From: Eledone cirrhosa | Lineage: Eukaryota | Reading direction: 5' to 3' | NCBI GenBank assembly: GCA_964016885.1 | Contig: OZ024743.1 | Coordinates: 215,016,001 to 215,080,000 of the forward strand | Length of the DNA: 64,000 bases | Shown: positions 1-64,000 of the stretch, piece by piece | Layout of the letters: each line of letters starts with the position of its first letter | How positions within the stretch are numbered: the first letter of the stretch is position 1 | Notes under the pieces: generated by a model | Told to the model about the DNA's origin: nothing | Seen by the model: the letters and a program-made list of their open reading frames with translations, nothing else | Databases searched by the model: none | Position numbers and translations under genes: made by a program

Positions 1-183
1 TGGCAGTATCGGTAGAGGGTCGGACGCCATGCATTGCAGCATATATTTACGTCCCTTTATGATCTGAATTCAAATACCACCGAGTTTAACTTTGCCTTTC
101 ATCCTTACAGGGTTGATAAATTAAAGTACCAGTAATACACTGGAGTAATTGCTGGCCTTGTGCCAAAGGTAGAAACAATTATT
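1..183 (+). mobile_element. tRNA-derived SINE (cephalopod-type), 5' end cut by window edge
   Basis: A-box-like TGGCAGTATCGGT, B-box-like GAATTCAAATAC, central TTTGCCTTTCATCCT..GATAAA..AAGTACCAG block and tail GGCCTTGTGCCAAAGGTAGAAACAATT. The same layout recurs at 2810, 16062, 30808, 31858 and 40414. Confidence 0.85.
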
Positions 184-197
184 TACACAAAGAATAT

Positions 198-635
198 GGC
201 GTTCGATTGCCGATATCGGTAGAGCGACTGACATGATGTCCGCAATAAATTTACGGTCCTTTACATTTTCAGTTCAAATGAAGCCAATGTTAGCATTGCA
301 TATAATGCTTAGGGGATCGATATAAAGCAGCAGTGATGCACTGGGTCGATTTAATCGTCTTTCCTCCCTCACTCTCAAAATTGTTGACTTTTCGCCCAAA
401 GGAAGATTTATTAATTAATCAAAGAATAGGTAGGTGAATTGTCAGTATAAATTGATGGTTGGATAACCTTCTTAGCAACACATTGTTACAACGCTTTACG
501 TTCCGTTTAAAGCGTTTGCCTTGCCTTTCATCTTAACGTTGTCGATCACATAGTGTACCAGTAATGCACTGAGTCACATTTAATCGACTTCAAATATGTG
601 ACCTTTTTTTTAAAAGTAAAAACTATTATTTACCT
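198..635 (+). mobile_element. Two degenerate SINE copies head-to-tail behind the first
   Basis: Copy at about 198-420 has ATCGGTAGAG, AGTTCAAATG and GCACTGGGTCGATTTAATCG. Copy at about 428-635 has TTGCCTTTCATC, GTACCAGTAATGCACTG and TTAATCGACT. Confidence 0.6.
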
Positions 636-1739
636 ATAGACCTAAAGCCCTATATTACCATATCATCTTCATAATCAACCTAAATGAGATGTGGGATATA
701 GTGGATTTATATGAAAACATCCTGTCCACAAACAGTAACAATATACAAATGGTTCGTAGTTACACTCCATATTGGCAGTAGCTGCATTCTGAATAACTCC
801 CTGTAAACGCAGCTCTACATGCATGTATAAAAGGCTATATCGAATTATGAATTTTTCAACGGGGTCGGCGGCCGCTTTACATAAATTGTGGTATAATGTT
901 AGAATTCAGTAATCCTCGTCATGAGGAAAACGATAAAGTTTGTCTTATGACAAGTAATATTTTTTGAAATGGGATATCCCCTTTGATATTCTAAAAAATC
1001 ACTATCCTAATCTACAGATAACCCGTATTAAAACATATATATATATATAAAAATCTGTGCCTGTTGATGTAATGCACACAACCTAACAATTAATAGTTAG
1101 ATACACTGCGCCAGAAAACGATGACACAAACTAACCCTGTCACCCCAACAACAACAAACATCGATAATAAAACGGACAAACCAAACAAACAGTGCATTGT
1201 AGTTCAAATTGAAAAATCCGAACTAAAGATTATATAGTTAAGCACATGATATGAATAAAGTATCAGGCATTAGTGTCCGTCTAAATATATATACAGAAAA
1301 TATATCGATGCATTATTCTAAAAACAAAAAAGATAAAACAAAAGGCGTATTCATCATTTTGAAATTTTCCATTACTGAAAACTTTTAGAGTGTCATATTA
1401 ATTATTGGGAACTAAGCGTTTCTTTTTTCATTTTTTTTTTTTGTGTTTTATTTCTAAAGTTGATAAATTTCGTCTAAGCAGATAACGACACGTCTGACTA
1501 ACTACATAAATACGTCAAGTTGGTAAGAAAAAAAATTATTAACGATTTTTTCTGTGTTGCCCGGTAATTACGAAAGTTGTAAAGCAACCATTTATCTTAA
1601 AATAAAAATGGTGTTTCTTCATTAGCTGATATTGAGTATTGCATAATTATCTAACTTTCAACCAATCAATCAGTCTAGCTCAATATATATTATTTCATCG
1701 TTTGAAACATACATACACTTACTGATAAGCGTACACTTG

Positions 1740-1779
1740 CTTACACAAACATACACACAAACATACACATATATATATA

Positions 1780-1866
<87 letters not shown>

Positions 1867-1966
1867 TATATATATATACATATATATATATATTATATAT
1901 ATATATATGTATGTATATATATATATATATATACACCTACACACACATACATATACACACACACAA

Positions 1967-2022
<56 letters not shown>

Positions 2023-2045
2023 GTATATGTATATATATATATACA
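1740..2045. repeat. Compound (AT)n/(ACAT)n/(AC)n microsatellite
   Basis: Direct inspection; it explains the YIYI ORFs. Confidence 0.95.
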
Positions 2046-2374
2046 TCTTTTTCTTCATGTATTTCCGAAGCGTTTGGAGCGTTTGAAATAGGAAAATTCA
2101 AATGTAAAAACAGATCACCATAATCAATAATTGCGATAATTGGTTAAATAACCTGAGAGAAGAAAAAAGAAAACAACATTTTCCGCAATATTTTACGTCT
2201 CTAGGGTTAATTTTCAAACATTTCCAGTCTATTATGAATAGTGAGCATCTGTTATTACTGTCATTCTCAGAGTGTGGGCAGCCCCACCCCTTATATATAT
2301 GTTCATTTTATTGAGCCTGAATAGTCAATCGCTTTACTCAGAGGGACATCATACACGTTATATATAAATATATG

Positions 2375-2536
2375 ACTATCCAAGGAAAACTTGAACCGTT
2401 AAGGTATATTCTCCTTGGTTATGTCAAAATTCATAAAACACACTTCGTATTTTATCTGATGATAGCGTACCCTTGAAATATATATGATAGAATAAATATG
2501 GTATTATAAATATAGTTTTCTTTTATTTAATATCAT

Positions 2537-2545
<9 letters not shown>
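2375..2545 (+). mobile_element. Short dispersed repeat (PLE pseudo-LTR-like) with a degenerate hammerhead
   Basis: Reverse-complement match to about 31112-31290. It contains TATTTTAT-CTGATGA-TAGCGTACCCTT-GAAA-TATATA-TG-ATAGAATA (2448-2494) and ends in (AT)n. Confidence 0.65.
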
Positions 2546-2574
<29 letters not shown>

Positions 2575-2805
2575 TAACAGATTAAAGTTTAAGCAAAGAA
2601 TCGCTGCTTTCACCCTTAATGAGATCTTATGTATATATAAACATATATATATATATATATATAATACATATATATATATAATGTATATATATGTATATAT
2701 ATGTAGTTATATTTTGTGTATGAACGTATTTTGGGATGTTTGTATCAATCGCAGTGAATAAATATTTTCACACGCCCTTTCATGTATGTGTGTGCATAGT
2801 GTAAT

Positions 2806-2996
2806 AATTGTTTCTACGTTAGGCACAAGGCCAGCAATTACCCAGTGTATTACTGGTACTTTATGTTATAGACCCCGTAAGGATGAAAGGCAAAGTTAAC
2901 CTCGGCGGTATTTGAACTTAGAATGGCAAGGGCCGTAACTCTATGCGTCAAAGCATGGCGTCCGACCCTCTACCGATACTGCCAATCCACCGCCTT
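2806..2996 (-). mobile_element. tRNA-derived SINE, full length
   Basis: Reverse complement of the family consensus, with TAGTGTAATA on both flanks (candidate TSD). Confidence 0.88.
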
Positions 2997-4656
2997 AGTG
3001 TAATAGTGTAATAATGCTGTGCATAGTGTAATATTGCTGTTTGATACTTTTTAAATTTAATTTACTCGTAAAACAATACATTTTAGAATTGATTCAAACA
3101 CGAATGTGATGGTAATATTTCGTGTCACAATTGGCACCTTATTCAGCCAACCTTTGCCGAATCAGCAATAGCTGTCTCCTAGTTCTTTATATATGGTTCA
3201 TTCTCTGGTTTCCAAATAACTAATAAATTCTCAAATACTGAATTCGTTACATGTATAATTATATAGGCATAGCGAAATATTAAAGCATTTTATTTTCCTA
3301 GCACATGTCTCTCCCCTTTTACATATTACATCTCTTTATGCGATTAATTCGTTTTCTGTAAATTAATTCTGTATAATTTAGTTCTCAGTAAATTACTTTC
3401 TCCTAAACCCGGGAAAATTATGTGAAAATTAAGTTCTTTTTCTTTGAAATATTTCAATTCCAGTAATTTCAGTTTGATCAACGAAAGATACGTTCTTGCG
3501 TTTTACCGTTTTATGTCTTCCTTGTACAATTGAATTTAATATATATATGTATGCGCATATGTGTATATGTCTATATGGTTACATATATATATATATATAT
3601 GTAAAGAACATCTACATTATATCGTGTGTTCAACTTATTTATTTATTATGCAGTTCGTGTTTACCTATGTGAGATGCTTCTTTCGTTAACACCCTGTATG
3701 ATTTACGTCACCACGAGTCTTGAACAAGTTAATGAATTTATTATGTATGATATGCTTAGCAAAATGATACACAATATTGCTGCTTCCCCATCCTATGCAT
3801 ATATTTCAGCGCTCTAGGTAGAAAACAAAATACACCGGAAACAAATCATTGAGGCGGTCACATGTCTCAAACAAGAAATATTGTTGGTCGTTTCCAGTTG
3901 CGAAAACAAATGTAGTGCTGCCTTTATTTGCTTTGACAAAATTGACTGTATTTTAAGGAGGTTTAGGGCTTTACAGATTGTTGAACCATAGATTCTCATG
4001 GAACTATCTATGTCACAATTTAAGAAATATATTTGCACATATAGATAGATAGAGAGAGAGTGAGATAGATATACAGACAGATAGACAGATGGCGAGAGAG
4101 AAAGAGAGAGAGGGGGAGAAGGAGGGAGATAGAGAGAGAGCGAGAGAGAGATACAACAGAGGTATAATAAACAATTAGGATGTGATAAGTAAGTTAACAC
4201 ATATCATTGATTAATATATAGAAATGCAAATGGTGGGAACTAAAATTAAAACGTGTACCAGGTATTTGGCTATTTGACAAAACATAGTCAGACAAAAATG
4301 CGAGCAAGCTGGGTGTCGAGTGATAGAAATCCATAGGTTTTGCATTATTGTTTAGCAAGAATGAACAGCTGGTAAAAAGCCGAAATACTGCCAAAAATGT
4401 TTCATTGATTTCCGATAACGAAAACAGGTACTTTCATTTGGAAAATTTCCAATGCTGACTATTGGCATGAACCGTTAGTAGCACTGAAAAGTGTGGTGCT
4501 ACAAGTTAACTACGTTAGTATCACTAAGACTCAAAAGCTATCACGCTGCCTTTTGTTCAGCGCGCTCCTTCATTATAGATTTATTCTCATTATATAATTC
4601 TTTGATACTAAGGTTATGTGCATATACGCAAATAAATGAATTCCCATGCTCTTCAC

Positions 4657-4691
<35 letters not shown>

Positions 4692-5959
4692 CATATATGT
4701 GTGTGTGTGAGCATGTGCGTGTGTGTATGTGTCTATCACCCTGATCTCAAAATGAGAACGTAACACTTGTCTACACGCTAAATCATTACATTGTCTTTGC
4801 ATTGAGTGCTTGCTAAAATTGGTACTGAGATTTAGAGAAAGCATTGAGTATACTTTGTATATATATGTGTGTGCGTGTGTGTGTGTGTGTGTATGTGTGT
4901 CTGTGTGTATGTAAAACCATTCATAATGTTTATTTCGTATCCTCTTTTCAACCGTTTAGTCTATTTCATGTATTTTATTTATTAATTCCATTTCCTTTGT
5001 TATAGGTACGCATATTTATATGTTATCTAATCGATTGGAATGTCCACCTGCGTTATGTGTCATATTTCACAAATAGTATCTGATATGTTGGCATATTATG
5101 AAGGACATAATGTATATTTTCAGTATAACTCTAAATTATATATGTGCTAGGAAACTTTCATTTCTTTAGCACGACTTTCATTTTTATGCACAATACCATT
5201 CATTATTTCAGGAGAATATAATTCATCCAAACTTCCAACATTTTATCGGTTCATTTAACCATTAAAACGAATCCTCATCATGGGAATACATAATTAAATT
5301 CTGTAAAAAGAAAACATACAATGTATAATTAAGATAAGGCATTACTTGAGCCTAAATCTTCAAATACTGTGTTGATATTACCTAGATGGTATATGTTTTT
5401 GTATCGTGAACCATTGATAACTGACGTAATATTTCATACGATTATAAATATTGGCAAAACAATACTAATATCTAAAATGCGCGGAGTAGGGCCAACATCA
5501 TCGTTCAGAACAATATCAATAACAACATTAAAATAACCACGAAGACTTATGCAACAAAAGTATCAGGACCAACAGCAATAGTAACAAAAATAAAGTTATA
5601 GTTATTTTAAAGAGCGACTTAATAACAACGCATGGTAAATCGCATCTAAAGCTCTTTACCGCAAATAAAATGAACTGGACACATTATTCCTCTACAAAAA
5701 TTTGATTGTTCGTAAAAATTTCCATAGGACACGCAAAGTTATTGTCTACATACAGAGGTGAAATATTACAAAATTTACTAATTGGCATGGAATAAGCTCA
5801 TCGAGGGTGTGCACAGACATTCAACATTAAATGGGGAAAGTTAAATAAGTTCCTAATGGGGAAAGAAACAAGAGAATGAAAAGGAGAAAAATGAAAGAAG
5901 GATCTAGCATCAAAGGAAATAGAACAGGAAGGGACAGTCGGTACAGCCCAATCTTCTTT

Positions 5960-8030
5960 GTGCTTCAGCCGCGACCTCCGGACAAATCGACAAGTAGCGT
6001 TGTCATAGAGAATACACAGAGACACCCGCTGCAACAGCTGCTCTAATTCACGGGGCTCGTTCATCAAGCGGGCCGCTGTAGTCCCGACGTCAGGGAATAT
6101 ATCAGCGATACTGTGAGCACAGTCGCTAGAGGTTTCGACAGAAAGCGGTGGAGAGGAGAAGCGGTTGGTCAGGCCCCATTATTTGACTACTCTACACTTT
6201 TCCGCATTGCGAGCAGCGAAGTGCGAGTTCGTAGCCGAAGTGAAATATTTGGAGTTACAGTATAAGTCGCTGAACATCGCGTCCCAAAGTAGAGATTTAC
6301 CCCAGTCCCATCAAGGGAAGCGTGTTAATAGGTCAGGTCACTTTACATCGACACAGCTGATGCCAGCTGGCTCCAATTGTGACGGGAAACCGGCTGCTTT
6401 GAGGCTCCTTCTAATGATGTAGTTCAGAGCAGTGTGACAGAGAGCCAACCTGCATTGAGGTAGCAAGATAGCAGAAGCAGACCTAACTCTTCAACGACTG
6501 ATCCACATAGGCACTTGTGTAGCTCACACACGCGGTGGCCGAGCCGCTTTTCCAATCCAGTGTGAGTGCACTCATCATCTAGAATCATAATGTTTGATAA
6601 ACAAAGGACCAATATTGAGCTAAGTGACTCCTTAAGCTGGCATGACGGTGTTGGTCTGCAGACGAATCTACCCGTCATCCCCTTCATGTATGCACGATTG
6701 GTATCCAGTCATTCCGCATAGCTTTCCTGAAGCCGAGTCACAAACAGGACAGGATATATACTGAGTACGGCGACTTGGAATTCGACATTGCTGTAGCTCA
6801 TATTGATGATCTCAAATAGTAAACAGGTTGATGGCAAGTTCTATATGCGTTAGGGCAGGATTGACTCAGTAGAGGTCATTGGCAACAACTTAATCAAACC
6901 TCCCAGAAATCCATGTGCCAGACATTGAATGCTGAGCGGACTAAATGGTCGATATCTCCAACAGTCGGTGCAAAAAGGAGAGGGCTAAGTGGGTCCTCTT
7001 GCTGGAACTAGTGGTGAGGATGATCTGTTTGATGCCATGTTTGTTCTGGGTGTCCCATAAATGAGAGGAATGAGAGATTGCAAAGAGAGAGAACGTCATA
7101 GGCTTGTCTCACAGATGTTATCTCATCTACCACACTTGAAGGCGTTACGCATGTCCACCTTCACTGGGAAATGAGGTGATGATGAAATCGTGTGCTTTAT
7201 GAAGTGTCTGGCTACATTAGCTGTCGCACCACATCCTACCATAACACCTACACCGAGCTGGGTACGGCTGAATACATCACTCAGATCGACAATGACTGAC
7301 CTGTAGGTTACTTAGGCTGCAATTCAACGAAAGAGTTTGCCCATTGCAATGGGCCGTATGCCACCATAATTCTCCTTCAACACCGTCAAATTGACTGAGA
7401 TAACATGGAGGGATGTTGTTACGAAGAGGCCTGTTGCGGTAGTGATCTTCCCACCTGAGGGGATTCTGGCATGTTTAGGTCTGTAAAATTGTGGGGTCAC
7501 AGGCCATCCACTCCGCCGCTACTGCTCTTAGGAAGGATCACTTGACTGCTCTCACATTCTTGTCGGACGTGGATCAGGTAGCGACACTATCAGTGATCTT
7601 AATCTCCCTGAGGTCGGCCAGTAAGACCGCTTGCTTGAGAAGGAGAGTGACCAGTACCAATGGTGTGGACTGGATTACCTGGTTGCTCAGTGCCAGTCTA
7701 AATGAAACGTTGACCTCTATTAATTTATGATTGTTCCCGCAACGGAGTCAGTTTGCGCTGTTGAAAGGGGACTCCCTGTGTGGTGTTTGCCTGGGAGAAC
7801 GTGGGAGAGCGAGAAGCTGAATATTGAGAGGATGCAAAAGAAAGCGATGTTATCACTGAGCCTTGATGTCAAGGAGGGGCTGAGCCTGTTAGAGTCATGA
7901 GGACTCCAGGTATGAATGACATAAAACTGAATGGTTTTTTCCAGTCCTGCTGATTGCTTGTTTTGAACGCCTGGTCAGTAGACAGTCCTAGGGCTTCGGC
8001 CACGAAAGGGCGGGTGGCTTGTTCTGTGTA
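5960..8030 (-). pseudogene. Decayed CRE-clade non-LTR retrotransposon (RT plus restriction-like endonuclease)
   Basis: Minus-strand peptides GGIRPIAMGKLFR*IAA, QLGVGVMVGCGATANVARHF, VKVDMRNAFK, KSLLWDA and EPRELEQLLQRVSLCIL match CRE RT/RLE motifs. The block is GC-richer than its flanks and has many stops. Confidence 0.75.
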
Positions 8031-10359
8031 TGTCTACGAGCGAAGCGTTGATTTGGACGATAAATATTCTATTCAAATCAACATTGAACTTGAACGCCTA
8101 AAACCACGATGTGAATCATTTACCATAGAAACAAGGTACATACTGTGAAATATAGCGCATTTAAAAATATTCTCACGCAATGCTCGTATAAATAGAGATT
8201 TCATAAATAACACGCACTCATGCAAAAATAAAAATAACAACAGATATGAAGTTTGAAACACCATAAACAGGAAACAATGATACATCATTAACACTAATTT
8301 GAAAAGCACTCTATTCCACCAAATTAATCTTCACACATGTAATTCACGATTGAGCAAGGTAAGCCAAATATACAAATTACAATGCAAACTAAATATGCTC
8401 TTAGAAAAAGTAGCAGCATAATGCATAACATCATAAATGTATAGTCTTTAGTTATATATAAGGCGCCCATTACAACTACACATGAAATGAAAATACTACC
8501 TCAAATACTTCCATTCGATCCCCCACCAATGTACATACTTATAAAATGATTCAGGTCAAACGACGTTGAAGGCTTGCCCACATACATACAATCATATATC
8601 CGGTACATAGTTACAACAAACAGCACATAATCAATAACTAATTATGTCTAACAGAAAACCATGTACGCAAATATATAACATTAAACATATACATACTATA
8701 TTAACATTCCGCTACCTTGTTACTAATGTGACAATCCTCTGTGTTTTCTCGTTAACACACTCCATATCTCCGAAACTAGATAAGAATGCAATATATTATG
8801 GTGCAAATACAACAGGTGCTTCAACAGCAATGAACTGCACCAATATACATAATTATTCAATATACATAATGAACAGAACCAATATACATAATTCCCCGAT
8901 GCAACGAAATTAAAACTCCTGCTGAGATGTGTCAATTGGTTAAACACAATTAGTAAATATTCCGACAAATATCATTCGATATCGTATCACACCTGCGCAC
9001 TAATAAACAACGTCCTCCAATATTATATGCACTACAACATACTGGCGCGAATTATTTCTTCAATAAAGAGATTCAATGTTCGTAGACCACAACAGTACTT
9101 TAATTATTCAGATTGATACTATAGTATATACGCTAAAGAAATTATTTTGGGAACATTCGTAAATTTATATTACTTAAAGAATTCATAGACTATATAAATT
9201 CTCATAATAGTAGAGATACAACATATGGTAAAACTTAAGAAAATCCTAAAACTAAATCTACGACATACATATTGAAAATAGAAGAAAAGGAAACTATATA
9301 AACCTGGACCTTCCTCATTTGAGAAGTGTCATCTAAAGCACAACAGGAAAGTGAAAACATTCAGGTTTCTTCATTTCTATTCATGTGGATGTTGCCTGAT
9401 TGATTTTAAATTGGAGAATGTTTATTGTTGAGACGATTATTCTCTTGGTTTTCATACATGTTTATTATATTCGTTGTCGTTCCCTTACTTTCGAGTTTCT
9501 TATTACATTTTCCACACATTTATCGATATTCTGGAAATTAAAGCAACAATTATTAAAATTATTTATTCAGAAGTTTTCTGTGAAGTTTTATGGGATAACA
9601 AGGTGCATCTCCGATATATGTTGAGCAGCAATGTAGTTTATTTCTTTAATATTTTATATTAATTGAGAGTGTAGAAATCCGTGTTGATGCAAGGCTTCAA
9701 ATGTGTGTTGTTATGGTTTTGGTTTGCATTTTATGGTATTATAACGCTACTACTACCACTGTAGTTTACTGTGTGCGACAGTGTAATGTGTATTGGTGTG
9801 TAGCGTGGCGCAGAATGTGTAGTCGTGTGTTGTGGTGTGTGGTGTAATGTGTAGTGGTGTATGTGGTGATGTGCAGCAACAGTTAGATGAAATGTTAACA
9901 CAGTGGGGGCGGAGTATTGGTATTAGTGAGAAGAGGTGAGTCATAAATGTATGGGGATGGATGAGGTGTAAGAGGTAACGGATGCAGATCGGATGACGTG
10001 GAGGATATGAAGGAGATTGTTAGTGAAAGGGAAAGTAACTATCATCAGAGAACTATAGTTATGGTATCTTGCATCGTAGGGTTCATTTCATCCCCTTTCC
10101 CTAAACCCCCTCCATATCCCCTACCAAATGTCCCTTGACATTCAAACTCAGCCAGCGAATGATTTAAGACGGATTGAAAGCTTGTTGCTATTGGTTAGGA
10201 GTTTCACAACTTAAGCTGAGAGTGGGAGAAGGAGAGAGACTGAGACAATGAGAGAGGGAAAGATGCGGTGGTGGAGAGTGAGAGAGAGAGACAGAATTAA
10301 AGTGAGAGGCACTAGCTTATTAAAGGAAGTGTGAATAAACACATACACATATGTATCTC

Positions 10360-10583
<224 letters not shown>

Positions 10584-11149
10584 ATAACAGGAGGCTGGAC
10601 TGGTGTAAATCCTTGAAAGGTTTATTATACTATGATCATTTCAATGACCGGGTTCCATATGAATATGTGTTCCATATGAATATGTGAAAGGAATATGTAA
10701 AACAACCATGGGTCCGAAAAATCAGAGACGGAGACAAAAAGGACGACTGACCAACTAGCTGCTTTCACCTCGGCCAGTCGCCCTCAAAGTGATGGCAACT
10801 CAATCCACTAATGACCATCTGGTGAGAGGGCGAAGGCTTATAATGCAAAGAAAAAGGGGAAGAAAGAAAGTAAGGAAGAAAGAAGAAAAGAGGAAGAAAG
10901 AAGTCAGCGTAAGGGTCACACTACAGTCATGCTAGAAAGCGCCGCGAAAAATGCTACTCCAAAGAATCTATATTTAACAAAGGCATATATAATGGGTGTC
11001 TGTATGGTCTAATATGTGAACCGAAAATGTGTAACCGAAAATATATATAAATATATATATATCTATATACGCACACGCGCACACACACAATTATGTGTGT
11101 GTATGAGTGTGTGAGTGTGTGTGTGTGTGCGTCTTTGAGGAGGTTGAAT

Positions 11150-12200
11150 CATAAATATACGTTGATTGTCCTGGTAAATGGATACCTTTCTCTGAGTATC
11201 AAGTATACAGTAGCATTAATAAGTTGTATATGGCCATATGATTTTTAGTGTAAGTTATTGGTTTTGAATTGACGGGTATCAAGTGCATAAGTGTATATGA
11301 CCAAGTGCATAAGTGTATGTGATGTGTTATGCTGTACGGGGTTAATCATGTAGAATTTATACTGTATATGATGTGTTACACTCAGCGATTATTGTAGAAG
11401 GAGTACTTTTTTGTGGAGATTTACGGTTTGAGCGGTGATACTGAATTGATGAACATTTTGGAAATCCTATAATTGTTAACACCTGATATGGTTTTACCTC
11501 ATACAGTAATCGTTATCCTACTTAGTTCTCCAATTGTTATCAACCCTGCTTTTACAATCACTGGCTTTTATAAAGTACATGTGACTATATGTGCGTGCAA
11601 TGTTTTGACCGTTAACACAACAAAACATCAACATGTTGCTTAAAATATATTATATAGCTGTTAACTCGATCATGTCTGTGTATTAAATCAATCTTGTAAA
11701 GGGCTGGGCAGCCAATCTTGTAAAGGGCAAGCAACTCAGTAATCTGCATTTGAAGTGCCTGTTTTTAGTATTTTAATTGTGTAACTAATTTAGTATTTTA
11801 ATTGTGTTCTGGGACTGGTCTGGATTACATTAAGATCATTTGTGTCTGCTTTTATCGTGGAGCTTGTAAGATATAGTTGACTTATCTTCTATATTGCTCC
11901 TTGCGGGATATTTGCCCTGGAGAGGTTTGTGTATCTCCATTTCTTCTTCGGTGTAATGGTTTCATCGGAATGTGTTTTATTTCTTTCAACATTTCTGTTG
12001 TATGTTTCTTATCCTATTCTGTTGTATCACATTAGATAGTACCTCATTCATATTTTATCAGTTCCTTGAATATATTGAATTGTGTTTTATTATGCCACAG
12101 CTTGACACTTGTGTTGTCCTGAGTTATTTTGTATTAAATACTTATAAACAAAACATTACCGGGTTTGATAATTCAACTGATTATTTACTGCTGTCAGTTA
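11150..12200 (-). pseudogene. Highly decayed Penelope-like RT remnant
   Basis: Minus-strand fragments TIKADTND (ADK motif), IGFPKC (YGLPK-like) and SPLKP*ISTKSTPSTIIAE (PLRPIIS..TPT-like) occur in the expected order. Confidence 0.4.
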
Positions 12201-12729
12201 GATCATAAATATCATCATTATTTTTATTAAAACATTAATTAATATCGTAATCGCCATACTCATCATCAAATTCATTGAATACTCGTAACAACCATAGTAA
12301 TAATCCTTTTCACAAACGCCACCACCACTATCTCCATCATCATCATACGCATCTGCAGCAGTATTAACACCATTATCACCATACATAGGTCTTATCTTTG
12401 TCCTCATTTGCTAATTCTCATCATCTTTAGTATGTTATCAGCAACTTCAACATAACGACCATAGTTGCAATAGACACGTATTATATTCTACTAAATGAAG
12501 TATTATGCTCTAGTAACGTGGATATTCAAATTGGCTAGATCGATATATAGGCTATATTTTTCGATAGTTTTGTTGAAAGAGGTGAAAGTTTCAGTTATGG
12601 GTCATTTAATAAAATTTTATGAATTACACTCTACACAGAGAAACTTGCCAAAAGATTAATGATTCATGCTTGGCTAGGTGAATTACGCATTGTAATATAT
12701 ACATTTGCACACACATAAATAAATATACA

Positions 12730-13102
<373 letters not shown>

Positions 13103-13419
13103 AGACACACATTCATTCATGTCAGACTTGGTATTAACTCTTCGATTATATTTTCGCATGGGATACTCTTCCAGCAGTTCTTTGGTTTCGATATTGTTGT
13201 TGCTGATTTTATTAATATTGGTGTTTGGATATGTTTGTGTTGCACATACACTTTTTTATTAAAATGCGCGTATACAAATGCACATGTACAAACACATACA
13301 ATCAAACTCATACAATCATACACACATATTAATATGTATACGTACTTATATATACCTATATATACAGTATATATATGTACAATTATAATACACACATACA
13401 CACCCTCACCCACACCCAC

Positions 13420-13506
<87 letters not shown>

Positions 13507-14160
13507 TGGCTGTCTTCATGTATGTATGTAAATTTAAATCGTTAGAACGTCGAAGAACGTATTATGCGGTATTTTCTTCGAGACATTCTTGGATATTTAT
13601 AAATGCTCGAAGTCAATACTAGTGTCGATCTAATCGACTCCACAGTTATACTAACACGCAAACTACTACTCTGGGAATTATTTACCGGCCATGCGCTTTC
13701 ACGATAGATGAACGAAAATATCGGTTGAAGTACTTTGCAGTCACATCAATAATATCTGAGTATATCATAATATATCATTGGCAAAAATAAGTACATCCAT
13801 CCTATCATTCAGTGGAAGGCCCACACATACACACGGAAACCAACTTATGCAAACACACATGTACATAATGTTCGTCTCTAAAGTAGAGTCCAAGAAAAGC
13901 GAAAGCGCAAGAGAGCTGCTAGCGTTGTGGTATATGTAATGAAATCATAGTTTAAAATACAGGTATAAGGAAGACAATATGTATATTTACTGTACATAAG
14001 TATAATGTATATATGTACATGTACTTCTTTTTTACTCAAGCACGCTGTTTAGGTGAAATAGCTAATTAAAATATCCAGTGAGTGATGCTTGTTTATCGAA
14101 CAAGCATACTGTAAATTTGCATATATATGGATCTACGAACACACACAAACACAATCATAT

Positions 14161-14217
<57 letters not shown>

Positions 14218-16061
14218 ATTTCATTTGTTCGAGTGTGTAATTGGGATTGGAGTGAGTGTATGTGCGTTAATATATGCTCGTTATTGTTAATGGTATTTTA
14301 AATTGAGATGTTGGTGTGTTTTATATGTTAATATGAAATTTACTAAATGTGAAAGAAAAACAACCCTTTGTCTGGTTGTGATTTATTTGTTGATATTTCT
14401 ATTACATTACTTGCAGATGTCTGTGGAATATATTTGCATTCACTTATTTTCTTTTAGTGAATCAATTCGTAATTATCCGCACTGATATAAACGATTATAT
14501 CTAGATGACAATGATAGGTGGTGCTTTAAATGGACTTTGACGGTCAAGGAGCCAGAACGTGTGTTCGTGCTTGAAACGAATACGAAATGTGGTTGCACAT
14601 TCAGTCTTAGTCTTTATATTATTGCATTGATTTTCTATTTTGTGAGTATATATTCTTGGTCTGTTTATTGATGTCAGTGTTTTAACTACAGATGCAATAC
14701 ATTTTTGGTTTCCTGCTATAAGAGGCTGACATATTAACCAATAAACCCGACTATTAGAATAAACATGACCATTAGAATATAAATACGAAATATGAACGAC
14801 ATGCCCTCTGATGTAAAATATTTAGTTAAGGAGAATCATCTCGTTTTTCAGGCAAGGATTGTTCATATGTTGCCATGAAACCGGAGCAGCATTTCCCATA
14901 TACGAGACGTCTCATCTGTGAAAAATATATGATATTACAATATCACTGTACGTTAATTGTTCCAGGATTTAACGTCTGCAGTTCTGCAATAAAACAGGTA
15001 CCGAACTATATCTGCCATTACTTTTTCATAGGTCATACTGGAACCACGTAAAAGAGGGATTGCTGCGTGGTAGTTTCTCATGAATTGATGGCTTCTTTTA
15101 CTCGCAACAGTGACACAACTCTTACATTTGAAGATATACCCATTGTCAGCATTGCTCAACGAATATATCATTATCAACATCATTATGGTTTTAGCAAAGA
15201 CATTCTGTATGAGTGAAATGAATACATTTGCTTCCTTCTACTTCATTTATCTGCAATTAAATTAAGTATAAACCAGATGCACAATTTTGAACAAAGTTAT
15301 CTCTTAATTTTAATGCAGATCGATATATCTATAATGTTCCAGCATATACAGCAACATAGTGAAACTGGACGGAAATTCAAAGATAATGTCATATTTAACA
15401 GTTTCAGTTTATTGGAATTAATCTAAATTTCTAATATTGATTTTATATACGTATAGAGACATTTAGGTCATACAAATTACTTGAAATTATACAAGGGATT
15501 TATAAAGTATTTAATAGACGGATTAGGTAAATTTCCCAAATAATCACTATACACCGTCTTGAAATGTTGAATTTATTAACATTGTTTTAACGATCAAATG
15601 TATTTCAGCTGTGTCTAGCAGTGCATTCAATATTTGTAATATATTTCCATTAATAAGTGCGGTAGGACTGACAGCATTTTATTCTATATCATTAAATTAG
15701 TAAAGTTTCTTTAAACCATAATTGAGTAGATATATTCAAGGAAGAACTTTCATGCATGTCAGAAATTTACGAACATATGGAACATTGATAAGTTGGGGAC
15801 ACCTGAAAAGTTCTTCATATGCGCTGTTAAGTATAGGTTTTACCATAGAAAATGTTAAAATTGTTATTGTGTTGCATTTTTCTTTCCACGTTCCCTTTAC
15901 TATTAAGTGATATATTGCACATAACAATAGTTGAATTATATTTCAAATCCTACAAAAGATGTTATTCTAGAAGAATGGTGATATTTAATGAAATTCCAAA
16001 TTTTAATGTTATTTAAATTGATGGGGTAAACAAAATGCTAAACATATATCATACTGTATTA

Positions 16062-16252
16062 TGGTGGATTGGCAGTATCGGTAGAGGGTCGGACGCCATG
16101 CTTTGACGCGTAGAGTTACGGCCCTTGCCATTCTGAGTTCAAATCCCGTCGAGGTTAACTTTGCCTTTCATCCTTTACGGGGGTCGATAAACTAAAGTAC
16201 CAGTAATACACTGGGATAATTGCTGGCCTTGTGCCAAATGTAGAAAGAATTA
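16062..16252 (+). mobile_element. tRNA-derived SINE, full length
   Basis: GGTGGATTGGCAGTATCGGTAGAGGGTCGGAC head, GAGTTCAAATCCC B-box and the family tail. Confidence 0.9.
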
Positions 16253-16767
16253 TATTATGCATGTGTGGGTGTCTCTATGTGTATCAATGTTTCAGTGTAA
16301 GAGTGTGTGTGTGCATGTGCGTGTGCGCGCGTGTGTGTGTGTGTGTTTGAGTGTGTGTATGCGTGTGTGCACTCGTATATGAAATAGGTTTATATAAAAA
16401 AAACCTAAACAAGCCTCACTTGGGAGCTTCTTAAACTATGATGTTATTAAATATGCATCAGTATATGCATTATATACGACGGTATAATTCTATGAAATAT
16501 TGCATACAATAATTTCAATTCTTGTAAATTAATGCATCGAGGGTCAATGTTAAAAAGTAAACCTCATTTGGTCATTATCTGAGCGTATCTTGTTTAGCCT
16601 TTGAATCTTTCAGCTTATGGAACTTTCACCCGACCCTCGTATGTAGTTCATGATTATGTTCATTCTTCAGTAGCAATTTCTTAATATGGTATACTGAAAT
16701 ATTGAACTGTACAAGGTTTTAGAGATTATATGAAATATTTATTTATAAAGTTCTCCCAAACGTTTAC

Positions 16768-17560
16768 TAAGGTAATTGTGAGATAACTGCAGCATAATGT
16801 ACCCCAGGCAAGACTAGTGTATGTTTGTTTTATAAACATATTGTATGTGTGTTAATAGCAAAATATAATTGAAACAGTAGATAACAATTATCGCGTATAT
16901 GTTGTAGGAAAGCGAAAAGGAGATAACTAATTGAATTTACAGGTTTAGTAGTAGGAAAGAGGTGTAAGGGCGTGTGGGTGTTTCGTGGGTGGTCCGCGAG
17001 ATGGGGTTTTTGTTATATTCCATCATATTATAACGTACTGCCTTCCATTTTTTATAGAATATGTTAGTGTAGATATTGAGAGTAATTTCTTTGATATTCC
17101 AAACCGGATGAGCGTGCAAATAATGGCGCAATCGTGAGGGAAACCGCGAAGTATAAGTTATAAAGTTTATGGAGGGTATCTACATTTCTGTTAAAAGACT
17201 GTTTAATTTTGAGGTGTTTTACATGTTACAGGAAAGATATCCGTCTGAAAAATAATTAGTGGTGAGGTTGTTGTAAGTTTTTGATAATACAATGTGAGGA
17301 TATTGGAAAGGTTTAAATGTAACATTCCAAAATTCTCCTATTAGAGGATAGAAAATAGACTCATATAAACATAGAACTAACAGGATTCAAAGAGTTCATG
17401 TTGCCTTTGTAGACAAACACTCCATAATATATAGCAGGAGTGAACATGTGGAAGTTTATAAAGCCATTGATATTGCAGGTTTCATAAGATCTAATTGTTA
17501 GATATGGTGGCGAATTAACAGAATCATCAGAACTTCGGATAGAATGATTTGTAGTATTAA
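16768..17560 (-). mobile_element. Unclassified repeat: decayed ORF plus a 3' region shared with the HHR fold-back at 20037-20350
   Basis: 16768-16900 is near-identical to 20088-20215. An upstream minus-strand frame is broken by a few stops (IGEFWNVTFKPFQYPHIV...LRHYLHAHPVWNIKEITLNIYTNIFYKKWK). Confidence 0.5.
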
Positions 17561-17571
17561 TTTCGACTCTG

Positions 17572-17660
17572 TGTACTGAGTTCAAATAATGCCGCGGTAA
17601 ACTTTGCTTTTCATACTTACGAGATCGACAAAGGAATGTACCTGTCTAGTACTAGGATTG
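17572..17660 (+). mobile_element. SINE fragment
   Basis: CTGAGTTCAAAT...AACTTTGCTTTTCATAC..GATCGAC..GTACC, a degraded family core. Confidence 0.6.
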
Positions 17661-19527
17661 ATTCTTCCATAACTAACTTTCATTCTTTACATAAAATTGG
17701 CTTTAGACCTGAGGATAAATGAGGCTTCACGATATTTTAAAAACGTCCTGGTAATGCCGTATCTTAAAACGGCTCCTTTACGACGGCGACTGTAGTACCG
17801 GGTCACAAAGAAAGAATTGCTATATTTATCAATAATAATGGAATGAAAGAAAAATGTACTAATGATCTTTTACGGATTCAAATATCTTTGATTGCCGAAT
17901 GAATTTAATAATATATACAGATAGATAAGCAAAATTAATACCAAAACAATTCGTTTTATCAACTCCATCAGTTACGAGAGTGGTATATTTTAAACGCGGT
18001 ATATATTTGGCTTATTTATTTAATGTTTTCTATCACTAAATCTCAGCCAACAAAATCAAGAGATTTTATTAATTTTATAAAGTTCTAATTTAATCAGTTC
18101 ACTGGAAGTTTTTGTGGCTTCATATGAAATTTAGGTACGACCAATTTTAGTCTATTAACGAAACCCTTGTTACTAACTTTATTCTCGCTATAAGATATTA
18201 GTTCTGTGTTGGAAAAGCCTATTGAAATTCGTTCTTGCAAATATTAATGTTTAAAAATGTATGAGATACCACTCTAATGCCAATTACCGGTTCAGAAAAA
18301 AGAAAAACAACAATACAATATTAAAATGTTGTAGTTTGCTTGAGGTATTGAATATAATATATAATGTTGAACGTGATATAAGGTTAACAATGCAGAATGG
18401 ACGGTAAAATGAAATTAACGGGAAAGTTACCTTGTAGTCTTTGATTTTTTATTTGTTGATGCTGATATTTCTTTCGTCCTTATATTTTGAGACTTAAAAT
18501 TCACATCTCGAGAATATAAAGAACCTCTCAGTGAAATATCTTCCGGTTTCTTCCCTTTAAATTCAATTTAGATTTAAAACTTAAAAACCGCTTTAAAGCG
18601 GTATATACATTTTCGTTATTAATAGCAGTTGGTAAAATTAAAATATATATATTAGGGAAGACTTTCAAATGGGAGCTGCTTTCATCTTAAGTAAGGAGAA
18701 TGTATATATTCTATGCAGTTATTTATAACTTTGCCAGGTTGATGTGGAACACCAATATATGCGCCGTAATTGTATTCTTTATACAAGTCAAACGGCCCTA
18801 TTCGGATTTCATTATCTGGCGAAATGTACTAGTAACCTCTGATAATTTCGGGTACTCAGAAACATGTAATCAAATATTAGGAAAATCATCCCTGAATAAC
18901 AGCCATAATCCTAATATGGAAATAACTATTTTCTAATATTCACTAAGTAAAATTCGCCTGATCCATCTGCAATAATATTGTAAAACCTTCTGACACATCT
19001 AACATTACAGAGTATCTTTTCTTTCAACCAGACTGTTATTGTAAGTGTAAATTTTAAACATCAATAATTAGAAAAATGTGTTTGTGTATATATGTTTTAG
19101 TTTAGTGTATAAATCAATCGCTATAAAAGTATAAGTTTTTAAATGAATCTGTTCATATGAATTGAAATTTAGATAATATATGAAATGTGATTCAACAGAT
19201 TAAGTTTTGGTGTAAATTATGAACTAATAGCATTAGAGTGTGTAATATTCACATACATCTTCTTTTAGACAATCTTAATTAACTATAATTGTTGTTATTT
19301 TGAATGAAACACCATCGCAAATATACACACACACACATATATATATGTGTGGGTAGGTATACATACAGTGTATGTCATTCAGTACAAATCTGAGCACCGG
19401 ATGCACATGCATAGTGTATATTAAGAAAACAATTATGAGATTTTATTTCCATGTATTCAGATTGCTATTGTGTATCAACCTGTAACGCACGTTTCGCAGA
19501 AGATTGACTCATGGTCAAACATCAAAT

Positions 19528-19735
19528 AATGGTTTCTGAATTTTAGCACAAGGCCACTAATTTGGGGGGAGGAGAAATTCGATTAATTCGACCCCATTGC
19601 GTCAGTGGTAGATTATTTCATCGACCCCGTAAGGATGAAAGACAAAGTTAACTTCGACGGGATTTAAACTCAAAATGTAATGCGCCGTAACTCCATGCTG
19701 CGACGCATATTGTCCGACGCCCTACCGCTTACTGC
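19528..19735 (-). mobile_element. tRNA-derived SINE, older subfamily
   Basis: On the plus strand: GCACAAGGCCA...TCGACCCCGTAAGGATGAAAGACAAAGTTAAC...GGATTTAAACTC. Confidence 0.8.
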
Positions 19736-19865
19736 AGAACTAGAGCTTTTTCATTATGGAATTATCACGAATTTATTGCTGATTTCATATGAGTGAAACT
19801 GGCCTCTTCCTCTGGTAGTAATTTTCCCATCTCTCTCTCTCTCTGTTTCTCTCTCTCTCTCTCTC

Positions 19866-19914
<49 letters not shown>

Positions 19915-19915
19915 A

Positions 19916-19957
<42 letters not shown>

Positions 19958-19971
19958 TCTCTCTCTCCCTT

Positions 19972-20036
<65 letters not shown>

Positions 20037-20042
<6 letters not shown>

Positions 20043-20350
20043 TCACCTTGGGGGATCCTCAGCTCGTAATGGACATGGTTATACGGAAGGTAATTGTGAG
20101 ATAACTGCAGCATAATATACCCAAGGTAAGACTAGTGTATGTTTGTTATATAAATATATTGTATGTGTGTTAATAGCAAAATATAATTGAAACAATAAAT
20201 AACAATTAGCGAGTATAACCATATCCATTACGAGCTGAGGATCCGCTAAGGTGAAACAATTGTTCTCGGTATGGTGAACTAACTGTTGTTAACCAGTTCT
20301 GCCTAACTCGTCCCATGGACTGAGTGCTCTACCACTACGGCTATTACCTT
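20037..20350. mobile_element. Fold-back PLE-type insertion in (AT)n
   Basis: 20037-20087 is the inverted copy of 20213-20260, and both ends abut (AT)n. Confidence 0.7.
20231..20268 (+). ncRNA. Minimal type I hammerhead ribozyme motif
   Basis: CGAG-CTGAGGA-TCCGCTAAGGT-GAAA-CAATTG-TT-CTCG: stem I CGAG/CTCG, palindromic stem III and a GUU site. Stem II is weak. Confidence 0.7.
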
Positions 20351-20491
20351 CCAGTGTTCTACCACTTCATATATATATATATATAGGTTGGTAGGTAAAT
20401 AGATCAATGGACTGATAGAAAGATTGATAGCTTGATACACATTCACTTCCACACACATCCACACACACACACACTCACACTCACACTCACA

Positions 20492-20563
<72 letters not shown>

Positions 20564-20566
<3 letters not shown>

Positions 20567-20775
20567 GAAAAGTCTCAGGACCCCCAAGGCCGAGCTGCGG
20601 CCGTTTGACAGCTAAATCCGAACAAACCCGGCAGTATTACTGGGTCATTTCGGATCTGGCTGTCGAAACGGCTGGAGCTCAGCCTTCGGGGTCCTGACAA
20701 TTTTCCTATTACACAATCTACTAACCTAAGTATCGAGTACTCTGGTGCGTTATGGTCTACCTGGTTCATCACCAC
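20564..20775 (+). mobile_element. Fold-back family F, copy A (3' half of the HHR only)
   Basis: Inverted repeat at 20564-20709, then the tail ..CTAAGTATCGAGTACTCTGGTGCGTTATGGTCTACCTGGTTC shared with the copies at 28578, 33331 and 47795. Confidence 0.75.
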
Positions 20776-20786
20776 ACACACACACA

Positions 20787-20902
<116 letters not shown>

Positions 20903-21396
20903 CGTGGCTTGATTTCTTGTCAGACTTCAACGACCTGCGCATGTATTTTTTTGGCGGTAGCCTCCTTACTCCCATTTTCAGGACAGTGTAAGATTTTCTT
21001 TAGAACTGCTGGACTAACAACCTAGAGTCCCCTGAAGCACTGATGGTGATTATCGCTAAATATTGATGTTGATTTGATTATCAATATTAATATTATTGGG
21101 TACCCACTGAATATTTATAAGAGACCACTTGAATAAGTATCTGTTGATTTTATACAAGCTTCTACATAACTTTGTATAAATTCACCCAAATTCTAGAAAT
21201 CTTATAATGAAACAAGTCGTCTGGAAAATGATATATTTGATATATCTCATATGAAATAATACAGCCAATTATCCACACAATACAATATAGTTAGCACCCC
21301 AAACGTTTAATTGGGAATGTACTCAGGTATTTCCTAATGTTTGTTGAGTGAGTTGGAATTTGATCAGTGTATCGCTTTTAGCTTTCTCCGATTATG

Positions 21397-21432
<36 letters not shown>

Positions 21433-21438
<6 letters not shown>

Positions 21439-22480
21439 CAATAAAGTATGTCCATAGAATCATTTGATAAAATATATACACCATTTCCTCTCCCAATCAG
21501 CATAATCAACCGCACAAAAAACCAGTTAAACCAGGCTATAATGTATTTTAATCTTATAGCCTGGTTTAATTGTATTTTTGTGTGGTTGATTATGCTGATT
21601 GGGAGAGGAAATGGTGTATACATTTTATCAAATGATTGTCTGAACATACTTTATTGTATATTGCTATGATTGTTGATTATTTAATTAATTAATTCGTAAT
21701 TGAGCCACATCGTGAATGGTTGCCAAAAACATATATATATATGGCTTTCTCTAGTTTGTGTATATGTAAATATTTATATTTGATAATCCCCCATATGGTT
21801 GAGATGCAATTTAGGCAATATTAGGCTGCGCTTTCTAGCAACCAGCCCACTCGCTGTAAGGCACCAATCACATTCTTTCTGACTTGACCACTGCCACGTC
21901 ACAGTTCTTAGCCATTTGAATTCGTTTCTGGCGGGGATCATTTAAGAAAAATATTAGTCCAAGTCATTTTGTTTTTTGATGATTTCGAAGCTTGTGAATT
22001 TATCCTTGATCGGATATTTCCAAAAGCGAATGAAACCCCAAGGGGTAGACACGTAATTATTGTATGTTTATATACATTTTCTTCTAACTTTGATTTTATG
22101 CCTAATTGTGTATGGTTGACGATATATTTAATCGATTCCAACGTGCTATTGGAAATGTGGGTAAATATTCTATGGCTGTTGATCGCGAATAGATAGCTGT
22201 CATTTATTCATCTATTATTTCTTCATAGGTGTCTTTTAATCATATAGTATGTTTTAATTGTTTTTTTGTGTGGTTGATTATGCTGATAGGGAGATGAAAT
22301 GGTGTATATATGTTATCAAATGATTCTATGGACATACTTTATTGCATATTGCTCTGATTGTTAATTATTTAATTAATTAATTCGTCTTTGAGCCACATCG
22401 TTGATGGTTGCCAAAAACTTATATATATATATATATATATATATGACTTTCTCTAGTTTGTGTATATGTAAATCTTTATA
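21433..22480. mobile_element. Non-autonomous element: inverted arm + direct repeat 1 + internal region + direct repeat 2
   Basis: 21433-21540 is inverted to 21553-21660, and about 21565-21778 is repeated directly at about 22253-22480. (AT)n lies on both flanks. Confidence 0.7.
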
Positions 22481-23687
22481 TATATATATATATATGTGAA
22501 ATATATGAAATATATGAAATACAAGAATCAAAGAACTGTTCAAAACATTTTTATGCTCATAACTGTTTCCTCCAAACCGAGGTTTGGTTTCTTCGGAGCA
22601 ATTTATTATTGAATGAACACTTATATTACCTCCTTTTCACCCAAGAGACATACAGATACATATGCAAATATTGTGGGTCAACATTCATTACAGCATTTAG
22701 AGTGGCAGTACACACTTAGAGATTACTTTCATATTAAAATATACAATCAAAAATACAGGTTAAAATACAACATGCAAATAAGCGGTTATATAGTGCAAGT
22801 GTTATATGTGTGGCAAGCACGTGCGTCTTGTTTATATAGTGTGGCAGAGAGTTACGTGTAGTAGAAGCACTTAAGTAGGTAAACAAGAGTGTTAGGTTGG
22901 TTGATCTGGTGGAACATTTTTTATATGATTGTTATAGTCTGTGTATGAAGAAATAATATAAGCATTAAGAATAGTGCAAGCATTAAAAATATTAAAAATA
23001 TTGGAAATGCACAGCGAAGGGATGATATGGACTTCATGTACTTCGACATTTTCATAGTCTGGGAAGTTTATTTTTCAGATTATATGCCCCTCACATAATC
23101 CACGACAATTCGATATTGAGCGTTTGACAATCCAGTTAGAGAATCGTAGTCTGATGTTCTTTAGTTTAATACAGGAGGATGTTACGTTTCGAGAATCGAC
23201 ATTGAAATACTACTCAAAATTGTGTGTGTGGCTAAGGGGAGTTAATGCATGAAGTACATGAAGTCCATATCATCCCTTCGCTGTGCATTTCCATTAATAG
23301 TTTTAATGCTTGCACTATTTTTAATGCTTATATTATTTCTCCATACACAGACTATAACAATCATAAAAAGAATTTGCTACCAGATCAACCAACCGAACAC
23401 TCTTGTTTACCTACTTAAGTGCTTCTACTACACGTAACTCTCTGCCACACTATATAAACAAGACGCACGTGCTTGCCACACATATAACACTTGCACTATA
23501 TAACCGCCTATTTTCATGTTGTATTTTAACCTGTATTTTGATTGTATCTTTTAATATGAATGTAATCTCTAAGTGTGTACTGCCACTCTAAATGCTGTAA
23601 TGAATGTTGACCCACAATATTTGCATATGTATCTGTATGTCTCTTGTGTGAAAAGGAGGTTATATAAGTGTTCATTCAATAATAAAT

Positions 23688-23734
23688 TGCTCCGAAGAAA
23701 CCAAACCTCGGTTTGGAGGAAACTGTTGTAAGCA
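23688..23734 (+). ncRNA. Hammerhead-like motif in the 5' pLTR (variant core CCGAAGA)
   Basis: TGCT-CCGAAGA-AACCAAACCTCGGTTTGGAG-GAAA-CTGTTG-TA-AGCA. An inverted copy lies at about 22555-22601, and the 3' pLTR copy (about 27895-27930) has lost the GAAA segment. Confidence 0.6.
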
Positions 23735-23974
23735 TAAACATGTTTTGAACAGTTCTTTGATTCTTATATTTCATATACCTGCTCTGTAAATACTCTGATG
23801 TTTTTACATTGAGCTACTTAACTTACTGGTAATAAGGTAGTAGTATATTACTGCCTACCACTATTTAGGGTTTGTATAAACATATATATAACTGCAAATA
23901 GTATAATTAATAAATAGTATAATTAATACTATTAACTGCTCCATATTGTTGAGTTGACATATAATATTACCAAT

Positions 23975-26513
23975 ATGCTAATCAAAGACCAACTCCCCAT
24001 GTCAACCAAGAACATACCAATACCATCCAGGAATACATATGAGAAATTGCTGATCAACAGTGTAAATTCATTTATCAATAGAGTGAGATGGAGGATAATT
24101 CCATTATGATAGAAACAGATCTACCAATGTGAATAATACTAACAAATTTGACTCCTTCGGCTTTAAAACCTTTAAAAGCCCCCCTCATAACACACTACTT
24201 AACTCCTTTGAAAATGATCTAGTTAAACTAGTTAAGAACATTAAATACAATAAGCACCATAATAGAAGCAACACCTTCTTAAACAAACTTAACACCTCTA
24301 TTAATGGATTCAAAACTAGTAATAAAATTATTGTACACGCAGATAAAACCAATAACATATACAGCCTAGATTATAATACTTATAGAAAGTTTATATATAA
24401 TGAACTACATAAAAGCTACAAGAAGACCACCTTGAAAAACTTAGAAAATATAGAGGGATATAATATAGTGTCTAAACTAGGACTTCAGAGGCATACACAA
24501 CCATTCACCCCAAACCCCTCTAGATTCTCTCTGAAGGATCATAAGGAGGACTTCATCAGCAACCCCTCGATAAGACTTATCTGCCCTTCCAAGTCCGACA
24601 TTGATATTATCAGCAAGAACATTTTAGATAAAATCATCCCACAAATTAAACACAAGATACACCTTAAACAATGGGGAAATACGGGTGAAGTTATTGAATC
24701 GTTCAAAGATATCAAGAATAATAAGGACAACAAATTCATTCAATTTGATATCAATTCATACTACACCTCTATTTCCCCTATCCTATTAAATAAGGCACTA
24801 ATCATGGCCATGAACAATAGCAACCTGACTAGAGCCCAGATTGATGTCATCCTTGCGGCCCGTAAAACCATAGTCACCTTCGAGGACCAACTATGGACAC
24901 GCAAGGATACGCACAACAACTTCGACATAACCATGGGATCTAGTGACTCGGCGCAGGTCACTGATTTGGTCGGCCTATACCTTCTTAATGAAATCCATAA
25001 GGACATACCTTACCTCAACGGCGGTTTGTACCGTGATGATTCACTTCTACTTATAGAATATCAAAAAATCTAATATAGAAAGAACTAGAAAACTATTGCA
25101 CAAAACATTCAAAAACTTTAACCTTAGTATCACCATGGACAAAAACACTAAAAATGTTAACTTGCTAGACGCCACACTATACCTAGACTCAAAAATATAT
25201 ACACCTTTCCATAAGCCTAAGGAAAAACTCATTTACGTAGATACCAAGTCTAATCACCCTAGATCAATATTAAACTCTATCTCTAAGGGCGTATCCAATA
25301 GAATCTCTAATCTATCCTATGACGCAAACATATTTAGCAAAAACTCACAATATTATAATCAAGCATTAGCTAGATCTGGCCATAATATAGAAATTGAGTT
25401 CCTACCTAAGAAAACACATAGCTACAACATCATCTCGCACAACATCTCCATGAGGAAACCTAATAATAGGAATAGCAACCACAAGTACACCAAAGCGGAG
25501 GGTGCCACCGGAAGTAACCATTACCACGGAAACTACCGTAGTGCCTTAGGAAGAAACAACACACCAAACACTAAAAACAAAAATAGAAGAAGAAATAATA
25601 CATTTTTCAACCCTCCTTTCAACCTAAATGTCTCCACCAACATACCTAGGGCCTTCTTCTCACTACTAGATAAAAACTTCCCTCTAGGACACAAGTACCA
25701 CAACCTTTTAAACAAAAACACTATTAAAATGTCATACTCTACGACGCCTAACTTAGCATACCACATAGCTAGCAGCAATAAAAGTAAAATTAATTCTTAC
25801 TTCCAACAAACGAAATCACAACCGAATGTAAACCTTCTAAATACCTCTGTAGCAAGCGACCATAGTAACGGCAGTAACAATAGAAATAACACTAGTATAA
25901 GAAATAACACCGGGGTCGACAACCCGAATGTCCAAAATCCTATAGCTACCACCCAGACTTCTGAACTGCATTATAACCAGCGGACTAACACACAGGATAA
26001 TTGTAACTGTAGAGCCAATAGAACCTGCCCTATTAGATAAAAAATGCCTAACCAAGGATATCATATACTCATGCACCGTCACAACTAGCAACTCTTCAGA
26101 AACCTATGTAGGCTTCACTTCTAACTGCTTCAAAATCAGATATAATTCGCACATCCACCCGTTCAAAAAGCACAGTCTAGCCAACTCCACCTCGCTATCT
26201 AGCTACATACACTATCTAAAAACTAAAAAATAAACCTTACACACTCAAATGGGAAGTGATAGGTAGCGCGACTTCGTACAAACCACCTAATAAATTGTGT
26301 AACCTCTGTATACTAGAGACCCACAATATTATCTTCTCTAACCGTAACCTACTTAACCAAAAATCAGAAGTGTTTTCAACGTGCCAGCACCGCTTCAGAC
26401 ATTCCTTCCAAAATTTAAGCCCAATATATAGCAATGTCGGACTTGAACCAAACACCACCTCTAGCATCAAACACCAGGGGCACACCTTATACCACATACC
26501 CAACACTAACTGA
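23975..26513 (+). pseudogene. PLE reverse transcriptase + GIY-YIG endonuclease, frameshifted near 24105, 25070, 26030 and 26230
   Basis: MSTKNIPIPS..FINRVRWR, FGFKTFKSPP, HADKTNNIY, FIQFDINSYY, MGSSDSAQVTDLVGLYLL, GLYRDD, FFNPPF, CNCR..CP, IIYSC..YVGFT, CNLCILE..LLNQKSE..CQH. Confidence 0.92.
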
Positions 26514-28132
26514 TCTAATATAACACAAACAGCGACATCCCTCTAGAACCCTTCGCAGGGCGAATACCCATTTGTACCTCTACTTTAGGTGTGACAACAT
26601 CCACCCACTTGAACTGCACTACACCGCTCTATAAGCAATTTAAGCATGAATTGATTGTCCTGTTGGTGTTGTGCGGAGGAAGTGCCTTCGTTGGACAGAT
26701 GAAAAACGAATTAATCTAGTAACGCTGTTGAGCAGTATGACCGGTACGCTGAGTGCAGGGAATGAATGTATTGCAACTGGCGTGCAGGTTGTACATATAT
26801 GGATGATTTGATGGTCAGAGTGGGGTCATGAGGACTGCGGATTGACCTCTGGTCGGCCCTGGTGATGATCATCTTTCGACATCCAATGTAGCAAGCGATG
26901 ATCCAGAACTTACCAGAGATCATTGTGTGTTGAAGTGATTCTGCAATCACCGCGCCTGGTCCTATGTGTAGACTACAACCACAGAGATCATTAATTTAGA
27001 ATCCTCGCTCGTCGTCTATAATATTCATTTGTGGCACTCTACGATGGGGATTAATTCACCATAATAATACGAACACCTTCAGCACAACTTAATAGACTAC
27101 TCTATAGTTAAAACACTTTAAGCTTTAGAAGTTTTTGGAAATTGCGCATAACCATAGAAGTTAGGGTCTATTTTGAGACACAATTCAATATTTTGAGACA
27201 CATTTCAATAGTTAGTAATAGAAACCTCGGAGTTACCTCCCCTCATGCATTAACTCCCCTTAGCCACACACACACTTCCAGGTAGTATTTCAATGTCGAT
27301 TCTCGAAACGTAACATCCTGCTGTATTGAACTAAAGAACATCAGACTACGATTCTCTAACTGGATTGTCAAACGCTCAATATCGAATTGTCGTGGATTAT
27401 GTGATGGGCATATCATCTGAAAAATAAACTCCCCAGACTATGAAAATGTCGAAGTACATGAAGTCCATATCATCCCTTCGCTGTGCATTTCCAATATTTT
27501 TAATATTTTTTATGCTTGCACTATCTTTAATGCTTATATTATTTCTCCATACACAGACTATAACAATCATATAAAGAATTTTCCACCATATCAACCAACC
27601 TAACACTCTTGTTTACCTACTTAAGTGCTTCTACTACACGTAACTCTCTGCCACACTATATAAACAAGATGCACTTGCTTGCCACACATATAACACTTGC
27701 ACTATATAATCGCTTATTTTCATGATGTATTTTGACCTGTATTTTTGATTGTATATTTTAATATGAATGTAATCTCTAAGTGTGTACTGCCACTCTAAAT
27801 GCTGTAATGAATGTTGACCCACAATATTTGCATATGTATCTGTATGTCTCTTGTGTGAAAAGGAGGTCATATAAGTGTTCATTCAATAATAAATTGCTCC
27901 GAAGAAACCAAACCTCGGTTTATAAGCATAAAAATGTTTTGAACAGTTCTTTGATTCTTATATTTCTTATAACTGCTCTGTAAATCATCTGATGTTCTTA
28001 CATTGAGCTACTTAACTTAACTGGTAATAAGGTAGTAGTATATTACTTCCTACCACTATTTAGGGTTTGTATAAAAATATATATAACTGCAAAAGGTTTT
28101 TGTATTTACATAACCATAAATAGTATAATTAA

Positions 28133-28360
<228 letters not shown>

Positions 28361-28545
28361 TAGATACATATACATGTGTAGAATTCATTTGGGAATTTAT
28401 AAAGAGATACCTGGACACACTCTATATACAACGTAAGCCTCCATATGAATAACTCACCCCAATCATTAAAATTACGAAAGAAATCTATTACTACGAATTT
28501 GACTTTTCTCGACTAAATTTGTATTAAATACAACGTTATTATCAA

Positions 28546-28581
<36 letters not shown>

Positions 28582-28591
28582 AACGAGTGGG

Positions 28592-28687
28592 ACCCCGACG
28601 GCTGAGCTCAAGCCGTTTCGACGGCTAATTCTGGACTAAATGAACATCTTTTTCCTGGTATTTGAATAGCCGAGCTTCTCAAGGGGT
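28592..28687 (-). ncRNA. Type I hammerhead ribozyme with U3-A8 variant core and GUC site
   Basis: Minus strand reads ACCCC-TTGAGAA-GCTCGGCTATTC...GAATTAGCCGTC-GAAA-CGGCTTGAGCTCAGCCG-TC-GGGGT; all three stems can pair. Confidence 0.8.
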
Positions 28688-29404
28688 AATTCCATATATG
28701 GTCAAAGTGATTGTCACAGGGATTGGTCAAAAGTTTGTAGTTGAGACATAATAATTCTAAATGGCAATTTGTGGAGGGAAGGGGTAGCTAAACCTGCCAG
28801 TAGGAGAAAGAGGGAGAGGGGGTGGAGGAGACCCATTCATGCGTTGATAGTGCCGGCTACAGCTGGGCGTGAGGTCAAAGAAGATACTAGGGAGGGGGAG
28901 GGGGAGGAAGTCGAAACAGTAAGTAGAACAATAAGGGGTAAATATATAGAAAAATACTGAGAGTGTCAAAAAGCAATTAAATGTAAAAAGAAGATAAACA
29001 ATTTCTGGTTACTATGACCTAAGTCTCTCACTCTAGCCTAGCAATAGTGAGAGACTTAGATCGTAGTGAGAGACTTAGGTCGTAGTAATCAGAAATTGTT
29101 TATTTTCTTTTTACATTTAATTGCTTTTTAACACTCAGTATTTTTCTATATATTTACCCCTTATTGTTCTACTTACTGTTTCGACTTCCTCCTCCTCCTC
29201 CCTAGTATCTTCTTTGACCTCACGCCCAGCTGTAGCCGGCACTATCAACGCATGAATGGGTCTCCTCCACCCCCTCTCCCTCTTTCTCCTACTGGCAGGT
29301 TTAGCAACCACTTCCCTCCACAAATCGCCATTTAGAATTATTATGTCTCAACTACAAACTTTTGACCAATCCCTGTGACAATCACTATTACCATATATGG
29401 AATT

Positions 29405-29500
29405 ACCCCTTGAGAAGCTCGGCTATTCAAATACCAGGATAAAAATGTTCATTTAGTCCAGAATTAGCCGTCGAAACGGCTTGAGATCAGCCGTCGGTGT
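29405..29500 (+). ncRNA. Mirror copy of the U3-A8 hammerhead
   Basis: ACCCC-TTGAGAA-...-GAAA-CGGCTTGAGATCAGCCG-TC-GGTGT, with one stem I mismatch. Confidence 0.72.
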
Positions 29501-29574
29501 CCCACTCTACTACCCTAAGTTTTGAGTACTTTGGTGCGTTATGGTCCACCTTGTTCCTTACCACATATCTTCCG

Positions 29575-29672
<98 letters not shown>

Positions 29673-29859
29673 TGCGTACTAGAAGACAGTGGGCGGACAG
29701 CTTTGAAATTAGTGCTATATATATGCAGTATATGTAGTATTTGAGGACACATGTATTTCTAGTCATTATTTTATTTTACTAATTTTTATTGAACTTCCAT
29801 TTCTGAAAATAACAATGAAAATATCTATGCTTACTAACGAAATTAAAAGGAATGCTGTG

Positions 29860-30770
29860 GTTGTGGCGTCGGAGGCTTAGCATGATGATTTAGAAATGTC
29901 ACGTTTTCTGAAAGCTGCAAGATCTTTTTTCCACAAGATTTGGTGTGAGTTAGAGAAAGAAGATGGAAGTGTATTACATGTATCAAAACGTAAAAAACAT
30001 TCCAATGACTATCCAGGAAAATCAATGAGGTCAATTGCAAACAATGTTGGTGTGTCAGAAAAAAACAATCAGAAATGTTGTGCTTGAAGACATCAGATAC
30101 AAATCTTATGTGATGAGGAGAGGTCGATTCATGTGGGAACAAACAAAAGAAAAGCGTTTAATCACATTCAAAAGATGGTGTGATTTGTTTTTTCTCAGAT
30201 GAGAAACACTTTGACCAGTACAACAAAACTAGCAGAAGAAATGACAAGTGGCTATGTGCAGAACCGTGTGAGGTTCCAATAGTAATAATGCACAGACAAT
30301 TTCCTGCAAGTGTCATTGTTTTGGGTGTTGTTAGCAATGATGGACATATGATGCCTCCTCACTTTTTTCCACAACGCCTTTGGGTGAATGCTGCTGCATA
30401 TACTGAGGTTCTGGATAAATATGTTAAGCCTTGGATCAACAGTGTATGCAATGGAAGGCCTTATGTCTTTCAACAAGATTCTGCGTCATTACACAAGGCT
30501 CAAATGACACAATAATGGATGGCTGACAATTTGCATGATCACATCACCCGCAACATTTGCCTGCATAATTCTCCAGGTCTCAATCCACTGGACTACTATG
30601 CATGGAGCATCGTTGAGGGAAATGTCAATGAACACCCCCATCGCAACACAAATTCTTTGAAAGCCGCCATAATTCGAGTCATGTCCGATATAAACAAGGA
30701 CCACTTAATCCGAGCTTGCAAACGATTTCGAAACGTGTAGAGGCAGTTATTGATGCTTATGGTGATTTTT
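29860..30770 (+). pseudogene. DD37D transposase pseudogene
   Basis: ORFs 29896, 30180 and 30519 join across stops and frameshifts. Confidence 0.85.
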
Positions 30771-30807
30771 TAATGACTGAATTTATTACATTAATTATTT
30801 AGCTTTA

Positions 30808-30990
30808 TGGCAGTGGATTGGCAGTATCGGTAGAGGGTCGGACACCATGCTTTGAGTTACGGCCCTTGCCATTCTGAGTTCAAATCCCGCCGATGTTAAA
30901 TTTGCCTTTCATCCTTACGGGATTGATAAAATAAAGTAACAGTAATGCACTGGGATAATTGCTGGCCTTGTGCCAAAAGTAGAAACAATT
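30808..30990 (+). mobile_element. SINE nested in the maT element
   Basis: 17-bp TSD TTAATTATTTAGCTTTA at 30791-30807 and 30989-31005. Confidence 0.92.
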
Positions 30991-31158
30991 AATTATTTAG
31001 CTTTAAGTTTATGTTATTTTTATAAGAATACAGTTTTGTTTATGTTATTATATAAGCGTTTCTTTAAAACCATAAATCTGTCCTCAAATACCGTCCGCAA
31101 CCTGAATATATGTACAATGATATTAAATAAATGGAAACTATATTTATAAAACAATGTT

Positions 31159-31219
31159 TATTCTATTATATATATTTCAATGTTACCAAAACTTTGGTAC
31201 GCTTTCATCAGATAAAATA
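31159..31219 (-). ncRNA. Type I hammerhead motif (minimal palindromic stem III)
   Basis: Minus strand reads TATTTTAT-CTGATGA-AAGCGTACCAAAGTTTTGGTAACATT-GAAA-TATATA-TA-ATAGAATA: 8-bp stem I, TACCAAA/TTTGGTA in stem II and an AUA site. Confidence 0.72.
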
Positions 31220-31857
31220 CAAAGTTTGTTTTATAAATTTTGACATAACCAAGAAAAGATACCTTAACTGTTCGAGTTTTTCTCGGATAATGAAGGAAAA
31301 GAGAAGAAAATTCAGATATTTCAAAGTATGCAAATGAGGTTGAGGTATAGGGCTGAAACAACGTTTTGTTTTTACGCTATGCAGAATTTAAATAATTAGG
31401 ATATATGTATGTATGAGTAGTACGAAGAAAAAAAAGGAAGAAGAGCTTGTACTTAAAAGTAATTAACAATTTGCGGGAATGGTGGAATATGATTCCAGAA
31501 TTTAAATTTATGAGTTATAATATTGTATATATAATCAATTAGATGATATGAAGTATTATGATTGTAGATTTGTTTCTTATTACATTACAATTAGTTGTAA
31601 GTATATAAATATCTATATAGATTAATAATTGTGCATGTATAAGTATTATAGAAATAGAAATAATTTACAATTATGAAGTGTTTACATTTCTCATATGAGT
31701 TACGAAGTATGTTAATTTTGCATTTTACATAAAAAACAAGTAGTTCAAGTTGTAAGAAGAGAACAATTTGTAGATTTAAATATTTTGCGCCAACATTGAA
31801 AATGTTTTCAGAATATTAAAATTTAGCGAAGTTATATAGTTTATCATGCATATTATA

Positions 31858-32045
31858 TAATTGTTTCTACTTTAGGCACAAGGTCAGCAATTACCCAGTG
31901 CATTACTAGTAACTATTTTATCGACCCCGCAAGGATGAAAGGCAAAGTAAACCTCGGCTGGATTTGAACTCAGACCGTAAAGGGACGTAACTATGCTGGA
32001 AAGCATGGCATCCGACTCTCCACGGATACTGCCAATCCACCACCC
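31858..32045 (-). mobile_element. tRNA-derived SINE, full length
   Basis: Reverse consensus flanked by TATCAT(G/A)CATATTATATAA, a TSD-like duplication. Confidence 0.9.
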
Positions 32046-32569
32046 TCATCTATCATACATATTATATAATAATATAATGTTTATCTTTGCACGATTGAAA
32101 AGGGAAATAAAACTCCAATCTTGTTTGTCAACCGTTAAATTTGATGAATGATTTACTCAGAAAATATATAGAGAAAATTATATATTATTTTGTGTGAGAT
32201 TAATTTCAATTATATAATATTTTAGTCGAAAGATGTATAAAAGATTGAAGATCAATAGAAGAGGAAAAAAGTAATGTGCATTTCGAAGAACTGTCGTAAA
32301 GAGGATAAACTTTCAGAATGTCAATTACAGATTATCAATCTACATCTAAAAATATATATTTAGAGGGGTATTATTAAGAAAATAATGTCAAAAGGTAAAA
32401 ATAGTAAAAAAATTATATTAACAAATAAAGTAATTAATGTCAAATGGTAAAAATAGTAGAAATATTAAAAACATTAAGAAGGAAGATCATTTAAACAAAA
32501 TTAAATTAAAGTTTTAAAGAAAATAGGATCACTTTGAATGTGTATAAGAGATAGTCAAGTGTAATGAAT

Positions 32570-33225
32570 ATCATGAATTAAAAATACTTCTGAAAGTGGA
32601 ATTTTGGCGATGTCTGCAACTAGAAAATAATACTCTTTTAAGATTAATAGAGTTTTGACAGTTAATTATATAAAAATTTTCTTCGATACATAAGTTACAT
32701 AATCTTGAGAAAGCCATATTTCGATATGCAGGTGCTTTAGAAATCGTTCCCCAAGATATTGATTAGTCTATGAATGTGAAAGTGAAGTGGAAGATTTTTT
32801 ATCGGATCTATTAAATGTGTGTTTATGGTTATACCAGGGTTCTTTGAATTTTGTAGAAGTGGCTCCATTATAGTTAAATACTTTGTCTCTAATTTTAACT
32901 GTGCATTTATAAATTACGTTTTTGTCTAAGCAATTATTTTGTAAAGGGCAGTTTGATTTAATTCTACAGTTACATTTTCTTGAGTTGTTGTTGTTCGGAA
33001 CGGTACTATTATTCTGAATATTGTTGTTACAAATATTATTATTGCTATCTTGGTTAGAATGGTTAGGGTTTAAATTTAAGTTGCTATTATTAATTCTATT
33101 TATATTTTGTGCTATGTTCATAGTAGTAGAGTAGGATAGTTTTATAGTGTGTCTGTTAACAGTAGAGAGGTATATGTGGGCTTTAGGAAGATATTTATCT
33201 AGTGCTTTAAAAAATTATTGAATAT
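32570..33225 (-). pseudogene. 5'-truncated Naiad-type PLE: linker + GIY-YIG domain
   Basis: TIKLSYSTT, CNCRIKSNCPLQNNCLDKNVIYKCTV..YNGATSTKFKEPWYNHKHTF..STSLS, CNLCIEE, SSCRHR. Confidence 0.85.
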
Positions 33226-33330
33226 TATACTCCAGAAAAACTGTCGTGTGCTCTGAAACAGTTATAAACATTTATATTTGTTGAATTACCAACAAATTGT
33301 ATAGCCCGTTTGCTTATGTATATATATATA

Positions 33331-33619
<289 letters not shown>

Positions 33620-33627
33620 ATATATAT

Positions 33628-33716
<89 letters not shown>

Positions 33717-33720
33717 TATG

Positions 33721-34000
33721 ATATGAGGCCTGAAAACACTTGTCAACCGGAAAGTGCAAGGTTTTGCACTTTCTTGTTGACAAGTGTTTTTAGGCCTCAT
33801 ATAATGTTACCTTATTTTATCTGATGAGAACACAACTTTTGTCCCAGGATGATGTTGTTTTCGAAATGCGCATGTATGGAACTTCTTTAACCAGCTTTTA
33901 ATTTCTTCTTTAATATATACTCCAGTTCTACAAACTGTTGCGTGCTACTTATCTGATATATGCATAGTTTTATTGTTCTACAATATTACTCACCTTCTAC
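33721..34000 (+). mobile_element. Fold-back insertion with an 82-nt hairpin and a degenerate hammerhead
   Basis: Hairpin at 33721-33802, then TTTTAT-CTGATGA-GAACACAAC...GTTGTTTTC-GAAA-TGCGCA-TGT-ATGGAA (33815-33881). Confidence 0.6.
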
Positions 34001-34223
34001 ATATACATATATATATATCTATATATATACACTCCAAAGAAACGTAAAATGCATTGCACCGTCCCATCGTGTTGATTTTTTCCGTCCACCAATCAGCCAT
34101 CTGACTGATCGTAATACAATGAATTAATTAAGAACATATCTTAGCCTTTTGTTTTTATATTCATTGTTGAAAAGACACATACACAGACTCACATACAAAC
34201 ACACACACACACATACACACACT

Positions 34224-34254
<31 letters not shown>

Positions 34255-36271
34255 CATCGTGGCAGTGAGGAAGAAGTATGTATATGGTTATGTTAAATTG
34301 GGTGAACAATTATTTGTATCTATATTTCTCTGTGTTTGTTAAATCAGATCGATCGATATTTTATATTCAATTGATCAATTTGTTATCGAATATTTTATTA
34401 TTTCATTAACAATTTGAACTGTCCTTTGGGTTTAGAAGTAATTAATATTATGCCTTGATTTGCTGAACATTAAAGTCACGAGGAATCTACATTCAATTCA
34501 TTTGATTTCATTATCAGCATTATTGAATATTATAGTTATCATTCACATAGAAATGGAGTCACATATTTTCAAAATTGTCCGGCTATATTAATGAAATGTT
34601 ATACAAATTGGACTCATGCGTGCCTCATCGAAAATTAAGTTTGTGTATGTGTATTATTGATATTTGACTCTGTGTGATTATGTATGTGTGAGAAAATGCG
34701 CGGTAACGATGTCTCTATTGATATAGTTCCATTTCATTTCACTTAACGATTGTATCAGCTATTCTTCTGCTTAAATTATAAATTGCTTTAAGAGACCATT
34801 TCTAAGAATCTGATGTATTGCCCGTCATGTCCCTCGTAAAATTAATTTTAAACAACACATCGATCCTGAAGTTATTCTACAAAATAATGTTTTCCAAAAT
34901 AATGGAATGATTAGGCTATCGGTACTTCTGGAAATAGATATCGAAAATGAAATGTAGATCGAAACTGCTCGCAAACCGCTAGCTTTGTATAGGGCATGTT
35001 TACATTCGATATATCTAATGCTGTATTTCCAAAATTGCATTCGTTATTAGGGTTGGTGTCTAAAACTAGAGAACATTGAATAACAAAGAAAATAATTATA
35101 ACTCCGTTAAAAATTAGATATGGAAAAAAAATTAGACACTTTTGTTTTAACGACAGAAATGTTTCTCAACATAATAATACAAGTATTAGAAAATAACGGC
35201 ACTAAAAAAAGATTAAGTGAAACAATGTAGATGTGTCTATGTTTTCGGGGGGATCAAATAATAGAGCTATATCTGTGGAAGTGATTCTGGCCAGAGCTAA
35301 ATATTTTAAAAGGAATATGTATTGAAATTGTTAGGGGTTTCCGCAGTGTTTATTTGCCCAGGTAATTATATTAGAGAATTAAACATTGCTTCCCGAAATT
35401 ATTTTGTTGATATAGAAGCGGGTATCGCTTGGTTTGCTAGGAGGTTGATCTTCGCAAGAAAAAGTGAATCTTATCTTTGCTAGAAATATTTAACAAACCA
35501 GAAAGAAACACACATAGATATGTACTCGGGATTTCAAGCATAACTTTAGAAGCTGTGAGACCATTCAAAAGCAAATTTGATTGAGAAGAGCTTAACGATA
35601 TTAAAATTTATTCTATGAAAATCGTTTATCTTGAGGAAGATTAACATTCTATAATAAGCATACTCTATCCTATACTTTGCCCTACATTTGCCAAAAGATA
35701 TAAAAATAATGCTCACGAGCACTTTAGAACTTCAATAAGATCAATGCTAACTGTTATGGAAACAGTTATTTGTGTAGTGTAAATCGTACAATTTTACTTC
35801 TATGCTAGAATCAGATTGCTCTATTGCATCTGTTCTAAAATTTAAAACTGACACCGTGGTAAAACTTAACTGTGACTATTATCCACTTATAAATTTATAG
35901 ATTATGGTGTAACTCGCAGACCTTTAGATTGTAACATATCTTTAACATAGGTCAGTCTACCTGCGTTCTCTAACCTCCATTAGAGATCATTAACGACAGT
36001 TCCCTATTAATTAGCTTAAACTGGCGTTAAGTGCAAGGATAGGTCTATCTAAATTAATCCTTCATCTTCGTGGACACATTTGTATCACTATGACATATAA
36101 ATACATCCGTTCAGCCATAAATAGTGTCCATGATAAAGTACTTCAGAAATATTCTCCTTCCTCAGTTAAAGTTATAAACTGACAAAACTTCATATATACC
36201 TACAACAGCTATACACATAAGATATCATACCGAAATTATTTGCTTTCCTTTATTCCATTTTCTTTTTAGAA

Positions 36272-36355
36272 ATCATCATCATCATCACCATCATCAACAT
36301 CACTATCACCACCACCACCATCATTATCACCATCACCATCATCCTCACCACTACA
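36272..36355. repeat. (CAT/CAC)n trinucleotide repeat
   Basis: Direct inspection. Confidence 0.9.
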
Positions 36356-39069
36356 TTCATGCGAGGTGGAGATAATAGTGAATTGAAACTGACGGTCTCA
36401 AAGAGATGAAGTACTTTAATATCTTAAAGTCAGCCACATTAATCCTCCTCAAGTACTATATGTATTTCGTATCCTAGTTTTGTATTTTATGCAATTCTTG
36501 CAATGGTTATGTCAGTAATTGCCAATAACTGATTTTCATGAAACAGTTATTGCAAACGTTTCTTATGCATTTTCCTCTCATTTATGCCATTTATAATCCT
36601 TTCCTCAACTTTCTCTTACAGCCAGATCTGTCATTCTTCACCCCTTCCCACTTTTCCCAATACTTGATTTGGTTTTAATCTGTCTTTTACATATTTCCCT
36701 CATTGTATGACTGTTCTTTTGTTGTTTCTATAATTGTGAATAATTAAACCCATTCATTAATGTGTTAACAAATAACATTTATAAAGGAATAATTCAGATA
36801 CATATATTTTAACATCCAGAGGAAGCTAATCCGATGACTCTATTTCTCTCTTCGTGTTTCTTCCTTTCAATATTTAGTTTAACTCCTGGGGACGTAGCAC
36901 TTGAATTATGTTATTACATGAAAGAATACATTTAAAATTTGAACCTCAGGGAACCATTACTTTTGCACGAATGTCTATAGAATCGACGTAGCGTATTTCG
37001 AGCTTCAATGATTTTGTATATTTGGTTGTTAAGCTTTATAGAAATAGGAACATGATGTTGGGTTTATTACTTGTGTGTCCGGAAACGAGGAAAGGCAAAG
37101 TCGACACACGTTTATACTTGATACACTTATTATTAATCAGTTATTTGGCAGGGGTCCATCAGCTATGCCCTTTCTGAAAAATCTAACACAAATTGCCGTA
37201 TTGATTCAGTTGTAGAAATGACATTTTATGGTTATAAGTGCCCTATAAATTATTAATTAAGGATTCGCAAAACCAATAAAATGAGTAATTGTTAGTGATT
37301 CTTAGTTCTGATAAGCAGTGATGGAGGCCTTGTTCGAGTAAAACTATGTTAAAATATATTCCCGCCAAGGCAAATTTTCCCTAGTGGTAGTGACTCCTAA
37401 TACCAAATTATCAATAGTTTAGGGTGTAACTTGAGGGTCGTTCTACTGTTATTTATATTAAGCTGCTTTATGATAGGATTCATCTTGTAGGTTCGTAATA
37501 ATTTCAGTCTATTACACAAATTTGAGAAAAGGAATGATGCACAACAAACACTTTAACATGCTGAAGTTATTTTATAAAGTGTTAAAAATTTCTGAAATAT
37601 TTTGCTTTCTATTTCTTTGAAAAATATATTAAACACTATTACTGTATTTGCAACATGCTCCATTTTATATATAATCTCCATTGCATTTGTATTTCTTTCT
37701 TCCATTATAAAAACATGAAATTATTTATTAGCACAGCCACGCATAACTACTTCAATATTCAGCCAGGTAAAAATACAACAATACATAGCAGGACGAAGAG
37801 ATAACAATCCATTATTATTTTAGTGTTTCCCTCTAACGTCTCAGTTACTTTAAAACATTTGCTTTAAAATATAATCTTATTCCTTTGAAGTGCTTGAGAA
37901 ATATTACAGAAATGTATTTTCTGGCAACTTTAAAACTAAATTACATTGCAAAATCCATTATTAGAATGTAATTCCTATAATAGGCTGCCGTAAATGTGTA
38001 CGTATTTTCAAAGAAAATAATCATAATAAACAGACGTAAACGGTAAAAAATTTAGAAATAAATATTTAGGGACATAAATCTAGAAATGCCTAAACAGAAT
38101 TGAAACACTATTCTAAAAAAGACGACGCATCATACTAACCGATTCATGGCATTAGAAAAACAAATACAAGGAGGTTTGTGGTAAGGGTATAATACTTTGA
38201 AATACCTTATGCAGTTTCGATGTCATTTGTATGCAACACTTATTGAACCAAATAATATGAACATGTTATAAAGCCGAAACCATTCCATCATCATTATAAA
38301 TCTTCTCTCTATATGCATATGCTAAATAAAACCCTACCTATTAATATGGCTTTTAATTTAGAATGTGTATTCTACCAGAGAATATTCAAAGATCGCTTTC
38401 GGCAAGTGTTTATCGTGTGTTATCAGAATCATTTTTCCCATGACAAATATATATATATATCTAAGAAGAATCCCTTATTTTCTATACTGTCAAACAGACC
38501 TCACCACTACCAGTTGATGAAGAACGGAAAAATTATTTGATTTGATCTGCCAACAATTTTATTTTAATGTTTACATTTACTAACGCTACTGTTATTTGTC
38601 TCCTTTAATTCCCGACTCACAATTTTGAACTGTTACCACAATCAAGTTTTCATCTCTTCCATTATATCTCCAACCCTCTAATCTCGATTTACCTACGCTT
38701 GTATTTGTTTCCATCGACAACAGTTGTTCGGACTTTGTCTTTCACCACAATTATATAAGGCAGGGAAGATGACAGCAATAGGACAACACACAATTATATG
38801 TATTTTTTCCTGCATATGACTGTCTTTGGTCTGCATTCGGTAACTTAAAAAAACAAACACATTTATTAATTAATAATTCTGTCTGTATTGTTCTTGATGT
38901 ACGCACATATATTAACACTAAGTATTTCCGTTCTTTATCAACTATTTGCTTGTTCGCCACTTATTCATTTCGTACGCAATAGTGATGTTTAAGCTCTGCC
39001 TACTATGACAGAATTGAAGCCACACTCTATGGACATCTGATGAATGGAAACATATATATATATATATAT

Positions 39070-39400
39070 ATATTTGGTCGGCTGTGCTGTGTCCAGGGCG
39101 AAAACCACCCTGTTCATCAGCTACCTTCGAATCCACAATGCCCCTGCATCTCTTCACCAGACACTTAGCATAAGCTTTACCGGGGACGCTTAACAAAGAG
39201 ATCTCTTCGTAATTAGAACAATCTCTCTTGTCTCCCTTTTTTTAAAATTGTGATTATCACTCCCGATTGGCATTCTGCAGATCCAGACAGACTGTCACAC
39301 ACGATTGAGCTAGAGAATACATTCTCTATTTGAAGCTTTTATCATCTCGGGCCGGATTTCATCCTCCCCAGGGGCTTTGTATTGGAGCTCTTTACCCGCT
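39070..39400 (-). pseudogene. RTE-clade LINE reverse transcriptase fragment
   Basis: GEDEIRPEMIK, KKGDKRDCSNY and ISLLSVPGKAYAKCL..EQGGFRPGHSTADQI. Confidence 0.8.
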
Positions 39401-40413
39401 CTTGCGACCTCAGCCTCTTAGAGATTACTCACCGCTGCGAGATGCACCTCGTGTACGTCCGAAGAAGCTCTTGTGATCGGGTTTATGAGATCAGCAAAGT
39501 ATTCTCTCCACCTCAAGAGAAGCACCGCTCTGAAGACAAGAGAAATCCAGACGCCTTCTTGGTAGCAGCTGTGGAGGAGGGCTTCTTATGACGAAGTCGG
39601 CGTTTGATCGTAAACAAAATGCTAAATATGCTAGCTCATTTGCATTTAAGATTCATTTAAACCAAACGTTCTCTCGTCATCCTATCACATAGTCAACTAT
39701 GGAATAATCCATCTAGATTAATTATTAAAGTTGAATATACAATTACCAGAAATGTAATCTATTGAATAGAATATACGATGTGGAATACCTCGAAGATGTT
39801 TAAGAAGTTCGCAGTATATAGTAACAGATTCCTAGCGCAGCAGATGTCTATTGTATTGTATAACTAACAGCCTGATCTCAGGCAGGCTTGTAAAATATAT
39901 TAAGCACTCCAATATCAATCTTCGTAGAAGGCAACATAACCCTCCAAGGTATAATATTGTCCTTTTAAGGAATGCATATAATAGGTTGTGAAAAGAGTAA
40001 CGGCAACTTTATTCCAACATTTCTTTGATCCCGTGATATAGGCAAAGGCATCGATAATTTCCTTACATCTCCTTGCCATGGACATTGCCGGGGAGACTTA
40101 CCAAAGAGAACCTTCTTAAATTGGGACAATTTCTCACGTATTCCTTTTTGAAAATTAGGGATATCACTCACGATTCACATTGTCTAGGTGCATTTGAGTG
40201 GGAAATAGTGTCCAAATCATAGTCTGAAAATGTTCACAAATCGGTGCTTTTAATATAGACACGAGTCAAGACTGGTCGAAACCTATAAAAATCAAAGTTA
40301 TATGTATATATATATATATATAGAATACACAAGAATCAAAGCTATGTTAGAAAATTTAATTGCTGAAAATTGTTTCCTCCAAGCCTAGGCTTGGAGTCTT
40401 AGGAGCATTATTA

Positions 40414-40602
40414 CGGTGGATTGGCAGTATCGGTAGAGGGTCGGACACCATGCTTTCCAGCATAGTTACGTCCCTTTATGATCTGAGTACAAATCCCGCC
40501 GAGGTTGACTTTGCCTTTCATCCTTACGGGGTCGATAAAATAAAGTACCAGTAATGCACTGGGTAATTGCTGGCCTTGTGCCTAAAGTAGAAACAATTAT
40601 TA
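40414..40602 (+). mobile_element. SINE inserted in the inverted pLTR
   Basis: Full consensus with ATTATTA duplicated; absent from the homologous arm at about 43355. Confidence 0.92.
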
Positions 40603-43365
40603 ATAATGTTTGTACATATAACCAGCCTCCTATTCCACTGAAGAATCATACATATACATATTGTTGACAACAGTGTGGGATGGATGCGTCATATATTATG
40701 TTATACTATAATTGTACAATAAGATTCAAAATTAAAATTAAAAAGCTTTTGGTGGAGCACATGTGACAGATAATACAAGATCATCTAGTAAATAAATAAA
40801 ATTAAAGAGACAGTACGCGCTAAAAACTGATTTATGTAGACACCAAGTCTAACCACCCTAGATCCATATTAAACTCTATCACTAAAGGTATTTATAACAT
40901 AATCTCTAATCTATCTCATAACGAAACCATATTTAGCAATAATTTACAGTACTACAATCAGGCATTAGCTAAATCAGGCCATAGTAATGGGATTGAGTTC
41001 CTACCTAGAAAATAACATAGTTCCAACATTGTTTCTGACAATATGGCCATGAGGAATAGCGGTAGTAAGAAGAATAACTACCCCTACACTAATACAAAGG
41101 GTAGTATCAAGCCCAACTCGCACCATAGTAGACACTAAAATATTATAAACATAAATACCTCAATAGATATAAATAACAAAAATAGAAGAACTAATACTTG
41201 TTTCAACCCCCCCTTCAATCTAAACGTCTCTACCAACTTACCTAAGGCCTTCTTCTCAATCCTAAAAAGAAACCTCCCGTCGGGCCACAAGTACCATACG
41301 CTTTTAAATAAAAACACCATTAAAATCTACTACTCTACCACGCCTAACATAGCATACCATATAGTTAGTAGTAATAAAAGAAATATTAATGCTTATCTCC
41401 ATCAAATTAAAACACAAGAGGGAAACTTTCGAAACAACATAATAACTACTAACCCTAATAGCAATAGTAACAATAGTAGTAACAATAATGAAATCAATAA
41501 CATTGGGACCGACAACCATCATAGCTCTAATGCAATCCCTAACAACCAGATGTCTACGCATATAATAACCGACAGGATATAACCCAAAATAAATGTATCT
41601 GTAGATCTAATAGAACCTGCTTAATCAAGGACATCATTTACTCATGCACGGTCAACACTATCAACTCTTCTAAAACCTATATAGGCTCCACTTCGAACTG
41701 CTTCAAGACGAGATACAACTCACACCTTCACTCTTTCAGGAAGCACAATCTAGCCAACTCCACTTCACTATCTTGCTACACACACTATCTGAAAACTAGG
41801 ACTAAATCATATACACTTCAATGGGAAGTAGTAGGTAGGGTAACATCGTATAAACCACCTAATAAATGTTGTAACCTCTATCTTCTAGAGACCCATACTA
41901 TAATCGTTTTGAACCTTAATCTCCTTAATAAAAAAAATCGGAGTGTTTGCATCGTACTAGCACCGCTTCCGACACTATTTCCAAAGCTTTAAACCTTGTA
42001 TATAGCAATGTCAGTTTTGAACTCAGCACCTCCATTAGCACTTCACCTTTAGGGATTGCATTGCACCACTGCACCACACTCTTTGATCCACCCTTTCCTC
42101 TACACAATTCAGCCGACCTATAACTCTATACTCTTAATATAGTAAACTTTGATTACTTATAATTATATAGTGATGGAAATATAATTTGGATACATTTTAA
42201 ATATTAAACGTAACAATGAATTATATATACATTTTCAGTTAAATGTAAAAATTAATATCATTGCATATATAGGATTAATGTAGTAACATAAGGGATTTAT
42301 CTAACTTAAATGCAATATGCAACAATGAATTATGTATACATCTATAATTAAATGTATGGATTAACATTAATAACATTGTATATAAAGCATGTGTTTATTT
42401 ACTCTGGAGATATATCTATTTTACCATGCAAACAGCTATACGGTATTACATAGCTTACCATATACTGGATAGACAGCAATGTAGTAAAACCTTTGATATA
42501 TTTTGGGAGGATAGGCTGTATCTAAGATTAAATTAATAACACTTATATATAACACTTTGTACGGGAATATATAACACTTTGTATGGGAAATTCAATTATG
42601 GCACTTCATAATACTTTATAGGCAACTTTATAATGATACCTTAATGAATTAGGAGAGAGTAGACTGGGATTAAAATTAAATTAAATATAAATATATAGTT
42701 TCTATATTAGGCCCTCAATTATAACACTATATAAAGTACCTTAGAACAATGAGTTTAATTATTATTATAATGATCTAGTTACCTCCCCATACGCATTAGC
42801 TCCCCTTATTTCCATTCCCACTTCCGGGAATTAAACAGTAGTAAAATCTCCCAGCTCTACAAATTTAGTATACGATACGGACTAAATATCACTAAGTTAC
42901 TTTACATTACAAGCCATTACTATGAGAGACACTCAATACAAATATATCGTGACAAATGTAATGGATGTGAAACCTGGAACTTTCTTATTATACACATACA
43001 TATTTGAACTACACAGAAAATATCTCCGCATTGCAACCGCTATAATATAACACCACGCTCGCTTTAAGTGCTTTTATTTTGTATGCAACACCCAGCACAC
43101 TTGATACTTTTGCATGTTCAATTGGTTTATATATGACTAACGCACGTACTGTCTCTTTAATTTTTATTTATTTAGTAGATGCTCTTGTATTATCTGTCAC
43201 ATGTGCTCCACCAAAAGCTTTTCATTTTAATTTTGAATCTTATAGTACAATTATAGTATAACATAATATATGTCGCATCCATCCCACACTGTTGTCCACA
43301 ATATGTTTCTGCATGATTCTTCAGCGGAATAGGAGGCTGGTTATATGTACAAACATTATTAATAA

Positions 43366-43412
43366 TGCTCCTAAGACTCCAAGCCTAGGCTTGGAAGAAA
43401 CAATTGTCAGCA
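43366..43412 (+). ncRNA. Hammerhead-like motif in the pLTR (variant core CCTAAGA, GUC site)
   Basis: TGCT-CCTAAGA-CTCCAAGCCTAGGCTTGGAA-GAAA-CAATTG-TC-AGCA. The inverted copy at about 40361-40407 has a perfect 9-bp stem II. Confidence 0.55.
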
Positions 43413-43595
43413 ATTAAATGTTCTAACATAGCTTTGATTCTTTTGTATTCTATATTACTGCTCTGTATAACAAATGATGTCCTAACATTGAGCTATTTAT
43501 CTTACTGGTAATACGGTAGTAATAAATTACTGACCTTACCTGTTTATAGTTGTATATAGTATAGTATATACATAACTATACATATTATCCTTAAT

Positions 43596-43674
<79 letters not shown>

Positions 43675-43677
<3 letters not shown>

Positions 43678-44248
43678 GTTTCTGAATTTGTTTAGCAAGA
43701 TTCTTTATCTGAAAACGTGTGTTGAAACCGATATTGTTATACTTTGGGAGGGTCATGTTGCCAATAAGAAACACACGCACCATGTGATTTCACTTCAATT
43801 TATTATAATAAATTCATAAATTTAGGAATTTATAAATTTCCGGTTGGTTGGTTGGTTCCACAACCAGATGGTTGTTTATATATTGTCAAAGTTTTTTCGT
43901 CACACATTATGTCACCTCTGCAGTGACTGGGGATTCCTTTCTTTGTTTTTGTGTGCTTCTCCATGTTCTGTCCTACGCCATCTTGTTTTTTTGTTTTTTT
44001 AACACACACACACAAACAAGATGGCGTAGGACAGAACAAAGGAGAGGCACAACAAACAAAGAAAATAATCCCCAGTCACTGAAGAGGTCACATAATGTGT
44101 GACGAAAGAACTTTGACAATATATAAACAACCATCTGGTTGTGGAACCAACCAACCGGATATTTATAAATTATAATAAATTGAAGTGAAAGCAATTGGTG
44201 CGTGTGTTTCTTATTGGCAACATGACCCTCCCAAAGTATAACAATATC
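43675..44248. mobile_element. Fold-back insertion, about 250-bp arms, in (AT)n
   Basis: 43730-43987 is inverted to about 44013-44248, and the left arm carries an extra tail of about 55 bp. Confidence 0.88.
44075..44117 (+). ncRNA. Minimal type I hammerhead motif
   Basis: GTCA-CTGAAGA-G-GTCACATAATGTGTGAC-GAAA-GAAC-TT-TGAC. The mirror copy in the left arm is mutated (CTGCAGA). Confidence 0.68.
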
Positions 44249-45959
44249 TATATAAATATATATATATATGCACATACATACATATGTGCATGATTGTGTT
44301 TGTATGTGAGATCAGCTGTGTATATGAGTGTGAGTATGTAAGCGAGTGCTAATTTACTTCAAATGCATTTCTTGTCGAGCCATGAGATGATATGTATAAG
44401 CTATTTTATTTTAACTATGTGACATACATTTAGATATCACCCAATCTAATGTATATATTTTCTTTTCGTTCTCTACCAAGTTTTATTTCGTTAAAAGGTG
44501 TTATAAGAATATTTACCAGCTTCCTAAACAAAGAGCATATATATTGTCTTGTATATTTCCTTGCTTCCTAATTCAATTTTTCTTAGTTTTCACTTATTCC
44601 TTATCTGTATTCAATTATACCTTACATCAATACGTTTAGCTTTTATAAACTTTCCTCTGTTTTCTGTACAATGAAACTTCATGTTATTTGGGGAGTTGTA
44701 TAACGAATCAAGATAACATTCTTTCCATTTTTTTCTGTTATTTTCTAAAATATCTTCGTTATTTCTATATATTTATAATTTATTTTGCGTTCTTTTCAAA
44801 GCAAGGAAATGTGAACAATAAATCTGATTTATATTGTTAAAAGTATCTTGTAATTTCATATTCTTATTTGTATACTTAAATCTGCTTGGAAAACAATCCA
44901 ATCTAATTTTAGTAAATCCTGAAAACTTTTAAAACAGAAATCATTCGATGATGGAAGAAATAGTGTAGAGAAAACGGTTAAACATTGTGTTTCAATAAAG
45001 GTCTTCGTAGTTTAGTTGTGTAGTACCAATCCCATTGTAGTGGAAATAAATATATAAAACATAAACTAAATAAATAAAGTAAAGGGCGTTACGATTTATG
45101 TTGCGTGTTCTTTCTTTACGTTAAAGTTCTATTTGATAGTATAGGAATTAATATATTCTTTGTATCTAACTTAAAATAATGGAATTTCGCTTTCTAAATT
45201 ATCAGAAATTCACTATTCTTTGTATACGCTGGAAAAGACGCACGCACAAATATACCCCCACCACATGTGTGTGTGTGTGTGCGTGTACTTTGCGTTAGAG
45301 AGAGAGAGAGAGAGTGTGAATGAAGGGGCAGTAGACATAGATATACTATTAAATTCAAGGATGGAAGGAAAATGTACATAAAAACAATCAAATATACACT
45401 AATCCTCATAAACAAACACACAAACACACACACACATATACAGCCTTAAACTATGTTCTTTCGCAGGCACGTATTCTGGACAGGACAATTTGCTGGACTT
45501 CTGCAGTTTGAGTCATTATTCGGAGTATGTGTTGTCGCTCAGGCTCGTCCATTGGGTTGGTTAAACTCTGGTTCTGGATTAATTAAACTGTGTCTGTTGC
45601 AACATCGCTTACTGTATATTTTTCTTTACGACTGTAATGTTATCAGCAGGTTTGCAAGCCACTGCTCTTATGTTTTCGCTGCGTATTCCGTCTAATTTGT
45701 TATTCTTCACTTTGGCTATCTTTAGCGCAATGTTTTGCAGTTGAATAAGATAACTTAACCTTGTTCCAATATAAACATTCTTCTGTACTTATGAGATTTG
45801 AAGAAACATTTGTCTAGTGCCCTGACAAATGCCGGGGAATATTAGTGGTTTATCCCATACGGGAATGTGGTGGTTTATCCCATACAATATTAGGTGACCA
45901 GGTTCAATTAAGTTATTGTTTTATGTTACTATGTGTATATATGATCCGGATGCTTTGCG

Positions 45960-46335
45960 GGATACGTTTGATCACGCATTGCGACTAGTGCTATTGGTAT
46001 TGTTTAGTATCGATGTTATTTATTTTCAGAACAATACCCTAACGAATTACACATTAGATTAGATGTTGTCTGCCTGTTTCTTCTACAACAACTACAACGA
46101 TACGCGATGGGGCCCACCCACAGCCCAGGCGGACAGAATGGAGAAGGCGTTTCCCCGGGGGACGGCGAGGGAGACGCGCTGGAAGAGCCACTCCAACTCG
46201 CGGGGCTCACACTGTGGCTGGCCAGCTCAGCGCCTACGGTGGTGAGTAAGGAGGTAGCCCTGGGGCCGAGCACACCAGAAGTCTCCATTGCCAGGGGTAC
46301 GACCACAAACCTGTCGGAGAGCGACCGGTTTTTTT
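45960..46335 (-). pseudogene. 3' fragment of a CRE-clade retrotransposon (RLE domain end)
   Basis: VVPLAMETSGVLGPRATSLL...RELEWLFQRVSLAVPRGNAFSIL across one frameshift. Confidence 0.8.
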
Positions 46336-46852
46336 AGGAGTGTTGTTGTAGCCAGAAGTTGATACGGCTGTGATTGGCCCTTCGTATAAGCTATAAGCGA
46401 GTGGCATTTGGTTTATTGCATTTAGAAGTGGTTTAGTGTGTGAGTGTGTGTGTGGGAGAGAGAGGGAGATAATGGGAAACAGTGAGAGAGGAATAGAGAG
46501 AGAGAGATAACACAACAATAAATTTGAATTCGGGTGATTTAGAGTTTGTGATGGTCAGAATAATGAGGATGATGACGTTGTATGTGATGATTATATTGAT
46601 AAATATGACGATGATCATGATGAAATACAATGATGATGACAATGATGTTGACGAGGGGGAGGGGGCAGGAGGAGAAAGATGGTGAGAATGTATGCATATG
46701 ATGATGTGAATGATGATAATGAAAATGATAATGATCGTGATGATAAATAGATTAGGCACAAACAAAACCGACAACAGCATAAAACAATTTAAGTTGTCAT
46801 CAAATAGTTTATGCCACGAAATATTACTAAACGTTCTGTAGAACACGCAAAA

Positions 46853-47075
<223 letters not shown>

Positions 47076-47651
47076 ACGAAACATTGGGCAGATCCAGTTC
47101 AAAAACGATGATTATCCTTTATTTCGAAAGTCATGTTATTGTTCACAATAACGTTTATCTGAAGGATAGACAGTTACTCGGACGTACTACAAAGATGTTT
47201 TGGAACGTCTTCGATAAGCGAGTCCAAAAGTACATTGCACTACTTTCAATTAGAGAATATCTGTCGAAGGGAAATATTCCCAATCTTTGACACCCTCCGA
47301 AAAACACAGATCTAGCTCCATTTGATTTATACTACTTCCCTCAGTTGAAATGGAAATGGAAGGGTCATTATTTTGTGACTGTGGAAAACATACACAAATT
47401 TGTAATCAACAAGTTGAGGACACTCACAAAATATTACTACAGGTACCACTACGATCAATGGAAATAAACGTTGGAATCACTGTGTGAATTGCTAAAGTCG
47501 TATTTTCGATCGGATCGTGTATCATTATGTATAGCTCATATATATTTAAATAAAATATCAATGCTCTTGCTTTTGCCACAGATCTCATATATATATATAT
47601 TTTACAATTCCAACCAGCCCATCCCCTCAATCTATCTTATTTCTCATTCTT

Positions 47652-47687
47652 TCTTCTGATGAAGGACTAGCGTCCGAAACGTTAAGA
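47652..47687 (+). ncRNA. Minimal type I hammerhead motif in a 170-bp insert between (AT)n tracts
   Basis: TCTT-CTGATGA-A-GGACTAGCGTCC-GAAA-CG-TT-AAGA, with an AACGTT palindrome at stem III. Confidence 0.7.
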
Positions 47688-47794
47688 CCCTCTTCCTGCT
47701 ATATCAAGCGTTAAACTAATCTATCAATTCCATATACTGTACCGATTGCGTTGTTATTTCTGTTTAACTTTTATATATATATATATATATGGAT

Positions 47795-47990
47795 ATAACG
47801 AGGGAATTGTGGTAAGGAATCAGGTGGACCATAACGCCCCAGAGTACTCAATACTTAGGGTAGTAGTTTGGTGATAGAAAAAGGTATGAACCCGACGGCA
47901 GAGCTCAAGCCGTTTCGAAGGCTATTTCAGTACTGAAATAGCCGTCGAAACTGCTTGAGCTCTGCCGTCGGGGTCATACCTGTTCCTATA
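47795..47990 (-). mobile_element. Fold-back family F, copy D
   Basis: Inverted repeat at about 47874-47989 plus the shared tail at 47795-47873. Confidence 0.8.
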
Positions 47991-48009
47991 TATGGAGATA
48001 TATATGTAT

Positions 48010-48057
<48 letters not shown>

Positions 48058-48852
48058 CAGAAATCATTGCAAAAGAGAGAGAGAGAGGTTGTTAGATAGA
48101 TAGACGATGGACAGGTAACTACACGTGGTTCCTTGTATGCATATTTAGATGAAATTATACCAGATATTTAGATCAAGGCTGCACATTTTTCAAAGAGTGT
48201 CTTTGTTGTTGTTGAGAAAACGCCGAAGCACAAGAGGTTTTCCATTAAGTAGTCATCATTTTCCCTGTATAAAAACGAGGAGGGGTGCAATTTATATCTG
48301 CTCCAACTACCAGAAGTAATTCTATCTCCCTCATGGTGTTTCCTCCGACGCCCGACAATGAGCATTCCTGCATATATACAAATGAACAATAAAATGATAT
48401 ACACACCGTATCTCATTATATAAAATAATATAATTTATTTTAAAATGTATTGTTCCTGAAGCAACCATAGATAATAGGTTATATGCTTACATTTAATGTG
48501 CTGTCTGGATCCGGAGGATCGTTTGTGTGTATGCGTCTATATATGAATTCGTGTACAAAAAGTTCAGCTAGTTAACGGTAAATTTACGGTTCACTATAAC
48601 ACATCATAATTATTGTCATGTAGATCTTATTTTTAAAGTTAACGCCGTATCAAACGTGTATGAGAAATGTGAATGGACGAAGTGAGGGATTGAATGACTT
48701 CTACGTTTAAAATGTTTACTACAGCACCGCCAGATACTGAATTATTCATATAATTTACAGGATTGCCGTGCTATGCTTTTTCTGTTATAACGCCCGTGTT
48801 ATCATTTTTCAATAAATATCATTTAAGTTAATAACATATACAATAAGTAATA

Positions 48853-49020
<168 letters not shown>

Positions 49021-49207
49021 GTTGTTATATAGTAAGGTGCATTATTGGTTGTGTAAAATGGTCCAATAACTTTATGTTAGCATTATTAAGTTCTCCACGC
49101 TTTTGTATATCTTCAATTCCATTCAAGGGAACAGCTAGATGATGTAAAACGGAGTATTAAGTATCAAAATGAAAATCCGAAGGCAAGGTAAAATTACAAT
49201 CATTTAA

Positions 49208-49281
49208 TCACGACACATGTTTCAATAAGAGATATATCGATTGTGAAGCCATGATCGATTATCACTGCCCTCATCAGGTGA
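49208..49281 (-). ncRNA. Type I hammerhead motif with GUC site and long stem II
   Basis: Minus strand reads TCAC-CTGATGA-GGGCAGTGATAATCGAT...ATCGATATATCTCTTATT-GAAA-CATGTG-TC-GTGA, inside an AT-flanked insert at about 49020-49550. Confidence 0.72.
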
Positions 49282-49557
49282 AAATTAATTGTCTTCACAT
49301 TCTTGATATGAGGGAGAAAATAACGATGTTCTCCCACAGAATTCATTCCCTCATAAGAAGACACACGAGTCAGAGACACGGCGACTGCTATTAACTTCAG
49401 TTGAAGTTATAATAGTTTTCAAATGTTTATATTGCTGCAAAAGACGCTGGACATCAATCAAATCTTTAGGGATACAGTCAGTCACAGTTAATTTGAGTGG
49501 GTACACACACATTCGACACCCACATACACTGGCTCGAGGTCAAAGAAAAATATATAC

Positions 49558-49638
<81 letters not shown>

Positions 49639-49639
49639 A

Positions 49640-49873
49640 TGGGCTTTCTCCACGATGGCCCTCGTAAGTCTCCCCCACCTATTGGCGTATTTTTCATTCT
49701 TCTTTTATTACATCCTGTTTTTATTTGTTTTTTTTACACGCAGAAATGCCCATTTGTACCGTCCTGGATTGTCCTGTACTGTCCTTAATGTCTACTTTGT
49801 GTAAACCCTTGTGGTTAATAAAGAAAGCATTACAATTATTATTATTTTTATTATTATTATTATTATTATTATT
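49640..49873 (+). mobile_element. 3' UTR fragment of the Tx1-like LINE with (TTA)n tail
   Basis: Matches about 56824-57024 (TTTACACGCAGAAATGCCCATTTGTACCGTCC...AATAAAGAAAGCATTA). Confidence 0.9.
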
Positions 49874-51660
49874 GGCGACCTACGTAGGAAATCGTATCAT
49901 CGTGAGCTCCGCAAAGGTTTGTTGATTTCGTTTGTTTAAAATTGCCATTTATGGAAAATTTCTGTTGTTAACTATTTATAAGTTAACAAAATTTGCGGAA
50001 AAGGACACTCAAAAAAATTGGGGCCTTGAGCCCCAAATTTTAACTTTTAAAATTATCAAACAAAAAATAATTTCTTTGAAAAAAATCATGGACGACTCAC
50101 AGTCACACCTTCCACACAAACTAACACCTCACACCGACACAACAATGGTAAATATTACTACGTTTGCCAACACTAAATTTATAAGCATTAGCAATAATTT
50201 AAATGTGTCTAATGCAGACATTCATTTCCCGCCATTACCAATGAGTGCAGGTCCACCACAGCTACAACAGAAACAAAAGAAAAAAATAAATTATCTGGTG
50301 ACATCGAAATGGATTCACCCAGAATGGACTCTTCCACACCGAACACCAGTGACGCCACCAACACCACAACTAAAACTAAAAATAACAATAATAAAAATAA
50401 CGATAACAACAACATCAACAACAAAAATGAGAATAAGAAAACTACCCTGTCTTTTGCCAGAGTAGCAAAAAAGTGCGAAGAAATCCAGGTAACTCAGGAG
50501 GAATTAGATGAAGCCAAGAGAACGGTAAAGAAAGATGGGTAGAGGGTCAGCCCCCCCCCCACACACACACCTAATAAAATGGAGCCTAGGCGCCTATGCA
50601 CCGTGTCTTATCGGACGATTAACATAAAATCGCGCCGAGTGGAACGGGCATCCGAGTCCCAAATCCCAAAAGCTTTGGGACATGTGTGGGCAAAATAACC
50701 TCACATCAGACGTGGTGAGAAATATGGAACCGTGGAGTGTTCTTTGGATCACCACAGGAGGACAGAGAACACTCCATGGCCCCATTAAGAAGTGACGACT
50801 TCACACTCGTCCGAAGCTATTGTGGCCAGAGACTCGTGAATATTAGGGTCACCCACGTTTCACCGGCCATCGAAATTCCCTGGCTAATGGCTGCCGTCCT
50901 AGCCGGCATCTAAGCCAACACCAAGATAATCGAAATAGCGAAAGAAAAGCAGGAGAACTGTTCCGGATCTGGGATGGAGCTCCTGATCCAAGCGGACCAA
51001 AATAGTTTGAGGAGATCCCAGAGGCAATAGACCTCATTGACGGCAGCCACCTTACTGTAATCGTCGAGGGAAGAAGGCCTAGGTGTGTCGTTTGTGGTGA
51101 AGGAACCTACCTAAGGGCTTTCTGCTCTCAGGCTAAAAGGTTGAGGCCACCTCTCTTATCCACCACAGTGACTCAACCAACAAAACCACCAGCAGCAGAA
51201 ATGGCAGCAACAATTATAGCACCAACAACATAAGCAACTGTAACAGCAACAACCCCAGCAACAGTAGCAAAACCAACACCAGCACCACCCAACGCGCCAG
51301 AACTAGCACCAGCCCTACACCATCCACCACGCCACAACCAAAACCAACGCCTGTGGAGAAATTTCCACTCCCCGACCTATCGCAACTGGAGACAGATTGT
51401 GACGACTAGGAGTGGGAAACGGTATCAGGTAAAAAGAAAAAAAAAGTAACCAAAAAAGAAAAAAATCCTCTTCCTTCGCTCTCCAAAAACAAAATACGGA
51501 GGGAAACAAATAAACTATCACACAAAATGGGTAGGACAGCTATGCCACCAACCAAGACCAGCATCACCAACCCCATCACCACAAACACCCACACCATCAC
51601 CATCATTAAAGCCAACACCACCATCACCAACACCACAAAAGTCACCAAAAAGCGAAACTT
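49874..51660 (+). mobile_element. Tx1/L1-like LINE 5' UTR + decayed ORF1 (copy A, lacking ORF2)
   Basis: About 50043-51660 is a diverged direct duplicate of about 51655-53230 and includes the zinc-knuckle region. Confidence 0.8.
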
Positions 51661-52006
51661 TTATAATTATCAAACAAAACCATTTATAATTATCAAACAA
51701 AAAATTTTCTTTGAAAAATCATTGATGACTCAGAGTCACTCCTTCCTCACAAACTAACACCTCACACCGACACCACCATTGTAAATATGACTACGTTTGC
51801 CAACACTAAATATATAAGCACTAGCAATATTTTTAATTTGTCTCAGGCATATATTCATTTCCCGCCATTACCAATGACTGCAGGTGTTAAAACCGCCACC
51901 ACCACCACCACCACCGCGACAACCCCCCCCCCCCCCCCCCACCACCACCACCACCACCGCGACAACAGAAACAAAAGAAAACAATTAATTAACTCGTGAT
52001 ATCGAA

Positions 52007-53574
52007 ATGAATTCAACTAAAATGAACTCTTCCACACCGAACACCACTGACGCCACCACCACCACCACAACTGAAACTGAAATTAATAATAACAAAAATA
52101 ACGATAAAAACAACAGCAACAATGAAATTAAGAAAACGATCCTGATTTATGCCAGAGTAGCAAAACAATGCGAAGCATTTCAGGTAACTCAGGAAGAATT
52201 AGAAGAAGCCAAAAAAAATGGTAAAAAAAGATGTGTACAGGGTCAGCCTCAGCCCCAACCTAATAAAATGGAGTATCGGCACCTATGCACAGTGTCTTAT
52301 CGAACAATTAGTATAAAATGGCGTTGAGGGAACGGGCATCCGAGTCCCAAATCCAAAAAGCTTTGGGAAATGTGTGGGCAAAAAAACCCGACAGAACACG
52401 TGGGCAGAAATATGGAACCGTGGACGTGTTCTTTGAAACACCACAGGAGGCTAGAGAACACTCCATGGCCCCATTAAGAAGTGACGACATCACACTCGTC
52501 CCAAGCTATTGTGGCCAGAGACTCGAGAATATCAGGGTCACCCACGTTCTACCGACCATCGAAATTCCCTGGCTAATAGCTGCCGTACTCGCCGGCATCG
52601 AGGCCAACACCAAGAAAATCGAAATAGCGAAAGAAAAGCAGGAGAACTGGTCCGGATCTGGGATGGAGCTCCTGATCCAAGCGGACTAAAAAAACCTTGA
52701 GGAGATCACAGAGGTAATAGACCTCGCTGACGGCAGCCACCTCACCGTAATTGTCGAGGGCAGAATGCCTAGGTGTGTCGTTTGTGGTGAAGGAACCCAC
52801 CTAAGGGCTTTCTGTCCTCAGGCTAAAAGGTTGAGGCCACCTCTCCTACCCACCCCAGTGAGACAACCATCAACACCACCAGCAGCAGAGATGGCAGCAA
52901 CAACTGTAGCAGCAACAACAGTAACTGTAACAGTTTTCCACTCCCCGACCTATCACAACTGGAGACAGATTGTGAAGAAGAGGAGTGGGAAACGGTATCA
53001 GTAAGAATGAAAGAAAGAAACCAAAAAAGAAAAAAAATCTCTTCCCTCCCCGTCAAAAAACAAAATACAGAGGGAAACAAAGAAATTATCAAACAAAAAA
53101 GTCAGGACAGATATGCCACCATCCACACCAGCATCACCAACCCCTACACCACAAACACCAACACCATCACCATCATTAACCCCAACACCACTATCACCAA
53201 CACCACAAAAGTCACCAAAAAGCGAAACAGAAACAAACCCACAACAAACGCAAACAAAACAAAACAACCAAAACGATACACACTACACAGCATTAAATTT
53301 GAACAACAACCAATTATTACACTACATCCAACACAACACCAGCATCACAGAAAAACATTACACAACAACCCAAAAGTTCACACCATTTCCACACATACAA
53401 ATCAATCGCATCACAGAGAAAACGTACACGACAATAAAACAAAAATTCCCCAAAGACATCGGAGACTTCCGACAAACACTCTCCAGGAGGATTTATAAGG
53501 ACATCCTTCCGGAGGGGGCCACGAGCAGTGAAAAGGATGGACAAACCATCCTTCATCTACGAGAAGTAAGGTAA
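52007..53574 (+). pseudogene. LINE ORF1 (RRM-like region + CX2CX4HX4C zinc knuckle), disrupted
   Basis: KYGTVDVFFETPQEAREHS and RCVVCGEGTHLRAFCP. Confidence 0.72.
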
Positions 53575-53608
53575 GTGGTCTTTCCCATCTTTTCGACTCC
53601 ATTTCAAC

Positions 53609-56600
53609 ATGACCTCACTCAGAATAGGCAGCATAAATGCGCGTGGCTTGGTGTCGTCATGGAAGCAGAGCCACCTGCCCAACGTCCTCAGGTCACTAAA
53701 CATAGATGTAGTGGCCATCAGCGAAACCAGAATCTCCGAAGAACGGGCCTTTGCACCGATCTTCGGCGGCTACGATGTGTACGCATCTCCCAGCCGTCCC
53801 GGAACGGGGGTGGAGTTGCTGTGCTTTTTCGTAGAGGTTTGTATCTCGCCATACGGGCCATCTTCCTGGACCCAGAAGGTAAGTTGGTGGTGCTAGACGC
53901 GACCAGCGGAGACGGGCAAACTTTCAGGCTAGTGGCCGTCTATGCCCCGACAAAAGGAGGGCGCCCTGATTTCTTCTGGCGTCTGGAGACCTTTCTTGGA
54001 ACGACCCGCTCTTTAGTGTTAGTGGGCGACTGGAACGGGATCTTAGATGCACGCTGGGAGTGTGTGGGATCAGCGGATAGGGGAGGAGGGTACAAGAGCC
54101 TCACCAACATGCTCAGGCATTTTGAACTGTCTAACAGGTACCGATTGGATTTCCCGAATGTGCCAATGTGGACTTGGACAAATCGCATAGGGTCATCCAG
54201 ATCATATCTAGATAGAGTATTTTATAGGGAAATAGATAGGTCTAGCATAGGCTGTCCACAATTCAAGATAGTCAGCTACACGGACCACAAATTCGTGATC
54301 TGAGTGCTTGACTTAGATCGGCTTCATAGACAAGGACCCGGCTACTGGAAGCTAAACGCGTCCTTACCAGCGCGCAATGCCTAGAGAGACCGGATATGCG
54401 AACTAGTTAAGCGGGCGTTGACGGGAGCCATCGTCAACAACAAGTGGTGGTTTGCTCTGAAAAGAGCAATTAGAATAGAGTCCATTATGTTTAGTAAGGC
54501 TTTAGCAATAGAGAAAAATAGAGCAGAGGGAGAATTAGTTAGAAAATTAGACGAGGCGCTTAGCAAAGGCATCGCAACCACTAGGGATGAACTTTAGTGT
54601 TCACCTCGACGGACTGCCGCGGCTCTCAGCCACTGAGGCGGAGCGTTGCGAAATGCCGATACCAGCCGCTTAAGTACGGAAGGCAATGACAGGCTGCACA
54701 AGGGGTAAATCGCCTGGTTTGGATGGTCTGCCATATGAACTTTACGTACAGATGCCAGACTTGTTCGGAGGACTCTTGGCGGACGTCTACTGCAACTGGC
54801 AACAGAACGGGAGAATTCCCAGCTCTGTGAGACGAGGAGCTGTGGCGCTGCTGAGAAAGGATCCGAACAAGGGGGAAAAGATAGATAATTTCAGGCCTAT
54901 AACTTTGCTAAACACAGAGTTTTAGATTTTGGCCAAGGTGCTCGCAAAGAGGTTGGCGGTTGTCGTTGGAAGTCTGGTGGGAGAGGTGCAGACGTGCGCC
55001 ATTCCCGACAGATCCATCCACGACAACCTTCACCTCATGCGAAACATCGTAGAGAGGGTAGCTAGGGAACTTGATACGTGTGGGTCCTTGATCAATTTAG
55101 ATCAGTCGAAAGCTTTCGATAGGGTCTACCATCGTTACCTAGCGGCAGTCCTGAGGGCGGCTGGCTTTGGGCCCGTCTTGAGAGGCTGGATCGCTGCCAT
55201 GCACAGCGACATCTGCTCTGTGGTGAGAGTGAACGGTCACCTTTCGGAACCGTTCAACATCATGCGCTCGGTCCGCCAAGGATGTCCCCTCTCGTCCCTC
55301 TTCTACGTATTGACTCTCGAGCCATTACTGCACAAACTGAAGACGTTGAAGGGGTCCCGCACAAACTAGGATGCGGAAGATCCGTGTCAGCATATGCGGA
55401 CGATGTCACCGTAGTGGTGTCGAACGCCAAACACATCGAGGCAATCGGCACTACACTAAGAGAATACGAAGCGGTTGCAGGAGCAATGATCAACCAGGAA
55501 AAGTCAGTGGGCCTGCAGCTCGGCACCTGGAGTGGCAGGTCAATGCCGTCCAACAGCGTCGCCGGGCGCTGGACGGACGGTCCGGTTAAATTGCTAGGGA
55601 TCTGGTTCGGTCCGGACCTCCAGAGGGACAAAAGCCGGGACGAGGTGACGAGCAGGGTGGCTTCTCTTACCCAGAAATGGGCGGAGAGGAAGTTATCCCT
55701 GAAAGGTCGAGCGTAGGTGGCCAACGCGTACATCGCGTCCGTCATCTACTACACACCTGACCGTCGTACCTTTTCCTTAGCCCCGCCTGACTGCGCTGGA
55801 GCGTTTGCTCTTTCGCTTTTTGTGGAAGGGACGCGCTCCAATCGTCAGGCGGTCCATCTTCTGTCAACACCCGCTACGTGGAGGGCTGGGCATGCCGTGG
55901 ATGATGATGCGCAGACACGCGCTCAGGCTACGACATCTCCACCTCTTCCTCGACGGTGATCAGGTGTGGTCGCCGTTTGCTAGACACGTCTTTCCCCAGC
56001 TCGTCTCCTTGACGGAGCTGCAGTCCTGGGTCAAGCGAAGACTGAGAGGGAGCGCTTGGAGACTGGAATGTCTTCACGCGCTCACAGCCCTCGACCAATC
56101 GGGCAATGTGATCGGTGGAAACTCCACCTTGGCATTCTATAGAGGATTAGTGGAAGGGAAGAGCGACGACGTACTTGGAGAAACTCTAGGCGTCGACGAA
56201 AATCAACTATCCAATCTCTTCGGAAGGACTTTCGGGCCGGAGCCTATGGACAACTTACATGAATCCCTGGCCTGGCAGTGCTACCGAGGAGCTTTGGCAG
56301 TTCGGGATAAAATCTACAGGCATGGAGGTGCCGTCAGCCGGGCATATCCGAGATGGGCGCAGTGCGACGAAACCGTCCTGCACGCACTCGTCCAGTGTCC
56401 GAAAATTGCTGACTTGTGGGTTTATGTCAAACACCTGCTGTCACGTGTAGGACGGACCCAGCTATCAGCTGAGTCCATCGTGAGGATTGCCCCGCCCTCC
56501 TCCTTTAGTCGGGAAGGGCAGGCAGTTTTTATCTGTCAGGTGGCCATGGCGAACGTGATAGTATGGTGGACACGTTTGAAAGGGCTGAAGACGAGCACTT

Positions 56601-56761
56601 ACCTCTTTGGTGATGCCCTGATTAACTTTTTCCAATTTCATTTGAAAAGGAAAATCAGGGTGGAGAGGGAAGTGCTCTCTTCCCAGCATTTTGTTGAAAG
56701 ATGGGTGAGAGAAGCAAGTATGGCCCGAGTGAATGGGCCTACTCTGAGTATGTGTCTTTAA
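53609..56761 (+). pseudogene. LINE ORF2: APE endonuclease + RT + C-terminal Cys/His domain, disrupted
   Basis: GSINARGL, AISETR, VAVYAP, LVGDWN, SYLDRVF, TDHKFV, KSPGLDGLPYELY, NFRPITLLNT, DQSKAFDRV, VRQGCPLS, AYADDV, CDETVLHALVQC. Confidence 0.93.
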
Positions 56762-57884
56762 ATTAAAGGTGAAAAACTGGGACAGGGCACTTGCCCTGGT
56801 GGTCAGGGTCACTGTGGCCTTTTAATGGACTTTCTTCACAAATCTCCTTCGGAAGACTCCCCCCTATTGGGGAATTTTTCATTGTTATTTTTATTACACC
56901 CTCTGTTTTTTTTACACGCAGAAATGCCCATTTGTACCGTCCTGTATTGTCCTGTACTGTCCTTAATGTCTACTTTATGTAAACCCTTGTGGTTAATAAA
57001 GAAAGCATTATTATTATTATTATTCATTGCATGATGGTGTCTTCCGTTAGTAAGAAAAATATTAAAATATATTACATGAATGAGTATATTTACGTTATTT
57101 ATTTTCACCTCTTACTTTTAATTAATAATCGATTTTTAATGTTGCATGTAATACATATTCATACATTGTATATACGTTAAATAAAGAATTGAGAATTTAC
57201 CAAGCACCTAATTGAACGGCTTAATTCTGATTTTCTTATGAAGAAGATTCTTCCTTATGTATATATATTTTGCGAAATGTACAAAATATACTAACGATAT
57301 TGAGTTCTTTAAAATAAATTCGTATTAAAAAAATACATATAGCAACTGTTTCGTTTCATAAACCGTCTGCTGACTTCGTAATAACTAAGTTTCTAAAATA
57401 GTGGAGGTAATATTGCTTATTCATTGGATGGTGCCTGAATTATATAGCTAGATATATTATATTATGAAAATCGCGCCAGATGTCGGTGATATGACTTAAT
57501 GGCTTTGAAAGAAGCAGCGTTTCGGATCAATATTCATGATTTGATGCCTGGGACTTATCAAAATGAAATTTTCACACTGGGAGGCAATGCAAATAAAACA
57601 ATCATAAATAGAAGAAGATACGGTTGTATCTCTACAAAAAAAAGAAAGAATACAAAATAGTCTACATACTAACAATTACATAAAGAATACAAATACCATT
57701 AACTTAGAAACTGATACAAAAAATACAAAAGCCATTAATTAATGAAAATGATGTTGAAGGAAAGTCACAAAGAAGTGTACAATAGGAAATGAATTTGAAT
57801 TTGCACTCAAAATACATATAATAATTGTAATTATTCTGCTATGTCTGATGCAGTTAAACGTTTCAAAATATTAAGTATCAAGTG

Positions 57885-58042
57885 TGTGCTGTGTGAGTGT
57901 TTTTGTCTGTTTGCCCTGTAGGTGTTTTTGTGTATTTGCTGTGTAGGTGTTTTTGTATGTGTGCCGTGTAGGTGTTTTCGTATGTGTGTCGTGTGGCTGT
58001 TTTCGTATGTGTGCCGTGTGGCTGTTTTTGTGTGTGTGCCGA
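57885..58042. repeat. 25-bp minisatellite, about 6 units
   Basis: Unit approximately GTAGGTGTTTTTGTATGTGTGCCGT. Confidence 0.85.
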
Positions 58043-58853
58043 TTGGAAAAAAGATATCGACAGAAAGATAATGATTCAGCGTGTATCTTTTATGGAGATA
58101 TATAAATGTCTGGCACTTCGTAATAGTGAAATGATAACTCTCATTATGCGATATATTCTCTTTTATTTCAGTGTTGTATTTCGTATTAGGTTTGATGGAA
58201 CGGGTGCCAAAATTTGTATTTCGACCCATTACTGATTGCATCTGCCAGAACTCGGATACAATTAGCAATTGATGATATACTTATTATTGTTTTTCGTTAT
58301 ATTCACTTTGTGGTATTTGTAATATAAACGTTTCTATGGCTGATATCATAAAAATCGAAACCTACCGAGGTTTAGATTTTGTGAGAAGGACATTGCAAAA
58401 TAAACCAATTTCGATAGCTGTAGTCTAGCTTTAACCCAAGATAGCCGAATAAGGCTACTGATATATAAAATAGAAATAGATAAGATTCACACAACTTAAA
58501 AACACTCATCTCTCTCAGTCACACACACACACACACTCTCTCTCTATATATGTATAGATATAAATATATTTATATTCACATAATATTGGCGGTTAAGAGA
58601 ATGAGTTACAATGAGTTTTAGATATTTTGTCTGATGTCAAAGTGAAGTTGCAGGCAAAGCTCCATTGTAAGGACCCTGATTTGACCTTCATAAATATATA
58701 TCAGCGTGGCATTGAGCTTCAAAGAAAGGATCAGAATATATTAAAGGAATGAATCGACCATTGCATATATACAGAACATATAATATGTGTGTGTATATAT
58801 ATATATATTTACATATACCTTATACTGCGACAAAACCGTCCGCTTTATACATT

Positions 58854-60128
<1,275 letters not shown>

Positions 60129-60198
60129 TTTACTCTTTTACCTGTTTCAGCCATCCGGCTGAGGCCATGCTGGGGCACCGCCCTTGCTGCTACACATT

Positions 60199-62040
60199 TT
60201 ATCTCCAGCCTGTATAGGTTGGCCACTGGTGTAGGAGGGAGTTTGTTGCTGCTGCCCTTAGGTTTCCCTCGTGTCTTGCTGTGGGCTCATCCGGGATCCT
60301 GGATAACAAGGTGTCGAGATGTTTCTTAAAGACATCCACCTCCACGTCATGCAAGTCTCGCAGATGCCTCGGCAGCCTGTTGAAGAGTTGAGGGCCCTTG
60401 AATCCCAGGCTATTGCAATACCTGCTCCTTATTCTAGATGTGGAAGACGGGACCTTTGGCACCACACAGTGACGTCCTGTTCGACGGTTGGTCCAGCTCC
60501 CAATGCCAAAGTTTGGTGCTAGTCCCTCCAGGATTTTCCACATGTAGATCACTGCGTATCACTCCCGTCTTCGCTCCAAGGAGTAGAGGTTCAGTTCCTT
60601 CAGCCTCTCCCAGTAGCTTGTCTCCCTCATCTTGGCAATCCTCTTGGTGTAGCTTCGCTGGATTGCCTCAAGCTCTGTGGTTAGTTTGACACTATGGGGT
60701 GACCACAGCTGGGAGCAGTAGTCCAGGCGGCTTAGGACAAAAGTCCTCCACAGTGTCAACATGGTGTCTCGATCTCTTGTAAGGAAAGTCCTCAAGATCC
60801 AGCCAGCGAATCGTCTACATGCTGTCGCCACCTTCATGATGTGTGAAGAAAAAGATGCATCATCGCTCATGTCTATGCCCAGGTCTCGTATCGATTTTGA
60901 CACGGGGATATCGGTCCCTCCTGGTCCTGTGTAGCTGTGTTCCGCTATATTTGTGTTTGTGTTTGCAGGTTTGTATTGTAGGGCTTGGAATTTGCCAGCA
61001 TTAAACTGCATGTTGTTTTCTTCCGCCCATCTGTATATGGCATCCAGATCCTGCTGTAAGAGGGCAGCGTCAGCCGGGTTTTTGATTGCCTGTGCTACCT
61101 TAGTGTCATCAGCATAGCTAGTGAGGGATGTTGTTGCATGCACCACAGCGAGAGAGCCACCAAAAACAGTAGTGGTCCCAGGACTGTCCCCTGAGGCACC
61201 CCACTTGTTATCGGTGCTTCCCTCGAGAGGGCCCCATTTGCTGCGACTGCCTGGCTTCTGTCCCTCAGGAAGCCATGCAGCCACTCACCTACTTTTCCAG
61301 TTATGCCGAGTCCGTGTAGTTTGTGACATATCATTCCGTGGTCGACCTTGTCAAAGGCCTTCGCAAAGTCAAGATATATCACGTCTACATGTGAGCTGTC
61401 TAGTAGCTGTCTCAGTACCCAGTCGTAGTGATGTAGCAGCTGTGTAAGGCAGCTTCTTCCTGGGCGGAAGCCATGTTGCGTGCTAGTCAGGCGGTCATTT
61501 TCTTCGAGGAAAGTGATTAGTTTCTTTCTGACGACTCGCTCCATGACCTTACTGATATGCGAACGTCAGGGAGACTGGCCTATAGTTCTTGGCCTCCGCT
61601 CTACTACCTCCTTTATGGATAGGGCATATTGTGCCTTCTTTCAGCTCCCTGGGTAGTACACCGCTAGCCAAGGAGCTTCTGAAGAGCATCTTCAGTGGAG
61701 TTGCTAAGGCCCGCTTACATATTTTTAGGAGAACTGCTGGGAATCCATCAGGTCCAGCAGCCGAGTCTGTTCTAATTTCATCAATGGCGTACACCACATC
61801 CTCCTCCGTTATGTCTATGTGGTTGATGGTTGCCATTTCTTGATGTAGTGTTGTGGCATCAAAGAACTCCTCTGGCTTCGTTATTTGCATGTGCCTCAGT
61901 GGACATGTGAAGACACTTTTGTACTGTTCGTTCAGTATTTCACATATCTCTTGGGGATTTTCGGTTAATGAACCGTCCGTGTGGAAGAGTGGTCCAATCT
62001 TGCAGTGTACTGAGGCAGTTTCTTTTGCAAATTTAAGAAG
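60199..62040 (-). pseudogene. LINE reverse transcriptase domain, frameshifted
   Basis: AAGPDGFP, KNYRPVSLT, QHGFRPGRSCLTQLL, YLDFAKAFDKVDH, SGVPQGTVLGPLLF, SYADDTK, RLDYCSQLWSP. Confidence 0.92.
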
Positions 62041-63752
62041 GCCTTAGGGTTTGTTTTAATGTTTTCTATGGCCCTGTTCTCTTTCCTTGCCCTCTCATTC
62101 TCATGTGAAAGCTTGAGTGCAATCTCGGTGTCAAGTAGTGCACGTTTCAAATAGGATTCCTTCTTGTTTTGGTTTTGTTGACTATTCAACTGGTTTGAGA
62201 GTTTAGTTCTACGTCTCATAAGGATTTTCCTATCTCTGGGAATAAGATTTTTGTGTCTGTTTGCCTCTTTCTCCGGGACACACTTTTTGCATATGGTGTG
62301 TATCGTTGTCATGAAGTGTTGAAATTGTGTGTTAGTGTCCTGTGTGGCGATGTTTGCACTCCATGTTTGCTTCCGGATTTCACTCTTAATCTTCTTCCAG
62401 TCAGCCCCGTAGAAGTTAAGGCTGGATGGCGTCCCGGAGCTTCTTGGTGGTTTTGTCTCTGTTGGTTCTCTTGGACCACATATCATTAGCTCTACCAAGT
62501 TATGATCCGAGAGAATTGTTGGTGTCACCTTTACATTGTGGATGAGCACTTCGTTGTTTGTAAAACAGAGGTCCAGGACATTTTCGCCTCTTGTTGGGAG
62601 GAGTATTGCTTGCTCCATGAACAGCCTGTGTGTGAGGGCCAGCAGGGATTCCGTCTGTCTCTGTTCTATTGACGTCATTCCAGGGAGGAGGTGGCCCTCA
62701 GGCCATTTGACCTTTGGTAGGTTGAAGTCTCCCAGCAGTAGGATGTTGAGACCCTGGTCCAGTTTGTCAAGGACCTCTTCTATCCTACTTAGGCTATCCT
62801 CAAATTTACCCTCATGACTGGGGGCATCGGGCGGCCGATATGTGACACATATTACCGTCTGTAGTTGCTTCATATGTATTATCAGTGTGTCACAGACTGA
62901 GTTTGAATGTGTCAACAGTACAATTGGTGTGACATCTTCACGGATATACAGAGCAACCCCACCATGAGATCTCTCCTTCCTGTCCGAACGAAATACAGTA
63001 TATTTCGGTATATGTATTTCTGCATCTGCTATACTGCTTGTCAGGTGCGTTTCGGTTAGTGCCATGCATAGTGCTTGATTGCTTATGGCTAAGTCTCCCA
63101 GGTAGGAAATTTTACTCATGTTGCTGAATTTCACCAGGCCCCTGACATTCAGCAGCAGCACTGGTGGTGACTTTTGGGGTGCCAGTAATGGCTGTCGGTA
63201 TGACACCTGGTCTGGTGTCAGCGGCGGCCACTCTGGGTCCCTTAACTGCGGTGGTCTCGAGTGCTGGTGTGGATGACCCTGGCTCTGGAGACGATGCAGC
63301 CAGGTCAGCTGTCCCACAATCTTCTCTGCCATCACTAAAAAATTTTTCTGATCTGCTGCTGCCATCTGTATCTCGTCGGCATGTGCGTGCCTTCTCCTTG
63401 TTGGTGCAGCACGCGCGACATCAGCATACTTCTGGAGCGGCTTATTTCGGCTTTGGCTGGGGCATGTTGCGCGAGTATGATGGGCATAGTTCGTTTGAGA
63501 CCTAGGGTGGGCGAATCTGCATCCCATCCCTGTCTCTCCATGCCAGCATGTCCCGTTCTTGAAAAACTTGCACATTACTTGGTGTTTTTTGCTCCCAGTG
63601 TCTCGGTGCTTTCTGTTCTTTCTTTGAACAGTTGTCCACTGGTCCCTTCTGCGCTTGGTTCTCCTTCGGAAGGTGATTTCGCTTTTCACCTTTGCCCTTA
63701 GCTTGTTGGTTGCCCGGCCTGCCCTCCCTGCCTGTAGCGGAGGGTATATCAT
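61965..63752 (-). CDS. 595-aa open frame: CCCH zinc finger region fused to APE endonuclease
   Basis: CKFFKNGTCWHGETGMGCRFAH, then LLNVRGL, ALTETHL, RSDR..GGVALYI, TYRPP, LLGDFN, NVLDLCFTN and SDHNLV. Confidence 0.8.
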   Translation of the reverse strand: MIYPPLQAGRAGRATNKLRAKVKSEITFRRRTKRRRDQWTTVQRKNRKHRDTGSKKHQVMCKFFKNGTCWHGETGMGCRFAHPRSQTNYAHHTRATCPSQSRNKPLQKYADVARAAPTRRRHAHADEIQMAAADQKNFLVMAEKIVGQLTWLHRLQSQGHPHQHSRPPQLRDPEWPPLTPDQVSYRQPLLAPQKSPPVLLLNVRGLVKFSNMSKISYLGDLAISNQALCMALTETHLTSSIADAEIHIPKYTVFRSDRKERSHGGVALYIREDVTPIVLLTHSNSVCDTLIIHMKQLQTVICVTYRPPDAPSHEGKFEDSLSRIEEVLDKLDQGLNILLLGDFNLPKVKWPEGHLLPGMTSIEQRQTESLLALTHRLFMEQAILLPTRGENVLDLCFTNNEVLIHNVKVTPTILSDHNLVELMICGPREPTETKPPRSSGTPSSLNFYGADWKKIKSEIRKQTWSANIATQDTNTQFQHFMTTIHTICKKCVPEKEANRHKNLIPRDRKILMRRRTKLSNQLNSQQNQNKKESYLKRALLDTEIALKLSHENERARKENRAIENIKTNPKAFLNLQKKLPQYTARLDHSSTRTVH

Positions 63753-63827
63753 TTTCTTCCATATCCCTGAAATATATATAGTAAAATAAATATGGTTTTA
63801 TAAATATAATTTCCATTTATTTAATAT

Positions 63828-63856
63828 CGTATATATATATATATATATATATATTC

Positions 63857-63925
<69 letters not shown>

Positions 63926-63990
63926 TATATATATATATATTCATATATATATATATATATATATATTCATATATATATATATTCATATAT
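63828..63990. repeat. (AT)n with TTC interruptions
   Basis: Direct inspection. Confidence 0.95.
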
Positions 63991-64000
63991 CATCATCATC

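Follow-up and report, generated by a model that had tools for sequence, protein, structure and literature searches.

Hammerhead motifs with a U3-A8 core in a Hydra-clade Penelope-like element of Eledone cirrhosa, and a putative C3.A8 phase in the history of the family

Described hammerheads and the fold-back in the window

The role of the hammerhead motifs carried by Penelope-like elements is stated to be unclear in PMC8557442. A U3-A8 core is reported for the Cercyon elements of Schistosoma mansoni, with about 1,300 matches, in PMC4209133; these hammerheads occur as opposite-strand pairs 100-700 bp apart, their palindromic helix III was read as a dimer signal and their in vitro activity was low, and the portions covered of that source describe neither a lineage history nor a C3.A8 phase. 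The combination of a U3-A8 core and opposite-strand pairs in Penelope-like elements has thus been known since 2014 (PMC4209133). Inverted truncated copies with a tail at one end are given as the usual structure in PMC8557442, where File S2 includes Penelope-13_HM, an inverted truncated copy with a hammerhead on each strand. The novelty attached to the present locus by its initial annotation was therefore overstated: the core and the mirror pair are ordinary, and the interest lies in the history of the family.

Hydra-clade hammerheads described in PMC8557442 share with the family studied here the clade as judged by protein motifs, the (TA)n target, a type I motif placed close to the 3' end, bulged bases adjacent to G10.1-C11.1 and a self-complementary stem III. 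The Hydra-clade rows seen in File S2, however, are all C3-G8, with a stem III of 3-4 bp and a loop II of 3-10 nt, whereas the present family has a U3-A8 core, a stem III of 5-6 bp with a palindromic loop of 7-9 nt, and a loop II of 37-39 nt. Unlike this family, Cercyon hammerheads are described as having no real helix III (PMC4209133). A search of 77 metagenome relatives found the motif in 39 (38 C3-G8 and one U3-A8; controls, 2 and 0 of 77), with a stem III of 3-5 bp that is also a short palindrome. The assignment of the motif to a Penelope-like element and the remark that its stem III is longer than in relatives, both made in the initial annotation, were borne out, and what is new is the U3-A8 core together with a palindromic stem III of 5-6 bp and a long loop II in a Hydra-clade element. 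Since C3-G8 is the core of every Hydra-clade entry in File S2 and of 38 of the 39 motifs in relatives, the U3-A8 core is, on these comparisons, derived within the clade. The one metagenome relative with a U3-A8 core (L279:1769) has a short stem III and is probably of independent origin.

The window, a stretch of 64,000 nucleotides of E. cirrhosa DNA, holds two type I motifs, one in each arm of a fold-back; positions follow the standard hammerhead numbering. The left-arm motif, on the minus strand at 28687-28592, begins with a 5-bp stem I (ACCCC/GGGGU), followed by the core UUGAGAA (U3 at 28682, N7 at 28678, A8 at 28677), the G10.1-C11.1 pair, a 2-nt/1-nt internal bulge and a 6-bp stem II closed by a loop II of 39 nt, the variable part of the motif (28628..28666, minus strand). 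GAAA, with G12 at 28619, then leads into a 6-bp stem III, A15.1-CGGCU(UGAGCUC)AGCCG-U16.1, and C17 at 28597, which places the predicted cut between 28597 and 28596. The right-arm motif, on the plus strand at 29405-29500 (U3 29410, A8 29415, C17 29495), is decayed and differs from the left at 4 of 96 positions: C>A in loop III (29486), G>U in stem I (29498) and two changes in loop II (29440 and 29444). The left-arm sequence and the first two of these substitutions had been given correctly in the initial annotation, which had missed the two in loop II and had made no mention of the internal bulge or of the 39-nt length of that loop. Compared with other copies, the right arm is also without 17 nt directly after stem I.

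All of the expected core positions (U4 G5 A6 N7, A9, G12 A13 A14, A15.1-U16.1, H17 and G10.1-C11.1) are present, and the Watson-Crick U3-A8 pair is found in both arms. RNAalifold recovered the three-way junction from 26 copies, and in a helix test 93% of cells were paired in the alignment versus 15-56% when it was slid; a closing helix with an internal loop was predicted beyond stem I, for which no partner in loop II was found. When both strands of the window were scanned with a relaxed type I descriptor at a cut-off of 12, the left arm (score 17) and one score-12 match were returned, the right arm failing because of its stem I change. No Rfam hammerhead reached the gathering score over the window, nor E<=10 over 28400-29700, as expected from the variant core and the long loop II. 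The miRNA-like Rfam matches correspond to the centre of the fold-back and not to a hammerhead family. Just upstream of stem I, at 28691-28700, lies a 10-bp palindrome with a TA run, which is found in most subfamilies and is a possible mimic of the target. Further hammerhead-like cores, at 2456 (+), 31211 (-) and 33821 (+), are of the canonical C3-G8 type, have a stem III that is short and palindromic, and apparently represent a second family in the genome.

The carrier element and its insertion ends

The left arm of the fold-back (28580..29032, minus strand) is a 5'-truncated Penelope-like 3' end, flanked on the left by a (TA)n target (28549..28579), that stops at a short end 17 nt past the predicted cut. 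The right arm (29033..29575, plus strand) is a second truncated copy placed head to head with the first, which stops at a long, tailed end against a (TA)48 target (29576..29671); its tail past the short end (29508..29575), which in tandem arrays forms the beginning of the following unit, is preceded by the 17-nt deletion. A 19-bp tandem duplication (29045..29086, plus strand) lies at the arm junction, and the two arms are identical in 429 of 448 columns (96%). Mini fold-backs with only the 3' half of the motif were found at 33315..33517 (same family), 47773..47990 (an older subfamily) and 20565..20776 (the oldest subfamily seen). The window also contains a nearly full-length, frameshifted open reading frame (ORF) of another Hydra-type Penelope-like family (23963-26423, plus strand), 37-46% identical to the protein of the hammerhead family, with further remnants at 32813-33214 and 40827-41878, and open frames of 326 aa (55781-56758, plus strand) and 610 aa (61968-63797, minus strand), the former resembling a LINE-type ORF2 remnant.

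A first look at the 3.0-Gb genome gave 1,579 motif candidates, and the 3' half of the motif had 53,264 exact genome matches; these counts are of exact-pattern matches, with both arms of one insertion counted, and reversed-pattern controls gave 0 in every genome pattern search. In copies that carry an ORF, the 3' UTR aligns collinearly with the window arm. One intact natural copy has a single ORF of 716 aa from the first Met, within an open frame of 784 aa, which encodes a reverse transcriptase (RT) followed by a C-terminal GIY-YIG-like domain (VIY..YIG) and contains the motifs RWR, DKT, YRDD, CNCPDRSIC (CxCx5C), CxxC and CxH. Hydra-clade features listed in PMC8557442 are an RWK-like motif, DKT, CxCx5C, CxxC, CxH and GIY-YIG, the present protein having RWR where the clade has RWK. 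Searches with the element's protein returned no Pfam family and nothing from the PDB. Judged by these protein motifs, the element whose 3' end carries the hammerhead is a Penelope-like retrotransposon of the Hydra clade, and the family is young, as 784-aa open frames occur in many copies.

The family inserts in (TA)n and has copies both in tandem and inverted, with a tail on one of the two ends. Its tandem array unit is coding, 3,531 bp long and provided with one hammerhead, and 4,669 of 4,670 compared positions were identical between units. A non-LTR retrozyme, made of short non-coding tandem repeats that each contain a hammerhead, was rejected as an identity for the element, whose units code for protein and reach 3,531 bp and which in the window forms an inverted pair. 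The head-to-tail array at L113/L114 (G000:C1:437.20-437.22 Mb) comprises at least four near-identical coding 3,531-bp units and ends at the short end in (TA)n; it is compatible with multimeric or rolling-circle templates. Two sequencing runs labelled as other organisms, X5 and X6, yielded 3 and 4 low-depth contigs 99% like the element's end (L113:575-866), which may reflect a relative, diet or contamination and were left out of the evidence.

Head-to-head pairs were counted 95 times in the fetched loci, 34 of them with an unclassable end. Among the 61 classed at both ends, 56 joined a short end, 17 nt past the cut site, to a long end, about 100 nt past it (p 6e-12), with 3 long-long and 2 short-short pairs. 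The mirror pair is the family's routine insertion form and as such ordinary. All insertions extend past the cut site, and the short end falls directly after the helix closing stem I. In PAc, a Poseidon element of Anolis carolinensis that belongs to another clade and has a canonical C3-G8 minimal motif, two RT start sites immediately downstream of the hammerhead bound the tail, extension takes place on both target strands and uncut RNA is the template (PMC11167929). These features of PAc were shown in vitro, those of the present family in genomic copies only, and the tail measures 30-40 bp in PAc against about 83 here. In the present family, RT would start at two sites, 17 and about 100 nt beyond the cut and one per target strand; each arm would be the product of a single RT event, and the two events together would give the mirror pair. 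As the two window motifs lie on opposite strands, a single transcript holds only one of them in the sense orientation, paired to its own antisense, and dimerisation within one transcript is impossible; both are likely inert passengers.

The 3.8 core pair across the family

Four patterns covering the Y3/R8 combinations, with one downstream anchor, gave 6,972 matches in the genome: 5,267 U3-A8, 1,632 C3.A8, 57 U3.G8 and 16 C3-G8. The UUGANAA core is thus the family majority and not private to the locus, and a CUGANGA search misses the family, as had been foreseen, finding only the 16. The initial annotation had taken the double change as a sign of selection for activity and proposed to look for U3/A8 covariation among genomic copies. 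With C3-G8 observed 16 times against 17.7 expected under independence, there is no excess of that pair, and on these counts positions 3 and 8 do not covary within the family; the inferred selection for activity is not supported. Nor do the 16 form a C3-G8 lineage: 10 of them are copies of the family, scattered, and the other 6 are unrelated joins. A sister family with a C3-G8 core and a gap of 20-50 nt was likewise rejected, its 73 matches reading as accidental joins between flank and truncated ends. The U3.G8 core belongs to a small, older side branch (L201-L205), which accounts, by eye, for about 23 of the 57 matches. A core that looks compensatory in one copy, as U3-A8 did here, therefore need not covary in its family.

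Two other sources of C3 were considered. Misassembly and an indel within the run of Cs were both rejected, as C3 was confirmed to be a substitution, was tied to haplotype (in one haplotype with 566 copies, 95 of the first 100 had it) and recurred in the contigs of run X1, which may be the assembly's own sample, with 24% C at position 3. Mobilisation of C3.A8 copies in trans by U3 masters was rejected as only 5 of 100 same-haplotype copies were U3 and a tree of the ORF gave the same order of groups as the 3' region.

That order was obtained from a 3'-region tree with columns 3 and 8 removed, built on 100 rows (a subsample, at most 14 per group, of the 201 left by a length filter, with 5 unclassified rows out). 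It is a ladder running B, C/D, M1-M3, A, Y. Group B is U3-A8 with a median tip of 0.077; C and D are U3, D being the U3.G8 side branch; M1-M3 are C3.A8, with tips of 0.02-0.03; and group A, to which the window copy belongs, and group Y are again U3-A8, with tips of 0.015 and 0.004-0.01, so that U3-A8 is found in both the oldest and the youngest subfamilies. An arrangement with C3 confined to one side of a branch was rejected (p-AU 0.0007) in a test that left out 4 rows: two long misaligned ones, a single C3 arm paired with a U3 mirror arm, and one U3 copy with the earliest C3-type haplotype. A separate ORF-end tree (32 of 44 rows) gave the same order with clock-like tips and rejected C3 on one side more strongly (p-AU 7e-10). 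From M1 to M3, 37 of 276 columns became fixed. These trees suggest that C3.A8 was a long middle phase of one source lineage, U3 to C3 to U3, a direction that depends on a root placed on B by tip lengths. A source lineage passing through C3.A8 was not found in the portions covered of the open-access literature, including bioRxiv 2026.07.22.740005, PMC4209133, PMC7229834, PMC3884650 and PMC7151607. Under neutrality, a single back-change from C3 to U would have a chance of roughly 1 in 7 (estimated from 5-17% changes per interval), and the return to U3-A8 is thus weak evidence of selection.

The family offers an ordered set of naturally occurring core alleles (U-A, C.A and U.G) in thousands of copies, with intact young elements, in which cleavage rate can be set against genomic success and the need for cleavage becomes testable. 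Taken together, the roughly 1,600 C3.A8 copies in the family's reconstructed history make it likely that efficient self-cutting was not needed for the spread of the element. A stronger form of this statement, that a C3.A8 lineage with a crippled hammerhead spread for long (about 1,600 surviving full-motif copies and 13% change in the 3' region) and then regained U3-A8, amounting to in vivo genomic proof that cleavage is dispensable and to a dated compensatory crossing of a mismatch, is put forward tentatively, as something rather less than an even prospect.

Folding, cleavage and spread of the element

The initial annotation had expected the 6-bp stem III to allow monomeric cleavage. The stem itself is present, and at 5-6 bp across the family, where it lengthened from 5 to 6 bp, it exceeds the 1-2 bp or absent helix III of minimal dimer-only hammerheads; cleavage as a monomer is, however, doubtful for the window copy on the folds predicted here, which are ViennaRNA energies that leave out tertiary contacts and protein. 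Stem III and its loop form a 19-nt near-palindrome (28598..28616, minus strand), with a predicted hairpin of -7.1 and a self-duplex of -30.7 kcal/mol. Because stems II and III repeat each other, a competing 6-bp hairpin (28611..28626, minus strand) can bury G12-A14 in its loop; for the left arm its predicted probability was 0.55, versus 0.35 for stem III, and the hammerhead fold lay 2.0 kcal/mol above the minimum. Two left-arm motifs, in contrast, were predicted to cofold as a double hammerhead at -61.7 kcal/mol, versus -47.6 for two monomers. GAGCUC is kept in all 10 groups, with self-duplex energies of -26 to -31 kcal/mol in intact copies. On these predictions, the window copy would misfold when monomeric and reach the correct fold in a double hammerhead, for which tandem arrays would supply the partner. 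In the models, stem III was favoured in 9 of 46 copies of the window's group A, 11 of 51 C3 copies, 17 of 22 copies of group C and 39 of 40 copies of the youngest subfamily, where monomer cleavage may well occur. As the short palindromic stems III of relatives match the dimer signal described in PMC4209133, the long stem III may be an extended dimer palindrome that can also work alone.

These folds bear on the view taken in the initial annotation, in which the motif works efficiently as a monomeric ribozyme and strict selection for cleavage maintains its U3-A8 pair. Such a ribozyme would agree with the presence of U3-A8 in the oldest and youngest subfamilies, with the growth of stem III and with the correct monomer fold predicted for the youngest copies. 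Natural U3-A8 hammerheads with the same core covariation are described as active in PMC3088659, in a part that draws no tie to Penelope-like elements, and fungal Penelope-like hammerheads with a large stem III are reported to cut as monomers (PMC4209133). Against this stand the 1,632 C3.A8 matches, from a lineage that fixed its 37 columns while mismatched, the lack of a C3-G8 excess, and the misfold favoured in 37 of 46 copies of the window's subfamily; moreover, in a full mutant scan only the G3-C8 swap rescued the 3/8 region (PMC9901934). Strict selection for monomeric cleavage is accordingly regarded as improbable.

The reading given somewhat better than even credence is that the window holds head-to-head truncated 3' ends of a Hydra-clade Penelope-like element in (TA)n, whose U3-A8 type I motifs are predicted to cut best as double hammerheads joined through stem III, probably weakly, and at a step that does not limit the rate of spread. 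Tandem copies would be transcribed into multimeric RNA in which two motifs pair through stem III, or alternatively the element's protein would assist folding; RT would copy mostly uncut RNA; and selection would keep the catalytic fold and tolerate wobble-like 3.8 pairs.

A related possibility is that cleavage was needed throughout, and that C3.A8 copies retained enough of it, with the help of protein or a dimer, either by a protonated A.C wobble or by a register shift in which C3 pairs with G7 and A8 is extra. The lineages show only wobble-like mismatches (C.A and U.G), 97-100% of copies in each of the three C3 groups have G at N7, and the rest of the fold was conserved during the C3.A8 phase, although a fixed G7 is expected from descent alone. 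The effect on activity reportedly depends on context, as Przybilski and Hammann are said to have found in 2007. In the mutant scan, however, single changes at 3 or 8 had low activity (PMC9901934), and in PAc core mutants insertion in vitro was unaffected, while cleavage required the protein (PMC11167929). A constant need for cleavage is on balance unlikely.

The constraint on the fold bears on a further alternative, that it has lost cleavage altogether and persists as a landmark where RT binds or initiates, or as part of an internal promoter. The read-through of the cut site in every insertion and the position of the short end directly after the helix closing stem I would suit a landmark, as would the report that no PAc reads end at the cut site (PMC11167929). 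Between the ten groups, the columns that varied were 0 of 12 in the strict core, 5 of 32 in stems, 1 of 7 in loop III, 22 of 37 in loop II and 83 of 148 upstream, N7 taking U, A, C and G; the core figure is partly circular because the search patterns fixed core letters. A core-free search, read by eye in the first 100 of 4,740 matches, gave 9 scattered deviations in 900 strict core cells, with N7 other than G in 20 copies and C at position 3 in 16. Changes on both sides were seen in one stem II pair in the RNAalifold set and in 2 of 18 pairs overall, a thin covariation within the family. During the C3.A8 phase, 1 of 52 structured columns changed, versus 37 of 222 others (p 0.003), or 1 of 36 with pattern-fixed columns removed (p 0.04), and the sole structured change gave stem III one more pair. 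Taken by itself, the invariance of the core during the C3.A8 phase (0 of 12 at a background of 17%) was not significant, so that it does not tell catalysis from a purely structural role. Over the whole family, the fold is under constraint, with the core and helices conserved and N7 and loop II free. The catalytic signature, invariant G5, A6, A9, G12, A13, A14 and C17 together with a free N7, is retained even though the oldest groups have diverged by about 34%; it argues against a mere landmark, which is considered quite unlikely. A separate observation concerns loop II, where a recurrent A>C (T>G) change in AAAAT/ATTTT was seen at many loci (e.g., 28643-28652); it turns up in either arm and among unrelated copies, as if at a mutational hot spot.
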